A DNA stretch of 64,000 bases from the NCBI GenBank assembly GCA_964467655.1, contig CAYXSN010000005.1:16920-80919 (forward strand), written 5' to 3'. Shown piece after piece: positions 1-64,000 of the stretch; within the stretch, counting starts at the first letter, position 1, and every line of letters starts with the position of its first letter. Position numbers and translations under genes: made by a program. The notes under the pieces were generated by a model. The model saw only the letters and a list, made by a program, of their open reading frames with translations. It was not told the DNA's origin and did no database searches. Source of the stretch: an uncultured Candidatus Saccharimonadales bacterium (lineage in GTDB: Bacteria; Patescibacteriota; Saccharimonadia; UBA4664).

Positions 1-374
1 AGACTCTTGTTTCTGTATTGGTACTTGTTACAGCCATGCTGCTAGTAGTGCCGTCGATAGTGGTACATGTATTGGCAATTATTCCAGCGGCTTTTGCCTT
101 TGGCGTATCAATAACGCCCCTAATCGCAACCGCTCAAAAGTTTGTAGATGAAAAATTCCACTCTACTGTGCTATCGGTTGTTTCACTCATTCAATACATG
201 GTTTACGGCATAGGCTCACTATATGTCAGTATTATGATCGATAGACTCGGTATCGGCGCCACCAGGAAAATTCTGCTATTTGAGGCCATAGTGGCTACGA
301 TCCTGATACTGACTGCATATGTTAGCCGCCGCCAAAACGACATAATTGTCACTTCTCCAGAGCAACTGCAATGA
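1..374 (+). CDS. C-terminal fragment of a polytopic membrane transporter (MFS-like), 5' end outside window
   Basis: ORF open to window start; hydrophobic TM-helix-rich sequence with loop patterns typical of MFS C-terminal half. Confidence 0.4.
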   Translation, partial: TLVSVLVLVTAMLLVVPSIVVHVLAIIPAAFAFGVSITPLIATAQKFVDEKFHSTVLSVVSLIQYMVYGIGSLYVSIMIDRLGIGATRKILLFEAIVATILILTAYVSRRQNDIIVTSPEQLQ

Positions 375-491
375 CGCCTGCAATAAGCCATTGGCAGTAA
401 AGCAGCTTTTGAGAGCAACCTGTATAATCAGTACTGTAAAAACGCCATAATTCTCCACGATAAATCAGGTAAAGAAAAATATTACAACCCC

Positions 492-881
492 ATGAACACC
501 ATCGTCATCACCACCACCCTCCCGCTGTGGCGAGCAGCGCAGGAAACAGGTGCCTACACGCAATCAACCGTCGATTCCACCCTAGAGGAGGTTGGGTTCA
601 TCCATGCCACATTCCCTGATCAAACTATGGCCATGATCAAACGGAAACAGATAAACATCCCAGGCCTAATGCTGTTATTGGTAGACACTACCAAGCTGAC
701 CTCGCCACGAAAGATCGAGCAGTCGCTCAGCGGGAGCGGCGTGGCCTATCCGCATATCTACGGCCCAATCAATCTTGATGCAGTGTCCGAAATTATCCCC
801 ATTGCCCAAGACAACGATGGCAACTACATTGAGCCGCCCCAACTATCCGCCGCCCGACTACAACACGCAGGTGACCACTGA
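492..881 (+). CDS. DUF952 family protein
   Basis: GFIHATF... and YPHIYGPI motifs characteristic of DUF952; 129 aa. Confidence 0.5.
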   Translation: MNTIVITTTLPLWRAAQETGAYTQSTVDSTLEEVGFIHATFPDQTMAMIKRKQINIPGLMLLLVDTTKLTSPRKIEQSLSGSGVAYPHIYGPINLDAVSEIIPIAQDNDGNYIEPPQLSAARLQHAGDH

Positions 882-1291
882 TGGCCGTCCAAATCGCCGA
901 CGCCATTATCACCAAAGATAACCTTGTCCTACTGGTTCAGCAGCGCAAACAGGTAGCGTACGGTCTCTGGAGCTTCCCTGGCGGGCATGTTGAAGCCGGG
1001 GAGACGCTTGAGCAAGCCGTCAGGCGCGAGGTGCAAGAAGAAATTGGCGCCGGGTTGCAGCACCCTAAGTTCTTCAAAACGTATCCAATATCGACACCGC
1101 GCGGCCAATTGGAAATCAACTCGTTCACCGGCCAGATCAATGGCGAAATCACCCTCAAACATGATGAACTCATGGCCTTCGGCTGGTTCAGCATCGATTC
1201 ACTTGAAACCATGAAAGCTGCCCTGCGAACAGAATTAGTATTACAGCAAGCGCGAGAGGTGCTGGCTGCTCGGGCAGGCCATAATGACTAA
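881..1291 (+). CDS. NUDIX hydrolase
   Basis: Nudix box GGHVEAGETLEQAVRREVQEEIG (GX5EX7REVXEEXG). Confidence 0.75.
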   Translation: MAVQIADAIITKDNLVLLVQQRKQVAYGLWSFPGGHVEAGETLEQAVRREVQEEIGAGLQHPKFFKTYPISTPRGQLEINSFTGQINGEITLKHDELMAFGWFSIDSLETMKAALRTELVLQQAREVLAARAGHND

Positions 1292-1475
1292 CCGCCCTTA
1301 CACCACCTTATTCCTACTCCAATCACTCGATGGCAAAATTTCCACCGGCGCCACCGACGAACGCGATTTCGACAAGGACCTGCCATTGCTCCCGGGCGTC
1401 AAAGACGGCCTGCACCAGTACCGTGTTATTACCGACCAAGCAATAGGCGTAAACTCAAGCGTGCCCATCCTATGA
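1284..1475 (+). pseudogene. Truncated RibD C-terminal/DHFR-like reductase fragment (63 aa of an expected ~180)
   Basis: N-terminal motif TLFLLQSLDGKIS typical of RibD_C/dihydrofolate-reductase-like domain, but ORF stops after 63 aa and its stop overlaps the start of next gene. Confidence 0.3.
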
Positions 1476-2050
1476 AAGAGCTAGCCGGAAGTATCGCCAT
1501 CGCACTGTCCATAATTGGGTATGTTCCCTACCTACGCGATATTTTTCGGGGCAAAACTAAGCCCCACGCTTTTTCATGGATTGTTTGGACACTGATCACC
1601 TTTATTGTTGGTGCGGCGCAACTGGCAGCCGGAGCAGGCTGGGGGACCGTGCATAATCTGGCAACCGGCGTTATCTGTCTCGTGATTGTGTATGCCGCCA
1701 TCAAAAACAAAGACAAAGACATCAAACGCATCGACATCTTGTTATTTTGTGCCGCCCTGATGGCTATCCCGTTATGGGTATTCGCCAGAAATCCCGTCTA
1801 CTCAATCATCCTGATCACAATCATTGATATCCTGGCTTTCCTGCCAACCTTCCGAAAAACCTGGCACAATCCAGGCAGCGAAACCCTTAGTAGTTACGCT
1901 ATCGCCGGCATCAAGTACGGCGTTTCGCTCGTGGCCATCGCTACGTATGACGTGGCAACGCTGGTATATCCCATAGCTCTCATAGCCATGAATATCGGGA
2001 TAGTAAGTATCATGCTGTTTCGCCATCCTAGAGCAGAGCCTAAGTCATGA
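1472..2050 (+). CDS. Integral membrane protein (~6 TM, two internal repeats; LAB_N/PQ-loop-like)
   Basis: Hydrophobic helices throughout; KTKPHAFSWIVW segment resembles lipid-A-disaccharide-synthase N-terminal-type small TM domain. Confidence 0.4.
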   Translation: MKELAGSIAIALSIIGYVPYLRDIFRGKTKPHAFSWIVWTLITFIVGAAQLAAGAGWGTVHNLATGVICLVIVYAAIKNKDKDIKRIDILLFCAALMAIPLWVFARNPVYSIILITIIDILAFLPTFRKTWHNPGSETLSSYAIAGIKYGVSLVAIATYDVATLVYPIALIAMNIGIVSIMLFRHPRAEPKS

Positions 2051-2334
2051 ACACGCCAACGCCTAACAGCGAATCCCGAACCCAATTAACAGCCAAGCTC
2101 GCCCAGGCAGCCCAGCAAGTAACCGTGGGCGCCCGTTACCGGCATTACAAGAATCAGACCTATACCGTAATCGGTCTGGCCCTCCGCGAAGCCAATAGCG
2201 AACCCTGCGTGATCTACCGGGCAGACTACGACCAAAACCTAACCTGGATCCGTCCAGTCGCCAATTGGATCGAGTCAGTTACCGTTGATGGCGCAACCGT
2301 GCCAAGGTTTGTCATAGAGACCACCGACAGTTAA
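2047..2334 (+). CDS. DUF1653 family protein
   Basis: YRHYKNQTYTVIGLALRE...VIYRADYDQNLTWIRPVANWIESV matches DUF1653 consensus. Confidence 0.6.
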   Translation: MNTPTPNSESRTQLTAKLAQAAQQVTVGARYRHYKNQTYTVIGLALREANSEPCVIYRADYDQNLTWIRPVANWIESVTVDGATVPRFVIETTDS

Positions 2335-2770
2335 AACCACGTCGACAGCTTATACCGCTTATATTCCTGACCAAATGTGGCTTGTAGAAGCTTTTCTTCG
2401 CGACGGATGCGCAGCAGCTCAAGCGCTATCAGGAAGACGAGAGCGCCATACATCAACTCAGAACCGCTAAACAAGCACAAGCCAACCACTGCCAGCACTG
2501 AGGCATAGTATACGGGGTGCCGAAACTTTGAGTACAAGCCAGTAGTCACCAGAGCCATTGCCTTGGGCGCAATGCTGAATGAGTTGCCAATTGAATCCTG
2601 GCCACAATCCAGAACCCAAAAGCAACCACCGTCATGAATACACCTACAAGCTGAAGCGGTGTCGGCTGATCCGGCCACGCCCAATAGATATACAGCCCAC
2701 TCACAACAGCGTACAGGCAGGGGACTATCAGCTTATATCGGGTGGTGGCTGAAAGGGTCTTGTTCACCAA
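2331..2770 (-). pseudogene. Isoprenylcysteine carboxyl methyltransferase (ICMT/PEMT) family protein, split by a 1-nt frameshift near 2586-2590
   Basis: ORFs 2546..2770 (N-terminal half, TM helices) and 2331..2684 (C-terminal half with LVTTGLYSKFRHPVYY and EEKLLQATFGQEYKRY motifs) are consecutive parts of one ICMT-family protein in frames offset by one; a CC vs CCC homopolymer at ~2587 explains the shift. Confidence 0.55.
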
Positions 2771-2855
2771 TGCATTATACTAAACGCTATGTGGTTCTGG
2801 TTAGCTATCCTGTCAATGGCCGCGCTGGGGATGAATTAGTTCAAACTTGCTCTCA

Positions 2856-3332
2856 CTAATCAGCCGAACTAGCGCGCTGATCTACCAACCCGCCAAAATA
2901 CGCTCCCCAGTATATCTCTTTACCGTGTTCCAAAATAACCTCCTTGCCAGAATAGGTCGCAAAGTCACCACTAGACACATCGCAATATTCAAGATGACCG
3001 CGAATAAAACTAACCGGGCCACGGAACGGCCGATCAGGATTTGGTTCGCGCAGAGCAAGCCGTAAGAAGTCATACACCTCATGCACGCTCAGTTTAGTAT
3101 CGTGAACCTGCCCATAGTACACCTGCGTCCACACAACACGGCCATGGTATTCGATCACCAAGCACCCGCCATAAGGCTCGCCACCATAAAACGTGTCGAC
3201 CATCTTCCAATCACCATCGGAGAACTCCATGACCTTAGCACCGTTTGGCTGCTTGTTAATAGCCGCCGTACTGAAGGCATGAGGTTGCTGTGACAGTATG
3301 TAGAAACGCTTAAGGTCTTCAATATTTACCAT
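2856..3332 (-). CDS. Conserved hypothetical protein
   Basis: 158-aa ORF, no recognised catalytic motif. Confidence 0.4.
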   Translation of the reverse strand: MVNIEDLKRFYILSQQPHAFSTAAINKQPNGAKVMEFSDGDWKMVDTFYGGEPYGGCLVIEYHGRVVWTQVYYGQVHDTKLSVHEVYDFLRLALREPNPDRPFRGPVSFIRGHLEYCDVSSGDFATYSGKEVILEHGKEIYWGAYFGGLVDQRASSAD

Positions 3333-3376
3333 AACGAAACTTCTCCTCTAATATTTCTACTCCAAAGCAAATTAGC

Positions 3377-4036
3377 TCAAAGCTGGTGCGACTGGCCAGG
3401 ATCAAGCACCACGACCCGGCTACCTTGAACATGAGCCTTCAAGCGAGCTGGATCAGCCGAGATTATCGGCCAGGTATTGTAGTGGATCGGAATAACCAGC
3501 TTTGGCGCCAGCAGCTCAACAGCCAGAGCCGCCGCTGCCACGTCCATGGTGTAGCGGCCGCCAATGGGCAATAATGCCACATCCAACGGACCAAAAAGCT
3601 TCGGTATTAGCGCCATATCCCCAAACAACCCCGTATCACCCGCATGATAGACCCGCTTGCCTTCCAGATTCACGACTACACCACAGGGATCACCGTGGCT
3701 AGCACTATGAATCGCCGGCGTGAACGAAAAGCTGACGCCATCATGGGCAATTGTTCCGCCGATATTGCCGCCTTCCACTCGCACATCACCAGCTGCCACA
3801 TCATCCCGAATTGTATTCTCGTGAATGCCGACAATCACAGCATGATCGCGCTGAGCAAGAGCCAGTGCATCCCCAAAATGATCGTTATGATCATGAGTCA
3901 CCACCACGTAATCGACGTGTGGCAGGTCACTGAGCTGAGTTGAAGCTTGCGGGTTACCAGTAATAAACGGATCGATAATAATGCGCTTGCCGCCCTCAAG
4001 CAGAACAGCTGCGTGGCCTAATCGTGTAATCTTCAT
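3377..4036 (-). CDS. MBL-fold metal-dependent hydrolase (UPF0173 family)
   Basis: MKITRLGHAAVLLEG...VVTHDHNDHFGD metallo-beta-lactamase His motif; start moved to internal ATG (MKIT) at 4036. Confidence 0.7.
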   Translation of the reverse strand: MKITRLGHAAVLLEGGKRIIIDPFITGNPQASTQLSDLPHVDYVVVTHDHNDHFGDALALAQRDHAVIVGIHENTIRDDVAAGDVRVEGGNIGGTIAHDGVSFSFTPAIHSASHGDPCGVVVNLEGKRVYHAGDTGLFGDMALIPKLFGPLDVALLPIGGRYTMDVAAAALAVELLAPKLVIPIHYNTWPIISADPARLKAHVQGSRVVVLDPGQSHQL

Positions 4037-4099
4037 ACAACTAGTATACGCCAGCGTCGTAAGGCTAACGAACATGAGCAAAAGCATGCTCTTGCATTC

Positions 4100-4122
4100 A
4101 ACTATACACTAAGTGTATAGTT
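4100..4122. promoter_or_regulatory. Perfect 11-1-11 inverted repeat AACTATACACT-A-AGTGTATAGTT immediately upstream of padR (likely PadR operator)
   Basis: Exact palindrome read from sequence, 8 nt upstream of PadR start, in divergent intergenic region. Confidence 0.45.
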
Positions 4123-4129
4123 TGGCGTA

Positions 4130-4663
4130 ATGGAAGCACAATACACGATCCTCGGAATTCTCGATACCGGCCCAAACTACGGCTACGCCCTGAAGAAAAT
4201 ACATGACCAGCTATTTGGAGCTGGTCGCAAACTGGCCTACGGGCAGATCTATGCCACACTGTCACGCCTGCTTCGCGACGGCAAGGTGAAACCGTCGGCA
4301 GACCGAGAAGAAAGCGGTGGTCCCGACCGGGTCAAGTATGAAATCACGCCCAAAGGTCACACCGATTTTGTCACCTGGCTCGAAACACCAGAAGCTCCAA
4401 CGCCCCATTTGCAAGCAACACTCTATATCAAAACCGTCTTAGCTATCATCCGTGATGGTGAGGCCGCCGCCTATCTGGAGGCGCAACGCCGGACCCACCT
4501 AGCCCGTATGCGCAGCCTCACGGCGCAGCGCCAAACCGTACCGCTCGCTGAACGGTTGCTCATTGACCATGCCCTCTACCACCTGGAAGCAGATTTACGC
4601 TGGATCGACATAACCACCAACCGCTTAACTCAACTCAAGGAGGAATTATGCCAAAACCGGTAA
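4130..4663 (+). CDS. PadR family transcriptional regulator
   Basis: N-terminal winged-HTH YTILGILDTGPNYGYALKK...YGQIYATLSRL typical PadR. Confidence 0.75.
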   Translation: MEAQYTILGILDTGPNYGYALKKIHDQLFGAGRKLAYGQIYATLSRLLRDGKVKPSADREESGGPDRVKYEITPKGHTDFVTWLETPEAPTPHLQATLYIKTVLAIIRDGEAAAYLEAQRRTHLARMRSLTAQRQTVPLAERLLIDHALYHLEADLRWIDITTNRLTQLKEELCQNR

Positions 4664-5325
4664 TAATTGAGGCTAGAAATGTCAAAAAAGCATTTGGCAC
4701 TACCCATGCGCTGGGCGGCATTGACCTCTCGGTGGCAGCCGGCGAAGTGCTGGCCATTATGGGGCCAAGTGGTAGCGGCAAGTCAACACTCCTGCACAGC
4801 CTGGCGGCCATTACGGCCATTGACGAAGGAGAGATATACCTAAACAATCTGCGCATCGACACCCTCAGTGACGAAAAGCGCAGCGTTCTGAGGCGCACAA
4901 CCTTTGGCTTCGTCTTCCAGTTTAGCCAGCTCGTGCCGGAATTAACCGCCGAAGACAATGTCGCGCTGCCGCTGTTACTCAATGGCGTGAACCGGGAGCA
5001 GGCCTATGCCACCGCAAACCACTGGATGAACAATGTTGGGCTCAAAGGCAAAGCCGCCCGCCTATCCGGCGAACTCTCAGGCGGCGAGGCACAACGAACC
5101 GCTATCGCCCGGGCCATGATTATCAAGCCCACGGTCATCTTCGCCGACGAACCAACCGGATCGCTCGATAGCCTAAACAGCGAACACATTATGGATTTGT
5201 TTGTGCAAACCGCCAAAGATCATGGAACAACCGTTATCCTTGTAACCCATGAGCCCATGATCGCCGCCTATGCCGATCGGGAAGTAACCGTACGCGACGG
5301 GCAAATTGTGAGGTCATCACGATGA
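4648..5325 (+). CDS. ABC transporter ATP-binding protein (MacB/LolD-type)
   Basis: Walker A GPSGSGKST, signature LSGGEAQR, Walker [13 protein letters not shown]; AGGAGG RBS. Confidence 0.85.
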   Translation: MPKPVIIEARNVKKAFGTTHALGGIDLSVAAGEVLAIMGPSGSGKSTLLHSLAAITAIDEGEIYLNNLRIDTLSDEKRSVLRRTTFGFVFQFSQLVPELTAEDNVALPLLLNGVNREQAYATANHWMNNVGLKGKAARLSGELSGGEAQRTAIARAMIIKPTVIFADEPTGSLDSLNSEHIMDLFVQTAKDHGTTVILVTHEPMIAAYADREVTVRDGQIVRSSR

Positions 5326-7562
5326 GCGTTGCCTGGCTCGTATTTGCCCGGTCATTTCGGCAATCCTGGAAACGCTTTGCGTTACTGGCAGCCGCTATCT
5401 CGCTTGGGGTCGCCATGGTTCTGGTATTTCTGGCCGCAATGCATGGCCTCCAGGCCCGCAATGCCCATCAAACATGGCGTTCGCAGTTGTTTGCCGCCAT
5501 CCAACAGCAGCAAGCGCCCATACATGGCATCGACCCGCTCATCGCCGCCACCTGGGTGCCTGGTAACCTTAACCAGTGGCAAAACCAGACCATCTGGATA
5601 ACATCACTCTATGCCACCGGCAGCACGAGCCCGCACGTACCAGATATTCCGACACCCCAGCCGGGCGAATACTACGTTTCGCCTGCCTTAGATAAGCTGA
5701 TGCACGACCATCCAGAGGCCAGTTTGGGCGCGCGTTTTGGCACGCGACAATTGGGCGTCCTGCCCGAAAAACTAGCCACTTCGCCGGACTCGCTCGACGT
5801 CATTCGGGGCATGTCAAAAACCGAAGTCGAGTCGGGAGCCATTGGGAGGGAGGGCGGCCCAATCCCGCGTATCTACTCGCTACCATCAGCTGCCAATAGC
5901 ACGCCAGGCATTGGCTACGTCGGCATAATGAAATATGTGGTGATACTCGGAATTGTTATCTTACTCTTTCCAGTTTTTCTCTTCATATCGATTGCCGTTC
6001 AGCTTGGCAGCGCCCAACGCGAACAACGATACGCGGCACTCCGGCTCATTGGCGCCACCCGTGCCCAAATCCGCGGAATTATTGCCGTCGAGTCATTGAT
6101 TTCAGGCATGGTTGGCATTGTACTAGGTAGTGGTATCTATGCAGCCGCACGACTCTGGCTAACCGAATTCCGATTGAGCGATCTACGATTCTGGCCAGCG
6201 GACCTAACGGTCAGCCCCTACCAGTACCTGCTCGTTACCTGCGCCACCCTTGCCGTCACGGTCATAGCGAGCTGGTGGGGGATGCGACAGGTGAATGCCT
6301 CACCTCTGAGTGTCCGGCTGCGTAGCCGCCCCGATAAGCAGCCTCACTGGTGGCGCCTCATACCATTGGTTGTGGGATTTGGAACCTTTGCCACCGCCTA
6401 TGTTCTAACAAAAAAAGATTCTGCTTCAAATAGCACGCTGGAACTACTCATCGCTGCGATTCTCACTATTATGGTTGGTATCGTGCTCAGCGGAACCTGG
6501 CTAACCAGTGGCATAGCCCGGCTCGCAGCCCGCCTAACCAGGCATGCACCCGTATTGCTAGGCGCCAAACGTATCGCCACACGGCCGCGGCAAACATTCC
6601 GGGCGGTGAGCGGCGTAGTAGTCGCCCTGTTTGCCGGTAGCTTCTACCTAACGGCCGTCAGCGGCATGGCAAACTATACCGCAGCCAGCGTACAGCAAAA
6701 CGGCTACTCAAGATTGCACGACAACACCGCGTTCATCAGCTCGAGTACTCTGCCCGACAACTTCGCGGAAACCTTGCACCGCCAGAAGTACATCTCGGCC
6801 GTTACGCCGGTTCAGCAACTACGTTACTCAGTGAGCATCATGCCATGCCCTGTGCTGTCGACTTACACAACCCGCAGCTGCCCCGGCAACAACAACCAGC
6901 TATTCGCAGCCATAAACCTCGACGCTCCGGCTACCGAACAGCCCGGGCTTGGCGCCACGGTCCCGGAGGCCATTCAAAATGCCGGCATCGATGTTGGTGA
7001 CGGCAGCCAGGTGGTGTACGACAACAGTTACTTCGTAACTCTAACGTCGACCAGCGCCATTGAACAATTACGCAGCCTAGTACTGGCAAATAGCCAAGGC
7101 CTCATGGCTAACACGCAGCTCGTGGTGAGCGGAACATATGCTAAGCAGGCCATCATGCCGCCCGAGATCCGCGAGTTATCGGGCATAACGTATGTGGGAA
7201 TAATTGTTACGATGCTCATAGCTATTGGCAGCTTCCTGGTATCAACTATTGGCGGCTTGCTTGAACGTCAGCGTTCCTTATTCACGCTGCGGCTCAGCGG
7301 TATGACGATCAAACAATTACGGCAGATGGTTATCATTGAAGCACTCGTGCCCCTGGTTCTAACGTCGGTTCTGTCTGCTGCCATCGGCGTGGCGGTCGGC
7401 TATATGTTTATGAACATGGTGTCAAAAAGCCTCGACGCCGTTATAACGCCCCTCTATATCTGGGTGGTAGCTGGTTCGCTCGTAGCTGCGACACTCGCGA
7501 TATACAGCTTATTGCCAATCCTCAAGCGGCTAACAGATCTTGAGTCAAACCGTACCGAGTAA
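5322..7562 (+). CDS. ABC transporter permease, FtsX/MacB-like with large extracytoplasmic domain
   Basis: 4-nt overlap with ATPase; N-terminal TM, large soluble domain, C-terminal FtsX-like 4-TM bundle. Confidence 0.75.
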   Translation: MSVAWLVFARSFRQSWKRFALLAAAISLGVAMVLVFLAAMHGLQARNAHQTWRSQLFAAIQQQQAPIHGIDPLIAATWVPGNLNQWQNQTIWITSLYATGSTSPHVPDIPTPQPGEYYVSPALDKLMHDHPEASLGARFGTRQLGVLPEKLATSPDSLDVIRGMSKTEVESGAIGREGGPIPRIYSLPSAANSTPGIGYVGIMKYVVILGIVILLFPVFLFISIAVQLGSAQREQRYAALRLIGATRAQIRGIIAVESLISGMVGIVLGSGIYAAARLWLTEFRLSDLRFWPADLTVSPYQYLLVTCATLAVTVIASWWGMRQVNASPLSVRLRSRPDKQPHWWRLIPLVVGFGTFATAYVLTKKDSASNSTLELLIAAILTIMVGIVLSGTWLTSGIARLAARLTRHAPVLLGAKRIATRPRQTFRAVSGVVVALFAGSFYLTAVSGMANYTAASVQQNGYSRLHDNTAFISSSTLPDNFAETLHRQKYISAVTPVQQLRYSVSIMPCPVLSTYTTRSCPGNNNQLFAAINLDAPATEQPGLGATVPEAIQNAGIDVGDGSQVVYDNSYFVTLTSTSAIEQLRSLVLANSQGLMANTQLVVSGTYAKQAIMPPEIRELSGITYVGIIVTMLIAIGSFLVSTIGGLLERQRSLFTLRLSGMTIKQLRQMVIIEALVPLVLTSVLSAAIGVAVGYMFMNMVSKSLDAVITPLYIWVVAGSLVAATLAIYSLLPILKRLTDLESNRTE

Positions 7563-7780
7563 TCGATTTTCAACTTGCAAGTTCCCTCCATGCCGCAGTA
7601 GCTTCTGGAATACTGCCCAAAGCCTGGTACCAACTATCCGCCTACCATGGTAGTTTAGGATACAAGCTAACCCGCAAAGTCAGAGACTAATCCATTATTA
7701 GCCCAAAAATTTATGAATAGTACCAAAGTATGTAGGTTCACTGTCGTATACCATGACCAGGTAACGATAAGGAGTAAACT

Positions 7781-8005
7781 ATGGCACACACCGAAGACGA
7801 CACCGACATCACCGATATGGAAATGCCCGAGCAAGGAGACCAGTTCTACGAAAGCCTTGATAACATGGGCATCGACCAGCTCAAGGACAAGGCCACAGAA
7901 CTAGGAGTCACCGACACAACGGGCATGGGGAAGGCCGAGCTCATCAACGCAATTGAAGAGCTAACTCCAGCCAACGGCCGTTCACCCGATATTCCGAGTA
8001 TGTAA
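7781..8005 (+). CDS. Small acidic protein with Rho-N/SAP-like helix-hairpin motif
   Basis: GIDQLKDKATELGVTDTTGMGKAELINAIEE resembles Rho termination factor N-terminal domain. Confidence 0.4.
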   Translation: MAHTEDDTDITDMEMPEQGDQFYESLDNMGIDQLKDKATELGVTDTTGMGKAELINAIEELTPANGRSPDIPSM

Positions 8006-8028
8006 AGACTGCTGCCTTAGCCAGCACA

Positions 8029-8060
8029 CTCAGGCCCCGCTTTCAGGCGGGGCCTGAGTG
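8029..8060 (+). terminator. Perfect 13-bp GC-rich stem-loop downstream of the small acidic gene
   Basis: actcaggccccgc-tttcag-gcggggcctgagt; no clear T tract. Confidence 0.4.
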
Positions 8061-8100
8061 ACTATAATAACTACAATTCATCACGAAAGAGGAAGCGCCC

Positions 8101-8562
8101 ATGGCTCAACACATCACCCCCAATCTCTGGTTTGACGGCAATGCCGAAGAAGCCGTCAACTATTACGTTTCGGTTTTTCCCAATAACCGCATCAACGCCA
8201 CGCACTATTACCCCAAAACCGCCGAAGAGGGGCTGGGCGATTTCCAAAAAGATCTGGCCGGCCAAGTACTCACCATCGATTTTACCCTCAACGGCCTGAA
8301 TTTTGTGGCCATCAATGCCGGACCCGACTTTAAATTCAACGAAGCCGTTTCCTTTAGCATTGCCTGCAAAGACCAGGCTGAGATCGACTATTACTGGGAA
8401 AAGCTATCAAAGGTCCCCGAGTCGGAGCAATGTGGCTGGTGCAAAGACCAATATGGCTTGAGTTGGCAGGTAGTACCAGCGAATATGGACAAGCTCATGG
8501 ATAAACCAACTGCTTTTGCCAATCTTATGGAGATGCACAAAATCGTGATTGCCGACCTGTAG
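8101..8562 (+). CDS. VOC/PhnB-like protein (3-demethylubiquinone-9 3-methyltransferase-like fold)
   Basis: ITPNLWFDGNAEEAVNYY N-terminus typical of PhnB-like family. Confidence 0.6.
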   Translation: MAQHITPNLWFDGNAEEAVNYYVSVFPNNRINATHYYPKTAEEGLGDFQKDLAGQVLTIDFTLNGLNFVAINAGPDFKFNEAVSFSIACKDQAEIDYYWEKLSKVPESEQCGWCKDQYGLSWQVVPANMDKLMDKPTAFANLMEMHKIVIADL

Positions 8563-8623
8563 GCCAACCTATAATTGTTACGCTTTTTGTGGTATGCTAT
8601 GTCCAACAAGCTAAAAAACACAT

Positions 8624-10009
8624 ATGGACATACTCATCAAATACCTCAAACTTGTCCGCAAACGCATCTGGCACGTCTCATCGGCTTTTCTGACTATTAG
8701 CCTGTTACTTGGTTGGCCGCACAGTGTCCAAGCCGGCATTTACTCCATCAGGGTGATCCCGTCGGTAACCCAAGCTACCACCGGTACCACATTTACGGTC
8801 TATTTACAGGCCAATATGGTGGTTGATCAATATGCCACCGGCTACATCAAAGGCGCCGTGACCTACCCAGCAGATCTGGTACAGCTACAAAGTGTAGTAG
8901 TCAATGAGTACCCGCTAGCCAGTTACACCGCCACCAGCCCCGGCCAGATTACCGTTTCATCACCAGATAAGGGGACCGGTAACGGCTACGGTGGCCAACA
9001 GAAGATTATCACGGCCACCTTCAAAGCCATCGCCGGTGGTACTGCCACCTTTTCGGTCAACAACGGCACCACCAGTGGCGTCATGATCGTCAACGGCACC
9101 AATCATGTAGTGGTGGCCGGTACCGTCAATTTGATCGGCTGCGCACCTGGTACTACCGGCACCTATCCTAATTGCACCACACCCACCCCACTACCGACCA
9201 CCACTCCTGTCACAGCAACCGCACCTAAAACAACAGTCGTACCAAGCGCCACAGCCGGCACCACCTCAGCACCCACCGGCTCAGTCACGAGCAGTACGCA
9301 AACCGCTGGCAGTCGCTACGGCCAGATCGATGCGGTACTCGACACATGCCTAACGCAAACCCTGGGAACCAACGCCTACCAGGAGTTGACAAAGCTGCAG
9401 GCTCGCCTAACCTATACGGACATCACCAAGGCCCAAACTTGTTTCGCTCAACGCAAGTCTGTCGTTCCGGCCATCATTGCGCCCGTAGAGCCCACAAAAA
9501 TAAAAGAATTGCCCGTCAAGGATAGTATTAAGGTAGAAAAAGTCGACCAAACCACCCAAAACAACACCACGATCCTCAAGTTTTCAGGCAAAGCAGCTCC
9601 CAACCAAACGGTGGTCATATACCTGTTCTCGGACCCCTTAGTACTCATAGCCAAGGCTGACCAAGACGGCACATGGTCATACCAATTGGAAGACCCAATG
9701 GAGCCAGGCAGTCACGAAGCTTACGTCACCGTCGAAGGCAGCGGTAACGAACCAGCCGTTCGATCAGCCGGCATCAACTTCGCCATTGTGGCAGCCCCCA
9801 AAACCGCCCTGAACCCTACAGGTTTAAGCCTGAATCTCGAAACAACCAGTGACTCCAAGAATTTTGTAAACCTCTATGTCGCCGGCGCAGTCATTGTTAC
9901 GCTGGGCGCCCTCGCCTTCAGCCTGAGATATATCCGCCGCCGCACATCCAAGCCGGTAACAGTGGGTATCGGCTTGACAGGATCACAGCTAACCAACGAA
10001 GACAACTAA
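8624..10009 (+). CDS. Cell-surface protein: signal/TM, cohesin-like beta domain, Thr/Pro-rich linker, C-terminal TM anchor
   Basis: N-terminal hydrophobic segment, T/P-rich low-complexity stretch, C-terminal hydrophobic helix followed by RRR. Confidence 0.5.
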   Translation: MDILIKYLKLVRKRIWHVSSAFLTISLLLGWPHSVQAGIYSIRVIPSVTQATTGTTFTVYLQANMVVDQYATGYIKGAVTYPADLVQLQSVVVNEYPLASYTATSPGQITVSSPDKGTGNGYGGQQKIITATFKAIAGGTATFSVNNGTTSGVMIVNGTNHVVVAGTVNLIGCAPGTTGTYPNCTTPTPLPTTTPVTATAPKTTVVPSATAGTTSAPTGSVTSSTQTAGSRYGQIDAVLDTCLTQTLGTNAYQELTKLQARLTYTDITKAQTCFAQRKSVVPAIIAPVEPTKIKELPVKDSIKVEKVDQTTQNNTTILKFSGKAAPNQTVVIYLFSDPLVLIAKADQDGTWSYQLEDPMEPGSHEAYVTVEGSGNEPAVRSAGINFAIVAAPKTALNPTGLSLNLETTSDSKNFVNLYVAGAVIVTLGALAFSLRYIRRRTSKPVTVGIGLTGSQLTNEDN

Positions 10010-10010
10010 C

Positions 10011-11354
10011 GTGTTTCGCGAAAAACTCCAGCTCTCTCGAGAACGATTAGAGTTTTACTACTCTATCGTCTTGCTCATCCTCATTCCCGTTCTCATTGTC
10101 GCCAATACCCTGATGATGGCGTTTGCCGTGCGGGGCGACCTCGACACCGAGCTGCGCCGCAAAGCCTCCCTCGCTAACTCGCTCATCACCGAATCGATCA
10201 GAAGCAAATTGAACGACCCTGCGGCCGTACAGTCGCAAGTATCCGCTTGGACCACGAGCAATGATGATCTCCTGGGGATTAGCATTGCCAAAATCGGTGG
10301 GAATGCCGTCGGCAACGTTATTGCCACAGGTGGCTCCCAGGCCAAAGATGCCAGCACCAGCGAGCTCTTGCTCCAGACAGTCGTCGGCACCAAGAAATCG
10401 GTCGCCCAGGAAATTACCGCCTCAAACGGCGAACGCATCTGGCGGGTAGTCAATCCAGTGCTCGATGGCGACACGATCAAGGCTGCCGTTACCAGCGACG
10501 TGTCCAGTAAGCGCACCGATAATCTCATTGCCAACACCTTGATGCGCTCGCTGGGTATTGTGATGGCTACAGTCGTGCTCATAGTCTTGCTGCTTTTGAA
10601 CCATTTCAGATTTGTCCAATACGCCATGTTGTTCAAGCGACTCAAAGAAGTTGACCAGATGAAAAACGACTTCCTTTCTGTGGCCACGCATGAGCTCAGA
10701 GCGCCCATGACAGTCATCAAGGGGAGTATCGAAAACCTCGAAGACGGCATTACCGGCACCGTCGACGAAAAAGGTCGTCACACCCTGCGCGTCATCTACG
10801 GCGAGACGGAACGCCTAGGCAACCTGGTGACAGACCTGTTAAACGTTTCCCGTCTCGAACAAGGCCGCATTTCGTACACCTTTGCCAATGTTGACGCCCG
10901 CACGATCTGTCAACAAATTGTCAGCACCTTTACTGCCAAAGCCCAGGCCAAAGGACTCCAGCTTGAATACCAAGACCCAGGTACGCCCGAGATGGTCAAT
11001 GTCGACCAGGACCGCCTAATCGAAGTGCTGACAAATCTCATTGATAACGCTATCAAGTACTCTCAAAAAGGCACTGTTGTCGTCTCGCATAAAAGTTCAA
11101 AAGACAAAGTACTCATATCAGTGCGCGACACCGGCATCGGCATGGCCGCCAAAGACCGCGAGAGACTCTTCAGTCGCTTCTACCGCATCCAAAACGATAC
11201 CACCAAAGGTATTCCAGGCACCGGCCTCGGCCTGTGGATTATCAAACAGTACATTGAGGCCATGCACGGTTCCATAAACGTCGACAGCATGGTGGGGGTG
11301 GGCACAGAGTTTGAAGTTGAATTCCCGCGAGTTACCATCCAACCGAGCTCATAG
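10011..11354 (+). CDS. Sensor histidine kinase (orphan, no adjacent response regulator)
   Basis: HisKA FLSVATHELRAPMTVIKG, HATPase_c DTGIGMAAKDRERLF...GTGLGLWI; GTG start; two TM segments. Confidence 0.8.
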   Translation: MFREKLQLSRERLEFYYSIVLLILIPVLIVANTLMMAFAVRGDLDTELRRKASLANSLITESIRSKLNDPAAVQSQVSAWTTSNDDLLGISIAKIGGNAVGNVIATGGSQAKDASTSELLLQTVVGTKKSVAQEITASNGERIWRVVNPVLDGDTIKAAVTSDVSSKRTDNLIANTLMRSLGIVMATVVLIVLLLLNHFRFVQYAMLFKRLKEVDQMKNDFLSVATHELRAPMTVIKGSIENLEDGITGTVDEKGRHTLRVIYGETERLGNLVTDLLNVSRLEQGRISYTFANVDARTICQQIVSTFTAKAQAKGLQLEYQDPGTPEMVNVDQDRLIEVLTNLIDNAIKYSQKGTVVVSHKSSKDKVLISVRDTGIGMAAKDRERLFSRFYRIQNDTTKGIPGTGLGLWIIKQYIEAMHGSINVDSMVGVGTEFEVEFPRVTIQPSS

Positions 11355-11398
11355 ATCAGCTAGTGCCATAAGCCGAAGGCTCGTGCTACCATAACTTC

Positions 11399-12448
11399 AT
11401 GCCGGCTCATAAACTTACGCTGATTTCGCGGATTATCAGGCTCGATGTTGCCTTTATTGCCATAATTTTGAGTTTAAGTATACCCGGGTCACTGCAACCT
11501 CCAGCCGCCGGCCAGACAGTCAGTCCTCGTGTGCCTTTCAAGATTGTTGTTTTACCCGATACCCAGCATTACGCACTGGACTATCCTTGGCTACTCAAGC
11601 TGCAGACAGACTGGATTGCTCAAAACGCCAACGCCCAAAATATTGTGTTTGTCAGTCAAACCGGTGATATTGTGGAAAACTGGGATAACCAGCGCCAATG
11701 GCAGGCCGCCGACAGGGCCTTTGCCAGTCTCGATGGGCACATACCCTATGGTATGGCGCCAGGTAACCATGACATTGGACCCGAAGGTACCGCACCGTAT
11801 TTTAACCAGTACTTTCCGTTGCCACGTCTGTTAGCCAACCCGGCACCAGCACCGTTAAACCAGCCGTTATTGACCGGGGCCGGCAGCTTTGGCCCCAACA
11901 ACACCTACCATCTGTTTACAGCGGCAGGCAAGCAGTTTATTGCGATTAATTATGAATTTTGCCCAACCGATGATACTGTCCAGTGGCTCGACGATACCCT
12001 GTCCAAGTTCGCCAACTACGGCGCCATCATTACCACTCATTCGTTCACCAGCGCCAACGGCGATCGCGAAAGAGCCGGGCACAGTTGTCTGTTCTGGAGA
12101 GGACCAGGTCAAAACGCGGCTGTCGACATCTGGGACAGAGTAATCGCTTCTGGTCGTCACAACAATGTCCTCATGTTCTTGAGCGGCCACGACATTTGGT
12201 CGACTGCCGGAGCCGCTAGACGAACAGATATGGTGGCCGGCTACCCCGTGCACCAGATGCTGTCAAACTACCAGGAGTTTAAGCAAGGAGGCGAGGGCTA
12301 TCTCAGGATCCTGGAATTTGATACCGATAAATCACTCCTCAATGTCAGCACTTATTCACCACTAACCAAAGCCTTCAAAACCGACGATGCCAACCAATTT
12401 TCCTTATACCTTCCTCTGGGTAGCCGTTTCACTATCGGTTCAAAATAG
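11399..12448 (+). CDS. Secreted calcineurin-like metallophosphoesterase
   Basis: GDIVEN...GNHD...GHDIW metallophosphatase motifs, N-terminal signal/TM. Confidence 0.6.
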   Translation: MPAHKLTLISRIIRLDVAFIAIILSLSIPGSLQPPAAGQTVSPRVPFKIVVLPDTQHYALDYPWLLKLQTDWIAQNANAQNIVFVSQTGDIVENWDNQRQWQAADRAFASLDGHIPYGMAPGNHDIGPEGTAPYFNQYFPLPRLLANPAPAPLNQPLLTGAGSFGPNNTYHLFTAAGKQFIAINYEFCPTDDTVQWLDDTLSKFANYGAIITTHSFTSANGDRERAGHSCLFWRGPGQNAAVDIWDRVIASGRHNNVLMFLSGHDIWSTAGAARRTDMVAGYPVHQMLSNYQEFKQGGEGYLRILEFDTDKSLLNVSTYSPLTKAFKTDDANQFSLYLPLGSRFTIGSK

Positions 12449-12498
12449 GTCATTGAGCACCATAGCCTTTTCAAGCGTAAGCGTGATAGTATGAAGGT

Positions 12499-13188
12499 AT
12501 GAATCGTACCCTGCGCCGAACGACGCTTGGCGTCATGGCTCTGACCGGTCTGCCAATAATGAAAGCTGCCTGGGTGCCGACGGGCGAACAGCCTTCCAGG
12601 TCTGAGGCTCCAGCCTCAGAAACGGTATCACGCCCAAACGTCTTGGCCCAAGTGGTTCACCAGGCAGTCAGCGTGGCGACAGGCACCACCGACACCGCCA
12701 GTGCCATCACCGCCTGCACCGGTGGTTACACGGGACCGGGCTGCACCACCCCTACCCCAACCCCACGGCCCGCTACGCCCACGCCGACACCACGACCAAC
12801 TACCAATCCAGGAGGAGGTGGTACTTCGGGTGGTGGCACCGGTGGCGGGGGATTGTCGAGCGGCGGCGCCAACTGCGACGTCGCCGATCTGAGTAACCCA
12901 GTATCGGCCGGCGCCAGCTGTAGCCAAGCCAACGGTACCAGCTCAAACCTGTTTGGCGAAGGTGGCATCTTCCAGACCATCGCCAATACCCTGATCTTTC
13001 TCATCGGTGCCGTTTCGGTCATATTCCTGATTATCGGCGGCCTCCGTTATGTCATCTCTCAAGGCGATAAATCAGGCGTCGAACAAGCCAAAAACACTAT
13101 TCTCTATTCAGTCATTGGTATTGTAGTCGCTGTAGTATCATTCGCCATTGTTAGTTTCTTACTCTCGGCTTTAGCTAAATCTGGGTAA
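12499..13188 (+). CDS. T4SS-pilin-like (VirB2/TrbC-like) surface protein paralog 1 with Pro/Thr-rich linker
   Basis: Signal/TM, conserved [13 protein letters not shown] motif, PT-rich linker, C-terminal two-helix hydrophobic module [21 protein letters not shown]...[11 protein letters not shown]. Confidence 0.5.
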
Positions 13189-13195
13189 CCCTGCC

Positions 13196-14038
13196 GTGAA
13201 AAAATCAAAATCAAAATTTGATACGCTCCTCAAACCCCGAAACCGCCAGACACTCAAAAGAGTTGGTCTTGGCGCCCTAGCGCTCGGCAGTCTGCCGCTC
13301 ATCAGGACTCTAACCGAACCGCCGCCAGGTCAGAGCCCTCAAGTGTATAGCTCGTTTGCCGACAATATCGCAGCAAATATCTCAACCAGCATCAAGCAGG
13401 CGGTTGAAATCGTTCTAGGCGATACCGACAGCGCCAGTGCCATCACCGCCTGCACCGGTGGTTACGTCGGACAAGGCTGCCTAACACCCACCCCGGTACC
13501 AACTCGCACACCGACACCCAGGCCGCCTACGCCCACACCAACACCCAAGTCGGCTACTCCCACCCCCAAGCCCACCACGACACCCACCCCCAAACCGGGA
13601 CAGACACCAGCCCCCACCACCTCACCAACAGCTACACCGAATCCCGGAAACACGTCACCGACGCCTACACCACTACCAGGTTCACCGACCGAATCGCCTT
13701 CGCCAACCCTCACGCCGGGATCAGAAGACAACCAGCCTACCCCCAGCACTGAGCCAGATACTCAGGAAACACCGACGCCCGAGCCCCAACCGACACCAGA
13801 ACCCATAGTGCTTGATCGCGAGAAGACCGCCCTCGTCCAGCATGCTAGTACTGGTATTGCTGGCGGTATTACGCTCATGTCAATTATTCTCACGGTCGTG
13901 AGCAGCCTCAAGCTAACCAACCGCCAAACTACAAAGCCGGTGAAAGCATCGGCTCAAAAGCTCTTCTACTACAGCCTCGGTGGAGTGACGTTCGGCCTGG
14001 CCTCATTATGGTTTATCAACTTTATTTTTGGATCCTAA
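13196..14038 (+). CDS. T4SS-pilin-like surface protein paralog 2 with long Pro/Thr-rich linker
   Basis: GTG start 8 nt after paralog 1 stop; [13 protein letters not shown] motif; ~150 aa PT-rich region; C-terminal two hydrophobic helices. Confidence 0.5.
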
Positions 14039-14068
14039 ATTGAACCATAAGCGTGATAGAATAAACTC

Positions 14069-14725
14069 ATGAAGCGCTCAGCCAAAATTGCCACCGGCTC
14101 AATAACTGCTTTGGCGGCCTTTGGAGCCAACTACGCTCATACTACATTCACGAGCAACAGGCTACCCACGACGCCCGCTGCCGCAACCGACTCATACCAT
14201 GAAGCACTGAAAGTAATAAGCCAGGCAGTCGTCCTCGTGATCGGACCGGTTGATACTGCCAGCGCTATCACTAATACTGACGGCGGCGGCGGAACAGCAC
14301 AAGCCCCAACCCCCGCCCCACCCGCTGGCGAGCACAGTGGTACCCGCATTGACGAAAGCCCAGATTATATTCCGCCTGCACCATCGGCCAGTAATCCTTT
14401 CGTGGTAGGCACCGGCGACAACTGCGTCACCATAGCGCTACCAATCTCTGGCACCCAGAAACAATATTGCGGGGACGACGCGAACGGCGGCGTCATCATG
14501 GTGTATGCCAAAGAAATCGCCAAATTACTGTCTGGCAGTATTGGCGGCGTCATCGTGCTCATGATCGTTATCTCGGGCATCCAGTATATTTTGTCGGCCG
14601 GCAGTTCCAGCCGAGTCCAGGCGGCCAAAAGCCGGCTCACCAATGCCATCATTGCCCTCGTATTGTTCTTGATGGCGTTCGCCATCATCAACTTCATTGT
14701 CCCCGGCGGTATTATTACCGGTTAA
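14069..14725 (+). CDS. T4SS-pilin-like surface protein paralog 3
   Basis: DTASAITNT motif; C-terminal IGGVIVLMIVISGIQYILSAGSSSRVQAAKSRL...LVLFLMAFAII matches paralogs 1-2. Confidence 0.5.
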   Translation: MKRSAKIATGSITALAAFGANYAHTTFTSNRLPTTPAAATDSYHEALKVISQAVVLVIGPVDTASAITNTDGGGGTAQAPTPAPPAGEHSGTRIDESPDYIPPAPSASNPFVVGTGDNCVTIALPISGTQKQYCGDDANGGVIMVYAKEIAKLLSGSIGGVIVLMIVISGIQYILSAGSSSRVQAAKSRLTNAIIALVLFLMAFAIINFIVPGGIITG

Positions 14726-15717
14726 AGGTGGGGGATAGGAGTGAGGTCGCCATATTGGAAGGCGGCCTTAGGTTCATTGGCCACCGGAGTAGTACCAAAA
14801 CCACTGAAGACCGTCGACACATTGCCGGCTGATGAACTATACTCGGCTTTGATAACCCTTTTAGCAACAGGATCGACATAGAGAGTGTTGGTGCGGTATT
14901 GGGCGAGCCCAGCAAGTGCCCGTTGCAGGGCAACATCGGGCATACCCATATAGCCCGCCACCATCCGAGCATACGCTTCAAGGTTCGCCGAATTGTACTG
15001 TACTTCGTAGACCAAGACATCCTTGCCCTCAACAGTCGCCGATTTGACTGCTTTGTCAGAAAAGCTCAAGACCGGCTTGACCGACCACTGCTTGAGCAAA
15101 GCTTGCCGCTGGTCAGAGCTAAATTGTCCGGTCACAAACGGCCCCAGCAGCTGGAAGGCCGGTTCAGTTAACTGACTGAGTTGGACCGGGGCTGTTGCGG
15201 GTATCACCGAGTTTTGCCGGAACGCAATCCATTGACCAATCGCTTTGGCCGGTACCAAACCGCTATCAGCTGCCACATATTTGAGATAGGCGTTGCGATT
15301 GTCGGCGTAGGTCGATACCTGACTGGCCTGACCCGCCGTTGATGTGACGCGGTACGCATTAATCCGAGGATTGGTCGCGACAGCCGTATCAACCAGCAGG
15401 GTATAGGTAATACTGCCGTACGTCATATCCTGACGATACGAGGCCGTTTGCAGGTTATTGTCAACCACCGATAGGAGCGTCTCGGCATTCGTCGGACCAG
15501 TTTGCGCCGTCAATCTCATAACCAAAGCGGTGCCCGCAACTATGGCAAACACCAGGGCAACCAAACCCAACGCCAACGGCAGTTTTGACACGGGGCGCGA
15601 GGGCGGCAGCGGCGTTACATAGGTCATTCCCGGGATGGTACTGAGTGGCCCGGCAGCAGCAGGATCGACACCGCCGGCAAATTGCTCATGCTTCATAATC
15701 AACACTATAGCGGTCAA
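14722..15717 (-). CDS. Membrane-anchored hypothetical protein
   Basis: N-terminal TM (LALGLVALVFAIVAGTALV) then ~280 aa extracytoplasmic domain; stop shares TTAA with convergent pilin paralog 3. Confidence 0.45.
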   Translation of the reverse strand: MTAIVLIMKHEQFAGGVDPAAAGPLSTIPGMTYVTPLPPSRPVSKLPLALGLVALVFAIVAGTALVMRLTAQTGPTNAETLLSVVDNNLQTASYRQDMTYGSITYTLLVDTAVATNPRINAYRVTSTAGQASQVSTYADNRNAYLKYVAADSGLVPAKAIGQWIAFRQNSVIPATAPVQLSQLTEPAFQLLGPFVTGQFSSDQRQALLKQWSVKPVLSFSDKAVKSATVEGKDVLVYEVQYNSANLEAYARMVAGYMGMPDVALQRALAGLAQYRTNTLYVDPVAKRVIKAEYSSSAGNVSTVFSGFGTTPVANEPKAAFQYGDLTPIPHL

Positions 15718-16438
15718 AGCCCTGTGTTAACAAGCCATTCCAGTCATTGGTGATAATAAATGCCTCATACCCCGCCTGGCGTTCGATAAACTCTAAACCC
15801 CGCTCGACACCCATAGCAAACAGGGTAGTAGCGTATACGTCGGCTACCATGATGCTGGGACCTATCACGGTCACTGATTGCATACCAACCGGCGCCCGGC
15901 CTGTCAGGGGATCATAGATGTGCTCGCCGCGTTCAGCCGTACCTGATGTTGCGATGCCTAAGCCCGAGAGAGCCAGGCGTTTCACATTTTGATCACGGTT
16001 GAGCGGGTGCCTTACACCAATCCACCACGGCCGTCCGGACCGGCCACCACGGGTCATAATATCGCCGCCAACGTCCAAAAAGTAATTTTTGATACCCCGC
16101 TCATCAAGCAGCTGGGAAGCTTTTTCAATCGCCCAACCTTTGACGAGCCCTGAAGGATCGATCAGGCCGTCTGGCCGACGGATATTGAAGTAACCCGCTG
16201 TAGCCGACTTTGCCTTCTCAGACAGCTCAAAAACCTCTTTCATGGGCACACTGTAGTCATCTGGTGCAAGTTCGCCGCGGTTAATAGCCGAGATCTCACT
16301 CGAAGCTTTATAGGTACTAAACCGCTTATCGACTGCTCGGAGTAGCGCAAAAACATCCCTGATATGCTCACCAGACCGCGGTCCGCCCACCATCACCTTG
16401 ATCGGCATGCCCATAATAGCGACTTCCCGGGTCTTCAT
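15686..16438 (-). CDS. apbE: FAD:protein FMN transferase (ApbE family)
   Basis: VAIMGMPIKV...YFNIRRPDGLID...GWAIEKA...ALSGLGIATSGTAERG ApbE motifs; start taken at internal ATG (MKTR). Confidence 0.7.
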   Translation of the reverse strand: MKTREVAIMGMPIKVMVGGPRSGEHIRDVFALLRAVDKRFSTYKASSEISAINRGELAPDDYSVPMKEVFELSEKAKSATAGYFNIRRPDGLIDPSGLVKGWAIEKASQLLDERGIKNYFLDVGGDIMTRGGRSGRPWWIGVRHPLNRDQNVKRLALSGLGIATSGTAERGEHIYDPLTGRAPVGMQSVTVIGPSIMVADVYATTLFAMGVERGLEFIERQAGYEAFIITNDWNGLLTQGFDRYSVDYEA

Positions 16439-16451
16439 GCTATCTATTATA

Positions 16452-18023
16452 ATGAGCGGCATGGCCGATACCACCCTTCTTTCTAGTACTCAGCGGCTTG
16501 TAATCAACCTGTCTGCCCCCAGCCCCCAGCCAGACCAGGACGCCAACGCCCAACTGATCCACGTATCAGATATCGGGGCGGGCTTTTATTTGGCGTACGA
16601 GCAACTTAGGAACATTGCCGAATACCGTGAGCACCACTTATTACTAAGGGGGGCAATCGGCCGCTATTTAAGCCGTTACGTCAGGCTCGAGAGTCCCGAA
16701 CCCTTCGCCCAAGACCTGGTGGTCGAGCTCACTCAGGCAGGTTACCTCGCCAATGACAGTATCAGTCGCGGAACCGCAAACCAAATTGACAATATCACGA
16801 CCCAAGCAAGTCAGCTCCTCTTCGCCATGCGGGCATGCGCCGATGAACTTGAGGCCACCGGTTGGGTCAGGCAATTCGTCGCCATGAGCATTGAAGCTAC
16901 CCTGGCGCCCGACACCAAAACGGCTGCCATCATGCAATTTGCTTACGAGCACTATCTTACCAGTGTTGATAAGTCGAGCCTGGCGCCTCAAGCACCCGAA
17001 ACGATATACCGTGTTGCCCTTACCTGCGCCATCCAGAGAGTCATTTTTAAATCCGATACTGCTACCACCAGGTACTACCTGCTCAAAGCCGCCTTTGGCG
17101 AACCCGACCCCCAACAAGCGCAGGCTATCGTCGACCTCTGCCGCCTCGTCGACGACTATTACCAACACCCCCTCACCAACAAACTAGCAAGCTTTATTAA
17201 CCGCTACGGCGCACCCATGCGCATTGTGCACAAACTCGTCATGGAAACAACCAACGCACCGGCGCTACTGGCAAACCGTCAGTCGACGCTCGCTAAGGTT
17301 AAGCTGGTGTGCACTGAGGCCTATGCTCACAACCAGAAACAAATTTCTACACGTATCATACGATCAATTCTATTCATTTTGATCACCAAAACCCTCATAG
17401 GTGTATCCATCGAAATACCCTATGATATGGCTGTCTACGGGCATATCTTGTGGCAACCACTCGTAATTAATATTTTGTTTCCACCGCTCTATATGGCCCT
17501 GTTGAGCCTATCGATTACCGCGCCAGGTAACCGTAATACTGAAGTTATTAGCGGCTACGTCGATAGACTCTTCTACGTAGGCCCAATTGAGCCCCTCACG
17601 TACACCTTGCGCAAACGACGATTCTCGCCAGGACTGTCCGCATCGTTTAACACGGTTTACGCGTTCGGTTTCATGGGCTCCCTCGCACTCATGGTCTGGG
17701 CGCTCTACCAGTTGGGCTTCAATGTAGTCAACGGCGGCATCTTTTTCTTCTTCTTTTCGGCAGTGAGTTTTTTGGCGTGGCGCATCAGGCGCACATCGGC
17801 CGAGTTACAAATACTCGACCGCAATCAAGGTTTAATCCAGGCGTTGGTTGATTTTCTTTCGGCACCCTTTATTGCTATTGGACACTGGATTTCAGACCGG
17901 TACGCTCGAGCCAACCTCGTAACACTCATTTTAGATCTGGCGATTGAGCTACCCTTCAAGACAATTATTAGGTTAGCCCGACAGTGGCTCAGATTCCTAA
18001 GCGATAAGCAGGATGAGTTATAG
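16452..18023 (+). CDS. Large hypothetical membrane protein (soluble N-terminal domain, multi-TM C-terminal half)
   Basis: ~520 aa ORF divergent from apbE; hydrophobic helices from ~residue 340; start chosen at first ATG (track lists upstream TTG). Confidence 0.45.
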   Translation: MSGMADTTLLSSTQRLVINLSAPSPQPDQDANAQLIHVSDIGAGFYLAYEQLRNIAEYREHHLLLRGAIGRYLSRYVRLESPEPFAQDLVVELTQAGYLANDSISRGTANQIDNITTQASQLLFAMRACADELEATGWVRQFVAMSIEATLAPDTKTAAIMQFAYEHYLTSVDKSSLAPQAPETIYRVALTCAIQRVIFKSDTATTRYYLLKAAFGEPDPQQAQAIVDLCRLVDDYYQHPLTNKLASFINRYGAPMRIVHKLVMETTNAPALLANRQSTLAKVKLVCTEAYAHNQKQISTRIIRSILFILITKTLIGVSIEIPYDMAVYGHILWQPLVINILFPPLYMALLSLSITAPGNRNTEVISGYVDRLFYVGPIEPLTYTLRKRRFSPGLSASFNTVYAFGFMGSLALMVWALYQLGFNVVNGGIFFFFFSAVSFLAWRIRRTSAELQILDRNQGLIQALVDFLSAPFIAIGHWISDRYARANLVTLILDLAIELPFKTIIRLARQWLRFLSDKQDEL

Positions 18024-18112
18024 AACCTGATCAAAACTCGTGTTACAATTAACGGTGGTTTTTGTAAATATTGTTTGTCAAAAATAATTATTTGTCAGGA
18101 GTTCACTAGATT

Positions 18113-18562
18113 ATGTCCGCCGCACTGCCGCACACAGCAAAGGCAATCGTCTTCACCTGCATGGATGAACGCTTAAGCAACCATGTCGAAAAAATTATCC
18201 ACTCACTGCCTGGTGGTGCCTTTCATGCTGCCCTGGCCGGCGGGGGAGGCGCCTTTAGCTTTGACTCAGACAAAGCCGTAGCCCTCAAGCAAGTGATCGC
18301 CGCATATCACATCAACAAGATCACTGATATTTACCTCGAAAGCCACCTCAGCTGTGGAGCGTATAGTCTTGCCGGCGTAACCTTTGCCGACCAGACGACA
18401 GAAATTAGCCGTTTACACCAGGATTTAGCCACTGCCCGCAGACTCATAACTGAAGCACTGTTAGCTGAAAGAGTACCAGCCGGTACCGTCCATGTACATA
18501 CCAGGGTAATCGACCTAGCAGGGCGGCCGGTTAAGAAACCCGAGCTTGCCAAAGCCATATAA
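18113..18562 (+). CDS. Beta-carbonic-anhydrase-like protein (divergent/short)
   Basis: CxDxR (FTCMDER) and HxxC (ESHLSCGA) zinc-ligand motif pair spaced as in beta-class CA. Confidence 0.35.
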   Translation: MSAALPHTAKAIVFTCMDERLSNHVEKIIHSLPGGAFHAALAGGGGAFSFDSDKAVALKQVIAAYHINKITDIYLESHLSCGAYSLAGVTFADQTTEISRLHQDLATARRLITEALLAERVPAGTVHVHTRVIDLAGRPVKKPELAKAI

Positions 18563-18852
18563 TCTAGTTCTAATACATTCTAACAAATTTAACGATGCCA
18601 TAATTTGGAGAAATGTCCATGGACGGTTCTAACCTTATCAGGCATTATAGGCTCACGACCGCATGAGGAAAGGGTTTTCCCGCCCATTTTAGGCCTCAAC
18701 CTGGTTCACAAGCTCTTTAGACGTAAAGGCGAACCATCTGGTCTACCGGCATGAATTGTGTGGTTGTAAGGGTGAGTCCATTCGTTCCAAGAGTGCCTTG
18801 AGTACTCTTGGAACCAAAACCATTTTGATACTAAATATGATATGATCGCCAC

Positions 18853-19413
18853 ATGACCCAGCCTGCGCTGCCCAACTACGCATTTATTGATAGTCAAAAT
18901 CTCAACCTCTCGATCCAGAATCTTGGTTGGAAGCTTGATTTTGCCCGGTTTCGGGCCTATTTACGTGATACCCATAACGTATCAAGGGCTCTGATTTTTA
19001 TTGGATATATGGAAGAACAAGCCGATCTCTATCATCATCTGGAGCTAGCCGGATATGAGCTAATTTACAAACCAACCCTCAGCTACAAAGATGGGTCAAC
19101 CAAAGGCAATGTCGACGTTGAAATGGTCATGCATACCATCTTGGAAATGCCGAGCTACCACCAAGCCGTCATCGTCACAGGAGACGGCGACTTTTATAGC
19201 TTGATAAATTATTTACTCGCCCAAGGCAAGCTAGCCAAGGTCATCGTGCCCAACCAATTCCGCTATTCCACACTACTCAAACAATTTGATCCCAGCTTGC
19301 TCGTATTCGTCTCGGAGATGCGCCGAAATCTCGAGTATACCCACAAACGCAAAGGGCCAAAAATAACAGCTGAGACGATACCTAAAATTGCTTCACAGGT
19401 TCCGGAGCCATAG
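18853..19413 (+). CDS. NYN-domain (LabA-like) protein
   Basis: NYAFIDSQNL...VIVTGDGDFYSLINYL matches NYN/LabA PIN-like nuclease fold. Confidence 0.6.
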   Translation: MTQPALPNYAFIDSQNLNLSIQNLGWKLDFARFRAYLRDTHNVSRALIFIGYMEEQADLYHHLELAGYELIYKPTLSYKDGSTKGNVDVEMVMHTILEMPSYHQAVIVTGDGDFYSLINYLLAQGKLAKVIVPNQFRYSTLLKQFDPSLLVFVSEMRRNLEYTHKRKGPKITAETIPKIASQVPEP

Positions 19414-21368
<1,955 letters not shown>

Positions 21369-21729
21369 GCGCAGCCCTTAAATCGCTCAGAACGATACGA
21401 GCGTGGTAATCGTCAATCGGCGTCAGTACTTTCTTCTGAGCCAGCACAACGTCTTCATCGCGCACTAAATAATGCTTGAAGAAATCTGCTTCGCCAATAT
21501 CAGAGGTGATCTCCCACTGCCATTCAAACGGCGGCCGCTCCGCCGGTTTTGATAGGGCTACCCGTATCCGCCCTTCAGGAGTATCAAGCTGGGCTTCTTC
21601 GGCCACCACCCGCTGAGCATCACCTTCAAACATAAACTCACCGGCCTTCAACACGCGCCGGCGGGGTGCGGCCGCAAACACCGCCCCCGCCAGCTCAACA
21701 ATATCGTTTCGGTACTGTTCCAAATAAAC

Positions 21730-22119
21730 CTAGCGCTTCTTGAGGAGATCGCGGATCTCTTCTAACAATTCAATCTGAGGATCACGAGGCTCGGGCTCAG
21801 CCTCTTTACCACTTTGCATCCGGGCCAGCAGGGCATTCATCGGTCTGACGACAAAGAAGAATATCACCGAAGCCACAATCGCAAACGAAACCAAGGCCGT
21901 CAGGAAATTACCGTACGTGATAGTAGCATCGTTAATCGTCCATTTGAGGCTAGTGAAATCGGGCAAACCACCCAGGACTGCAATCAGCGGCATAATGAGG
22001 TCTTCAACGATGGATTTCACAATTCCACCAAAAGCAGTACCAATCACCACACCAACGGCCAAGTCAACGACATTACCTCGTAACAGGAATGCTTTAAAGT
22101 CCTTCATCATTGCCTTCAC
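21730..22119 (-). CDS. mscL: Large-conductance mechanosensitive channel MscL
   Basis: FLLRGNVVDLAVGVVIGTAFGGIV...LIMPLI canonical MscL TM1. Confidence 0.85.
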   Translation of the reverse strand: MKAMMKDFKAFLLRGNVVDLAVGVVIGTAFGGIVKSIVEDLIMPLIAVLGGLPDFTSLKWTINDATITYGNFLTALVSFAIVASVIFFFVVRPMNALLARMQSGKEAEPEPRDPQIELLEEIRDLLKKR

Positions 22120-22227
22120 GTATCCTTCATATTACTTAACGCCATCTTACCCCTAATCAGGTAAGTCTGACAATATTTGTCCCCAAAAGTCATTGTCAGC
22201 TGGCTATGGTTATGCCAAGATGGGTAA

Positions 22228-22878
22228 ATGCCGCACAAATACCCAAACAAACCTCAGCACCACGGCCGCCGATTGCTAGCACTAGCCGCTCTGATTGCGG
22301 CTGTTCTAGGAACCAGTTACTATATTGCGGCCCACACGGTAACCCCCACGCCAACAGCAACCACTACCGATAATCATGAGGCAGCCGATAGTCAAACGTC
22401 TGGCGAAACGCTTGGTGATAAGGTTCAGAAACTGCAACCAGGCTTAGTTTCGGTTACTCAGATATTCGACGGCGATACCATTGAAGTCGATCTCAACGGC
22501 CAACGTGAGACCGTTAGGTTCATTGGCGTTGATACACCCGAGACCCATGATCCCCGTAAGCCGGTCCAATGCTACGGCCAAACAGCTGCCAAGTACACGA
22601 CCAAGCTACTAACTGGCCAAAAAGTCAGGCTGGAAGCCGATCCCCGCGACTCAAACCGCGATAAGTACAACCGCCTGCTACGCTATGTCTACCTCAGCGA
22701 TGGAAGCTTAGTAAACGCCAGACTCATCACTGAAGGATATGGGTTCGCTTATACTGTCTTTGACTACACCAAGATAGATGAATTCCGCTCACTCGAATCA
22801 GTTGCCCGTACTACCGGCAAGGGTCTGTGGCAGACCTGCCGCGTTGACGAATCCCAAACGATCAAACAAACTCTGTGA
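22228..22878 (+). CDS. Membrane-anchored thermonuclease (SNase-like)
   Basis: VRFIGVDTPET...YG...A..YT...L.G..V.LE.D....D.Y.R.LRYVY SNase motifs; N-terminal TM. Confidence 0.7.
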   Translation: MPHKYPNKPQHHGRRLLALAALIAAVLGTSYYIAAHTVTPTPTATTTDNHEAADSQTSGETLGDKVQKLQPGLVSVTQIFDGDTIEVDLNGQRETVRFIGVDTPETHDPRKPVQCYGQTAAKYTTKLLTGQKVRLEADPRDSNRDKYNRLLRYVYLSDGSLVNARLITEGYGFAYTVFDYTKIDEFRSLESVARTTGKGLWQTCRVDESQTIKQTL

Positions 22879-22882
22879 TGGT

Positions 22883-23272
22883 TTAGGCTGTAGGCTTGCC
22901 GAGCTTGGCACTCACCACCACTTGCATACTGTCACCGTCAGGCGTTGCAATCTCAGTAGCCTGAGTTTCACTGAAATAGGTAACTAAATGATGGCTCATA
23001 ATTTCCATTAAGTCTTTGTACTTAAACTTGAGCTCCTCAAGCTCTGAGTTGACTAACTGGTAGTCTTTATCTGATTCCAGAAGTTTCTTGGCTTTGGCTC
23101 GTTTCTCGGCCACACCTTTGAGTTCTTCGGCAATCGCGCGGTATTCATCGTTTTGTTCCATCACGTCTTTAAGCTGGTCTTTGACAGTCTTCATCTTCTG
23201 CCTAGTTTCAACCATTTCAATCATCAAGCGATGCACAGCCTGCAAAGTAGTTTGGTCTTCTTGTTCGTCCAT
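22883..23272 (-). CDS. Coiled-coil hypothetical protein
   Basis: Charged heptad-like K/E-rich sequence. Confidence 0.35.
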   Translation of the reverse strand: MDEQEDQTTLQAVHRLMIEMVETRQKMKTVKDQLKDVMEQNDEYRAIAEELKGVAEKRAKAKKLLESDKDYQLVNSELEELKFKYKDLMEIMSHHLVTYFSETQATEIATPDGDSMQVVVSAKLGKPTA

Positions 23273-23334
23273 GTGGTTCCTTCTTAGTAGTAATCAGCTA
23301 ACGTATTTATCCATAAGCTATCATAGTACAGATT

Positions 23335-23760
23335 TTGCGTTATGCTAGAGGTATGGCCACTGCTCAAAGTTTAGTCAGAGACATCAAGCTATTCGGCAGT
23401 CTGGCGATTGTGTTTGGTAGCCTCATGATGTTTGCCAGCCTTGGCGGTGGCTTTATATATTTGGCCTCAAACGCCTATCTGACAACAGACCCCTGGCAGG
23501 CATGGCTGACGGTTACCGCCGCACTCATCACGGGCTGGACGATGGTTGGTATTGGTAATGAATTCGCCCGAGCCACCGAAAGCTCCATCAAGCACCATGA
23601 AGGCTTACGACTCGACTGGACAGCCCTGTTGGTAGTACTCGCAATCACTATGGTTTTGAGCGCTTGGACATTCCAACCCTTGGCTTTCCTATGTGCCCTT
23701 TGGATCCTAGGTTTATTCTGGGTAAGGATCAGTATCCTGCAGCTTATCAACTTGCATTAG
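23335..23760 (+). CDS. Hypothetical membrane protein (4 TM)
   Basis: Hydrophobic helices. Confidence 0.4.
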   Translation: MRYARGMATAQSLVRDIKLFGSLAIVFGSLMMFASLGGGFIYLASNAYLTTDPWQAWLTVTAALITGWTMVGIGNEFARATESSIKHHEGLRLDWTALLVVLAITMVLSAWTFQPLAFLCALWILGLFWVRISILQLINLH

Positions 23761-24950
23761 TACCCAATGATAGTCAATTCCGTCTCGGCCCGGGTGACTG
23801 CCGTATACAACCATCGGCGCCAATCCTCGTCACTCGAACGAGGAAATCTTTCTTCGAATAATAACACCCGCGCCGCCTGTGAACCTTGGGCCTTATGCAC
23901 TGTCAGAGCATAGCCAAAGTCCCATAAATCACCCCGACCACCATCGGGCGCCAGCGGCATATCACGAGTTGTTTCAGCGGCGCCAAATTGGTCACGCCAG
24001 ATGTAGCCGTCGTATTCATAATCTTCACCCATAAGTTCGATTTGTGCCTCATACCAACCATTGGTGTCATCCAGCGCTGGCACAACCCGAAGAACAGTAC
24101 CCAACATCCCGTTATAGAGATGTTTAGTACGATTATTGCGCAAACATACCACGATATCTCCACTCTCGGGACCACTCGAAGTATGGTCACGCATGCTTCT
24201 CATAGCTTGGTTTAATTTAACGCGAGTAGTATTGTAGCCACACAAAACCATCATGGAATTCATATCGCCACCGAGCAATTCTTCAACAAGTTGACCAGTT
24301 TCAGCCTCACGCCGATCCAGTTTACGCACACCAGGCCCATATTCTTTCACCGGAATTACACCGGTTTGTCGGGCCAAAGTAGCCACTTCAATGATGGGGG
24401 AAAGGGCGGCTTGCCGCCAGATCTTCTCCAGGCGCACCTGCGGCTCGGCCATAAGGTTAAAACTTGAACCGACGGGCGGCAATTGTCCATGGTCGCCCAC
24501 GGCTAATACCGGAATACCAAATCCCAACAAGTCGCGCCAGATGGTTTCGTCAACCATCGAAGCTTCGTCAACAATTACTAGACTGCGGTCTAGGCGGTCT
24601 TTACGAACCCAACGGACAGCCCCGCCACCGGCATCTTCGGCGTCATAAATGAGGCTGTGCAAGGTACCGACACTATCACCCCGTCGGGCTGCTCCTGCTT
24701 CCCGTAACCGACTCGCCAGTACTCTGGCAGCTTTGCCGGTATAGGCACAAAAACCCACCTTAGCGGATTCATCGAGATCTCCCAATGCCTGTCGCAAATA
24801 CCCAATCAACGTCGTTTTCCCCGTTCCCGCATATCCGCCCAGGGTTATAAAAGGCGTCGATTGGGACCGGTACCAACGACCAATTTCCCTGATGGCTGCC
24901 GCTTGTTCGACTGACAATTCTACGCGCATAACCTCACTATTATGCGCCAA
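23757..24950 (-). CDS. RecD/Dda-like ATP-dependent DNA helicase (AAA_30 + UvrD_C_2)
   Basis: Walker A GYAGTGKTT, Walker B VIVDEASMV, GDHGQLPPV and C-terminal VHKAQGSQ...TAVTRA SF1 helicase motifs. Confidence 0.7.
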   Translation of the reverse strand: MAHNSEVMRVELSVEQAAAIREIGRWYRSQSTPFITLGGYAGTGKTTLIGYLRQALGDLDESAKVGFCAYTGKAARVLASRLREAGAARRGDSVGTLHSLIYDAEDAGGGAVRWVRKDRLDRSLVIVDEASMVDETIWRDLLGFGIPVLAVGDHGQLPPVGSSFNLMAEPQVRLEKIWRQAALSPIIEVATLARQTGVIPVKEYGPGVRKLDRREAETGQLVEELLGGDMNSMMVLCGYNTTRVKLNQAMRSMRDHTSSGPESGDIVVCLRNNRTKHLYNGMLGTVLRVVPALDDTNGWYEAQIELMGEDYEYDGYIWRDQFGAAETTRDMPLAPDGGRGDLWDFGYALTVHKAQGSQAARVLLFEERFPRSSDEDWRRWLYTAVTRAETELTIIGY

Positions 24951-25029
24951 AACTTGGAACTTCGACCAGTGATACTATCAAGCTCTGGCACTATGATGGC
25001 TGCTATAGAAGTAAAGTGAGTAGTGAGGT

Positions 25030-25269
25030 GTGCGCGTTATGAAAGACCATGACCAAAGGTTCCAGGAACAACGTTTAAGCGAAATTCTAGGCGCCAGTCG
25101 CTTGGATGACGTCGGCAAATCCCAAGCCATCATCAGACTTGGTTTCGATCCCGAAATTGCCGACGAACTGGTTGAGCGTCACCATTTGGGTCGGCGACAA
25201 CCCGAGTATTACGAGACACTCAACTTTGCTGATCTCGATGACCTGCCCGCGCCCAACCGACACACCTAG
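25030..25269 (+). CDS. Small hypothetical protein
   Basis: 79-aa ORF in intergenic gap, no motif. Confidence 0.25.
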   Translation: MRVMKDHDQRFQEQRLSEILGASRLDDVGKSQAIIRLGFDPEIADELVERHHLGRRQPEYYETLNFADLDDLPAPNRHT

Positions 25270-25305
25270 TTTAACGTGCGGATCTAGCCTATAATAGCTA
25301 GCATT

Positions 25306-26004
25306 ATGACCGAAACCCCCCACGTACTTGTTGCCGAACATATCTCCAAAACGTACGGCCGCGGCGCCAACGCTTTTACTGCACTGTCGGATGTATCATT
25401 GGCGATCGCCTCAGGCGAGACGATTGCCATAGTCGGTAAGAGTGGTTCAGGCAAAAGTACGCTTATGCATATTCTGGCATTGCTTGATAGCCCAACTCAA
25501 GGTCGGCTCTCGGTATCAGGGCAATTGGCGGCCGACTTATCGAGTCGTGAATTAGCCCGGTTGCGCAATCAGACATTTGGGTTTGTGTTCCAGCAATTCT
25601 TTCTGAATAGTTCAAACTCAGTGCTCGACAACGTCACACTACCTCTCAAAATTGCCGGCATGGGCCGACGAGAACGTCGGGCCAAAGCTCTCGAGGTGCT
25701 CAAACAAGTCGATCTCGCTGACAAAGCCAATGCAAACGCCGGCGACCTTTCGGGTGGCCAGAAACAGCGGGTCGTCATCGCCCGCGCCCTCGTCAACCAG
25801 CCCAAGGTTATATTTGCCGACGAACCGACAGGCAATCTTGATTCGGCAACCGGTCAATTAGTTGAAAATCTGCTATTTAAGCTCAATGCCGAACAAGGCA
25901 TTACCCTGGTAGTCGTCACTCATGACAACGATTTAGCCAAACGCTGCCACCGCCAGGTCCATATCAAAGACGGCCAGGTCATGGCGCCCATGAGGAGGCT
26001 ATAG
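25306..26004 (+). CDS. ABC transporter ATP-binding protein (MacB-type)
   Basis: [35 protein letters not shown]. Confidence 0.85.
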
Positions 26005-26006
26005 CC

Positions 26007-27305
26007 GTGAAACTACTTGATATCTTAGTTACTGCTAGCACCAATACCTTCCGCTCCAAGCTCAGAACAGTTCTCACAGTAATCGCTATTTTCATTGGAG
26101 CCTATACCCTCACACTCACCACTGGTTTGGGCCGTGGCATTTCGCACTATATCGATGATCAGCTCGGTAGCCTGGGTGCCAAGAATGTCCTCATGATTAT
26201 GCCGTCTTCAGACAATGGCTTTAGTTCGCCCAACGATCCACCCAAAAAATATGATCCAGCCAAAAAGACCCAAAGCATTGAATCTGAGGGCAACCGAACC
26301 ATCTCATTGATGAGTGAAGAGGATTTAGATAAATTCCGCAAAATCGATGGTATCAAATCGGTCACCGCTTACCGGCAAGCCGCCATGGATTATATCAGTG
26401 GGCCAAATAATCAAAAGCTCGTAGGCAATTTGAATTTGCTCTTAGACGGCGAAACTCACGCCACTGAAGCCGGCCAGGTGCCGCTCAATTCATCTGATAT
26501 ACCCCAGATTATGATCCCGAGCAACTATGCAACTGCCCTCGGTTTCGATGACGCTGCGGGCAGCATTAACCAGACGATTACCATCGGCCTGACCAATGGC
26601 CGAGGCGAAGCAGCCGTTCTGAAAATTACCAACATTGGTGTCGCCCAAAAAAGCTTACTCACAAGCGGCTACATTTACGTCAATCAAGCCGCCATGGCCA
26701 AACTAGTGAGTTTACAAAACCAAGGCGCCCCTGAAACAGCCACCAAATATTTTCAAGTGGCGACGGCGAATCTGGGAGACAATGTGGCCACGAGTAAATT
26801 AGCTCAGATTAAAGCTGAGTTGAAAAAATTAGGTTTTGAGGGCGTAACCGTGCAAGACCAGATCGGCGTCATCAAAACCATCATAAATGCCATTATCGCC
26901 GTACTCAACGGTTTCGCCATTATTGCTTTACTGGCCGCCGGCTTTGGCATTATTAATACACTGTTAATGAGCGTCCAGGAACGCACGAAGGAAATTGGAC
27001 TCATGAAAGCTATGGGTATGTACGCCCACAAAATCTTCCTACTGTTCTCGTTTGAAGCCGTCATTTTAGGATTCTGGGGTAGCGTTTCAGGAGTACTGTT
27101 TGCTATTGCTACCGGAACTATCGTGAACCAAATTCTCATGAAGGGACTCCTCAAAGATCTATCGGGCTTACAACCTTTGAGCTTCTCAGTCGAATCAGTC
27201 TTGCCGATTATGGCCATTGTCATGGGACTGGCCTTTGTAGCCGGAACTCTGCCGGCCATTCGGGCTGCCCGCCAAGACCCGATTAATTCTTTGCGCTACG
27301 AATAA
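26007..27305 (+). CDS. ABC transporter permease FtsX/MacB-like
   Basis: N-terminal TM, periplasmic domain, C-terminal FtsX 4-TM; directly follows ATPase. Confidence 0.8.
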   Translation: MKLLDILVTASTNTFRSKLRTVLTVIAIFIGAYTLTLTTGLGRGISHYIDDQLGSLGAKNVLMIMPSSDNGFSSPNDPPKKYDPAKKTQSIESEGNRTISLMSEEDLDKFRKIDGIKSVTAYRQAAMDYISGPNNQKLVGNLNLLLDGETHATEAGQVPLNSSDIPQIMIPSNYATALGFDDAAGSINQTITIGLTNGRGEAAVLKITNIGVAQKSLLTSGYIYVNQAAMAKLVSLQNQGAPETATKYFQVATANLGDNVATSKLAQIKAELKKLGFEGVTVQDQIGVIKTIINAIIAVLNGFAIIALLAAGFGIINTLLMSVQERTKEIGLMKAMGMYAHKIFLLFSFEAVILGFWGSVSGVLFAIATGTIVNQILMKGLLKDLSGLQPLSFSVESVLPIMAIVMGLAFVAGTLPAIRAARQDPINSLRYE

Positions 27306-28566
27306 GTTCCCGCCAGTCCAGCTTGCGAGCATATTCCAATGAACCGTATTGAAAAGTTCTAATAGCCAACCGCATACACAATACTGCCGTACACCAAACT
27401 ATAAAGACCCCAACAGCCAGTACTTCCCAGGACGCATTGCCAACCGCATTGCGCAACATGAGCGTAATGGGTGCCGTCAAAGGAAAGTAGGTGAGAACCT
27501 GGACCAATACTTGACCCGGTGACGACACGATGGCAGTCAGAGCATAAAACGGCAAAAACATCGAGATAATAGCAGCACCAAAGTAACCACTAGCCTCCTT
27601 GGCCGTAGGCACAGCTGCCCCGATCGTTACTAATATCCCGGTAAACATCAAGAACCCACCGGCCAGCAGTAAGGCACCCACCAGGATTGGCCAAGGTGCC
27701 AGACTGACACTAGCCAGATCAAATGAGGGTAACTTTAACTGATCCCGCCAGCCGATATAGGCGACTACTACCGGTAGCAACACTGCCACGATCTGAATGA
27801 CACCCATAGTTACTAGGGCCCAAAGCTTGCCGCTCATCAAGGTGCGCGCCGGCATACTCGTCAACAACAGCTCCACCACTCTGTTTTCTTTCTCTTCGGT
27901 CGTACTGGTGAGCATTTGGTTACCCAACAGCACAATCACCACGTACATGAGGACCAAAAAGATTCCCGGAGCCACCACCCGGCCGAAACCCTTAGTGGGC
28001 TTACCTTTGTCATAGGTCGTCAGGTCTACGTTGAGACCAGATTGAAATAGGGTAACCGCCTCAGATGATCCAAGTTTGATAGCCAGGCTGCCTTGCATCA
28101 GTTGCTGCGCCAAGCTGCTGTACTTGTTGTTATCCATGAGTCCCGCATCAGCCGCCACCACCAAAGTTTTTTGTTTCGTAGGATCAACCGGAAAATGAAT
28201 AAACGCCGTTAATTCACCGGCGGTTACTTGAGCAGCCTCAACGGAGGCATTAGTCGCGAGATGCCCACCGCTCGCAATCACTATTTCAGGCGATACCAAA
28301 CCTGATTCATCAAGTACGCTAAAACTAAACTTGCTAGCCTTGAGAGCTTCACCGGCTTCGGTACCCACTTGGGCCGAGAAAAACGACAGACTGAGCACTG
28401 CAGCAATCATCAGTGGAACCGACAGTGTCCTGATCCAAAAGCTTTTCTTAGTAATACTGCGCCACAGTTCAAACCAGTAGACAGTCCACCAACGATTAAG
28501 CCTCACGGTAAATCTCCAGAAAAATATCATCAATGCGCGACTGGCGTTGTTCAAAACGAGTAACAA
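27283..28566 (-). CDS. ABC-2 type transporter permease
   Basis: N-terminal TM, extracytoplasmic domain, 6 C-terminal TM helices; follows ATPase on same strand (true start likely internal, near 28499-28530). Confidence 0.6.
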   Translation of the reverse strand: MLLVLNNASRALMIFFWRFTVRLNRWWTVYWFELWRSITKKSFWIRTLSVPLMIAAVLSLSFFSAQVGTEAGEALKASKFSFSVLDESGLVSPEIVIASGGHLATNASVEAAQVTAGELTAFIHFPVDPTKQKTLVVAADAGLMDNNKYSSLAQQLMQGSLAIKLGSSEAVTLFQSGLNVDLTTYDKGKPTKGFGRVVAPGIFLVLMYVVIVLLGNQMLTSTTEEKENRVVELLLTSMPARTLMSGKLWALVTMGVIQIVAVLLPVVVAYIGWRDQLKLPSFDLASVSLAPWPILVGALLLAGGFLMFTGILVTIGAAVPTAKEASGYFGAAIISMFLPFYALTAIVSSPGQVLVQVLTYFPLTAPITLMLRNAVGNASWEVLAVGVFIVWCTAVLCMRLAIRTFQYGSLEYARKLDWRELIRSAKN

Positions 28567-29401
28567 TCAGCTGGGGTTGTGATGCTAGCTCCCGCCAGAC
28601 ATCAGCCACACGGGACCCGTATGTAAATTCAAGCTCTGCCTGGCGACCCGTTTGCCGTTTGATAGTATACGAAGTCGCTTTGGCAGCTAACCGGCCCTGG
28701 AATTCCAAATCAATCAATGGCATCCCGTATTGCTGCCGAACCGCTTCGATTTCGCCTGATACATAATTGCATCCATCCTTAAGCAGCAATACATGGTCGC
28801 ACAATCTTTCGACCTCTTCCATCTGGTGCGTCACCAGTATAACGGTAGCTCCGGCCTTGGATCGCTCGGCCACCATATCCAGAAGCAAACGGCGGTTTAC
28901 GGGATCAAAGCCTTTGGTTGGCTCGTCAAGGATTAAGAGCTCAGGGTCGCCCATGAGTGTCACCCCCAGTTGGATTTTTTGCTGCTGTCCACCCGAAAGC
29001 GTCTCCAGACGCCGATGGCCCACATCTGCCAAATCAACTGCTTCCAGGTAGTTCTTCGACCACTGCCGGGCCGCCTGCGGCGACAGTCCCTTGAGTTGCC
29101 CAAAATACTGCATAGTAGCCAACACCGGCTCTTTTTTGTACAAACCTCTTTCCTCGGGTAGGTACCCCAAGAGGCGGTTCCGGTCGGGGCGATAGGGTAG
29201 GCCGTCGATGAGCAATGTACCGGCCACCGGTTCGATAATACCCAAAAGTGCCCGAATCGTCGTAGTTTTACCTGAACCATTGGCGCCCAAAAAGGCCAGA
29301 GTTTGGCCTTTTTCAACCGTAAACGACAGATCTTTTACGACAGTTGTCTGACCAAAATCAACCCTCAAATTCGCCACTTCAACCATAGATGATTTCGCCA
29401 T
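28496..29401 (-). CDS. ABC transporter ATP-binding protein (ABC-2 partner)
   Basis: GANGSGKTT, LSGGQQQKIQL, LILDEPTKGFD; start moved to internal ATG (MAKSS) at 29401, N-terminal 109-aa extension of track ORF rejected. Confidence 0.8.
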   Translation of the reverse strand: MAKSSMVEVANLRVDFGQTTVVKDLSFTVEKGQTLAFLGANGSGKTTTIRALLGIIEPVAGTLLIDGLPYRPDRNRLLGYLPEERGLYKKEPVLATMQYFGQLKGLSPQAARQWSKNYLEAVDLADVGHRRLETLSGGQQQKIQLGVTLMGDPELLILDEPTKGFDPVNRRLLLDMVAERSKAGATVILVTHQMEEVERLCDHVLLLKDGCNYVSGEIEAVRQQYGMPLIDLEFQGRLAAKATSYTIKRQTGRQAELEFTYGSRVADVWRELASQPQLIVTRFEQRQSRIDDIFLEIYREA

Positions 29402-29421
29402 AATGGTATGATACACCATAG

Positions 29422-30309
29422 ATGAATACTTCCGACTACCAGCTTCAAACCGGCGCAGCCTTATACCCGGACGCTTTATATAACCGACCCTTGTCCCGGG
29501 TCGGTCGGACAAGCGGGCAACTGGTGACAATTGGGGGACACTTGCAGTCGTTTGCCTCAGCCGCAGCCTGGCCCGGTCTAGCCGAAGCCGCCGGCTTAGG
29601 CGTTTGCCGGTTATTGTTACCCGATAGTTTGCAGAAGTTAATTGGCTATGCCAGTGGCGTCGATTTCCTACCCTCAACACCGGCCGGCTCCATTGCCCAA
29701 GCAGCACTCCAGGAAATACTCCAAGCAACTGCCGATGCCGACGGCTTGGCCATGGGCTGGGATTTGTCAGGCAATTCCGATACCACGATTTTGCTTGAGC
29801 ACGTCATCGACAAGTCAGACAAACCCCTAGCCCTGTTTGGCGACGGTTTAGTCGCGCTCAGACACCGGCCGAAAGCCATTGCCACTTCCTCAAGCAACTG
29901 TCTCATTCTGACCCAAACCGAGGCCACTAAATTGGCAGCCCGGCTGGGCATTGGCATCGGTCCGGCCCAAGACACCGTAGTGCACAAACTTGAATTGCTA
30001 CACAAGCTTCATATCGAGCTACCGATCAACCTCGTTCTCGTTGGACCTCACATCGTCGTTATGACCACCGAAGGCGCAACAGTCACCCCCATACCAGCAG
30101 TTATGGCCCAAGAAAAAATGTTCATGACGGCAGTAATGTGTGCCTGGTGGATCCGGCACGCACCCAAAGCTTTGTCAGGACTGACCTGTGCGGCGTACAT
30201 TGTCAAGCAAACCGCTGCTGTGCTGCCCGCAGCAGCCACCTATACGCAAAGCCAGCTGTATCAGGCGCTCGACCAAGCCCTCAAACAAGCCGATGACACG
30301 ATTTGGTAA
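29422..30309 (+). CDS. YjeF-C/carbohydrate-kinase-like protein (degenerate NAD(P)HX-dehydratase-like fold)
   Basis: GQLVTIGG...SAAAWPGLAEAAGLGVCRLL resembles YjeF C-terminal ribokinase-like fold; catalytic GSGDVL motif absent. Confidence 0.35.
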   Translation: MNTSDYQLQTGAALYPDALYNRPLSRVGRTSGQLVTIGGHLQSFASAAAWPGLAEAAGLGVCRLLLPDSLQKLIGYASGVDFLPSTPAGSIAQAALQEILQATADADGLAMGWDLSGNSDTTILLEHVIDKSDKPLALFGDGLVALRHRPKAIATSSSNCLILTQTEATKLAARLGIGIGPAQDTVVHKLELLHKLHIELPINLVLVGPHIVVMTTEGATVTPIPAVMAQEKMFMTAVMCAWWIRHAPKALSGLTCAAYIVKQTAAVLPAAATYTQSQLYQALDQALKQADDTIW

Positions 30310-30331
30310 CGCCTATGCTAAACTGAGAAGT

Positions 30332-31156
30332 ATGCCAAACCAGCTAACCTCAGATCAGCAAACAGCTATCGCTCAAGCGCTTGAGGCATTTGGCGGCGAC
30401 ACCCATAAAGTCATCAAGGCACTCGAAGATGCCGGCCGGCCTAACCGTCGCCGGCGAGCAGCACGCCACATCGCTCTGGGAGACACCATTATTAAGCTCC
30501 AAGGAGTATCGCGCCGGTACAAGATGGGCAAATCTGAAGCTGTCGGCGCCATCAACGACGTTTCAATCTCGATTTCTGAACATGAGTTTGTGGCCATCAC
30601 TGGCGCCAGCGGCTCAGGTAAAAGTACCTTGCTAAATCTGATTGGCGGGCTCGACAAGCCGAATGCTGGTACCATCACAGTCGCCGGCCACGACCTCACC
30701 AAACTATCAGACAGCGCCCTGTCAGGTTACCGCGGCCAAACGATTGGTTTTGTTTTTCAGTTTTTCTATTTGCAGCCCTTTTTGACCGTCAGCCGCAACC
30801 TGGAAGTACCGGCGATGTTTAGCCAGTTACCCGCAGCCAAACGAATCGACAGAATCAGAACCCTGGCTGAAGCTGTCGGCCTGACCGACAGGCTCGGCCA
30901 CCGTCCCAACGAACTCTCAGGCGGCCAGATGCAACGCGCCGCCATCGCTCGGGCCCTCGTCAACCAACCCCGCATCCTTTTGGCCGACGAGCCCACCGGC
31001 AACCTTGATTCTGTCAACGCCGAGGCTATTATCGATCTCTTCCATGAAGTGCGCGACACCTTTGGTACCACGGTTATCATCGTTACCCACGACGCCAAAA
31101 TTGCAGCCGGCGCCGACAGGGTCATCACCATGCACGATGGCAAAGTCGCCTCATGA
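30332..31156 (+). CDS. ABC transporter ATP-binding protein (MacB-type) with ~45-aa N-terminal extra domain
   Basis: [35 protein letters not shown]; start set at ATG 30332 (MPNQL) after previous gene's stop. Confidence 0.8.
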   Translation: MPNQLTSDQQTAIAQALEAFGGDTHKVIKALEDAGRPNRRRRAARHIALGDTIIKLQGVSRRYKMGKSEAVGAINDVSISISEHEFVAITGASGSGKSTLLNLIGGLDKPNAGTITVAGHDLTKLSDSALSGYRGQTIGFVFQFFYLQPFLTVSRNLEVPAMFSQLPAAKRIDRIRTLAEAVGLTDRLGHRPNELSGGQMQRAAIARALVNQPRILLADEPTGNLDSVNAEAIIDLFHEVRDTFGTTVIIVTHDAKIAAGADRVITMHDGKVAS

Positions 31157-33072
31157 TGAAATTCAAAGACAACTGGGTACTGGCCCTCACCAAACTACGC
31201 ACCCGCCGCATCAGACTTGCCATCACACTTGTGATGTCGGGTCTACTATTTAGTGTACTCATACTGGCCTCACTGACCGTTCGTGGTCTGGTCGCCAGCG
31301 TTACGTCATACACTCACGAAGGCCTCCTCAATCGCTTTTACGTGCTCACCAATAAAGTAGGTAGCACAATGTACCAGGACCCAACAGCCGAGCCCACTGA
31401 TGAGTCCACCAAAATATTAAACCGCGCCATCGCTATCAACGATGAGCTGATCGCCAAAAAAACCGCTGCCGCCAAGAAACAAGGCGTGCCATATGACCCC
31501 GCCACCGAGCTCAAACCCTACAGTTTGATGGAGGGTCCAAACGGGCAGGGTGGTACGGGTAAAAAAATCTTAGATCCCACCCATCCGGCGAGCATCCAGG
31601 CCACTGCTGAGCTCACCGATATCAAGGCTTTCTCACGCTCAGTGGAAGCCGCCGCCCAACGTCACGGCGCCAAAAAAAGCTATATAACCACACCGCTCTC
31701 CGGTCCCAACGACCATGTCAGTCTCAATTTGATCATTAACAACCAAGAAGCTGCGCCCACCGACCAGTCCAAAACGTCAGCCTACACTACCCAGGACGTT
31801 AACTTTGGCGGGCAAATTATCGGCATCGACAGCAATATGCTCAAAGACTACCAGTTGCCAGGGGCCGACATGTCGACAGACGGCAACATCATTCCGGTTG
31901 TAATGGCCACAGCCGCGGCCGAAAAGATTACCGGCCTGGCCGCCGTCTCCAATACTGCCACTTCCAAAGAACGCCTCGACCATCTCAAAGCCTTGCGACA
32001 AAAAGCCCTCAACCTCAAATTTGAAAGCTGCTACCGTAATCCCGCAGCTGCCACCAGGCTGGCCGAAGCTACGGCCCAGGCCAAAGACATGGCCGCGCAC
32101 AGCAAAGATGCCGGCTATCAAGCCCCTGAGGTTACTTATCAGATATCTGATAAGCCGTGCCAACCGGTAACCATCACCAAAGATACCCGCACCGCCCAAG
32201 CTAAGCTCTTGGCTGCTAAGCTTGAGGATTTTCAAGAGCAGTTCGGCGCCGCCAAACCTTTCACGAGCCTTGTTACCTTTCGAATTGTGGGCTTAGTTGC
32301 CACACCCAACTACGACTCAACAGGTTTTAGCATCAGTAATCTGGTACAAACCATGCTGACCTCCACTCAAATATCAAACTTCATGGTGCCCCAAGAAGCA
32401 GTTAAACAGCACCCGATTTTGGGCAAGCTCGATTTTTCACTCAGCCAAGAAGTCTGGGGCAGCCAGTACATCATCGTGGAATTTGCCGACCGCGAGCATC
32501 AAAAAGCCTTTATGACCAACGAGAGCTGTAACCCAGGTATGAATTTCAAAGACTGCGAACAACCTGGCAAGTTTATGGCCACACCTTACGGTAACCCCAT
32601 CGCCGTCTTATATGAAGCCCGCGACGCCACCAAGACGTTCCTCATGTGGGTGCTCGGCATTATCGCCGCCCTGTCAGCCCTCATTACGATGGGCACTATC
32701 GGCAAAGTGATTGCCGATTCACGCAAAGAAACCAGCGTCTTTCGCGCGCTGGGTGCCACCCGTAGTCAAATCGCTCAAATTTACCTACTCTACGCGCTCA
32801 TGCTAGGAGGCTTAAGTTTTGCATTCGCTTTTGTCGTCGGTGGCGCCTTGGCGTTACTAATCGATCTCAAAACCTCGGCCGGCCTAAGTGTTGAAGCAGC
32901 CACGGCTCTTAATACCGCCAACCTCGACAAACAATTCCATCTCATTGGTTGGAACCCACTCGATTTGGGCCTCATCCTGGCATTGGTGCTACTGACAGCC
33001 ATTCTCGGTGCCTGCCTGCCGCTACTCACCAACGTCCGCCGCAATCCCATAAACGATATGCGCAATGAGTAA
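31153..33072 (+). CDS. ABC transporter permease FtsX/MacB-like with large extracytoplasmic domain
   Basis: 4-nt overlap with ATPase; TM1, ~450 aa soluble domain, C-terminal FtsX helices. Confidence 0.75.
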   Translation: MMKFKDNWVLALTKLRTRRIRLAITLVMSGLLFSVLILASLTVRGLVASVTSYTHEGLLNRFYVLTNKVGSTMYQDPTAEPTDESTKILNRAIAINDELIAKKTAAAKKQGVPYDPATELKPYSLMEGPNGQGGTGKKILDPTHPASIQATAELTDIKAFSRSVEAAAQRHGAKKSYITTPLSGPNDHVSLNLIINNQEAAPTDQSKTSAYTTQDVNFGGQIIGIDSNMLKDYQLPGADMSTDGNIIPVVMATAAAEKITGLAAVSNTATSKERLDHLKALRQKALNLKFESCYRNPAAATRLAEATAQAKDMAAHSKDAGYQAPEVTYQISDKPCQPVTITKDTRTAQAKLLAAKLEDFQEQFGAAKPFTSLVTFRIVGLVATPNYDSTGFSISNLVQTMLTSTQISNFMVPQEAVKQHPILGKLDFSLSQEVWGSQYIIVEFADREHQKAFMTNESCNPGMNFKDCEQPGKFMATPYGNPIAVLYEARDATKTFLMWVLGIIAALSALITMGTIGKVIADSRKETSVFRALGATRSQIAQIYLLYALMLGGLSFAFAFVVGGALALLIDLKTSAGLSVEAATALNTANLDKQFHLIGWNPLDLGLILALVLLTAILGACLPLLTNVRRNPINDMRNE

Positions 33073-34528
33073 CCACACTAAGTTTAAGATCATTAGCTTT
33101 GGCACCGGTTTTATCCTGATGGCCTTCGAGCTGGTAGCCGCCCGCCTGCTGGCACCGAGCCTGGGAACTTCTATGTACGTCTGGACCAGCGTGATTGGCA
33201 CCATGATCGCCGCCCTAGCCGTCGGCTACTGGCTAGGTGGCCGGATAGCCGACATCCGCCATCACACCAGCGACATTGCCTGGCTACTCCTACTAGGAGC
33301 TTTAGCCATAACTGTTACCATGGCACTTGCCAGCCCAATCCTCGAACTAGTCACCCGCAATATTCCCGACTCCCGACTACAGGGCGTGATGGCAGCATTA
33401 TTACTGTTTGCCCCCACTAGCCTGGTGCTTGGCATGGTCAGCCCGTATCTAGCAAGACAAGCTTTGAGCTCACTCGAGAAATCAGGCAGCACCGTAGCTT
33501 CGTTGAGTGCTTTTAACTCACTTGGCGGCATCACCGGCACCTTCACCACCGGCTTCATTCTGTTTGATGTAGTTGGTTCACGCACCACGCTCATGGTGCT
33601 CACAGGCTTGGTAGTAGCCTTGAGCTGGTTACTCACACCCCATACCGACACTATCAGACGAGTTGCTGCCACCGTGGGTATCACTATTCTGATTGGGTTA
33701 TACCTACCGACTCGCCCGGGCAATGGCATCGTCGTCCAGCTCGATACCAGCACGGCCCATTACGACATTAGGAACATCAATTACCATGGCATACCAGCCC
33801 GGGGTATTCTCATGGGGCCTTACGGTATCCAATCAGGCGTCGCCAATGATTCGCCCAATGAGCTATTATTTACCTACACCAAGACGATCGCCCGATTAAC
33901 CGCCGCCACACCCAGTCATCATCATATTTTAGTGTTAGGTGGTGGAGGTTACTCGCTACCTGAGTACTTCGGCCGCAATTACCCCGACTCAACCATCGAT
34001 GTCGTCGAAATCGACCCGAAACTCGAAAGCATAGCCGCCAAATATCTCGACTACCAGACTATGCCCAACGTGAGGAGTTATGCCGCCGATGGTCGTCGAT
34101 TTATCGCCCAGGTATCAGCTAGAACCTATGATGTAGTCATAGTGGACGCCTATAGCGATAACTCGGTCCCATTTAGCCTCACTACCCATGAATATGCCCA
34201 AGACCTAGCCCGTATTGTTGCACCTGGAGGCAGCGTGCTCGTCAACTTCATCGGCAATACCAAAGGCTGTCGTCCGTATCTAGCCGCCCTACACCATTCT
34301 TACACCAGCAGTTTATCTCAAAGCCGCTATTTGCCAGCAAGCCACAATGACACAGGTATTTTTCAAAATATCATTGGTATCTTCAGTCCGTCCGACCTTA
34401 GCTGGACCGACCAGGTCAGCGGCGTGCAAAAAGTCGAGCTATCGGGCGGCCAAGACCTGACTGATGATTTTGCACCAGTCGAAAAGCTGTTCCAAAACTG
34501 CATTGCCAGTGCTTACCATAGGTCGTAA
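33065..34528 (+). CDS. Membrane-bound spermidine-synthase-like (PABS fold) protein
   Basis: N-terminal ~7 TM MFS-like region fused to HILVLGGGGYSLPEYF...VVEIDPKL...VVIVDAYSD spermidine synthase/methyltransferase motifs. Confidence 0.65.
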   Translation: MSNHTKFKIISFGTGFILMAFELVAARLLAPSLGTSMYVWTSVIGTMIAALAVGYWLGGRIADIRHHTSDIAWLLLLGALAITVTMALASPILELVTRNIPDSRLQGVMAALLLFAPTSLVLGMVSPYLARQALSSLEKSGSTVASLSAFNSLGGITGTFTTGFILFDVVGSRTTLMVLTGLVVALSWLLTPHTDTIRRVAATVGITILIGLYLPTRPGNGIVVQLDTSTAHYDIRNINYHGIPARGILMGPYGIQSGVANDSPNELLFTYTKTIARLTAATPSHHHILVLGGGGYSLPEYFGRNYPDSTIDVVEIDPKLESIAAKYLDYQTMPNVRSYAADGRRFIAQVSARTYDVVIVDAYSDNSVPFSLTTHEYAQDLARIVAPGGSVLVNFIGNTKGCRPYLAALHHSYTSSLSQSRYLPASHNDTGIFQNIIGIFSPSDLSWTDQVSGVQKVELSGGQDLTDDFAPVEKLFQNCIASAYHRS

Positions 34529-34580
34529 GCCGCACACAATAAGTCCAAGGCTCTTGCCGTACAAATAACGAAAATGTATC

Positions 34581-35948
34581 ATGAGCGGTATGAAGCAACC
34601 GCTGGTATTTGTAGACGTCGAGACGACAGGCGGCCATCCGGCCAGCAGCCGAGTCCTCGAAGTAGCTGCTATTCGGATTGAGGAGGGGAGAGTCACTCGT
34701 ACGTTTCAGTCACTCATCAACCCCGGCACACCGGTACCGGCCAGTATCACCCAACTCACTGGCATCACGACAGCCGATATCACCAGCGCGCCCCAATTTG
34801 GAACAATTGCCGACGAGCTAGCTGAGGTCCTCGAAGATGCAGTGTTTGTGGCTCACAATGTCCACTTCGACCACGGATTCCTCAAAATGGAATTCGACAA
34901 ACTGGGCGCGCGGTTCAGTCCACCCTTATTGTGCACTGTCCGCTTGTCAAGAGCTCTCTACCCGCAGTTTAGGCGGCACAACTTGCAATCAATCATTGAG
35001 CGGCATGGCATTGTCACACCCGACCGGCACCGGGCCCTGGCTGACGCCGATGCCATCTGGCAGTTTTACCAGATTATCATGAGAGATTTTGACCTTGATA
35101 CCATCGAAAACGTACTCAAAAAACAGCTTAAACACCCATCATTACCTAGTAGCCTAAATGAGAAAATTACAGCCAAACTGCCTAGCGGACCTGGCGTCTA
35201 TATCTTTGAAGATGCTCAACGGCAGCCCCTCTATGTCGGCAAAAGCGTCAACATCAGGTCACGGGTACTGTCGCATTTTGCCGATTATCATACCTCAACA
35301 GTTGAGCTCAAAATCAGCCAGCAAATCAGACACATCAGGACCATACCAACCGCGGGTGAACTCAGCGCTCTCCTGCTAGAATCAAGGCTCGTCAAACAGC
35401 TACAACCGCTCTATAACCGGCAGCTGCGACGCAAGCAACCGGTGTGTCGAGCCGTCAGACATTTTGATGAACAAGGGTATATGAGGTTGACCATCGATAA
35501 CTCGGCTATCACACCAGATAGCACCGGGGACGTCATGGCTATTTACGCCACCGCTGGCGCGGCGCGGCGGAGCCTCCACACTACCGCCCGCAATTTTTTG
35601 CTTTGTCCCAAACTGATGGGGCTCGAAAAAGGCTCCGGCGCCTGCTTTCAATACCAGCTCCACAAATGCCATGGCGCCTGTCTGGGAATCGAGACACCAG
35701 CCGCCTATAACCAGCGCTATGAAACCGCCTTTGAGCATCAGCGCCTTCAGGCTTGGCCGTATCCTGGACCTATCACTGTCACCGAGACCAGCCAGGTCAA
35801 CGGCCAACAGCGGCAGCTCAGGATCGACAATTGGTGCCTCATGTCAGCCGCCGATAATGATGCCGCCGTCTTCGACCTCGATACCTACAAAATCTTGCAC
35901 CAATTTTTGGCCAATCCTGCACACCAGCACCAAATAATCCTGTGCTAA
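34581..35948 (+). CDS. DnaQ-like 3'-5' exonuclease fused to GIY-YIG nuclease domain (Cho/UvrC-N-like)
   Basis: DEDDh motifs VFVDVETTG...VAHNVHFDHGFL...HRALADA; then GVYIFEDAQRQPLYVGKSVNIRSRVLSHF GIY-YIG. Confidence 0.7.
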   Translation: MSGMKQPLVFVDVETTGGHPASSRVLEVAAIRIEEGRVTRTFQSLINPGTPVPASITQLTGITTADITSAPQFGTIADELAEVLEDAVFVAHNVHFDHGFLKMEFDKLGARFSPPLLCTVRLSRALYPQFRRHNLQSIIERHGIVTPDRHRALADADAIWQFYQIIMRDFDLDTIENVLKKQLKHPSLPSSLNEKITAKLPSGPGVYIFEDAQRQPLYVGKSVNIRSRVLSHFADYHTSTVELKISQQIRHIRTIPTAGELSALLLESRLVKQLQPLYNRQLRRKQPVCRAVRHFDEQGYMRLTIDNSAITPDSTGDVMAIYATAGAARRSLHTTARNFLLCPKLMGLEKGSGACFQYQLHKCHGACLGIETPAAYNQRYETAFEHQRLQAWPYPGPITVTETSQVNGQQRQLRIDNWCLMSAADNDAAVFDLDTYKILHQFLANPAHQHQIILC

Positions 35949-35949
35949 T

Positions 35950-36429
35950 ATGAATCGTATGAAAACCCAAAATCGTTATGTTATCGCCATCGCAATAATC
36001 ATCATGAGTGGCTTAAGCTTACTAGCCGCATGGGCAGCCATTCAGCCAAAATCACCCGGTGCTTCCCAGCCGACAGCGACACCAACGCCGAACAGTTTAA
36101 CTCGCATCAGCCGAACGGTCACAGGAACTAATTGGCGCTACACCGTCAGCCAAACCTATGAATCAAAATTTAACATTAAGGTGGAATCGGCAACCGACAG
36201 CAACAATAAGCCAGTAGTTAGGATCTCTGGGCAAGGCTGCAATTATCTATCGGCAGAAGTATCGCAGACAAAAGCCGACAACTCGAGTGCCAGCACTCAA
36301 TTAGGTAGTCAAACATACTACTTAAACGGTCCTACCAGTACCCTCATGGCCTGCGTTGATGAGCGCCAAACCTACGACGCGCTGCTCAGCAGTGAAATTA
36401 CCTCGATTTTTCAGTCGCTCGTACCGTAG
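35950..36429 (+). CDS. Secreted hypothetical protein
   Basis: N-terminal TM/signal, 159 aa. Confidence 0.35.
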   Translation: MNRMKTQNRYVIAIAIIIMSGLSLLAAWAAIQPKSPGASQPTATPTPNSLTRISRTVTGTNWRYTVSQTYESKFNIKVESATDSNNKPVVRISGQGCNYLSAEVSQTKADNSSASTQLGSQTYYLNGPTSTLMACVDERQTYDALLSSEITSIFQSLVP

Positions 36430-36443
36430 CAACATGTTGCGCC

Positions 36444-37532
36444 CTAATGGCACGTCCCACTACCGGAGTCACTAAAACTACCCGTCACCGGCAGATACAC
36501 CCAACTATACGTAGCATTCGGCTTCAGGGTTAGTTTCAACACTCCCTGGGTAGCCCCACTATACACGCTGACCAAGTTTTGTGAGTTGCTACCCGTGGCA
36601 CCAAAGGTATTATACAAATTGGTCGTGCCACCGGTACCCACAACAAAACTTATAAAACCACGCGCCGTATCAGCTTGGTTGGTATAAGGATTGATTGGTT
36701 GGAACCTTTGGTAATTATGCTCATGTCCGGCAAACACCAGCTCGCCACCATTGTCGTAAAACATCTTAAGCCAAGGCAAGGTGATGGCCCCCTCGCCATC
36801 GTGCTGAAGACTGTAATCTAAATAAGGCCGATGAGTAAACATAAGGGTACAGGGCCGGGGATTAGCAGTCATATCGGCAGCCAACCAGCTTTGTTGGGCA
36901 GCCGTATTGGCCTCTGAATTCAGGCTATAGAATCGCCAGCTAGTCCCTACATCAAAAGCATAGTAGCCTAAGTTGGCTGGACCGGTCACCGTTTTGCCAT
37001 TCATAGAATTATTGGCTGCCCCAAAGTAGCTGTAGTAGGGAGCAGCACCACTGGAGTTGTATTCATGATTACCTGGCGTCGGATACGTCAAAGATTTAAC
37101 GGCTGGCCGGCCCCAAGTCTTGGTGTAATAGTTGGCAAATTCACTGGCGGTACCCGAATCGTATTGTAAATCACCAAGCGCCAACACATACTGAGGCCGA
37201 ATGGTATTGGCGATAAGATCGGCTGTCTCGAGACCATAGCTTAAGGCAGATGTGGGGTTTTGGATATCGCCGGCGATTGCTACGGTAATATCGCTTGCGC
37301 CATCCGGCCCAAATTTGACGACACTGCCCCCGGAAGCGCCGGTAGCAACTGCCACTAGAGCACCACCGGTAGTAACCCCAGTTTCAGCTTCAAAGGCAGC
37401 TGGTCCGGCCGCCCGAGCTAACACAACCACCACAGCGCCCACGACAGCCGTCGCCGCCACAACGACCAAGGCCGGTTTTTGACGAAAACGAACCTGACGG
37501 CGAAGCTGATGATAGTGCTGACGTATCGGCAT
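36444..37532 (-). CDS. Secreted metallophosphoesterase (purple-acid-phosphatase-like)
   Basis: GDLQYDSG...GNHEY...FTHRPY...GHEHNYQRF motifs; start set to ATG 37532 (MPIRQ) downstream of ppsA stop. Confidence 0.65.
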   Translation of the reverse strand: MPIRQHYHQLRRQVRFRQKPALVVVAATAVVGAVVVVLARAAGPAAFEAETGVTTGGALVAVATGASGGSVVKFGPDGASDITVAIAGDIQNPTSALSYGLETADLIANTIRPQYVLALGDLQYDSGTASEFANYYTKTWGRPAVKSLTYPTPGNHEYNSSGAAPYYSYFGAANNSMNGKTVTGPANLGYYAFDVGTSWRFYSLNSEANTAAQQSWLAADMTANPRPCTLMFTHRPYLDYSLQHDGEGAITLPWLKMFYDNGGELVFAGHEHNYQRFQPINPYTNQADTARGFISFVVGTGGTTNLYNTFGATGSNSQNLVSVYSGATQGVLKLTLKPNATYSWVYLPVTGSFSDSGSGTCH

Positions 37533-37548
37533 GTGACACCTCGACGAA

Positions 37549-39912
37549 CTAGCGACCGAGAGAAACTTCAGTTTGTTTAAGGTCGATAGTGGTCTTGATG
37601 ATGGTATCTGGAGCCAGCGATATGCTATCGATACCACACTGCACCAGGAAACGGGCAAATTCGGGATAATCAGACGGCGCTTGACCACAAAGCCCGATCT
37701 TCACACCCTTGGCTTTGGCGATTTTGATGACATGATCAATGAGCGACTTAACTGCCAGATTGTTCTCGTCGTACACATGCGCCACGGTATGGTTGTCACG
37801 ATCGACACCTAACGTCAACTGGGTCAAATCATTGGAGCCAATCGAAAATCCGTCAAACAGTTCCGCAAACTGTTCAGCCAAAATGACGTTGGCCGGAATC
37901 TCAATCATACAATACGCTTGGAAACCGTTCTCGCCACGCTTCAGACCGTTTTCGGCCATAATGTCCAGCACTTTATGAGCTTCATCGAGGCTGCGACAGA
38001 AGGGGATCATGGCCTTGATGTTGGTTAGTCCGTGCTCGTCGCGGGCCTTCTTGAAAGCCTTACACTCAAGCGCAAAGGCTTCGCGGTATTCTGGCGAATA
38101 ATAGCGGCTCGCGCCGCGCCAGCCAATCATGGGATTGTTCTCCTGTGGCTCGAATTGCTGACCGCCAATCAACCCCGCATACTCATTGGTCTTAAAATCG
38201 CTAAACCTAATGATCACATCATTGGGGTAAAACGCCGCGCCAATAATACTGATACCTTCACAGAGCTTGTCGATAAAATATTGCGATTTATCTTTGTAAC
38301 CAGCCGTCAGCTCATTGATCTGGTTCCGAACAGCCTTGTCGGTCACTTCGCCAAATTTCAGAAGCGCCAAGGGATGAACCTTGATATGGGAGTCAATGAT
38401 AAACTCCTCTCGGGCCAAACCAACACCATCGTTGGGAATATGCGAATAGGCAAAAGCGTGGTCAGGAGAACCGATGTTCATCATGATTTTGGTTTTAGGT
38501 CGTTCCAGGTTGGTAATATCTGTCCGTTTCACCTTAAACTCAAGCTTACCGGCATATACGTAGCCTTCGTCACCCTCGGCGCAACTCACGGTAATAGGTG
38601 CCTTGTCGACAATCTTAGCTGTGGCGTCACCAGTACCAACCACACAGGGGATACCCAGTTCCCGCGACACAATCGCCGCGTGGCAAGTCCGGCCACCTTT
38701 GTCGGTCACGATAGCGGCAGCCATCTTCATGATTGGCACCCAGTCGGGATCAGTCATCTCTGTTACCAGAACGTCTCCGGGCCGGAACGAACTAATGTCT
38801 TTGAGATCAACGATTTTGCTCGCTTTGCCAGCCCCGATTTTATTACCCACACTGGTACCTTTCACGAGCTGGTTACCCTTACCGACAAGCTGATATTCTT
38901 CGATAACATGAACATCCTTGCGCGACTCAACTGTCTCGCCGCGAGCCTGCACGATATACAGCTGGTTGTCGTCTTCATCTAAGGCCCATTCAATATCCAT
39001 AGGGTGACCATAATGCTTTTCAATCTCGATACCCCAGGCCGCGAGCGTTTTGACCTGTTCATCAGTGATAGCGTATTTGTCGCGCTCAGATTTGGGCACC
39101 GGCAAATTCTTGGTCTTTGAGCCCACGACAGGAACCATCCGCTCCTGCTTGGCGCCTAGGCGTTTCTTGAGAATAGCCATGGTTGGCTTAAAAACAGTAA
39201 ACTCATCGGGGCTGACGCGACCCTGCACGATGTTTTCACCCAAGCCGTAAATCGAAGTTACTACCACGGCATTTTTGAAGCCCGATTCGGTATCAATCGT
39301 AAACATGACACCGGCAGCTTTGGAACGCACGGCCACCATCTGTTGGATACCCACCGACAGAGCCACGCTCATGTGATCAAACCCATTTTCTACCCGATAA
39401 ACGATCGCCCTATCAGTAAAGAGTGATGCAATGCAGGCCTTGGTGGCGTGCAGCACCTCGTGCTCGCCTGAGATATTCAGGAATGTCTCTTGCTGACCGG
39501 CAAACGAAGCGTTGGGCAAGTCTTCAGCCGTAGCCGATGAGCGCACCGCCACCACTAGATCTTGGTGACCGCATATTTTGCTCAGTTCTTGGTATCCCTG
39601 CTTAATCTCGGATTCAAAATCCTCAGGCAGTGCCGAATTCATGATGGCGGAGCGAATTTTGGCCCCGCGCCGCCCAAGGTCAGCTACATCCTTGACATCG
39701 AGCCCCTCAAGAAGCGTCCTGATTTTGGCGTCAACACCTGAGCTTTTGAGAAAATAACGGTAAGCATCGGCCGTAGTCGCCAATCCGTTAGGCAGTTTCA
39801 CACCTTTTGGTGCCAAGTACTTCACCATCTCGCCGAGCGAAGCATTTTTACCACCGACTTGAGGAATATCGGTCAGCGAGACGTCTTTGAAGAACTTTAT
39901 GTGGCGGTACAT
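37549..39912 (-). CDS. ppsA: Phosphoenolpyruvate synthase (pyruvate, water dikinase)
   Basis: 787 aa; N-terminal ATP-grasp, central phospho-His domain (GGRTCHAAIVSRELGIPCVVG), C-terminal PEP-utilising TIM barrel. Confidence 0.85.
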   Translation of the reverse strand: MYRHIKFFKDVSLTDIPQVGGKNASLGEMVKYLAPKGVKLPNGLATTADAYRYFLKSSGVDAKIRTLLEGLDVKDVADLGRRGAKIRSAIMNSALPEDFESEIKQGYQELSKICGHQDLVVAVRSSATAEDLPNASFAGQQETFLNISGEHEVLHATKACIASLFTDRAIVYRVENGFDHMSVALSVGIQQMVAVRSKAAGVMFTIDTESGFKNAVVVTSIYGLGENIVQGRVSPDEFTVFKPTMAILKKRLGAKQERMVPVVGSKTKNLPVPKSERDKYAITDEQVKTLAAWGIEIEKHYGHPMDIEWALDEDDNQLYIVQARGETVESRKDVHVIEEYQLVGKGNQLVKGTSVGNKIGAGKASKIVDLKDISSFRPGDVLVTEMTDPDWVPIMKMAAAIVTDKGGRTCHAAIVSRELGIPCVVGTGDATAKIVDKAPITVSCAEGDEGYVYAGKLEFKVKRTDITNLERPKTKIMMNIGSPDHAFAYSHIPNDGVGLAREEFIIDSHIKVHPLALLKFGEVTDKAVRNQINELTAGYKDKSQYFIDKLCEGISIIGAAFYPNDVIIRFSDFKTNEYAGLIGGQQFEPQENNPMIGWRGASRYYSPEYREAFALECKAFKKARDEHGLTNIKAMIPFCRSLDEAHKVLDIMAENGLKRGENGFQAYCMIEIPANVILAEQFAELFDGFSIGSNDLTQLTLGVDRDNHTVAHVYDENNLAVKSLIDHVIKIAKAKGVKIGLCGQAPSDYPEFARFLVQCGIDSISLAPDTIIKTTIDLKQTEVSLGR

Positions 39913-40001
39913 GAAAATCCCATAGATTAATGTTCAATACCTATTATAAGCTTAAGCGCGATAAAATAATAGCCGCCATCAGGTTCGTTCACAACGATGT
40001 A

Positions 40002-40388
40002 CTACTTACGCTTGACTCGTTTGGCTACCGGACGCACGGCCATAATGCCGGCTCCAGCCACAGCTACCGCCAAAACAATGCCGGTGAGCATGCCCGAAAA
40101 TACGTGAGCCATCGAGCCGAACCGGGACAATGTCCCCAAACAAACCAGTGTTTCACCGGCTACGATCAGCCATATGAGCCATACCCAACGTTTGCGGTAT
40201 GCCAAATATCCCAGCCAAACCACTGCCGCCGCCAGCAGTCCCACTACCACTAGAATTTTCAAGACGTAGGCGCTTGATGCATCATAAAGTCTTTGAGCCA
40301 GTAGCGTTTGTGCAAGCAGCAACCCATATGCAACCGCCACCTGGGCAACCAACAACTGGAAAAAGGCCTTGAAGGGATTCATGACCAT
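40002..40388 (-). CDS. Small hypothetical membrane protein (4 TM)
   Basis: Hydrophobic helices; preferred over the overlapping + strand ORF 39930..40253. Confidence 0.4.
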   Translation of the reverse strand: MVMNPFKAFFQLLVAQVAVAYGLLLAQTLLAQRLYDASSAYVLKILVVVGLLAAAVVWLGYLAYRKRWVWLIWLIVAGETLVCLGTLSRFGSMAHVFSGMLTGIVLAVAVAGAGIMAVRPVAKRVKRK

Positions 40389-40423
40389 ATGTTACACCAA
40401 ACATAACCGTTTTTATACTCAGT

Positions 40424-41497
40424 CTAGAGAATAAAATTGTGCGATAGCGACTGGGCAAATGCCCGATACGATCGCTTGAAGGGCCGAATGTAGCCTCTCA
40501 AAAGCCCGAGAATCACCATGGATTCTTCGGCGAGTTGCACATATGTAAACAGAAGTAGGCCTGCATCTCGTCGGTGCCACGCACGCAACGGCCACCAGAA
40601 ATAGAGGAGCTGGGGCATCAGCACCAAACAGCTAAGTGCCGTCAGTGGATGGTGACTGGCGCCTGCCAAAAAGCCCACACCGGCCAGAATCGGCATTGGA
40701 AAAACCGGCGGCAGCAATTTATAACGCTGATGAAACTCCAGGTTTCTTGGCCCCCGTTGAAACGGCCTCAGCAGGTATTTCATGAGCGTCATATCAGGAT
40801 CATGGACCATCCGGGCCTCGCGCCGTAGTACAAACCGCTTGTCTGGGAACTGATGGTTAAGTCGCATGCAGATGTCGCGGTCCTCGATGCCAGACATACT
40901 CACATCCCAACCGCCCACAGCTCGCAAAGCATCGGCTCTAAAGGTTCCAGTAGCACCATACAAGACATCGACTGCCATCGATTCTGGCAAGCATGCCGGA
41001 ATTTTGACCTTTGATACTAGGTAGTACCAGAGTCTACTCAGAGGATTGCCACCAAAAGGTTTTACCAGCGCCGACTCCATGCCGGTGGCTGTTTCGTTCA
41101 TGTAGTCTTCCACCAGAGTGCAAGCTTGCCGCGATGGTATGAGAAAACTTCCAACACCCATGATGTCGGGCGACTGATAGCCAGCGGCAATCTGCCGCAA
41201 TAGATCCGGCAACGCCACACAGTCGTCATCAGTAGCCAAAATAATACTACCCTTGGCCAGATCTAAACCCGCATTGCGTGCCGCCGAGATACCCCGATTA
41301 ACCGGTAACCTGACTACCAGAGCCCCGTGAGCCTGCGCCACCTCAGCTGTGTCATCACTCGAACCATCATCAGCCACAATAATCTCAAAACAATCCCCGG
41401 GGTAATCCTGAGATTTGAAAGATTCTATCGTGCGCGCGATCGTCCCCGCACCGTTGTACGTATTGATAATAACCGATATAAATGGCACAGATTTCAT
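40424..41497 (-). CDS. Glycosyltransferase family 2
   Basis: ISVIINTYNGAGTIARTIESF...IIVADDGSSDDT...ATDDDCV GT2 DxD motifs. Confidence 0.75.
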   Translation of the reverse strand: MKSVPFISVIINTYNGAGTIARTIESFKSQDYPGDCFEIIVADDGSSDDTAEVAQAHGALVVRLPVNRGISAARNAGLDLAKGSIILATDDDCVALPDLLRQIAAGYQSPDIMGVGSFLIPSRQACTLVEDYMNETATGMESALVKPFGGNPLSRLWYYLVSKVKIPACLPESMAVDVLYGATGTFRADALRAVGGWDVSMSGIEDRDICMRLNHQFPDKRFVLRREARMVHDPDMTLMKYLLRPFQRGPRNLEFHQRYKLLPPVFPMPILAGVGFLAGASHHPLTALSCLVLMPQLLYFWWPLRAWHRRDAGLLLFTYVQLAEESMVILGLLRGYIRPFKRSYRAFAQSLSHNFIL

Positions 41498-41573
41498 CAC
41501 CGGAGCAGCCACCAACATTGACACTCTTGAATAAGGCCCTTACTATAACAAAACCCAACAGATGTAACAAGTA

Positions 41574-42227
41574 TTGGCTTATCTTATGAGCACTCACGCC
41601 ACTATTGCCCAGAAAATCAGTTCTGCCAAATCGGCTGTATTGCGCCGCTATGCCGACTGGAGAGTTGGTGCTACCCGCGACGAAAAGTTTGTGTACCGTA
41701 CTTCACCCAACGTTCTACTTACGTTTGACGACTATGGTAGTGCCGATCAAATCAAGAGAATCCTCAAGGCTTTGCGCGCCGCCAACGTGAGAGCTATGTT
41801 TTTCCTGCAAGGCGACTGGGCGAGTGAGCACCCAGAACTCGTAACCAGGCTCGAAAGTGCCGGGCATATCATTGGCAATCACACCACCACTCACCCTAAT
41901 TTACTCGAATTGACCGACGAACAAGTGAAGCAGGAGATCTTGGATGGTCCCGACACCGAATTCGTGCGTCCACCTATGGGACGGTACAACCGGCGCATCA
42001 GGAACATTATCCACGGTCTCGGCAAAAAAATTGCCTACTGGAGCATCGACAGTGACGACTGGCAGGGAGTTTCAGGCGAGCAGATCATCGCCAAAGTCTC
42101 AAATGAGCTCCATCAGGGCGCCGTCATTCTCATGCACATTCATGCCGACAACACCATTGCCGTTTTGCCTGAACTGATCAAAACCATTCGTGATCGAGGT
42201 TTTGAGCTCGAACGTTCAGCAAATTAG
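41574..42227 (+). CDS. Polysaccharide deacetylase (NodB homology domain)
   Basis: LLTFDDYGS...GNHTTTHPNL...RPPMGRYN NodB motifs. Confidence 0.75.
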   Translation: MAYLMSTHATIAQKISSAKSAVLRRYADWRVGATRDEKFVYRTSPNVLLTFDDYGSADQIKRILKALRAANVRAMFFLQGDWASEHPELVTRLESAGHIIGNHTTTHPNLLELTDEQVKQEILDGPDTEFVRPPMGRYNRRIRNIIHGLGKKIAYWSIDSDDWQGVSGEQIIAKVSNELHQGAVILMHIHADNTIAVLPELIKTIRDRGFELERSAN

Positions 42228-42323
42228 CATCTCAGTATTGGTGTTTACTAAATAGGGCAGTTTCCGCCTATTTTTTGACCGGCTCGCATACGATACACAA
42301 TTCTTATGCTTAAATGAGAGTAT

Positions 42324-43139
42324 ATGAAACTACCAAAACTCAACCGCAAAGTCATTGTTGTAGGTTTAGGGCTAGCCCTCATCCTGGCTGGCGGAGGCTA
42401 TGCCTACACCCGCACACTCAATCAACCCGACAACCATACCGTCACCCAGCCGTCTACCCAAACTCCCACGCCGACTACCGCCAGCCCGGCGCCACCCAGT
42501 CCCAGCACAACAACAGGCCCAACACCGACTCCTACTACCACACCCCAACCCACTCCCAGTAAATACTTCACGCTCGCAGGCGATGCGACAGCCGATGGGG
42601 TCCAGCTTGACTGGGACGTGGCCGGCTACGACGTCAGCCAAGGATTCAAGCTCGCTATCGACAACTCTACTACCGGGACCTTTAGCAATTTCAAATACCT
42701 CTCGAGCCCAACCGTCAGGTCGGCCCTCTGGAAAGTTGGCGACGGCCAAACCAGGTACTTCAAAATTTGTGGCTACCACAAAGATGCCGGTAATGCAGTC
42801 TCTGGTACCACGGCTTGTTCCAACGTCATCAGTCTCGACACCAACAACGTAGCCGCCGAAACCAGCGGGTCCATCACGCTATTACCCTCAACTTCAAACG
42901 GCGGTTTCCATTGGATCACCGAAGGCTACGCACCCTACGGCTTCAGGCTTGTGTGGGCAGCCCACGCCAACCCCGCCTACCCGGCCGATCAGAGCCAAAG
43001 CTTCCAGCCAGTCTGGAGTAATGCCAGCTCAGGTAGCATTCCAAACACCACCGGTACTTGGTACGTCAAAGCCTGTATGATTACTGCCACCCAAGCCTGT
43101 AGTAATTACTCAGACGAAAAGACGATCACCATACAGTAA
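42324..43139 (+). CDS. Secreted protein with Pro/Thr-rich linker and Ig/FN3-like beta-rich domains
   Basis: N-terminal TM/signal, PT-rich low complexity, repeated beta-strand-like segments. Confidence 0.4.
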   Translation: MKLPKLNRKVIVVGLGLALILAGGGYAYTRTLNQPDNHTVTQPSTQTPTPTTASPAPPSPSTTTGPTPTPTTTPQPTPSKYFTLAGDATADGVQLDWDVAGYDVSQGFKLAIDNSTTGTFSNFKYLSSPTVRSALWKVGDGQTRYFKICGYHKDAGNAVSGTTACSNVISLDTNNVAAETSGSITLLPSTSNGGFHWITEGYAPYGFRLVWAAHANPAYPADQSQSFQPVWSNASSGSIPNTTGTWYVKACMITATQACSNYSDEKTITIQ

Positions 43140-43169
43140 GAACTATTTTATACTGAGCATGACTAGTTA

Positions 43170-43226
43170 TTACCGATAAACTTCCCAGCGATTACCAATC
43201 TTAATAACCTCGATCACCAACGTCAT
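43170..43226 (-). pseudogene. Remnant of relE/parE 3' end (last ~18 codons) fused to TA-promoter-like sequence
   Basis: 43171-43215 is ~93% identical to 45635-45680 (3' end of intact relE); encodes ...VIEVIKIGNRWEVYR* vs intact ...VVEIIKIGNRREVYR*; adjacent 43218-43240 matches operator-like sequence 46157-46180. Confidence 0.5.
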
Positions 43227-43266
43227 AGCGTCAAGACGCTATGCAGACGATGATACCCAACCTATA

Positions 43267-43704
43267 ATGAGCCAACCCACCTGCCAGCCGGCACATCCAT
43301 TCAGGCTAAGCGAATTGGTATATTTCGACAGCAATACCCAAATCAATCAAAGTTTCCGGACAGAGGATTGGGTCTACGCAATCAACGAATACAAATCAGA
43401 TAACCGCCATGGGTCCGAAACAATCGGCCATGCTGATCAAAACTACGACCCAAAAAGCACGAAACCAACATGCAGCATCCTCAAATCATCAGCTAATATG
43501 CCATATCGGCTGTGTCATTGGACCGATTATGACCGCATCAATGTATTTGAGGTTACATTCATTCGATCGGGCACGTTTGTTCGATCAACAATTCCTACTG
43601 ATCTAAACACCGATATTTCAATCACTGAAACCGGTGAGTTTGTGGACTCGTTTAGAGAGAAAAGTACTTTTGGCCTCCCGGTCCTGCGATCAAACGGAGC
43701 TTAG
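43267..43704 (+). CDS. Hypothetical protein
   Basis: 145-aa ORF inside the TA-repeat-bracketed insertion. Confidence 0.3.
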   Translation: MSQPTCQPAHPFRLSELVYFDSNTQINQSFRTEDWVYAINEYKSDNRHGSETIGHADQNYDPKSTKPTCSILKSSANMPYRLCHWTDYDRINVFEVTFIRSGTFVRSTIPTDLNTDISITETGEFVDSFREKSTFGLPVLRSNGA

Positions 43705-43978
43705 CCACAGACGTTAGAACTCCCCGCATGTTCGAACGATCCAATTCAGCTATACTTGCGGATAGCGCTGAGGAGCAGCGCATGCCAAAATAGCTCGTTC
43801 TTGTTAACTCATCAACCACAGCCAAGGAACCAATGACAAGTGAATGGGGTGGCAGCAAGCAGCCATTCAATCGGTCGGTTTCGAATGGGGACTGCCGAAA
43901 TTGGTCTACTTGAAATCACCCCAATGCCAGAAATGTAAACCAGATCAAGATATACGCTAACCACCAGAGGATAATCAA

Positions 43979-44419
43979 ATGACAACCATCAATCCGTACA
44001 TTAATTTCAACGGCAATGCCGAAGAAGCTTTTAATTTCTATAAGTCAGTGTTCGGCGGAGAGTTTGCGGGGGTTATTCGTTTTAAAGATATAGCCAGCGC
44101 AGAGTTCCCGGTATCCAAAAAAGAGGCAAACAAGATAATGCGCATTGTGCTCCCCATCGGTACGAACGTCTTGATTGCGAACGATGTACCTGAAGCCATG
44201 GGGCGAGTAGACGAAAACGAAAATAGATCCAAGATCGCAATTACGGCGGAAAGCAAGGCAGAGGCGGACAGGATTTTCAATAGTCTTTCAGAGGGTGGGA
44301 CCGTTGAGATGCCAATTGACGAAAGTCCCTGGGGCACCTACTTTGCTATGTTTCGAGATAAATATGGGATTGAATGGACGATAGAGTGTGACATCCCAGG
44401 AAGTATAAACAACAGCTAA
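43979..44419 (+). CDS. VOC/PhnB-like protein (second paralog)
   Basis: INPYINFNGNAEEAFNFY N-terminus, same family as 8101..8562. Confidence 0.55.
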   Translation: MTTINPYINFNGNAEEAFNFYKSVFGGEFAGVIRFKDIASAEFPVSKKEANKIMRIVLPIGTNVLIANDVPEAMGRVDENENRSKIAITAESKAEADRIFNSLSEGGTVEMPIDESPWGTYFAMFRDKYGIEWTIECDIPGSINNS

Positions 44420-44607
44420 CGACCCAAACCGGATCGTTATGAGCATAAGAACATTGGTACCGCTGGTCGTCAGATGGCTTTGTTACCTGCCTGCGACAAC
44501 AGTCTAAATAATCACATTTGAAGACCGTCGGCGCATATGGTATAGTCCGCCTGTCTCAATAGAGATTTCAGCCTGGCATAAGCCACCAACTATTCCGAGG
44601 TGACATC

Positions 44608-45531
44608 ATGCAAGACGCCACTACCGCCGCCGTTCGCGCGACCATCGAGCCCAGCGTTGCAGCCTACCTGTTCGGCAGCACCGGAGCCCTGGGGGTTGCT
44701 CTGACGGCCGCGTCGCGATCACTTCACATCCTGGCATCCACCGGGCAGAAGCTGGGCGACTTGCCATATTCAGACATGTCCCACCAGCTCCAGCTCGTGC
44801 GTTCCAGCGGCCTGCCATGCGTATGGGTCCCGGCACAGGGCTATGAGCTGGACGCCGACGAGCGCGACGCACGGTACCAGATGGACAGCCGGACACGATC
44901 TCCCAAGACGCCCGATCCGGCCGATCGAGCAGTCAGTGGCGGTCGCTCATACGCGAACACGTATCCGTTCTGGCTGCCCATCGCCGGGCAACCGGCCATC
45001 TTGGTCAGGAAGGACGATCTGGCTTATTGGAACTGGCCTCTGTATCTGGGCCTCAATGACCTCCCCGTCGGCCTGTTCGGCTTCAGCGTCAACGTGGCGC
45101 TCCAGACCGATACCGGCAATTGCGAGGTCGACTGCAACCAGATCGCCCAGGTCCTGGCCGCCATCGGCCTCGGCGACTACACCGGCGATCAGCTGGCCGC
45201 CCACATCGCTAGTGACGTCAACGACCTGCCGCCAGATTTCCGGCTCAGCGACCAGCACAGCTCTGCACGCGTTCACCTGAACGCTTGGGACGGCACTCGC
45301 CGTCCGCTCTGGGCGCGCGACATCAACAATAACCTCGTGCGCAACGGCTCGGTGCTGGTGCAACCAGCTGGTGCCACGGAGGAGTGGCGGCTGCCGCGCT
45401 TCTTGCGCTTCACGGTGAGTCGAACGCAAGACTCGTTCGGCTGGCCGCACGGCATCATCTACGAGCCCGAGGAGCGGGCCAGTCTGTACGCCGTCGCTGA
45501 CAGGATCGCAGCAGCATTCAACGCCAGCTGA
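44608..45531 (+). CDS. Hypothetical protein encoded in a ~65% GC segment (probable horizontally acquired gene)
   Basis: 307-aa ORF with strongly GC-biased third codon positions; local GC well above the ~50% window average; spurious long ORFs on other frames typical of high-GC DNA. Confidence 0.5.
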   Translation: MQDATTAAVRATIEPSVAAYLFGSTGALGVALTAASRSLHILASTGQKLGDLPYSDMSHQLQLVRSSGLPCVWVPAQGYELDADERDARYQMDSRTRSPKTPDPADRAVSGGRSYANTYPFWLPIAGQPAILVRKDDLAYWNWPLYLGLNDLPVGLFGFSVNVALQTDTGNCEVDCNQIAQVLAAIGLGDYTGDQLAAHIASDVNDLPPDFRLSDQHSSARVHLNAWDGTRRPLWARDINNNLVRNGSVLVQPAGATEEWRLPRFLRFTVSRTQDSFGWPHGIIYEPEERASLYAVADRIAAAFNAS

Positions 45532-45550
45532 GACGACCGGCTCATCGGCC

Positions 45551-45584
45551 GTCAGGGGCTTCCGGATGTCCGGAAGCCCCTGAC
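45551..45584 (+). terminator. Perfect 16-bp GC-rich hairpin (gtcaggggcttccgga-tg-tccggaagcccctgac) after the high-GC ORF
   Basis: Exact inverted repeat read from sequence; no T tract (style typical of high-GC genomes). Confidence 0.5.
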
Positions 45585-45633
45585 GCCTAAGGCTCTGATA
45601 TCATACCGATATGGCATCCACCACAAAGCAAAT

Positions 45634-45888
45634 CTACCGATAAACTTCCCGGCGATTGCCAATCTTAATAATTTCGACCACTAGTTGCTCATCTGTAATT
45701 GAGTATATAACCCGATAGTCGCCAATCCTGATCCGCCACGCTTCCACTCCGATCATTTTCTTCACACCATGAGGCCTAGGATCATGCGCTAGGGAATCAA
45801 TCAATTCCGAGACCTGCTTTCGAGCAGCAATAGGCAACTTGCGTAACTCCTTAGTGGCACTAGTCCGAAATATTACCGAATAAACCAT
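45634..45888 (-). CDS. relE: RelE/ParE family toxin
   Basis: 84 aa; ...IRIGDYRVIYSITDEQLVVEIIKIGNRREVYR C-terminus typical of RelE/ParE; 3-nt gap to upstream antitoxin. Confidence 0.7.
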   Translation of the reverse strand: MVYSVIFRTSATKELRKLPIAARKQVSELIDSLAHDPRPHGVKKMIGVEAWRIRIGDYRVIYSITDEQLVVEIIKIGNRREVYR

Positions 45889-45891
45889 CCG

Positions 45892-46146
45892 CTAAAGCAG
45901 CCCGTCTCGCACTAAATCGGCCTTGACTTTGTCCCACGCAAGCAACGGCTCAGCCTTGCGCTCCTCTACAGTCGCTGCATCCTCGGCATCTTCTAGAAGT
46001 TCAGCAAGTTGATCATTAATCAGCTCCGAGATGGATTTATTTTGCTCAACCGCTTCGTGTTGCAAATATTTTTTGACGTAAGGATTTAAATAAACAGTTG
46101 TTCGCTCTGTGAGGGTAGCCATAGTGCTCTCCTTAATTGATTTCAT
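45892..46146 (-). CDS. Antitoxin (ribbon-helix-helix/CopG-like) of RelE/ParE module
   Basis: 84 aa, acidic C-terminus, immediately upstream of relE on same strand. Confidence 0.55.
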   Translation of the reverse strand: MKSIKESTMATLTERTTVYLNPYVKKYLQHEAVEQNKSISELINDQLAELLEDAEDAATVEERKAEPLLAWDKVKADLVRDGLL

Positions 46147-46156
46147 TTTATCTTAA

Positions 46157-46180
46157 CAACGTCATAACGTCAAGACGTCG
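46157..46180. promoter_or_regulatory. TA operon operator-like repeats (aacgtcat aacgtcaagacgtcg)
   Basis: Direct/inverted ACGTC repeats just upstream of antitoxin start; near-copy present at 43218-43240. Confidence 0.35.
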
Positions 46181-46519
46181 TTAGAAGTGTCATCCGCGCC
46201 AACGGGTATATCAATGCTGGTTTGATAAGGTCTACCTATGAAATCGATAACTGTATGATGTAATCGATACTGGAGCACTCTCATGCCGGCTTCCTCAACT
46301 GCTTTTTACGTGAGGCTTCTTATCGTCGAAAAAAAACAGATGGATTGAAGCCAATACACCTGCCGCTTCCCGAAATGATTCGGAAGACTTCTTGCTGAGG
46401 CTGGATGACTCGGCGGTGTAGACCTCAACAAATATGTTCACAAGTCTTCGGAAAGATCAGCACTCGCGAAAAATAGTAATTATAGCTTTCATAGGATTAC
46501 CTATAAGCCAATGAGTCGG

Positions 46520-46556
46520 TGCTAGCCGAACCGGCGACGTTCGAGTCCTCCGGTGA
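46520..46556 (+). other. tRNA 3'-end-like fragment (GTTCGAGTCC T-loop-like box), possible att site remnant
   Basis: cgacGTTCGAGTCCtccggtgatca has canonical T-loop sequence but 5' T-stem/acceptor partner absent, so not a full tRNA. Confidence 0.25.
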
Positions 46557-46560
46557 TCAT

Positions 46561-46599
46561 ATTAAAATAACCCAACCGAGAGGTTGGGTTATTTTAATG
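46561..46599. repeat. Perfect 17-bp inverted repeat hairpin attaaaataacccaacc-gaga-ggttgggttattttaat
   Basis: Exact palindrome read from sequence, adjacent to tRNA-like fragment in a 560-bp non-coding gap. Confidence 0.5.
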
Positions 46600-46704
46600 G
46601 TACACCATAGTCACAGATGTTCGAACCAGAATTAGGGAAGAAAAACTAGGAGCACCGCTCAACAACCTATAGCCCACTAAGCTCCGGTATCCGATACTAG
46701 TGCT

Positions 46705-47421
46705 ATGGAACTATTCAATACCGGAGGTGACCGCAAAACATCACCCATGCAATTGCTGCGTCAAGGACGAGTGTGGCTTGGACTGTACGACTATGCTGTC
46801 AAAGACCGTGATGTGATTGCGGCACTCCCGGCCATTTATTGCTTATTTTCTGCTTTGGAACTTTACCTCAAAGCGTATATCGTCCTCATAGACACTGATT
46901 ACGCCGACACCACAAAACTCAGAAAACTTGAGCACAACTTCAGCAAGCTCTATGAGCAAATCCAAAGACTAGCACCGCCCAAATTGGCTGTGCTGATTAA
47001 AAAACAGCTCCATCATTACAAGCTTATGGGGCTAAAGCTCGACACGCTTAAATACCCCGAAAATCAAAACATTTGGTCCATTGACCACGGCCTTGTCGAA
47101 GGAAAGCATACCCTGAAGGATATATTCGATACCATCGAGGCAGAGATTGCCGAGCAGGAAGATGCTTGGATTAACACCGTCTACCCGAGAGAAATCCACA
47201 TCGGATTTATGTTTCAGACCGATTTTCAAGGAGACCCGCTGACGCTATCCAAGGATGAAAAGCATAAGCTTGCAAATACTTGCTCCAATTGCTTACCCCA
47301 GGGAGTCATCGTAACGCAAGAATACAATTTCCCTTGGCAACGGGAGCCCCAGCCACCCAAAACCTGCCTGATATGTGGGGAGTGGTTTATCCCCGACATT
47401 AATCATCGACCCTGGAGCTAG
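46705..47421 (+). CDS. Hypothetical protein, possibly HEPN-like
   Basis: Alpha-helical; LELYLKAYIV...KLRKLEHNF resembles HEPN R-x(3-4)-H region (weak). Confidence 0.3.
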   Translation: MELFNTGGDRKTSPMQLLRQGRVWLGLYDYAVKDRDVIAALPAIYCLFSALELYLKAYIVLIDTDYADTTKLRKLEHNFSKLYEQIQRLAPPKLAVLIKKQLHHYKLMGLKLDTLKYPENQNIWSIDHGLVEGKHTLKDIFDTIEAEIAEQEDAWINTVYPREIHIGFMFQTDFQGDPLTLSKDEKHKLANTCSNCLPQGVIVTQEYNFPWQREPQPPKTCLICGEWFIPDINHRPWS

Positions 47422-47447
47422 CCCACCCCACCACTCAGCTCACTATA
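47422..47447 (+). promoter_or_regulatory. Copy 1 of conserved 20-nt motif CCACCAnnnAGCTCACTAT (T7-promoter-like core)
   Basis: cccaccccaccactcAGCTCACTATa, 30 nt upstream of ATG 47477. Confidence 0.4.
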
Positions 47448-47476
47448 AATATCGAAACCAGGGTAGAATCGTAGGT

Positions 47477-48610
47477 ATGGCATCGAATAATGACGAAATA
47501 ACCGAAGCTGCGATGAAAGCCCTAGCGGTGGGCACGAGCGGCATTATCGGCATGAATGATCCAGTGGCCGGTGCGGCAATTGCCACCGGAGCGGAAGGTA
47601 TCACACTCGCCTTACAGGCAGCTGGGTCGGCCATTAATAACCTCAGAATCAACCGAGCAAAACGGTTAATCAAGCAAGCCGCCGAAAACGCCGGAAAAAG
47701 CCCAGAGGAGTTCTGGAGCCTCATATGTCAATCCGAAAAGCTGCTTGACCTAGCACTGGTTGCGCTTGAGGCCGGGTCAAAAACGGCTCTCAAGTCCAAA
47801 ATAGACCTGTACGCAAAAATCCTGGCGGGCGAGATCGATAGCCACGAAGACATGCTCGATGCGGTAAAAATCCGCTTTCTCACCCTGGCCCTCATTGAAA
47901 AACCACATCTGGAGATTCTACACGTTATCTCCAAGCCATCACCCAACATTACTCCTAAAGACGACGCTGACTTAGGCTGGGCAAACAATGACATCGCCAA
48001 GGCATTACCCAGTTACGAAATTGTCCTCCCGGCCCTCATTGAACCAATGCTTAGCAATGGTCTCGTTTGGAATAACGGCTTGGGCCGGTATGGCTACAAA
48101 CCATACTGGAAGCTAACTGAGTTAGGCAAAGACTGCTTGCAGCTGTTGTCAGGCGAGAAACCGGTACATCACGAACCAAGTAAACCCGGCACACCACAAG
48201 AGCCACATCAACCGCACTCCATAATTCAGCCCTTGGCAAAAAATGATTTTAATATCGTTAAGCTTGAAATCGTCGATAACAACGGCAGACCCATATCAAA
48301 ACCATTTCGCCTCAAGAATGGCCAAAACGTTTTTAGATGCATCGCAACCTACGCCGATGGCTCAACTGAACCCTATAGTCCCTATTGGACGTGTCCAATC
48401 ATCCTAAACCGGGGGAGGGAAGTCGATATCGACGTTTGGGGAACTTTTGACCAAATGAAACATGCCGAGGCTCCCATAACAGCCGGTGGCAACCATATGA
48501 AGTACACGAGCCTAAGCTGCTGGGTCTTTCCACCCATAAAGGAAACACCCACCGGCAATAGCGAGATTCCTCATGACGGCGTTGAATTTGACTATTCAGA
48601 GATACAATAA
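47477..48610 (+). CDS. Hypothetical protein (377 aa)
   Basis: Start at ATG 47477 (MASNND) directly downstream of motif copy 1; no recognised domain. Confidence 0.4.
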   Translation: MASNNDEITEAAMKALAVGTSGIIGMNDPVAGAAIATGAEGITLALQAAGSAINNLRINRAKRLIKQAAENAGKSPEEFWSLICQSEKLLDLALVALEAGSKTALKSKIDLYAKILAGEIDSHEDMLDAVKIRFLTLALIEKPHLEILHVISKPSPNITPKDDADLGWANNDIAKALPSYEIVLPALIEPMLSNGLVWNNGLGRYGYKPYWKLTELGKDCLQLLSGEKPVHHEPSKPGTPQEPHQPHSIIQPLAKNDFNIVKLEIVDNNGRPISKPFRLKNGQNVFRCIATYADGSTEPYSPYWTCPIILNRGREVDIDVWGTFDQMKHAEAPITAGGNHMKYTSLSCWVFPPIKETPTGNSEIPHDGVEFDYSEIQ

Positions 48611-48684
48611 GCTCATGGACTTGGAAATGTGGTAGAGGCACCGAAACCCGTCGGCTCGTAATGCGGACATTGCGGCCTGCTACC

Positions 48685-49017
48685 CTAGTCCTCAAACCAA
48701 TAGTGGTGCATCTGCCCCATGAACTCTTTTGTTATAGGAAACCCCGAAGCATCACCAATAACCGAATCAATTTCGCATGAGGGGCATAGCGCCGTTTTAC
48801 CATTATCAACCCAATCATCAATTTCATCCGGCGTAAAAATCTTGAGACAGTAAAAGCACCCGCACACCTTACTCGCACCAAGTTCAACACGGTGCTGCGA
48901 AGAATGTTCATGCGCTTTTACGATTTCCGGCGGCATTGATGCTTTGGCTCGCTCTAAAGCCGCAACAACCTCAGTCATTTCATCTTTTGGCTTGCCTTTA
49001 GGTCCAAATGGTCTCAT
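48685..49017 (-). CDS. Small Cys-rich (zinc-ribbon-like) protein
   Basis: CGCFYC...CPSC cysteine pairs, 110 aa. Confidence 0.4.
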   Translation of the reverse strand: MRPFGPKGKPKDEMTEVVAALERAKASMPPEIVKAHEHSSQHRVELGASKVCGCFYCLKIFTPDEIDDWVDNGKTALCPSCEIDSVIGDASGFPITKEFMGQMHHYWFED

Positions 49018-49045
49018 GGATATATGATATCAAATTGCCCACTAG

Positions 49046-49070
49046 CCAACCCACCACCCAGCTCACTATA
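49046..49070 (+). promoter_or_regulatory. Copy 2 of conserved motif CCACCAnnnAGCTCACTAT
   Basis: ccaacccaccacccAGCTCACTATa, 28 nt upstream of ATG 49098. Confidence 0.4.
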
Positions 49071-49097
49071 TCTGGCTAACCATGAGATAATTCAAGC

Positions 49098-49808
49098 ATG
49101 ACCAAACCTTACGGAATGAAAGCTGAGCTTAAAGATTACCCTTGGCGTGATTTGCGTGAAGAGCTGGACCTCAACGACATACACCTCAAAATCGAAAACG
49201 GCGCCCTAGAAGTCGGCTATGACCGAGAGGAAGATGAGGCAAAAGCTAAGGAGGTAGCCACGCTATATCTACAAACCCATAGTCTGCGTATGGGCTTTAA
49301 AGTCGCGGCCAACTTCAACCGTACATGGAAGCCAACCCCAGCTGGCGGAGTAGCCCATGCCATGGCACTTCAAAGCTCAGTAAAATTTAACGATCGCTTG
49401 CAGGCAACAATCCACCAAGCCACAATCTCCGGTCGTGCCCGTATCGTCAGCCAACAAATGGTAGACACCGCCAGTTTCACTAACGACACTCTCATGGTGC
49501 AAAAAGCTTTGAAAGACCCGGCGCTAAAGCAGGCTATAGCATATTTCGGTGACGAAGTAGCCGATGCCAGTAAGCCCCTCTACGGCGTATACAAAGCCAT
49601 CGAATCCATAACCAACCACCTTGGCAAACAGGGCCGTAAAAAGCTAGCCCAACTGGCTAGCCAGAGCGAATCATACATCTCCGACCTCATGGAGACCACA
49701 CAGTACAGCCGGCATGCAGTTACTCAAGCTCGCCAGCACCTAACCGAGAAGGAGTGCATTACGCGAGCAAAGACCCTAATTGAAGCTTATGCACGGACAA
49801 TTAGCTAG
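49098..49808 (+). CDS. Hypothetical protein (236 aa)
   Basis: ORF downstream of motif copy 2. Confidence 0.4.
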   Translation: MTKPYGMKAELKDYPWRDLREELDLNDIHLKIENGALEVGYDREEDEAKAKEVATLYLQTHSLRMGFKVAANFNRTWKPTPAGGVAHAMALQSSVKFNDRLQATIHQATISGRARIVSQQMVDTASFTNDTLMVQKALKDPALKQAIAYFGDEVADASKPLYGVYKAIESITNHLGKQGRKKLAQLASQSESYISDLMETTQYSRHAVTQARQHLTEKECITRAKTLIEAYARTIS

Positions 49809-49875
49809 CTTTGCTAACTACCAGAGGCATTAAGGGCATACTGGACGGAACAGACAACTGCAACCCGATTATTCA

Positions 49876-50487
49876 CTAGTTGGTTGTTGGTTCGCTCTCG
49901 GGCTTATCTAATGAGCTGAGAAGTTTGATGGTGGTGTATCTTTTTGGGGTTCCTGCCGCAACAAGTAATGTTAACCCGAGCCAAATAATTGCCAGTATCC
50001 ATCCGCCAACCGGGTCGAACCCGACATCAAATTTGGGGTTTCTAACGAATGCAGCAATTAATACAAGCAGTACCAGCGATATAACGACATTTCGCACGGC
50101 TTTAAACAGATAAACTCTTGGCTCTATATATTTTGGCGCCTCATCCCGGTAGACGTAAGCATCAAGCATCGTTTGATCGTAGTTTCTGTTCTTCAGATAT
50201 TCCTTAACAGCGAGATACCTTACTGATTGTTGCTTCATTCGCCCAACTGCCGAAAGAAATTCTGTATGAATATCATTTTGGTATCCGGCCAACCTAACGG
50301 CTACCTCATGAGATACCTCAAAGCGTTTTTCAAAATCTTTAGCCGTTAGCACTACCGCATGCTCAGATGACTTCGAAATTGGTCCGGGGGTTTCGTCACC
50401 TATATAAATCTCAGATGCATCCGAAAAGCCTATGTAAATTTCGCAGTAGACCTCAGCCGTCAAATCGATTGCGGTAAGCTTCTTCAT
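49876..50487 (-). CDS. Hypothetical protein with two C-terminal TM helices
   Basis: Start at internal ATG 50487 preceded by GGAGAG RBS; C-terminal hydrophobic helices. Confidence 0.4.
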   Translation of the reverse strand: MKKLTAIDLTAEVYCEIYIGFSDASEIYIGDETPGPISKSSEHAVVLTAKDFEKRFEVSHEVAVRLAGYQNDIHTEFLSAVGRMKQQSVRYLAVKEYLKNRNYDQTMLDAYVYRDEAPKYIEPRVYLFKAVRNVVISLVLLVLIAAFVRNPKFDVGFDPVGGWILAIIWLGLTLLVAAGTPKRYTTIKLLSSLDKPESEPTTN

Positions 50488-50533
50488 ACTGGATTCTCTC
50501 CTTGGTTCCATTGCCACTGCAGTAAAATCCTAT

Positions 50534-50893
50534 CTAGAAGACATCGTAAGGAGAAAGTATTACTCCGCCATCGCTATCGAGAACCTGCCATTTTTCCTTC
50601 TTCCGGAACAAAGTACGCTCAAGTTTAACCTTGCCTTCCAGGATTGATGCCAGACCCTTGAGCATCACCTGTTTGGGTTCGTCCTGATATATACAATTCT
50701 TATACTCGATATGGATAAAATCCCAATCTCCTTTTGGCAAATGAACGACGCTGACTTTTGCATCAAATTTATCATCGTGAATTACGACATCGCCAAAAAC
50801 CCTATCATTTGAGGAATGCTCGTTATATCTGTACTCGACGCCGCGATCCGATAACAACTGTTTTAATTCTTCGGGCATGTTATTTTCTTTCAT
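50534..50893 (-). CDS. Immunity-like small protein, paralog C of Rhs-associated array
   Basis: C-terminal LEGKVKLERTLFRKKEKWQVLDSDGG aligns with paralogs at 50890..51291 and 51909..52289. Confidence 0.45.
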   Translation of the reverse strand: MKENNMPEELKQLLSDRGVEYRYNEHSSNDRVFGDVVIHDDKFDAKVSVVHLPKGDWDFIHIEYKNCIYQDEPKQVMLKGLASILEGKVKLERTLFRKKEKWQVLDSDGGVILSPYDVF

Positions 50894-51291
50894 CGAGGCG
50901 AGAATTGCTCTAGCGCAGCGGCGGGCACTTTTCGACTTTCAGGATTTATGCGCTGCCAAACATCGAGTTCTTTTCCCGACTTATCGGTAAAAATATATTG
51001 TTTTTTCCTTGTGAGCGTCAGCTTCACGACATATTGTTTTTCGAGAAGCGCGCGGATTATCAACTCATAAATTTCATCAGGGTTATCTGGAAATTCATTT
51101 CCCCCAAATCCGATAGAGATAATCGACCAAGCGTCATTCTTTTTAAGCAGGTATATGTAGATTACGCGATGTTCATTTTTATTGTCTCTAATCGTTACCG
51201 TCAAACTCGTACTATCTACGCCTACGGATGGCTGCTCAATAGAGACGTCGTATTTGTCCTTAATTTGATCTAGTAATTGCGTTATGGTCAC
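50890..51291 (-). CDS. Immunity-like small protein, paralog B of Rhs-associated array
   Basis: GTG start at 51291 with GGAGGG RBS; C-terminal LEKQYVVKLTLTRKKQYIFTDKSGKE aligns with paralogs; upstream extension in track ORF rejected. Confidence 0.45.
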   Translation of the reverse strand: MTITQLLDQIKDKYDVSIEQPSVGVDSTSLTVTIRDNKNEHRVIYIYLLKKNDAWSIISIGFGGNEFPDNPDEIYELIIRALLEKQYVVKLTLTRKKQYIFTDKSGKELDVWQRINPESRKVPAAALEQFSPR

Positions 51292-51334
51292 TTTATTTTC
51301 CCTCCTACTAGGAAATCGAACGGTAAGGGCACAC

Positions 51335-51793
51335 TTAATAAAGCCTGTTTGCCCAGGACTGATTGAAGACGGCCTCCGTGGTCTCAGTTCTGCCCACATC
51401 CTCACCGATTTCTATTTCGGTCTGTTTATCCCATTGCTTTGGTAGCGAGCGAGTTTGGTTACCATCCGCCTTAAACACTGCCGCCCTAAGAATGTTGCCA
51501 TCAAGCTCTTCTGTTATCAGCTTCGCTGCTTTAGGATTACCCGTAACATATTCGTAGTACTTTAAGCCGCTATCAACCCTTTTTCTAAGCATTATCAGCT
51601 CAGTGGCAAAAAGAACTACTTCAAGAACTGTCCCCGCCGCATCGGTCGCCTTATATTCGGATTTTGGCTCAATGAAATGTTCCAGACCTCCTTCAAGATC
51701 GGCTAGGTCTTTATATGTTTCGGTTTTGCCGTCATGCCCGATGGTTATCGGGAGTTGGGGTTGGTAGTTTTGAGGGTTAACTATGATATGCAT
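51335..51793 (-). CDS. Small hypothetical protein in immunity gene array (distinct family)
   Basis: ATG with GGAGG RBS 7 nt upstream; 152 aa. Confidence 0.4.
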   Translation of the reverse strand: MHIIVNPQNYQPQLPITIGHDGKTETYKDLADLEGGLEHFIEPKSEYKATDAAGTVLEVVLFATELIMLRKRVDSGLKYYEYVTGNPKAAKLITEELDGNILRAAVFKADGNQTRSLPKQWDKQTEIEIGEDVGRTETTEAVFNQSWANRLY

Positions 51794-51908
51794 TTTAGAA
51801 CCTCCATGGTGACTGTAATCTCATATTCGGCCTACATTTGCATAATGTTCCGACCAATCTTACCCATGTATGGGGTCAACTCAAGTCACGCCCCACCAAG
51901 AAAGAGAC

Positions 51909-52289
51909 CTAATCTCGAGGCCAATATTCTTTTCCAGACTGGCCCGTCACAACATATTTTTTTTGACCAAAGCCAAACAATGTTTTTTTCTCGGCTATTT
52001 TCCCCGATAATATGCCATCGAGTGCTTCAAATAAGCTTTCTGGGCTTTCGTCGGTGTATTCTCCGTTGAGATATTTCACCGCAATCAATTGCGCGCCTAG
52101 GGAATTATTTTTATTCTCGACGAGTTCCACGACTACGACATTGTTCGAGTTACCTGGGCGAATCTCGATCTCCATAAAGCTTAGGTTGGGACTTTCTTTG
52201 CTCGCCGTTAAAGGCCGAGTTACCTCACATTGCCCTGAATATTTTTGAGCGAGTTCTTCAACCCTATTAACTGCATTTAATTTAGCCAT
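51909..52289 (-). CDS. Putative cognate immunity protein of Rhs toxin (paralog A)
   Basis: Starts 2-5 nt after Rhs stop with GGAGGAAGG RBS embedded in Rhs 3' end; C-terminal LSGKIAEKKTLFGFGQKKYVVTGQSGKE motif shared with paralogs B and C. Confidence 0.5.
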   Translation of the reverse strand: MAKLNAVNRVEELAQKYSGQCEVTRPLTASKESPNLSFMEIEIRPGNSNNVVVVELVENKNNSLGAQLIAVKYLNGEYTDESPESLFEALDGILSGKIAEKKTLFGFGQKKYVVTGQSGKEYWPRD

Positions 52290-52291
52290 TT

Positions 52292-55200
52292 CTACCACCT
52301 TCCTCCTACGATGAAGTCCCAGTGACGATCTTTACCGCGCCACTTCCAACCAGCACGGAAAGTCTGGCGGTTACCCGGAAAGCGCGACCACCCTAACTTG
52401 AAACTTCCATAATTATTTAGTTTACCGGCACCACTGCCCAGAGTTGCGTGTCCAAAGAGCTTACTATTTACCCCAATGACCGGCATTCGTGACTGTACAC
52501 GCGCCAACTTAGTACTAACCGCTTCAACTCCCTTAAGAAACATCCCCGCCCTACCGGCATTTACCGCCTTTGCTGCAACCTTGGTCAACAAGCCCGCGCC
52601 CACCAAACCACCAGCAGCAACCAACGCCTCCCCGTACCGTCCCTGAGCGACATTCCCTGCGACAGCAACCGCAGAGCATGCTATGCCGATCGGACCAGGT
52701 ATAAACGAGCCTATTGTAGCAACTGTGGTAACAACTTTTGCCGCAGCCTTAAACTTGTCCCAGAATCCAGCATTCCCATCTAAGTCGAAACCGTTTACTG
52801 GATCAGTCGGGTACACATAGCCGTTCTCGTTTCCACCCTCCTGCGGATCGACCTGGAGGAACCTCCCAATCTTCGCCAGGTACACCCGTGCCCCCATCTC
52901 AGTCGGAGCAAGAGCAAAGGCTGTTTCGGTGTCCTTTTCGTGCTGACCGACCCAGCCATAGGTAGAGCCGGTTGCGGTGTTGTTGGGGGAGCTAGCGACC
53001 GGGTTACCGAAGGGATCGTACATGAAGGTACCCGTTTGCGTACCATTGGCGTCGGTGGTTGCCATAGTGTCGCCATGAACATTGACGAGGGAGAAGACGC
53101 GGTTAGCCGGAGCTGTTTGGTTCGGTCGTACAGTCAGAAGAACTCCACCGGGCAGTTGCTCATACTTCTCGACGATGGCATTGCTTGCATCGAGGAGTAG
53201 ATCGGGAGAGTCGCCAGCGCCCGTAAACCCATACTTGTTGGTAGTCGTAGAGCCATTGACCAGCACCCGCTGGATAGTCCTACCCTGGACATCGCGAGTG
53301 TAGGTAGCAGACTTGCTACCTACAGTAATCGAGCTGTTGCGATCACTTGAATCGTACGCAAACTGAGTGACAGGCGTGGTGCCAATTTGAGTGGTGTTGC
53401 CATGCGCATCGTAGACGGGGCTCGTGACGGAGGCATCGGAGCTACTTACGAGGCGGTCAGCGTAATCGTAACAGTAGGTCGTCGTGACCCCATTTACCGT
53501 TTGGCTGGTTCGGTTGGAGTTTTTGTTGGCATTGGCATTGTAGGTACCCGTGCAACTAGTAGGGGAGCCAAAACCGTAGCTGTAGGTATTTGAGCCAATG
53601 GTCGCAGAGGTTAGGCGGCCTGCTTTGTCGTAAGTGTAGCTCTTGCTTTGACCAAGCTCGGTGCCAGAGATGATTTGGCCGGATTGGCTGCGAGTAACAG
53701 CGTCGGTAACATGCGTCGTACCATTACCGAGCGTGTAATCCATGCCCACCGTCCGGCCGAGAGAGTCGCGGGAGATGGCCAGAGCTTGCGAGCCAGCGGT
53801 AGGGTAGGTGACGCCTGACAGGCGACCGTAGCCATCGTAGCTCGGAACCGCCTGGGTAACCCCGTCGAGGGTTTGGGTGGTTAAACGATTGTAACTATCG
53901 TATGTGAACCCTTCTGCGCCGAGCGGACCGGAACGCGAGCTGAGGCGGCCGAGAGAGTCGTAGCTCGTTGTGGTGGTCTGGTTGTTGGCGTCGGTGTAGC
54001 TGACTGTACGGCCAAGGAGGTCGCTAGTGCTGGTAATGGTGCCATTAGCATCGGCCGTGCTCACAACGAAGGGATTACCACCAACGGACCAGTTGTTAGT
54101 GACGGTGCGGGCCGGAGCGCTACCAAAGGCCGGGATGGCAACTTGTGTGACTCGGCCGCGAGAGTCGTAGGTGGTGCAAGTCCAGGAATCACTATTGTAG
54201 CGAGTAGCCACCACCCGACCAGCTGCGTCGTAAACTGTTTCAGTGGTACGGCTAATTTGAGCGCCAGCTCCATCTGGGTCGGCTTCAGCCTTGAGCTTCA
54301 GCATACCTGCCTGGCTCACGGCCGCTCCGCCCACGCAGGGGTTAGCCCGGGTTTCGGTGGCACCGTAATAGGCGTATTGCGTACTCGGGTTACCTGCATC
54401 GTTGCCCGGCAGCACCTTAGTGAGCTGCCGCAAGTAGCTACCGCTAGTGCCTTGGGCTTCGTAGGTACTTGAGCTAGTGTAGTTGAGACCAGCAGAATCG
54501 AGGGTATTGGACTGTGCGAGGCCGAGCTCGGGATTAGCGCCGTAATTGGTAGTCGATTGCGTATCACCAACCGCAGCGCTTGAGTCAAAGGTCTTTTGGC
54601 TCGTCGCTAGTCCGTAACGGGGCGTCAAGATCGAACCAAGCACGCTCGTCTCACTCCCACCCGGCGCGGTCTTGAACAGTTCCAGATGACCGTCGGCGTC
54701 GAGCGTGGAGCCGACGGCTTTATTGTAATAGTCGAGCCGGACGCGGTGCCAGGAGTTGGCGGTCGGATTCGTGAACACGCCAACGGTATGGTCGCGGTAA
54801 ACACCGTCAGCCCAATCATCAGCCACAAGAATATCGTCAATCCAGAGGCGGGCACCATCGTCGGACTTAACTTTGAAAGTGTGGTCGCCGGTTTCGGCCA
54901 GCTTAATTGAACCGCTCAGCCGCAAGCCCCAACCGTAAGTGGACTGGCTCGGCGTAATGGGCTGCGTCGAGCCCCAATTCTTCACCACATCGCCGTTTGT
55001 GGGGCCAACGCCAGTTTGGTGGCTCCTGGGGGCGCCGGTGAGGACCTTGGTGCTCACGCCGGTGCCATTGGTAGCAATTGCGACGTCGTAGTAGGTGGCG
55101 GCTAGGCCGGTAATGCCCTCGTCATAGCCAGTTTGCGTATGGGGAGTTGAGCTGACATTAGCCGTCAGCGGCTTGCGGTCGGTCCCATACCAACTGCTCG

Positions 55201-58200
55201 GAGCGGGGCCATATTGATCCGTCGGCCGGTCGTCCTCGTCATAGATAGTAGTGGACTTGAGTCCAGCCGCATCCGTCGAAGAAAGCACCATATCCTTGCG
55301 AGGTGCCCCCGTAGTTGGGTCAACATCCCACTCGGTCTTGGTGGTGAGTCCAGATAACCAGCTCGACGGCGTACCAAAGGTTGTTCCGGTTGAAATACCA
55401 GCCATAATCTGGTCACCACCCGCCCCGGCGGTGCCGTTATTGAACGAGCCGAAGTCGGCCTTACCGTCAGCGTTTGCATCACCCGTAAACGGCTTCATGC
55501 CAAACCAGTTCCATCCCGCTAGGCTCTGAACATAGGTGGTGCTGTTAGCCAACGGTGAGCTCGCTCCATACAGGGTATGAAGGTCAGTGCCGCTCGGTGT
55601 ACTGTGGACCAATGCTACGTCATCATAAGCATCGCCATTAAAGTTGCCCGCAGCCAGGTTTACCTTCGACCAAACCCAGCCATTTGCAGCAGGGAGGCTG
55701 CGGATGTAGGTCGAGGTATTAGCGAATGGTGTCGTACCACCATTGAGCATATGAACATCAATGCCGTCACTGGCTACCTGATGGAAGATAGCCACGTCAG
55801 AGTAGCCATCGGCGTTAAACTTCCCGCCCGCCAGTTTCATCTTGGACCAGGCCCAACCGTTTGAAGCCGGTAAGTTTACTACCCAGGTAGAGCTATTGCC
55901 GAAAGGCGTCGAGCCACCGTAGAGGGCGTGTATCCCGACACCATCATCAGAGAGCTGATGGAAGATAGTAAGGTCAGCTTTACCATCACCGTTAATATCA
56001 CCAGGCACCAGCTTGAACTTGGACCAGGCCCAACCGCTAGAAGAGGGCATATTGCGTAGTAAGGTGGGGCTGTTATTGGAGGGTGAGCTGGTTCCATATA
56101 GTGCGTAGACATCGGCCCCGTCTCCGGTGGCCTGTCGAACCAAAGCTAGATCAGCTTTCCCATCGCCGTTAAAGTCACCCACAAGGGGCTTGATGCCATC
56201 CCAGCTCCAGCCCGGCAGGTTAGCCCAACGCACCAGCGGTTGGTAACCGCTACCCGTAGATGCTGCAAACATAACCTCCGAGCCACTCGCACCGCTGGCA
56301 CCGTTGTTGAGCAAGGCAACATCGGCTTTACCGTCGCCGTTAAAGTCACCCGTGATGGGGATCGTGCCGTTCCAGTTGAAGCCGTACTGCTCAGTATCGG
56401 TCAGCGTGCGATACGTTGTATCGTACGTGACTTTACGACCTCCGGTTACGGCAGTATCCGGGTGCATGATGGTGTAGCCAGCATCGCTACCAGCAGCCGA
56501 GTAATAGCTGTAGCTATGAGACTGATGAGCGGCTCCAGCAGTAGCAGCGGGCATGGTTATGCTTGAAACGCGGCCAATGGCGTCATAGGAAATGGTCGTA
56601 AGCTCGTTTCCATCCTGAGTACGAACGCCAGCCGAGATAGCATCATTCGCCAACGAATCCCGCATCGATGTGATGCGGCCGAGCGAATCAAAGCCATAGT
56701 CGCTAATCTCACTCCCGGGGTGGATTAGCCGAGCAAGCCGCCCCGTAGACGAGTAGGCAAACTGCGTAACCTGGCTGTCTGACGTAGTAACCGCACAAAT
56801 CATGCCAGCTGGTACGGCCGAGAAGCCCGAGGGAACCGAAGGACATCCGGCGTCGCCACTGTAGTAAACCTTAGCCCAACGACTTGAATCTACCCCATCG
56901 GTAACCTGGGTGAGATGGGCAGGGAGACCACTGTAACTGTACTGCAAAGCCGCCGGATTGCGATCGTCAGCCGGGCTCGTGCTCAGCTTGAGCGTGCCGT
57001 CAGTGTCGAAGACATAGGTACGGCCATCACTATCCTGGAGAGTGATGGTGCCGTCACCATTGCGGACCATGTGGCCGGTCTCGTTGACCGGAGGCGTGTA
57101 GCCCGAGCCGGTCCATTTATACTCATGCGTTTCACCGGTCGAGTCACGCAGAACCACACTATTTACGCCAATGGTCGCAAAATCATAACCAAGATCGCCA
57201 TCGGCATCAATGCTTAAGCCCCAGCCATCTGGCAGCACTTGAGCCTGCGGCAGCAGCCAGTCCGACGGCACCGGTAGGGTCTTGTCGATACCTGGCCCAT
57301 CAACATAGAGTCCAAGACTGGCATTGCCAGTCACCTCACGGTATTCAACCGTGATCGACTTAGTCTGTCCGGCAGTCATGGTGACGCCAGTTGAACCCGG
57401 CGCAGTCGTTGGCCAAGCGGGTGAGGTGGTGGAAGTAGACCAGTTATCGAGCTGGGTTACGCCATCCACGATAATCTTGATACCATCATCGGCCTGACCG
57501 CCAAACTTATAGGTGCCGTCTTGGGGTGCCTTAAAGTACCCCGACCAACGCACTACAAAGTTGTCTGCTGGCCCGTTTGGTACCGGCGAACCAGCACCCC
57601 AATCCATCCCGAGCGTCGTGTCAGTACGAGCCAAGAAGCGGCTACTGACATCCGACTCGCTCGAAGGGAATGAGCTTCCGGTGTAATAACGCCCGATGAG
57701 ACCGTGCGGCGTAGCCACTGGCCGCACCCCGGTCTGAAGCCATTCAGTTGGCACAACTTGGTCAGAGAAGCCAACGCCGCGAACCCATAAACTGTTATAA
57801 GCTGCTCCAGTCGCCTCGGTGTAATCAACCGTAATGGGCACGGCCTGACCAGCCGTCAGGGCAACTCCCGTTCCCCAATGTTGGTTGGTGTAGCAACCTC
57901 CGCTGGTCGTATCCAGGACTACCTGACTATTGAGGGTAACTTTAACCGTATCATCACCAACACAGCCCATCGTGTAGGTGGTGGTATAGGGAGCCACAAA
58001 GTAGCCGCTCCAGCGAGCGCTAAAGTTATCTGTCGTTACCATGCCGGTGTACGGAGAGCCGGTATTCCAGTTGTAGTCGACGTTGGGCTCGACTCGGGTC
58101 AAAACGGGGTTGCCGGAAAAGGTGGTGTTGTTCCAGTACTGTGCTACCAGACCCTGGCGAGACCGTTGCGGCGAGTTGTAGTCAAGACCGATGCCCAAGC

Positions 58201-60124
58201 TACCGCCAAGTGCCGCGATTGAATGACTCTTGGCTCCAGTCGTTAAATTACCCGTAGCCAGGTCGACACTAACCGGGCCCACCGTATCAAACGCTTGGGT
58301 CGCATCCTTGCCGTTGCGCATATCAACTTTAAACGAGTATGTAGGGCTATAAACCGAAGCAGATTTGAGATAGGTGCCCTGGTAGCTATCCCACACCAAA
58401 GACTGCCAATAATAGGTTGTCCCGTCCTGCAAGACGTTGTCCGGCACGGTCCACTGTGATATCGGGGTAAGCCCCGAATCGGCAACGACACCGCTCACGC
58501 TTTGAATCGTGTTATATGGGTTCGAACCAGGAACGGTTTTGCTCGTTCCAATGATGTACCGATACTGCAATGGCCCGGGTCCATCTGGGTCGGTCGAAGC
58601 CGTAGTTTTTAGAAGTGGCTGGTTGGTCGTGGTTATGCCTTGGTCGGCAGGGGAACCGGCCGCAATCAGGCTTTGTGACGGAAGCGATTCGTAGTCAAAC
58701 CAGACGAGCGTACGGTCGTAGGCCAGTAGTTTGTAGGAGTTCGTGTTAGCCTCTTCGCCGTGGACAATCATCCAAGCGCTGTAATCGCCAGCCGCGGCCG
58801 CTCTCCGGTACATATCCGACACATCAATGTCGCCTGTCGAGCCAACCGTCCCACTCTGCTCACCATAAGCATAGTCGATACAGCCATACCCGAAGCATCC
58901 CGCGTGGTCGAGGTAAACTGAGCGGTTATCGTAGGTGCCGTAGTAATGAACCCCGTCGGGAGTGGGCATCTCGACGTGGAAGATGGCTTGGACGATATAT
59001 TTGCCCGCCACCGACGAATATGGGGAATAGAACATGAACCGCCAGATATTGCCACTAACGTTACCCACACTGTTGCCACAGCCCTGGCCCGGGTTGCAGA
59101 CATAGCCGTCCGACTTGTAGTTAACGTAGTTGCTCCCGCTATAGCTCCAAAACGACGGATCAATCACCAGAGGGAATTTATCGGTGGTCTGCTTTTGCAT
59201 CCAGTCCGAATCAAGCGTAACGGTGAGGCGTGAACCATTTACCGATTGCCGGACAATTGGTGCGGCCCCCAAGATGCCCTCAGTAGCAGTGGCGATAGTC
59301 GGAACCGGAAGCTTAATGTTGCTCAAAGCCCCGTCGAGCTTAAAACCGCCCGGATTGTCGGTATCAGGCAAGAGGTTTGCGCCCGAGAAATCAAACGAAA
59401 AAGTGCTAGCGGCGGCCCGGCTCTTTATGACGATGCTCTCTTTAACCTCTGAACCCGACAACTGGTACATCAGATCAATGCCCGGCCAGACATTACGGTA
59501 CTTCACGATCTGGTTAGGGGCGGTACCGGTGACTTCTGGCTGGACTTGGCTTGCGCCGAGGGGTTTGAAAGTGACTGTCTGTCCGCCTTGATTTAGCTCA
59601 ACTCCTTGTGTAGGCGAAACTGCGCCAAAGCGAGCCTGCCAGGAGTTAGCTTTGGTCTTCCATTTACCATCCGTGGCGTCTTGAGCCAGAGACACATCGA
59701 CGTCTTTCCATTGGCCATTTTCTCGATAGCTCGTAGCTACTAGGCTACGGCGAAGGCTTTTGCTGCCGTCGGCGTTGAGGAAAACGGTGTCATTTTCAGT
59801 CCGACCTTCATTGAGAGCTTGCACGTGCCGTCTATCGCTTGGATGACCATCTTGCTGTGCTTTGCGGTCAGCATCCAGCTGCTGTTGGACAGAGATTGGG
59901 AGTGCGGAGGCTTTGCCAGTAGGGAGGGTGGCGTCGGCGGCCGGGGCGCTTGCGGGGGTGGTCTCAGCTAAAGCATGCGGTGTCCGAGCCTGATGCTTAT
60001 TGTAGGCGTCGATGAGCAATCCCACGCCAACTGAACTCAAAGTAATTGCGCCAACCATAAATATATTGAACGCAGAATAATGGAGCTTACGATCAATTAC
60101 TTTTTTGACACGCTGATACCACAT
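52292..60124 (-). CDS. Giant Rhs/YD-repeat polymorphic toxin (2610 aa): N-terminal TM anchor, PA14 domains, FG-GAP/VCBS repeats, YD repeats, RHS core, variable C-terminal Gly/Ala-rich toxin domain
   Basis: Two PA14-like segments (ARWSGYF... / VRWSGYFKAP...), six GDFNGDGKAD-type FG-GAP repeats, many YD repeats (YxYDxxGR), RHS core ending YVYPTDPVNGFDLDGN, then ~150-aa divergent tail. Confidence 0.85.
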   Translation of the reverse strand: MWYQRVKKVIDRKLHYSAFNIFMVGAITLSSVGVGLLIDAYNKHQARTPHALAETTPASAPAADATLPTGKASALPISVQQQLDADRKAQQDGHPSDRRHVQALNEGRTENDTVFLNADGSKSLRRSLVATSYRENGQWKDVDVSLAQDATDGKWKTKANSWQARFGAVSPTQGVELNQGGQTVTFKPLGASQVQPEVTGTAPNQIVKYRNVWPGIDLMYQLSGSEVKESIVIKSRAAASTFSFDFSGANLLPDTDNPGGFKLDGALSNIKLPVPTIATATEGILGAAPIVRQSVNGSRLTVTLDSDWMQKQTTDKFPLVIDPSFWSYSGSNYVNYKSDGYVCNPGQGCGNSVGNVSGNIWRFMFYSPYSSVAGKYIVQAIFHVEMPTPDGVHYYGTYDNRSVYLDHAGCFGYGCIDYAYGEQSGTVGSTGDIDVSDMYRRAAAAGDYSAWMIVHGEEANTNSYKLLAYDRTLVWFDYESLPSQSLIAAGSPADQGITTTNQPLLKTTASTDPDGPGPLQYRYIIGTSKTVPGSNPYNTIQSVSGVVADSGLTPISQWTVPDNVLQDGTTYYWQSLVWDSYQGTYLKSASVYSPTYSFKVDMRNGKDATQAFDTVGPVSVDLATGNLTTGAKSHSIAALGGSLGIGLDYNSPQRSRQGLVAQYWNNTTFSGNPVLTRVEPNVDYNWNTGSPYTGMVTTDNFSARWSGYFVAPYTTTYTMGCVGDDTVKVTLNSQVVLDTTSGGCYTNQHWGTGVALTAGQAVPITVDYTEATGAAYNSLWVRGVGFSDQVVPTEWLQTGVRPVATPHGLIGRYYTGSSFPSSESDVSSRFLARTDTTLGMDWGAGSPVPNGPADNFVVRWSGYFKAPQDGTYKFGGQADDGIKIIVDGVTQLDNWSTSTTSPAWPTTAPGSTGVTMTAGQTKSITVEYREVTGNASLGLYVDGPGIDKTLPVPSDWLLPQAQVLPDGWGLSIDADGDLGYDFATIGVNSVVLRDSTGETHEYKWTGSGYTPPVNETGHMVRNGDGTITLQDSDGRTYVFDTDGTLKLSTSPADDRNPAALQYSYSGLPAHLTQVTDGVDSSRWAKVYYSGDAGCPSVPSGFSAVPAGMICAVTTSDSQVTQFAYSSTGRLARLIHPGSEISDYGFDSLGRITSMRDSLANDAISAGVRTQDGNELTTISYDAIGRVSSITMPAATAGAAHQSHSYSYYSAAGSDAGYTIMHPDTAVTGGRKVTYDTTYRTLTDTEQYGFNWNGTIPITGDFNGDGKADVALLNNGASGASGSEVMFAASTGSGYQPLVRWANLPGWSWDGIKPLVGDFNGDGKADLALVRQATGDGADVYALYGTSSPSNNSPTLLRNMPSSSGWAWSKFKLVPGDINGDGKADLTIFHQLSDDGVGIHALYGGSTPFGNSSTWVVNLPASNGWAWSKMKLAGGKFNADGYSDVAIFHQVASDGIDVHMLNGGTTPFANTSTYIRSLPAANGWVWSKVNLAAGNFNGDAYDDVALVHSTPSGTDLHTLYGASSPLANSTTYVQSLAGWNWFGMKPFTGDANADGKADFGSFNNGTAGAGGDQIMAGISTGTTFGTPSSWLSGLTTKTEWDVDPTTGAPRKDMVLSSTDAAGLKSTTIYDEDDRPTDQYGPAPSSWYGTDRKPLTANVSSTPHTQTGYDEGITGLAATYYDVAIATNGTGVSTKVLTGAPRSHQTGVGPTNGDVVKNWGSTQPITPSQSTYGWGLRLSGSIKLAETGDHTFKVKSDDGARLWIDDILVADDWADGVYRDHTVGVFTNPTANSWHRVRLDYYNKAVGSTLDADGHLELFKTAPGGSETSVLGSILTPRYGLATSQKTFDSSAAVGDTQSTTNYGANPELGLAQSNTLDSAGLNYTSSSTYEAQGTSGSYLRQLTKVLPGNDAGNPSTQYAYYGATETRANPCVGGAAVSQAGMLKLKAEADPDGAGAQISRTTETVYDAAGRVVATRYNSDSWTCTTYDSRGRVTQVAIPAFGSAPARTVTNNWSVGGNPFVVSTADANGTITSTSDLLGRTVSYTDANNQTTTTSYDSLGRLSSRSGPLGAEGFTYDSYNRLTTQTLDGVTQAVPSYDGYGRLSGVTYPTAGSQALAISRDSLGRTVGMDYTLGNGTTHVTDAVTRSQSGQIISGTELGQSKSYTYDKAGRLTSATIGSNTYSYGFGSPTSCTGTYNANANKNSNRTSQTVNGVTTTYCYDYADRLVSSSDASVTSPVYDAHGNTTQIGTTPVTQFAYDSSDRNSSITVGSKSATYTRDVQGRTIQRVLVNGSTTTNKYGFTGAGDSPDLLLDASNAIVEKYEQLPGGVLLTVRPNQTAPANRVFSLVNVHGDTMATTDANGTQTGTFMYDPFGNPVASSPNNTATGSTYGWVGQHEKDTETAFALAPTEMGARVYLAKIGRFLQVDPQEGGNENGYVYPTDPVNGFDLDGNAGFWDKFKAAAKVVTTVATIGSFIPGPIGIACSAVAVAGNVAQGRYGEALVAAGGLVGAGLLTKVAAKAVNAGRAGMFLKGVEAVSTKLARVQSRMPVIGVNSKLFGHATLGSGAGKLNNYGSFKLGWSRFPGNRQTFRAGWKWRGKDRHWDFIVGGRW

Positions 60125-60186
60125 CTGATTGGCTCCACCATTAGTATTTTAAACAGTACATGCTTGGTTTATGGCTTGGCAAGAGT

Positions 60187-60209
60187 TCACCCACCACTCC
60201 GCTCACTAT
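60187..60209 (+). promoter_or_regulatory. Copy 3 of conserved motif CCACCAnnnCGCTCACTAT
   Basis: cacccaccactccGCTCACTATt located between Rhs 5' end and next gene; no + strand gene immediately downstream. Confidence 0.3.
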
Positions 60210-60239
60210 TTCTTCACAATTGCCTCCTTTTTATAATCG

Positions 60240-60587
60240 CTAGTTCTTAAGATACCGACCATAAGTATCCATAAGGTCCTCACGATTGCGCGGATTATTG
60301 AGCTGACCCAGTATCATAAGACCGCTGAACCCATAGCCAACCATAAAGGCAATGAGGTAAGCCGGGAACCAGGCCCGTAGACCAGCATAAACAGCAGCCG
60401 ATATTGCCAGCCAGACTAACGGGCTAGCCAATGTTACAACCCACGGAATTTTGTCTACTCGGCCAGCCCTCTTCCAGCGATACAACTGAGGTAGCGCCAA
60501 AAACAGGGGATAGATAATTTGAGCCGTCGCTAGCGCCCCAACGCCACAACCAATCATTAAAGCAATACAACCAAGAATAAGTACCAT
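60240..60587 (-). CDS. Small hypothetical membrane protein (3-4 TM)
   Basis: Hydrophobic helices, 115 aa. Confidence 0.4.
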   Translation of the reverse strand: MVLILGCIALMIGCGVGALATAQIIYPLFLALPQLYRWKRAGRVDKIPWVVTLASPLVWLAISAAVYAGLRAWFPAYLIAFMVGYGFSGLMILGQLNNPRNREDLMDTYGRYLKN

Positions 60588-60634
60588 TTCTGGCTCCCTT
60601 TGTTAAAGCCATAATACAGTTTTTTCAAGATAAA

Positions 60635-60672
60635 CTCCATGTATACTGCGTGGAGTAGACATGGAGCTCCAT
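60635..60672. promoter_or_regulatory. Operator-like palindromes (CTCCAT ... ATGGAGCTCCAT) upstream of XRE regulator
   Basis: Perfect 12-bp palindrome ATGGAGCTCCAT plus CTCCATGT-N16-ACATGGAG inverted repeat, 14-50 nt upstream of XRE start. Confidence 0.4.
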
Positions 60673-60685
60673 ATCTAATGGAAAC

Positions 60686-60946
60686 ATGTCAGGCAATCTC
60701 CAGGAACCCGAAAACGAAGATCGCGAGCTGAAACAGCAATTCAGCCTACGGCTGGGTAAACGCCTGCGCGAAGTCCGCGAGTCGAAGCAGATTACGCAAG
60801 AAGAGCTCGCTAACCGCGCCAACATTTACAGGACTTATGTGGGCCATATTGAAACTGGCACCTACAGCCCGACAGTCTACACCATGTCACGCTTAGCCAA
60901 GGCAATGGGTATTGAGTTGGCAGAGTTATTGCGCGATTTAGATTAG
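60686..60946 (+). CDS. XRE-family helix-turn-helix transcriptional regulator
   Basis: LGKRLREVRESKQITQEELANRANIYRTYVGHIETG classic XRE HTH. Confidence 0.7.
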   Translation: MSGNLQEPENEDRELKQQFSLRLGKRLREVRESKQITQEELANRANIYRTYVGHIETGTYSPTVYTMSRLAKAMGIELAELLRDLD

Positions 60947-61024
60947 CTTTAGCGATGCAGCCCCTGGAGCCACTCTACCACCGCCAGCAAGCTTTCAGGT
61001 TAGTGGGGTTTTAGGCTAAGTTAG

Positions 61025-61050
61025 GCCACCCCACCATCTAGCTCACTATT
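61025..61050 (+). promoter_or_regulatory. Copy 4 of conserved motif CCACCAnnnAGCTCACTAT
   Basis: gccaccccaccatctAGCTCACTATt, 52 nt upstream of ATG 61102. Confidence 0.4.
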
Positions 61051-61101
61051 CCATCCAGGTATAAACTAGGTGGCAAACAGATATGAGGATGAGCATTACA
61101 C

Positions 61102-62325
61102 ATGGATCGATACTGGCCACTAAGTAAGGTATATTTCCTTGGCCAACTAGCTTTATTCCCTGAGCGATTAACCAATCGCGAGCTCTCGCCGTACGATCTC
61201 GGCGACAATGCCACCACCGTGCTCCAAACCTTGCAGTCATATGTGAGCGAAGGACTCTTCCAACTTGAAATTAGATTTAGCCCCTCCTATATCAAACAAG
61301 AAGAAGCTCTAATCAAGATGTCGGCGGCAGTCACTCTTATAGGCAACTCTTCCACGGGGTATAAGCTCAGAGAAAAATATGGCCTGGGGCCAGCTTACGA
61401 AAGCGTCAAAGGTAACCACCCTCTAACCGAAGCCGAGCTCAAACACCTGCTTGGGCACCTACACAAGGAATGCGACACTTACCTACGATTCAAGATAATT
61501 GCGCTCGACCAAACCAAAGTTCAGGTAAGGCTCATCGAGTACCTCAATAAATTCCACGCCGGTGATTTAACAAGCGGGGGAGCGGAGGATGAGCCAGAGA
61601 GCTACGAAATCCAATTCATGCACTTGTTTAATGCCTTGAACAGGCAATACGAGTCCTTCCTCCATAAACCGGTGGTCAAGCTAACCGACATCTGGCTCGA
61701 TAAGTTTAAGCGATCACCCGCCAAAGCCCGATTTTGGGAATTGCTGTTTCTAGCGCACTTCAGTAACTCTATTAGGCTCATTAATATCGGGTATGAGGGT
61801 CGGTACCAAAGCAGTAAGTATACCGGCGCCAAAGCTTATACTTACGAGCACCCCACGCCCTTCGCCAAGCTAGAGATCCTGGAGCCGTTGAGGCAAAACA
61901 TACCGTACCAACCTCAGCAAGCCCAAAGCACGCCACCGGCAGCTACTGGCCAGACTCCACTCTTGGTTCTATCGGCCGATTCTGAAGACCGGCGGCTAGT
62001 TCTTAAAATTGGAGACGCCTACAAGCTCATCAGCAAGAGACGCTGCATTTACAAAAGCAACCCACATAAGCTACCCCAATGCATGGTAGCTAATAAGGGC
62101 CACGAGGTCGCCAGAGACCGGGCCGGTCTGCCCGGCAATCTCAAAATCAGCAATCTCGTTCAGGAGTTGGGCTTCACGGGGATAGTGCATTCAAAACTGC
62201 TCGCTGGCTGCGGTGCAGAAACGGTTACGCTCAAAGAAGATGCCTTGCTAAACCCAACCGAAGCCGATGAAATTCGCAAATCGTGTCAAGACCGGTTCGA
62301 CTTTATTCAGTTCAATCCCAACTAG
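61102..62325 (+). CDS. Hypothetical protein (407 aa)
   Basis: ORF downstream of motif copy 4; no recognised domain. Confidence 0.4.
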   Translation: MDRYWPLSKVYFLGQLALFPERLTNRELSPYDLGDNATTVLQTLQSYVSEGLFQLEIRFSPSYIKQEEALIKMSAAVTLIGNSSTGYKLREKYGLGPAYESVKGNHPLTEAELKHLLGHLHKECDTYLRFKIIALDQTKVQVRLIEYLNKFHAGDLTSGGAEDEPESYEIQFMHLFNALNRQYESFLHKPVVKLTDIWLDKFKRSPAKARFWELLFLAHFSNSIRLINIGYEGRYQSSKYTGAKAYTYEHPTPFAKLEILEPLRQNIPYQPQQAQSTPPAATGQTPLLVLSADSEDRRLVLKIGDAYKLISKRRCIYKSNPHKLPQCMVANKGHEVARDRAGLPGNLKISNLVQELGFTGIVHSKLLAGCGAETVTLKEDALLNPTEADEIRKSCQDRFDFIQFNPN

Positions 62326-62401
62326 AACTTAAGCTCAACAGCAAGAACCAGCGCTCAATCTCACTCGACGCCGACATGGCGTCCTTTTTTCGTTTTTATC
62401 C

Positions 62402-62677
62402 TTGGCCTATAAGCCAGAGGAACTAATGAGTATGAGACATAACGAACAATTTAATACGCAGGACATGGGCCTGGCGGTAGCGCTGGTTTGCAAAGACTTT
62501 GCACTGCAAGACCTTGGCCCATCCGCTGGTGGCTCACGGTATACATTCCACTTTGAGGCCACTCCAGGAATCGATGAAGCCGCCCAGGAATACTGGAACG
62601 GCAAACTAACGGTCGATGCCAAGCAGTTTTGGAACGAATCAAAGAACCTTAAAACGAGGCTCTATAGCCTTCGCTAA
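62402..62677 (+). CDS. Small hypothetical protein (prophage-region-like)
   Basis: 91-aa ORF. Confidence 0.3.
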   Translation: MAYKPEELMSMRHNEQFNTQDMGLAVALVCKDFALQDLGPSAGGSRYTFHFEATPGIDEAAQEYWNGKLTVDAKQFWNESKNLKTRLYSLR

Positions 62678-62681
62678 AACC

Positions 62682-62873
62682 ATGAGGCTTTCAGATGAGC
62701 AGCTAGCCAAATACCAGGAAGCACACCTAAAGGCGTTTGGTAAACCCATATCCAAAGAGAACGCCTTAGTACAAGGCCTGGCGTTACTCCAACTCGTGAA
62801 AGCCTCAACCCGAACCAAATCACCCAAAGATTACAAGGACAATGAAAATGACTCCCCGCAACGAAACACCTGA
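62682..62873 (+). CDS. Small hypothetical protein
   Basis: ATG 62682 (MRLSDEQLAKYQEAHLKAFG); overlaps primase start. Confidence 0.3.
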   Translation: MRLSDEQLAKYQEAHLKAFGKPISKENALVQGLALLQLVKASTRTKSPKDYKDNENDSPQRNT

Positions 62874-64000
62874 AAGCCTACTCACACGCAATAATATCCA
62901 ATACCGGGAGCGTAATGGTGAATTAATCATCGCCTGCCCCTTTAGCGACTGCGATGCCGACAGCCGTCCTGGCGAAGCTCATTGTTACATCAACGCAGAT
63001 ACTGGCCTCTTTGACTGCAAGAAATGCGGTGAGCGGGGGAATATCACAAAGCTATCCAATCACCTAAGCGGTGATAGCAACGGGCCGCGAGCCCAACAAT
63101 CAACAACCAAGAAGCCGCCCCAACTATCACCGGCAGCGATTGAACGGTACGCCGCCGCCATGCCCGACCATATTCGCACCTACCTAAACCAACGCGGCAT
63201 TAGCAACGAGGCAATCGAATCTCGCAAACTTGGCTACGGTGAACTCTACGGGTATCACTGGATAACCATTCCCGTACCAGACGAGAACGGGAAATGGGCC
63301 TTCCTAAAGCTACGCCGCGACCCCGAAGACGCTAAAAACCCAGCCAAGTACAAAAACTTCCCAACCGGTGCCAAGGCTGCAATTTATAATCAATCCGCTC
63401 TGAAGGACAGTGATGACATAGTGCTATGCGAGGGCGAATTTGACTGTCTGATGCTAGAAGCGAATGGCGTCCCAAGCATAACCTCGACCGCCGGTGCCGG
63501 AACATTTAAAGATGAGTGGTTCGACAAGCTAGAACGAGTTGAAAACATTTACCTCTGCTTTGATACCGACGAAGCAGGCGTTCGTGAAGCCAGCAATTTA
63601 TCCCGCCGCCTAGCCACAAAATTTCCAGATAAGCCAATCTACCGGATTTATCTCCCGGAACGCATGACTGACGGCAACGACATCACTGACTACTTCACCA
63701 AATATGAAGGCAACGTCGATGAGCTTATGTCCGAGTTGCCAAAACAAATCGCCGGACCAGAACCCACCGACCCAACTCTTTTCAACCCGCTCACCATAAA
63801 CGAACTTACCGATATTCTTGGGCTAACCATCAAAATGGATACGGAGAACAAGGCGGTCACATTCTTGTGCCAGCTAGCCGCCTACAGCGATTCGAGCCAA
63901 TTCAATATCAGCTTTAATGCCCCTTCCTCCACCGGCAAGAGCTATATCCCTACCGAAATTGCCCGCTTGTTCCCAGATACTGATGTACGGGAAATCGGCT
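62842..64000 (+). CDS. DNA primase (CHC2 zinc finger + TOPRIM) with downstream P-loop; 3' end beyond window
   Basis: ORF open to window end (absent from track because no stop); CPFSDCDADSRPGEAHCYINADTGLFDCKKCGERG zinc ribbon, IVLCEGEFDCLM...YLCFDTDEAG TOPRIM, then NAPSSTGKS Walker-A-like; AAGGA RBS. Confidence 0.7.
   Translation, partial: MKMTPRNETPESLLTRNNIQYRERNGELIIACPFSDCDADSRPGEAHCYINADTGLFDCKKCGERGNITKLSNHLSGDSNGPRAQQSTTKKPPQLSPAAIERYAAAMPDHIRTYLNQRGISNEAIESRKLGYGELYGYHWITIPVPDENGKWAFLKLRRDPEDAKNPAKYKNFPTGAKAAIYNQSALKDSDDIVLCEGEFDCLMLEANGVPSITSTAGAGTFKDEWFDKLERVENIYLCFDTDEAGVREASNLSRRLATKFPDKPIYRIYLPERMTDGNDITDYFTKYEGNVDELMSELPKQIAGPEPTDPTLFNPLTINELTDILGLTIKMDTENKAVTFLCQLAAYSDSSQFNISFNAPSSTGKSYIPTEIARLFPDTDVREIG

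Follow-up and report, generated by a model that had tools for sequence, protein, structure and literature searches.

In the Gram-positive bacterium Bacillus subtilis, the cell-wall-associated Rhs/YD-repeat toxin WapA is exported by a Sec-type route. WapA carries a polymorphic C-terminal toxin, and its C-terminal domains are tRNases. A small cytoplasmic immunity protein, WapI, is encoded directly downstream. For the rhs genes of enterobacteria, a model of C-terminal displacement has been established (Jackson 2009, PMC2935791), and orphan modules of C-terminal fragments and immunity genes have been described (Poole 2011, PMC3150448; Koskiniemi 2014, PMC3967940). In the T6SS of Vibrio cholerae, arrays of orphan immunity genes are found downstream of effector-immunity modules, and displacement is an established model for them as well (Kirchberger 2017, PMC5361080).

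We analyzed a stretch of DNA of 64,000 nucleotides (the window) that contains an Rhs gene followed on the same strand by small genes, here called g1 to g5. The locus is, with high probability, a polymorphic toxin gene with stacked immunity genes, in which g1 would be the cognate immunity gene and g3 and g4 would be orphans that arose by C-terminal displacement. An earlier note, made from the letters of the DNA alone, had put forward a cognate immunity gene with orphan paralogs behind it, and hence past toxin switching. Gene junctions in other loci, the clades of the immunity family and a toxin-tail remnant in front of g3 all support this proposal.

Results

The Rhs polymorphic toxin gene (52292-60124, minus strand, as for all features below) encodes a protein of 2610 aa. 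The N-terminus contains one transmembrane or signal-anchor helix, and Pfam matches were obtained for PA14 (5.9e-54, three stretches), RHS_repeat (1.1e-21) and FG-GAP. The Rhs-associated core (TIGR03696, Rhs_assc_core, 2.7e-11) stops about 160 aa short of the C-terminus. In an alignment of C-termini, the end of the core (MGARVY...DPVN.FDLDG) is conserved, and the tails beyond it are divergent. The predicted protein thus has the architecture of an Rhs polymorphic toxin, with RHS repeats, a core and a variable C-terminal region.

The C-terminal region of about 160 aa consists of a glycine-zipper module, which we call gamma-like, and a very basic toxin tail, which makes up the last 70 aa of the protein (52295-52504, from ARVQSRMPVIGVNSKLFG to RHWDFIVGGRW; pI 12, net charge +11). 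Homologous tails, with the consensus GVNSK...HxDxxVGxxW, are present in the loci L014, L015, L093, L095, L096, L097, L100 and L106. Pfam identified nothing in the C-terminal region beyond the gamma-like part, and neither the tail nor the immunity family described below had a match in Pfam, NCBIfam, PADLOC, PHROGs or the PDB. The tail represents a type not described before. AF2 modelled the C-terminal region of the toxin with a pLDDT of 47, too low for the model to be used. Our guess, from the charge of +11 and the conserved N-S-K, R and H-x-D positions, is that the tail would act in the cytoplasm and on nucleic acids.

The Rhs reading frame ends in TTC ATC GTA GGA GGA AGG TGG TAG. The gene g1 (51909-52289, 126 aa) starts with an ATG at 52289, 2 nt past the Rhs TAG, and its ribosome-binding site, GGAGGAAGG, is embedded in the final Rhs codons. 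Both features had been read in this way in the earlier note, which placed the first gene 2-5 nt after the Rhs stop. The same note had described an array of four genes at 50534-52298. All four genes stand, with the corrections that g3 starts at 51291 and that g5 lies outside this interval. The gene g2 (51335-51793, 152 aa) has its own GGAGG site. The start of g3 (50890-51291, 133 aa) is a GTG preceded by an AGGAGGG site; a longer reading frame starting at 51405 was discarded. The ATG of g4 (50534-50893, 119 aa) overlaps the g3 stop codon (ATGA), and g5 (49876-50487, 203 aa), with two C-terminal transmembrane helices, ends the same-strand run. Independent gene calls for the same locus in public assemblies gave the identical four genes (126/152/133/119 aa). 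The Rhs body has a GC content of 54-60%, and the array one of only 41-46%. Promoter-like and terminator-like sites were not more frequent than expected by chance.

A paralogous triplet and one small unrelated ORF had been suspected in the array, with pairwise alignment as the proposed check. BLASTP found significant similarity for g1/g3 (E=3e-5, 26% over 90 aa), g1/g4 (E=2e-7, 33% over 52 aa) and g3/g4 (E=3e-6, 28% over 67 aa), so the objection that the three proteins lack similarity fails, and g2 shows no kinship to any of them. The homology spans most of each protein and extends beyond the C-terminal motif. The regular expression originally given for this motif, with L-x-GK...TLF, fits only loosely, as g3 reads LLEKQ...LTLTRKK.

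An exhaustive HMMER search over 1.84 billion representatives retrieved about 22 further family proteins (clusters), nearly all of 101-131 aa. The proteins form a new putative immunity family of about 125 aa. It splits into three clades, one for each window paralog; the g3 clade has a C-terminal extension and the g4 clade a YKNCIYQDEP motif. With proteins of other genomes, g1 scores 80 bits (P0017) and g4 97 bits (P0014), compared with less than 40 bits for either of them with its paralogs in the window. The lead is narrow for g3, at 43.5 bits with P0025 versus 31.6 bits with g4. That each paralog is nearer to proteins of other genomes favours collected alleles over local duplication. AF2 predicted a soluble alpha+beta fold for g1 (pLDDT 92), and we saw neither a signal peptide nor a transmembrane segment in the g1 sequence. 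A PDB profile search found nothing, and fold searches gave no convincing match.

In other loci, tails of the same type are followed by members of this family. Apart from the Rhs-g1 junction of the window, a family member was located directly 3' of the tail, or overlapping it, in 10 of 10 junctions, and all three clades were represented. Members of the g1 clade directly follow the tail in L014, L096, L106 and L100. The g4 clade has members behind an orphan tail (L015) and behind a full-length Rhs (L095), and the g3-clade proteins P0028 and P0033 come directly after complete Rhs tails (L093/L094 and L097/L098). The junction of tail and family occurs twice in L100. Tight coupling to the toxin stop, as for g1, is likewise seen in L014, L093, L095, L096, L097 and L106. 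Three family members lack an adjacent toxin (L099, with 838 nt upstream only; L016, on a 1.1-kb contig; and L066). The objection that homologues of the array genes might routinely occur away from toxin loci is answered by the ten junctions. Gamma-like Rhs C-termini with other tails are followed by unrelated genes (the main Rhs of L015, L011, L164 and 76 loci from a genome scan); the downstream gene co-varies with the type of tail rather than with the Rhs core.

The tight coupling to the 3' end of the toxin gene and the strict co-occurrence with one type of tail might also be expected of accessory factors, i.e. chaperones, stabilisers or adaptors that serve tail loading or export rather than immunity, and the generic fold without an assigned relative would suit such proteins. 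We nevertheless regard this role as very improbable. Genes for known Rhs and T6SS effector adaptors and chaperones are usually located upstream of the toxin, and copies without an intact toxin (among them g3, g4, L066, L099 and P0031 in L100) fit immunity but not a chaperone function. Immunity proteins are typically far more diverse than their toxins, and the identity within the g1 clade is 23-36%, compared with 55-74% among the tails, an immunity-like pattern.

A toxin-tail remnant (51288-51383, DHGGRLQSVLGKQALLSVPLPFDFLVGGKIK followed by a stop codon) directly abuts g3. It is the stub of a displaced tail, about 31 codons long and ending in FDFLVGGKIK, and its TGA stop overlaps the GTG start of g3 (GTGA). 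Searches by tblastn with three tails converged on this spot, which a DNA alignment also supports. When the window is translated in six frames, the motif [FWY]DF[ILV]VGG occurs at only 2 sites, the Rhs end and the stub in front of g3; the other loci, 1.34 Mb of sequence, have it nowhere but at the ends of the L014 and L015 tails. A search for orphan Rhs C-terminal fragments, which the earlier note had recommended, thus did find one, directly upstream of g3. The 3' end of g2 overlaps the remnant in a different reading frame. In the window, we found no such remnant before g4 or g2. A similar stub precedes P0031 in L100; it closely resembles the window tail, while P0031 belongs to a different sub-clade, and therefore the pairing of tail variants with immunity variants is not simple. 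A Mantel test of tail identity versus immunity identity over 8 pairs showed a weak correlation that is not significant (r=0.26, p=0.08).

These data also bear on the question of whether g3 and g4 could be tandem duplicates of g1 that raise its dosage or form a hetero-oligomeric complex against the single resident toxin. The three genes are homologous, share a strand and lie near one another, and the ATGA overlap couples the translation of g4 to that of g3. However, the paralogs are only 26-33% identical, each is nearer to proteins of other genomes, and each clade occurs alone with a toxin tail in other loci. With a tail remnant before g3 and the unrelated g2 between g1 and g3 in addition, duplication is a very improbable origin. 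Because all recovered tails of this type precede family members and a stub abuts g3, the cognate immunity gene of the resident Rhs is most likely g1, and C-terminal displacement, rather than local duplication, most likely left g3 and g4 as orphan immunity genes. The toxin tails of L093, L097, L015 and L095 have relatives of g3 or g4 as their cognate partners.

The module at the start of the Rhs C-terminal region (52640-52774, residues ~2451-2495, an Asn followed by AGFWDKFKAAAKVVTTVATIGSFIPGPIGIACSAVAVAGNVAQG) is an amphipathic, hydrophobic glycine-zipper segment that resembles the gamma peptide of nodaviruses. Nodaviruses release this peptide for membrane breach. The module motif, W-[ED]-x-[VF]-K...IPGPIG-[IV]-A-x-S, stands directly after Asn-Ala, and the module is common to at least 299 Rhs C-termini from Saccharibacteria and Actinomycetes. 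Positions 312-344/353 of PF01829 (Peptidase_A6) were matched by 7 of 11 C-terminal homologues, all with scores below the gathering threshold and with a best E-value of 6e-6. The best PDB sequence matches of the module were gamma peptides (2bbv_D and 3lob_D, E 0.13-0.16). The likeness to the nodavirus peptide (C-terminal region of PF01829; 2bbv_D, 3lob_D, 1f8v_D) consists in an in-register alignment after Asn-Ala. However, no more than about 33 residues are matched, at marginal E-values (6e-6 in Pfam, 0.13 in the PDB), and the remaining capsid protein is missing from the Rhs C-terminal region; homology and convergence are both possible. We infer that the module may act on membranes or in translocation.

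With a module like that of a membrane-lytic peptide in its C-terminal region, the resident toxin could be membrane-active, g5 with its two transmembrane helices could be the real immunity factor, and g1, g3 and g4 could be employed otherwise. A g5 homologue, a 211-aa membrane protein (BLASTP 2e-16), is encoded two genes past a related, divergent toxin tail in L011/L012, and g5 has a faint match to an RT-associated SLATT model of PADLOC (E 0.008). This assignment is hard to reconcile with the other loci, and we give it very little credence: no g5-like gene lies downstream in L014, L015, L093, L095 or L097 despite the presence of a tail and a family member (the downstream sequence in L096, L100 and L106 is too short to say), and the gamma-like module spans many tail types, whereas the immunity family tracks the tail. 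The gene g5 may be a further orphan component, the remnant of another module. For the ORFan g2, the sole match among 5.8 billion proteins was g2 itself; it had no match in Pfam, NCBIfam, PADLOC or PHROGs and no homologue across the fetched loci.

Discussion

The arrangement suggests a mechanism in which g1 would bind the resident tail in the cytoplasm and neutralise the toxin, as judged from their association in the genome. The genes g3 and g4, which belong to two other ancient clades of the immunity family, would derive from earlier cassettes of tail and immunity gene. New cassettes would recombine into the Rhs gene at its 3' end and push old ones downstream, where the displaced toxin parts would decay; the 31-codon stub before g3 would be what persists, interrupted by the ORFan g2. 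The orphan immunity genes would be retained, presumably because they protect against neighbour strains that fire the corresponding tail variants. Counting against this scheme, a cytosolic immunity protein would give no protection from a purely membrane-lytic toxin that acts from outside.

A bolder proposal, which we put forward tentatively and think rather less likely to be right than wrong, is that the Rhs C-termini of this lineage and of many Actinomycetes are delivered across the target membrane by a built-in module homologous to or convergent with the membrane-lytic gamma peptide of insect nodaviruses, and that the g1/g3/g4 family is the dedicated set of cytoplasmic antidotes for one family of small, highly basic tails that the module carries as cargo. 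If this were true, a device for membrane penetration would be common to the capsids of eukaryotic RNA viruses and to bacterial contact-dependent toxins, and would have been passed between epibiotic Saccharibacteria and the Actinobacteria that host them. The module suggests a route for Rhs toxins across the monoderm membrane, and would, if confirmed, be the more interesting result.

To our knowledge, the immunity family has no sequence similarity to WapI. The two new families have clear genomic signatures, a 70-aa tail with a pI of 12 and a three-clade immunity family of about 125 aa with a confident predicted fold, and the cognate and non-cognate pairs of tail and immunity protein are a ready set for work on specificity. 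In the literature on Rhs/PA14 toxins in the probable soil Saccharibacteria lineage, we found only the mention in passing of one toxin of 2487 aa (PMC6031116). The architecture is that of the textbook, and therefore the locus mainly adds a clean and well-documented example from a lineage that has barely been studied for warfare systems.

Like enterobacterial rhs loci, the locus combines a big Rhs core with a variable C-terminal toxin, which lies past a conserved motif at the core end. The toxin stop is coupled to a small immunity gene, a stack of displaced fragments and immunity genes comes next, and the GC content is lower in the variable part. In contrast to these loci, the host is probably Saccharibacteria-like, and the Rhs protein carries a membrane anchor at its N-terminus as well as PA14 and FG-GAP domains. 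Neither a PAAR nor a VgrG domain appeared when the Rhs protein was scanned against Pfam; elsewhere in the window, part of the sequence was scanned. The orphan toxin has decayed to 31 codons and is not expressible, and the toxin and immunity families are new. With the Vibrio cholerae arrays, the locus shares the apparent successive insertion of pairs, in which the old effector is replaced and the immunity gene kept, and the resemblance of array members to cognate immunity genes of other strains. It differs from them in that delivery is by an Rhs protein and not by a T6SS auxiliary cluster, and in that a single immunity superfamily, which matches a single family of toxin tails, accounts for all the family members retained.

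Organization of the Rhs gene and its downstream array

The Rhs gene (52292-60124, minus strand) is an open reading frame of 2610 aa whose product contains three PA14 stretches (5.9e-54), FG-GAP repeats and RHS repeats (1.1e-21). Its N-terminal sequence shows a hydrophobic helix, and about 160 residues separate the end of the Rhs-associated core (TIGR03696, 2.7e-11) from the C-terminus. Five small genes (g1 to g5) lie downstream on the same strand, and their window coordinates agree with the gene calls for the same locus in public assemblies. The Rhs reading frame ends in ...GTA GGA GGA AGG TGG TAG, and g1 (51909-52289, minus strand, 126 aa) begins with an ATG at 52289, only 2 nt past the TAG, so that its GGAGGAAGG site falls within Rhs codons. 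An earlier note had placed the g1 ribosome-binding site in the last codons of the Rhs gene, exactly where it is seen.

The second gene, g2 (51335-51793, minus strand, 152 aa), has a good ribosome-binding site. It is followed by g3 (50890-51291, minus strand, 133 aa), which has a GTG start with AGGAGGG in front, and by g4 (50534-50893, minus strand, 119 aa), the ATG of which overlaps the g3 stop. Directly after g4 comes g5 (49876-50487, minus strand, 203 aa), whose product has two transmembrane helices at its C-terminal end. Because the gene that follows lies on the other strand, the same-strand run stops here. The Rhs body has a GC content of 54-60%, which drops to 41-46% across the array. A promoter and terminator scan gave signals not above chance, and a search for tRNA and rRNA genes found none in the window.

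g1, g3 and g4 belong to one family with three clades

The proposal that g1, g3 and g4 form a paralogous triplet is borne out by formal alignment, with BLASTP E-values of 3e-5 (g1/g3), 2e-7 (g1/g4) and 3e-6 (g3/g4) and 26-33% identity across 52-90 residues. The similarity covers most of each protein. The C-terminal motif originally described for the three is indeed their best-conserved part, but it is not strictly retained in g3.

No match to g1-g4 was found in Pfam, NCBIfam, PADLOC, PHROGs or PDB sequences, and a word-indexed protein search with the family alignment returned nothing beyond the three window proteins. Relatives came to light only when 1.84 billion representatives were searched exhaustively with HMMER, which gave 22 further proteins (E<=1e-3). 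Nearly all of them have 101-131 aa, the exceptions being a repeat protein, probably spurious, and a 259-aa fusion (P0032), in which an unrelated domain of about 190 aa is followed by the family domain at the C-terminus (residues 196-256). Two small proteins from another genome (locus L011) were rejected as members after comparison with the family by hhalign: the 126-aa protein gave no match, the 123-aa protein only a marginal one (E 0.015, probability 3%).

Family members can be aligned over their full length and fall into three clades, each with exactly one window paralog, after which we name them. Bit scores were 80 for g1 (with P0017) and 97 for g4 (with P0014), compared with less than 40 against the other window paralogs; the margin was small for g3 (43.5 bits with P0025, 31.6 bits with g4). 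Since each window paralog scores higher with proteins of other genomes than with its neighbours, we infer that the triplet is a collection of old, distinct alleles rather than the product of recent local duplication.

Toxin tails of the window type are followed by family members

We then considered every recovered junction at which a tail of this type, corresponding to the last 70 aa of the Rhs protein, has a family member directly behind it or overlapping it. Members of the g1 clade follow a full Rhs protein with a C-terminal region 64% identical to that of the window (L014, P0017), the tail in L096 (P0019), and a 2518-aa Rhs protein on a 1.15-Mb contig (L106, a 125-aa member). L100 contributes two further g1-clade junctions, a truncated orphan tail (P0006) before P0023, and a 35-codon tail remnant before P0031, which forms a separate sub-branch. 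In the g4 clade, P0014 follows a 78-aa orphan tail reading frame (L015), itself downstream of an Rhs gene that ends in another tail and has a 164-aa partner of its own, and P0013 follows a 2494-aa Rhs protein (L095). In the g3 clade, Rhs tails precede P0028 (L093/L094) and P0033 (L097/L098), the latter with a distant second family member next (E 6e-6). Directly behind this last module, L097 carries an orphan piece of an Rhs gene that encodes a Tox-REase-7 nuclease domain, and then a 146-aa gene (1569-3378).

All recovered tails of the window type have a family member behind them. Rhs proteins that share the preceding, gamma-like module of the C-terminal region and have other tails are followed by unrelated genes (the main Rhs of L015, the 76 loci of a genome scan, L011 and L164); a weak family member was present in one of the 76, L066. 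Three family members have no adjacent toxin. One (L099) has just 838 nt of upstream sequence and another (L016) lies on a contig of 1.1 kb, while the third, a g3-like domain in L066, which comes from a Saccharibacteria MAG, lies within a long series of immunity genes and orphan pieces of Rhs C-termini. Homologues routinely found away from toxin loci would have counted against the original interpretation, and that is not the pattern seen in the recovered loci.

The correlation between tail and immunity identity was not significant in a Mantel test with 8 pairs (r=0.26, p=0.08). Within the g1 clade, the putative immunity proteins are 23-36% identical compared with 55-74% for the tails, and hence diverge much faster.

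Some of the other arrays have features of their own. In L066 (1-8600, Candidatus Saccharibacteria MAG), the Rhs gene has behind it three or more orphan fragments of Rhs C-termini, accompanied by small genes downstream of them, and a 251-aa protein combines a g3-like N-terminal half with an unknown C-terminal domain. Small proteins with the C-terminal pattern ...EWQxW...WWW(H/N) are encoded in L015 (8425-8931), L066 (5931-6299 and 8298-8558) and L011 (979-1455); their recurrence in several Rhs-downstream arrays suggests that they may be another immunity-like family.

A decayed toxin tail precedes g3

Orphan Rhs C-terminal fragments had been suggested as a check, and one was found inside the array. 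In tblastn searches, three different tails all pointed to a single spot immediately upstream of g3, where the frame ending at the g3 start reads DHGGRLQSVLGKQALLSVPLPFDFLVGGKIK*. The TGA of this stub overlaps the GTG of g3 (GTGA), much as intact tails (...HWDFIVGGRW*, ...HFDFLVGGSWR*) end against their immunity genes, and stub and tail have a common 3' end in the DNA alignment. When all six frames of the 64-kb window are translated, the pattern [FWY]DF[ILV]VGG occurs at two sites only, the Rhs end and the g3 stub, and across 1.34 Mb of other loci only at the tail ends of L014 and L015. The last codons of g2 overlap the upstream part of the stub in another reading frame, so the old toxin would have been cut short by g2 or its insertion. 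Comparable remnants were sought before g2 and g4, but none was found. A second decayed stub (...GWSRFPGNRQTFRIGFKAYSKARHIDLLVGRRW*; 1497-1601), the 35-codon remnant mentioned above, lies in L100 immediately before the orphan member P0031 (1606-1983), behind P0006 and P0023.

The C-terminal region of the Rhs toxin

In the Rhs protein, the C-terminal region consists of a hydrophobic module with a glycine zipper (...KVVTTVATIGSFIPGPIGIACSAVAVAGNVAQG...) and, behind it, the tail. The former (52640-52774, minus strand, Rhs residues ~2451-2495; W-D-K-F-K...IPGPIG) begins immediately past ...DPVNGFDLDGN|A and resembles the membrane-lytic gamma peptide of nodaviruses. Of 11 C-terminal homologues, 7 matched the nodavirus capsid model PF01829 within its gamma-peptide region (positions 312-344 of the 353 in the profile); the best E-value was 6e-6, short of the gathering score. 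When PDB sequences were searched with a profile, Black beetle virus and Flock House virus gamma peptides came out on top (E 0.13 and 0.16) and Pariacoto virus sixth. Starting with the first residue past the cleavage site, the viral peptides and the Rhs module align in register (W-E-R-V-K...IPGPIG-V-A-A-S-G versus W-D-K-F-K...IPGPIG-I-A-C-S-A). The module is common to many Rhs proteins with differing extreme C-termini; at least 299 such C-termini were found by genome scanning, foremost in Candidatus Saccharibacteria MAGs and Actinomycetes. We found no paper connecting gamma peptides with polymorphic toxins in a literature search. The module could be the membrane-crossing device of these Rhs toxins.

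The tail, ARVQSRMPVIGVNSKLFG...GWS...TFR...RHWDFIVGGRW, has a pI of 12 and a net charge of +11, and matched no known domain. AF2 modelling of the C-terminal region as a whole reached a pLDDT of only 47 and was not reliable. The genome scan with the C-terminal alignment gave 76 loci with the gamma-like module, none with a close copy of the window tail, and only weak tail-model matches in L038, L028, L040, L069 and L049 (E 7e-8 to 1e-3). A metagenome contig scan with an alignment of three tails matched 235 stretches, none of them confirmed, and a degenerate DNA pattern for IGVNSKxFG matched 63 loci, of which L106 was the sole real one. From the solubility of the putative immunity proteins and the retention of orphan copies, we infer that the tail would act inside the target cytoplasm. 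The extreme basic charge and the conserved N-S-K, R and H-x-D positions invite the guess that its activity is directed at nucleic acids.

g2, g5 and the region beyond the array

As initially thought, g2 is an unrelated small gene with no similarity to g1, g3 or g4. It is an ORFan, its sole match in a word-indexed search of 5.8 billion proteins being itself. A single homologue was found for g5 (BLASTP 2e-16), two genes past a divergent toxin tail in L011/L012. No g5-like gene was present downstream in L014, L015, L093, L095 and L097; the downstream sequence of L096, L100 and L106 was too short to judge. On these grounds, g5 is possibly a remnant of yet another module rather than the immunity factor. 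There is also a faint PADLOC match of g5 to the RT-associated SLATT model (E 0.008).

Just past the array, a cysteine-rich protein of 110 aa (CGCFYC...CPSC; 48685-49017, minus strand) is without a Pfam match. The variable region beyond contains a type II toxin-antitoxin pair (45634-46146, minus strand), composed of a ParE-family toxin (8.5e-13) and a ribbon-helix-helix antitoxin-like partner, and a 307-aa reading frame (44608-45531, plus strand) with 64% GC amid about 45-50% GC, for which neither a Pfam match nor a homologue in the compared loci was found. The 44-50 kb region, full of unannotatable genes, looks like a variable island.

Interpretation of the array

The tail-family junctions, the clades and the stub before g3 support the view, already expressed in the earlier note, of a cognate immunity gene followed by orphan immunity paralogs. 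On this reading, g1 would be the cognate partner that confers immunity to the resident tail, and g3 and g4, from the other two clades, would be orphan immunity genes retained once their own toxins had been displaced and had decayed. The locus is then of an ordinary type, in which an Rhs toxin is accompanied by cognate and orphan immunity genes. The toxin-tail and immunity families are previously undescribed, and the lineage is under-studied. The nearest relatives of the Rhs body and of the C-terminal region belong to Candidatus Saccharibacteria/Saccharimonadales MAGs and unclassified soil MAGs, which makes Saccharibacteria the probable source lineage. A soil Saccharibacteria genome has been noted to encode a 2487-aa Rhs/PA14 toxin next to an immunity gene (PMC6031116). 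C-terminal displacement is the established model for rhs loci, as is sequential displacement for immunity arrays (PMC2935791, PMC3150448, PMC3967940, PMC5361080), and the locus described here fits both.

Follow-up and report, generated by a model that had tools for sequence, protein, structure and literature searches.

The largest gene of the window (the whole analysed stretch of DNA, 64,000 nucleotides) encodes a Rhs polymorphic toxin of 2610 aa and is followed on the same strand by a group of small genes that includes a candidate immunity gene. The reading frame begins with ATG, and the next longest ORFs of the window code for 787 and 746 aa. Both the ORF and its rank by size had been reported in the first-pass annotation; the frame proved to be real and intact over 7.8 kb, and copies of the protein with the same sequence were found on at least six metagenome contigs. 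The features of the locus, ordered from the start of the toxin gene to the downstream genes, are as follows:

52292..60124 (-), gene of the Rhs polymorphic toxin, 2610 codons and a stop (ORF list and translation, Pfam/NCBIfam architecture)
60005..60073 (-), hydrophobic signal-anchor, aa 18-40, with a basic stretch before it (KD19 hydropathy 1.75-1.95)
59300..59656 (-), DUF7948 region, aa 157-275 (PF25778, E=4e-7, 30.7 bits)
57794..58162 (-), first PA14 domain, aa ~655-777 (PF07691, E=1e-21)
57269..57706 (-), second PA14 domain, aa 807-952 (PF07691, E=2e-23)
55385..56368 (-), six FG-GAP repeats within the YD-repeat region, aa ~1253-1580 (PF13517, PF01839)
54701..55009 (-), third PA14 domain, aa ~1706-1808 (PF07691, E=6e-14)
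53021..54637 (-), main YD/RHS-repeat shell, aa ~1830-2368 (PF05593, TIGR01643)
52775..53020 (-), Rhs-associated core, aa 2369-2450 (TIGR03696 match scoring 41 bits, cut-off 32.5)
52559..52774 (-), gamma-peptide-like pre-toxin leader, aa 2451-~2522 (profile against the PDB, Peptidase_A6)
52295..52513 (-), Ctox, a basic domain of 73 aa, aa 2538-2610 (HMM, AF2)
51909..52289 (-), imm1, candidate cognate immunity gene, 126 aa, soluble product (gene call, homologue in contig L023)
51335..51793 (-), ORF of 152 aa between the immunity paralogues (ORF and gene call)
50890..51291 (-), imm3, immunity paralogue, 133 aa (BLASTP)
50534..50893 (-), imm4, immunity paralogue, 119 aa (BLASTP)
49876..50487 (-), protein of 203 aa with two C-terminal TM helices (KD19 2.57)

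The first reading had also guessed at an episymbiont-type organism, and this guess holds, since the enolase encoded in the window shares 70-79 % identity with proteins named Candidatus Saccharimonadia or Saccharimonadales. The accessory character then ascribed to the region fits with the genes near the toxin (a Toprim primase-like gene, an HTH gene and ParE) and with the GC content, which is 54-57 % within the toxin gene and drops to 43 % just downstream. Orphan toxin cassettes in the window were ruled out, as none of its frames contains a further Rhs core, leader or Ctox motif. A 115-aa multi-TM gene upstream of the toxin (60240..60587) was considered as a conserved partner and rejected, because it is not kept at other loci.

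The N-terminal part of the protein largely agreed with its earlier description. The proposed TM anchor corresponds to the signal-anchor, with the basic stretch ahead of it and KD19 values of up to 1.95. The PA14 domains are present, although Pfam gives three of them and not two. The number of FG-GAP/VCBS repeats was correct: besides the PF13517 and PF01839 matches, the translation contains six 'GDxNxDGxxD' units of the 'GDFNGDGKAD' type in the same region. These repeats probably form a beta-propeller, an insert that is limited to some homologues (P0016, P0025, P0032 and P0035). The long YD-repeat shell was likewise recovered, with PF05593 at E=1e-21 in five stretches, TIGR01643 scoring 50 bits (cut-off 15.8) and TEN_YD-shell as a precomputed Pfam match; more YD repeats precede the main shell at aa ~960-1240. 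Pfam found no PAAR, LXG or TPS domain in the 2610-aa protein, PAAR, VgrG and DUF4150 gave no match in it at E<=0.1, and there were no T6SS-family matches among the neighbouring genes. Thus, the PAAR/prePAAR domain or VgrG linkage of a T6SS-delivered Rhs effector is absent, and the N-terminus is a signal-anchor.

The Rhs-associated core is closed by DPVNGFDLDG (aa 2441-2450), a DPxG-type motif that is predicted from the sequence to be the autoproteolysis boundary. The first-pass annotation had the core end in such a boundary, and the DPxG-like motif indeed aligns across the homologues. Beyond it lies a tail of 160 aa (aa 2451-2610). In the last 400 aa ahead of the boundary the protein is 79 % identical to each of P0011 and P0017, 74 % to P0024 and 70 % to P0030, and despite this shell identity of 70-79 % the tails of P0011, P0013, P0017, P0024 and P0030 are unrelated to that of the window, which is shared only with P0012, P0038 and P0045 (48-55 % identity). 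The tails of other homologues carry GIY-YIG, HNH, PT-HINT and phospholipase A2 domains. The change of tail at the boundary, which had been proposed as a check on the toxin reading, was therefore observed, the tails differing wholly beyond a well-conserved shell, and the architecture, the aligned boundary and the variable tails support the claim of a Rhs-type encapsulated polymorphic toxin.

No nuclease, deaminase or any other family matched the tail, as the earlier reading had anticipated for nucleases and deaminases, and scans of Pfam, NCBIfam and PDB sequences revealed no toxin or immunity family for the whole tail, for Ctox (43 members) or for the neighbouring genes. AF2 modelling of the complete tail from 8 sequences reached a pLDDT of 54, too poor for the model to be used. 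The tail is made up of two separable modules, a Gly/Ala-rich leader and a basic C-terminal domain. The Gly/Ala-rich character noted before applies to tail residues 1-72, which contain 17 Ala and 11 Gly. The description of the ~150-aa tail as a single glycine-zipper toxin did not stand, as the leader is a separate module and the last 73 aa are a distinct domain. No Gly-zipper family of Pfam matched the tail at E<=10, the sole Pfam match being a weak one to Peptidase_A6, and only one true GxxxG (G55-x3-G59) was found by eye. The glycine-zipper membrane toxin was rejected, the region matching a gamma-like module instead.

The leader consists of an amphipathic helix, the sequence SFIPGPIG and hydrophobic Gly/Ala-rich helices (aa 2471-2516), and no Pfam or NCBIfam model covers it. 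It also stands ahead of many other C-termini in Rhs proteins. In the 158 proteins with a leader match, what comes after it is Ctox in 35, a HINT domain in 10 and some other stretch exceeding 60 aa in 74, and Pfam analysis of 68 leader proteins identified PT-HINT (12), Tox-REase-9 (3), Tox-REase-7 (1) and GIY-YIG (2). A hydrophobic leader is general in the Rhs family, being found in the first 70 aa of 36 of 50 family tails, with 5 of 49 hydrophobic in the remainder. Other members of the family carry different hydrophobic leaders, e.g., of the 'QFSLGG..KAVVKAV..PAP' type.

The search of the PDB with a profile of 78 leader sequences retrieved the gamma peptides of four nodaviruses, FHV (E=1.3e-6), Pariacoto (2.5e-6), BBV (3.9e-6) and Nodamura (3.9e-5), after which the next match came at E=2.1. 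With a profile of 8 sequences the gamma match had an E-value of 0.005-0.008, ~4000-fold worse than with 78. Of the 44 gamma residues, 3-41 are aligned, with the same register relative to the cleavage site, and the pattern in common is W-x(14-16)-S-x-IPGP[IV]G-x-x-A-S-G, with the conserved Trp 3-4 residues past the start of both peptides. The likeness is thus confined to ~39 residues of a hydrophobic peptide, with a single hexapeptide as its anchor. None of 20000 full shuffles scored as high as the real leader. When IPGPIG was kept fixed, 3 of 20000 did so, with a mean of 13.9 of 30.9 bits, the flanks outside the hexapeptide contributing ~17 bits. The hydrophobic moment is 0.39 in both the leader and FHV gamma1. 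Peptidase_A6 aligned with the leader at profile positions 311-345 of 353 only, and its scores of 15.9-24 bits fall short of the 27 bits required for the family, a threshold defined on the complete capsid. The Pfam nodavirus model matched 14 of the 68 bacterial leader proteins and a viral contig protein. On this profile evidence, the similarity between the leader and the nodavirus gamma lytic peptides is significant and in register. The first reading had not noticed it.

In FHV, the gamma peptide comes immediately behind a site of Asp-dependent autocleavage, in the interior of a protein shell (PMC8046363). No capsid (jelly-roll) domain was detected in the toxin, and the autocleavage of capsid alpha from which gamma peptides arise has no counterpart there; the upstream context is a Rhs core, so the leader is a look-alike module that falls outside the capsid family. 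We found no literature linking Rhs or polymorphic toxins to nodavirus gamma peptides. A related motif was observed in a protein of the uncultivated viral contig L022, which hints at a wider distribution of gamma-like peptides.

It seems rather unlikely to us that the resemblance is a product of convergence or chance and that the leader has no membrane-breaching role, being an ordinary transmembrane pre-toxin segment that packs or holds the tail in the cocoon or anchors it. The leader is a short, low-complexity region, but its match gained ~4000-fold in E-value with the deeper profile and reached all four solved gamma peptides with nothing false below E=2. In the motif-fixed shuffles IPGPIG dominates the score, although the flanks add their ~17 bits and no more than 3/20000 shuffles equalled the real value. 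The different hydrophobic leaders of other family members would suit such a segment, as would the known ability of Rhs shells to shield hydrophobic cargo segments (Tse5, PMC10684867); the same register to the cleavage site, the same hydrophobic moment and the independent matches of the Pfam nodavirus model to 14/68 bacterial proteins and the viral contig protein argue in the opposite direction. That the leader is a true relative of nodavirus gamma, and that bacterial Rhs cocoons and the capsids of non-enveloped RNA viruses have a device in common, through horizontal exchange or common descent, in which a self-cleaving protein container lets out a membrane-breaching peptide that takes its cargo over a lipid bilayer, is offered only as a tentative reading, which may well not hold.

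Ctox, the second module, has a net charge of +12, is beta-rich and contains the motifs GxNSKLFG, LN, GWS and FRxG. Its HMM matched 59 of the 211 collected proteins. It occupies the cargo position, behind a HINT domain in P0128 and in orphan cassettes beginning inside the Rhs core in P0001, P0002 and P0009, and was also found behind unrelated leaders in P0195 and P0206. The AF2 model of Ctox had a pLDDT of 86, and comparisons with Pfam, NCBIfam, PDB sequences and known folds yielded no match. The positions that hardly vary are occupied by G, S, F, N, W and R, and no acidic or His catalytic set is conserved across all members. Lacking a fold match, Ctox can be assigned a mode of action only by conjecture. 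Ctox can be described as a small basic toxin domain of a family that lacks annotation.

The gene imm1 starts 3 nt past the toxin stop and encodes a slightly acidic protein with no TM segment. In contig L023, a homologue (E=4e-17, 118 aa aligned at 31 % identity) overlaps the end of the gene for P0003, the nearest relative of Ctox, including its stop, and a second paralogue is also present there. Because the imm1 homologue pairs with the nearest related toxin on an independent contig, imm1 is likely the cognate immunity protein. In BLASTP, imm3 matched imm1 with E=7e-4 to 3e-5 and imm4 with E=1e-4, and imm4 matched imm1 with E=2e-7 and L023_1606 with E=1.5e-7. The 152-aa ORF has no family match and no relative among the loci compared. 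The 203-aa protein with two TM helices resembles (E=1e-16) a 211-aa gene in contigs L024 and L025 that sits two positions downstream of the P0008 toxin, which is of the same type. The ORFs immediately downstream at Ctox loci have no TM segments and are neutral or acidic in 7 of 7 cases. The immunity candidates at other Ctox loci (Streptomyces and three Saccharibacteria loci) showed no detectable similarity to the family in the window; a single immunity family for all Ctox loci was rejected, the hhalign probability being 0.2 % between the trio of the window and the Streptomyces/Saccharibacteria group, each of which is internally related. A metagenome scan with the immunity alignment yielded nothing.

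These data also bear on the possibility that the entire 160-aa tail is a membrane-permeabilising, pore-forming toxin comparable to Tse5-CT, in which the leader and the Gly/Ala helices would make the lesion and the basic beta domain would dock on anionic lipids. We regard this as improbable. The leader does resemble a peptide of proven membrane-lytic activity and is followed by the hydrophobic helices at aa 2471-2516, but nucleases and HINT-processed toxins carry this leader in front of them as well, which makes it generic and not the killing part. Similarly, the +12 charge is suited to anionic membrane binding and Ctox has no recognisable enzyme motif, whereas its occurrence behind unrelated leaders and a HINT domain (P0195, P0206, P0128) argues against a joint pore. 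Immunity proteins against known pore formers are membrane proteins, and the 2-TM protein conserved in two loci could be one; however, the tightly coupled gene codes for a soluble protein at every locus examined. A precedent for a pore-forming Rhs cargo is known in Tse5 (PMC10684867), yet the tail-profile PDB matches at E<=10 were nodavirus capsid/gamma chains and two unrelated weak ones, with no Rhs protein among them, and no Gly-zipper family matched the tail. Very unlikely is a protein that serves mainly as an adhesin or host-attachment factor, with PA14 and FG-GAP binding the actinobacterial host envelope and the Rhs tail a passenger from Actinobacteria gene transfer with little weapon role: three PA14 domains plus a propeller, a shell 78-79 % identical to Kribbella and Streptomyces proteins, a toxin gene of higher GC than its flanks and the need of Saccharibacteria for adhesins in epibiotic growth (PMC10633639) would agree with it, but the ORF is intact over 7.8 kb with an identical protein on at least six contigs, the core motif is intact, an immunity-type gene is tightly coupled with its paralogues kept and the pairing repeated on an independent contig, and the tail diversification among homologues is a signature of selection on toxin function.

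We therefore prefer to regard the locus as encoding a Sec-exported, anchored Rhs toxin of a Saccharimonadia epibiont with its cognate immunity gene directly downstream, a model that as a whole we consider reasonably probable. Its best-founded part, a Rhs polymorphic toxin with immunity, is very likely; for a leader that is membrane-active and serves delivery the case is evenly poised, and for a C-terminal domain acting in the cytoplasm it falls somewhat short of that. We infer cleavage, encapsulation, membrane activity and toxicity alike from the sequence. In such a model, the PA14 domains and the FG-GAP propeller would hold a sugar-rich target surface, the tail would be enclosed by the YD shell, and the Rhs aspartyl autoprotease would cut at DPVNGFDLDG(N). 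The released leader would insert into or perturb the target cytoplasmic membrane, in the way that gamma acts for nodaviruses, and would carry the attached 73-aa, +12, beta-rich domain across it. Ctox may then act in the target cytoplasm, probably on a polyanion (nucleic acid or ribosome). Producer cells and their kin would be spared by the soluble 126-aa imm1 product, which would neutralise Ctox, while imm3 and imm4 may protect against variant toxins, and the conserved 2-TM protein may shield the producer's own membrane.

The two-module tail suggests how such toxins cross the membrane of the victim. A conserved leader situated exactly at the predicted autoproteolytic N-terminus and resembling a viral peptide of established membrane-lytic activity bears on the crossing of cargo by secreted or surface-displayed Rhs toxins, e.g., WapA-like ones, which have no T6SS needle or TcA channel. 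Were it a true relative of gamma, it would offer a general answer for the needle-free entry of Sec-exported Rhs toxins in monoderm bacteria and Saccharibacteria. For virology, a reservoir of gamma-like peptides in bacteria would come as a surprise. The locus also defines an unannotated small basic toxin domain together with a matching candidate immunity family. Saccharibacteria are obligate epibionts of Actinobacteria, and they carry a weapon family common to Streptomyces, Kribbella, Amycolatopsis and Demequina, with up to 79 % identity in the shell and a shared tail type, which bears on gene flow and conflict between the epibiont and its host phylum. We found no literature describing Rhs toxins of Saccharibacteria.

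In its shell, the protein resembles Tc TcB-TcC and teneurins, which likewise have a YD-repeat shell with a beta-propeller insert and an encapsulated C-terminal domain freed by autoproteolysis, here predicted. Unlike the Tc toxin, it has neither a TcA-type channel partner nor a SpvB/TcdB mid-N domain (Pfam, protein and neighbours), and in the absence of such a channel the cargo itself would have to cross the membrane, which leaves a place for the gamma-like leader. The cocoon of Pseudomonas aeruginosa Tse5 (PMC10684867) shields a hydrophobic, membrane-inserting C-terminal fragment, and in T6SS Rhs effectors (Tse5; prePAAR/Eag, PMC7773334) a TM segment has been suggested to assist passage through the membrane of the target. 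The toxin of the window differs from these effectors in having no PAAR, prePAAR or VgrG and a soluble immunity candidate; the TM regions of prePAAR effectors are N-terminal and chaperoned, whereas its hydrophobic module comes after the C-terminal cleavage site, and no Rhs protein appeared in the tail-profile PDB matches. The PT-HINT, PT-VENN and PT-TG pre-toxin domains (PMC3482391) are, like the leader, conserved modules between a delivery scaffold and interchangeable toxins; in contrast to them the leader has no Pfam or NCBIfam model, and it often occurs together with PT-HINT (12/68 proteins). The accessible part of Zhang et al. 2012 (PMC3482391) makes no mention of nodaviruses.

The closest known systems for the toxin as a whole are of the WapA type (Bacillus subtilis WapA/WapI; Streptococcus suis, PMC12704120), which share with it the N-terminal Sec signal or anchor without a T6SS/T7SS domain, surface-binding domains, a YD-repeat shell, the Rhs core boundary, a polymorphic C-terminal toxin, an immunity gene directly downstream, in the window a candidate one, and a monoderm producer. 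WapA has cell-wall-binding repeats, whereas the protein of the window has three PA14 domains, the FG-GAP propeller and DUF7948; its tail opens with a gamma-like leader, its toxin domain has no family and its producer is a Saccharimonadia epibiont. WapA toxins characterised to date are tRNases. The leader itself is most similar to nodavirus gamma (PDB 4ftb/3lob, 2bbv, 1f8v, 1nov), which also begins with an amphipathic helix followed by a hydrophobic part and lies directly C-terminal to an Asp-dependent autocleavage site, as is predicted for the leader, inside a closed protein shell (PMC8046363). Nothing upstream of the Rhs leader resembles the capsid jelly roll, and while nodavirus gamma is a free peptide of 40-44 aa that is present in 180 copies per capsid and aids escape of the RNA genome from the endosome, the Rhs leader has ~70 aa and is present as a single copy in a YD-repeat cocoon, with the toxin domain covalently attached after it.

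The toxin gene is a single ORF of 2610 codons with an ATG start, located at 52292..60124 on the minus strand (ORF list and translation), and it is by far the longest ORF of the window, the next longest encoding 787 and 746 aa. An identical protein was found on at least six metagenome contigs, the longest of which (82.8 kb) has the same neighbouring genes as the window. The Pfam and NCBIfam searches assigned the following domains to the protein:

aa 157-275: DUF7948
aa ~655-777, 807-952 and 1706-1808: three PA14 domains
aa ~1253-1580: FG-GAP repeats, with six 'GDxNxDGxxD' units seen in the translation
both sides of the FG-GAP insert: RHS/YD repeats
aa 2369-2450: Rhs-associated core TIGR03696 (41 bits against a cut-off of 32.5)

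DPVNGFDLDG (aa 2441-2450) forms the end of the core, and the 160 aa beyond it make up the tail. At the N-terminus, a basic stretch precedes a hydrophobic segment at aa 18-40 (KD19 up to 1.95). As the Pfam scan of the toxin detected no PAAR, LXG or TPS domain, Sec-dependent export with this segment as a signal-anchor is the simplest reading of the sequence. The first-pass annotation, which described the window's largest ORF as an N-terminal membrane anchor, two PA14-like domains, six FG-GAP/VCBS repeats, a YD-repeat shell and an RHS core with a boundary, is in agreement with these results except for the PA14 domains, of which one had been missed.

No rRNA or tRNA genes are present within the window. 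Its enolase is 99% identical to a metagenome protein and 70-79% identical to NCBI proteins of Candidatus Saccharimonadia, Saccharimonadales or Saccharibacteria, with no other named taxon among the closest matches, and the earlier description of the host as an episymbiont-type organism is therefore right. The G + C content is 54-57% in the toxin gene and 43-50% in its flanks, with the minimum directly downstream of the gene, and the neighbours include a Toprim primase-like gene, an HTH gene and ParE, which fits the accessory region proposed in the first-pass annotation. On the same strand as the toxin gene and 116 nt upstream of it lies a gene for a 115-aa protein with several TM helices (60240..60587, minus strand), which has no counterpart at the homologous loci examined.

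The search with the full-length toxin returned 52 relatives besides the toxin itself, including entries named 'PA14 domain-containing protein' from Kribbella caucasensis and Streptomyces sp. NPDC047072 as well as proteins from Candidatus Saccharimonadales and Saccharimonadia MAGs; the tails of some carry GIY-YIG, HNH, PT-HINT or phospholipase A2 domains. The end of the shell, i.e., the 400 aa before the boundary (aa ~2050-2450; 52775..53975, minus strand), was aligned apart from the tail, and its identity reached 79% in P0011 (Kribbella), 78% in P0012 (Streptomyces), 79% in P0017, 74% in P0024, 72% in P0013 and 70% in P0030. The tails of P0011, P0013, P0017, P0024 and P0030 are unrelated to that of the window's toxin, which is shared only with P0012, P0038 and P0045 (48-55% identity). 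Such a conserved shell followed by unrelated tails is the classic signature of Rhs toxin cassettes. The classification as an Rhs-type polymorphic toxin was thus upheld, as the tail varies among the related Rhs proteins instead of being conserved in all homologues and the boundary is present on alignment.

The same shell end is only 51-56% identical to the Saccharimonadales- and Saccharimonadia-named homologues P0026 and P0033. Its greater closeness to Kribbella and Streptomyces, together with the G + C content of the gene exceeding that of the flanks, suggests that the part close to the cassette was recently exchanged or recombined between Actinomycetota and Saccharibacteria. The family is common to Saccharibacteria and Actinomycetota (Streptomyces, Kribbella, Amycolatopsis, Demequina, Antribacter and Tessaracoccus), and the cross-phylum shell identity of up to 79% suggests that genes have passed between the epibionts and the phylum to which their hosts belong. 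Orphan toxin cassettes, which are typical raw material of toxin replacement, were observed at the related loci L009:5035-5481, L010:4944-5525, L003:5093-5704 and L024:346-645. They either start inside the Rhs core ('MGARVY..GRF..DP') or are bare fragments of the C-terminal domain (Ctox), with a small ORF of its own behind each; those of L003 adjoin Y1 transposases.

The search with the tail alone returned nine proteins, while the exhaustive tail profile search yielded 216 cluster representatives of 1.84 billion at E <= 1e-3. The modules of these tails were distinguished by reading the sequences and by scoring with separate HMMs, which shows that the tail comprises two modules, a leader (aa 2451-~2522) and Ctox (aa 2538-2610), and not one glycine-zipper domain. 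The leader lies directly behind the DLDG boundary and has the form 'W..(amphipathic helix)..VASFIPGPIGxxASGVAVAGNxAQGxYxxAAxAAxGxIPGGK'. Among 158 leader-matching proteins, it is followed by Ctox in 35, by a HINT domain in 10 and by other sequence of >60 aa in 74. Pfam recognised PT-HINT in 12, Tox-REase-9 in three, GIY-YIG in two and Tox-REase-7 in one of 68 leader proteins of the latter two groups. Because it precedes such varied toxins, the Gly/Ala-rich stretch is a generic pre-toxin leader. The earlier observation of a Gly/Ala-rich tail after the core was correct, while its interpretation as a single glycine-zipper toxin was not: no Gly-zipper Pfam family matches the leader even at E <= 10, and neither Pfam nor NCBIfam has a model for the module.

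A hydrophobic leader is general in this Rhs family, as a KD19 window >=1.5 occurs in the first 70 residues of 36 of 50 tails and in the remainder of 5 of 49. A second post-cleavage leader type, '(Q)FSLGG.I.SVAKAVVKAV...VPAP(V/I)IQ' ('QFSLGG..KAVVKAV..PAP'), recurs in the tails of P0014, P0016, P0021, P0022, P0025, P0031, P0032, P0037, P0039, P0041 and P0042, with the same layout of amphipathic helix, Pro-x-Pro turn and hydrophobic segment.

For the tail, Pfam gave a single weak match (E=0.007), to the nodavirus coat protein family Peptidase_A6 at positions 312-344; 14 of the 68 leader-bearing proteins gave the same match, with E down to 2e-5. When a profile of eight tails was compared with all PDB sequences, the best matches were the gamma chains of Pariacoto virus, Flock House virus (FHV) and Black beetle virus (BBV), with Nodamura virus weaker (nodavirus E range 0.005-0.28). 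The leader-only profile of 78 sequences gave 1.3e-6 for FHV, 2.5e-6 for Pariacoto, 3.9e-6 for BBV and 3.9e-5 for Nodamura, the next match being unrelated (E=2.1), and its alignment covered gamma residues 3-41 of 44. When the FHV segment was shuffled 20000 times, the real 30.9 bits were never reached (maximum 14.6). With IPGPIG kept in place, shuffling of the flanks gave a mean of 13.9 +/- 3.8 bits and reached the real score in 3 of 20000 cases, so the match goes beyond this hexapeptide. The first helix of the leader has the hydrophobic moment of FHV gamma1 (0.39).

In Tc and Rhs proteins, the autoproteolysis motif faces the interior of the cocoon. The leader starts at the predicted Rhs motif, as gamma does at an Asp-dependent capsid cut, and a conserved Trp is found 3-4 residues past the cut in both. 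FHV gamma is released by Asp75-dependent cleavage at N363/A364 in the capsid interior; membranes are disrupted by the amphipathic helix at its N-terminus, and the hydrophobic part at its C-terminus makes lysis more efficient (PMC8046363). Over ~40 residues, the likeness may reflect either descent or convergence. The literature search found no paper that connects nodavirus gamma peptides to Rhs or polymorphic toxins, and the accessible part of the 2012 polymorphic-toxin survey does not mention nodaviruses. A non-Rhs viral ORF with 'FFDDFAKGFMSVISPVAKVASFIPGPIGAVAKGISALSGG' (L022:1162-2082, plus strand) was found on the 29.4-kb viral contig IMGVR_UViG_3300042691_041112 next to a phage-type PDDEXK endonuclease ORF. 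As its FFDDFAKGFMSVISPVAKVASFIPGPIGAVAKGISALSGG motif also fits Peptidase_A6 positions 315-348 (E=1.5e-4), gamma-like peptides may exist in viruses besides nodaviruses.

In Ctox (~73 aa), residues G, S, F, G, G, N, G, W and R are nearly invariant, within the motifs GxNSKLFG, LN, GWS and FRxG. The domain follows leader and HINT in P0128, stands behind unrelated hydrophobic leaders in P0195 and P0206 and in another context in P0211, and occurs in orphan cassettes beginning within the Rhs core (P0001, P0002 and P0009); its position is that of a toxin cargo. It contains 14 Lys/Arg and 2 Asp/Glu among 73 residues, and this basic charge suggests a polyanionic target. The confident AlphaFold model (43-sequence alignment, pLDDT 86, pTM 0.67) consists of a short helix, a long ordered loop bearing the GxNSKLFG and LN motifs and a three-stranded antiparallel sheet. 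Ctox has no relative in Pfam, NCBIfam or PDB sequences, and the profile search bears out the earlier remark that the tail matches no recognised nuclease or deaminase motif. Another recurrent unannotated small basic C-terminal family, 'NGNNxLRIGR....FR.S.GP.......H.H.E', was noted in the tails of P0011, P0028, P0140 and P0201 and at loci L013 and L020; sharing the 'RIG[WR]...FR.x.G' pattern, it could be a distant relative of Ctox.

The 126-aa ORF imm1 (51909..52289) begins 3 nt past the toxin stop, and the downstream 133- and 119-aa ORFs are its paralogues (BLASTP E=2e-7 to 7e-4). The genes of the three soluble immunity-type proteins lie in a row at 50534..52289 (minus strand), the first and the second being separated by an unrelated 152-aa ORF. 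No orphan toxin cassette is present anywhere in the window, so this immunity array has no spare toxins to match it. P0003, whose Ctox is the closest to that of the window, is located on the independent 2.3-kb contig L023, where a 121-aa ORF begins in overlap with its stop; the product of this ORF shares 31% identity with imm1 over 118 aa (E=4e-17), and a second paralogue comes next. This co-variation is the best available evidence for imm1 as the candidate cognate immunity protein. A small ORF also directly follows the Ctox toxin at loci of Streptomyces (L005/L008), Amycolatopsis (L015) and Saccharibacteria (L009, L006/L010, L011) and on the metagenome contig L007. The downstream proteins of these loci belong to at least one further family (L005 to L009, E=6e-22), with no detectable similarity to that of the window (hhalign probability 0.2%). 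The seven proteins encoded immediately downstream are all neutral to acidic and free of TM segments, which fits a cytoplasmic site of action. The window's array ends with a gene (49876..50487, minus strand) whose 203-aa product has two TM helices at its C-terminus and is homologous (E=1e-16) to a 211-aa gene product two positions after the P0008 toxin on contigs L024 and L025; it may provide membrane-level protection of the producer against the leader or be unrelated cargo.

The sequence data show the domain architecture with its boundary, a variable tail of two modules, the likeness of the leader to gamma, Ctox as a family without annotation and the linkage with imm1. We propose that the toxin would be exported by Sec and anchored, with PA14 and FG-GAP binding a glycan-rich target surface, and that the encapsulated tail would be released by aspartyl autocleavage. 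The leader would then insert into or perturb the membrane, taking the basic Ctox into the target cytoplasm, while imm1 would neutralise it in kin; rival epibionts or the actinobacterial host could be the targets. Alternatively, leader and Ctox might jointly form a membrane-damaging toxin, which would rescue the spirit of the first-pass annotation and which the conserved two-TM protein would fit, but this is disfavoured because nuclease toxins carry the same leader, Ctox can also follow other leaders and the adjoining, tightly linked gene has a soluble product.

Among the known systems, the T6SS Rhs effector, the Tc toxin and the glycine-zipper toxin were rejected as their defining features were absent when tested, while the tested Rhs features were found in the window's toxin. 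Judged by sequence, the system would work like the WapA-type Sec-dependent Rhs contact weapon. Compared with the databases and literature searched, what is new is a pre-toxin leader significantly similar to a viral lytic peptide and the pair of Ctox and its candidate immunity protein imm1.
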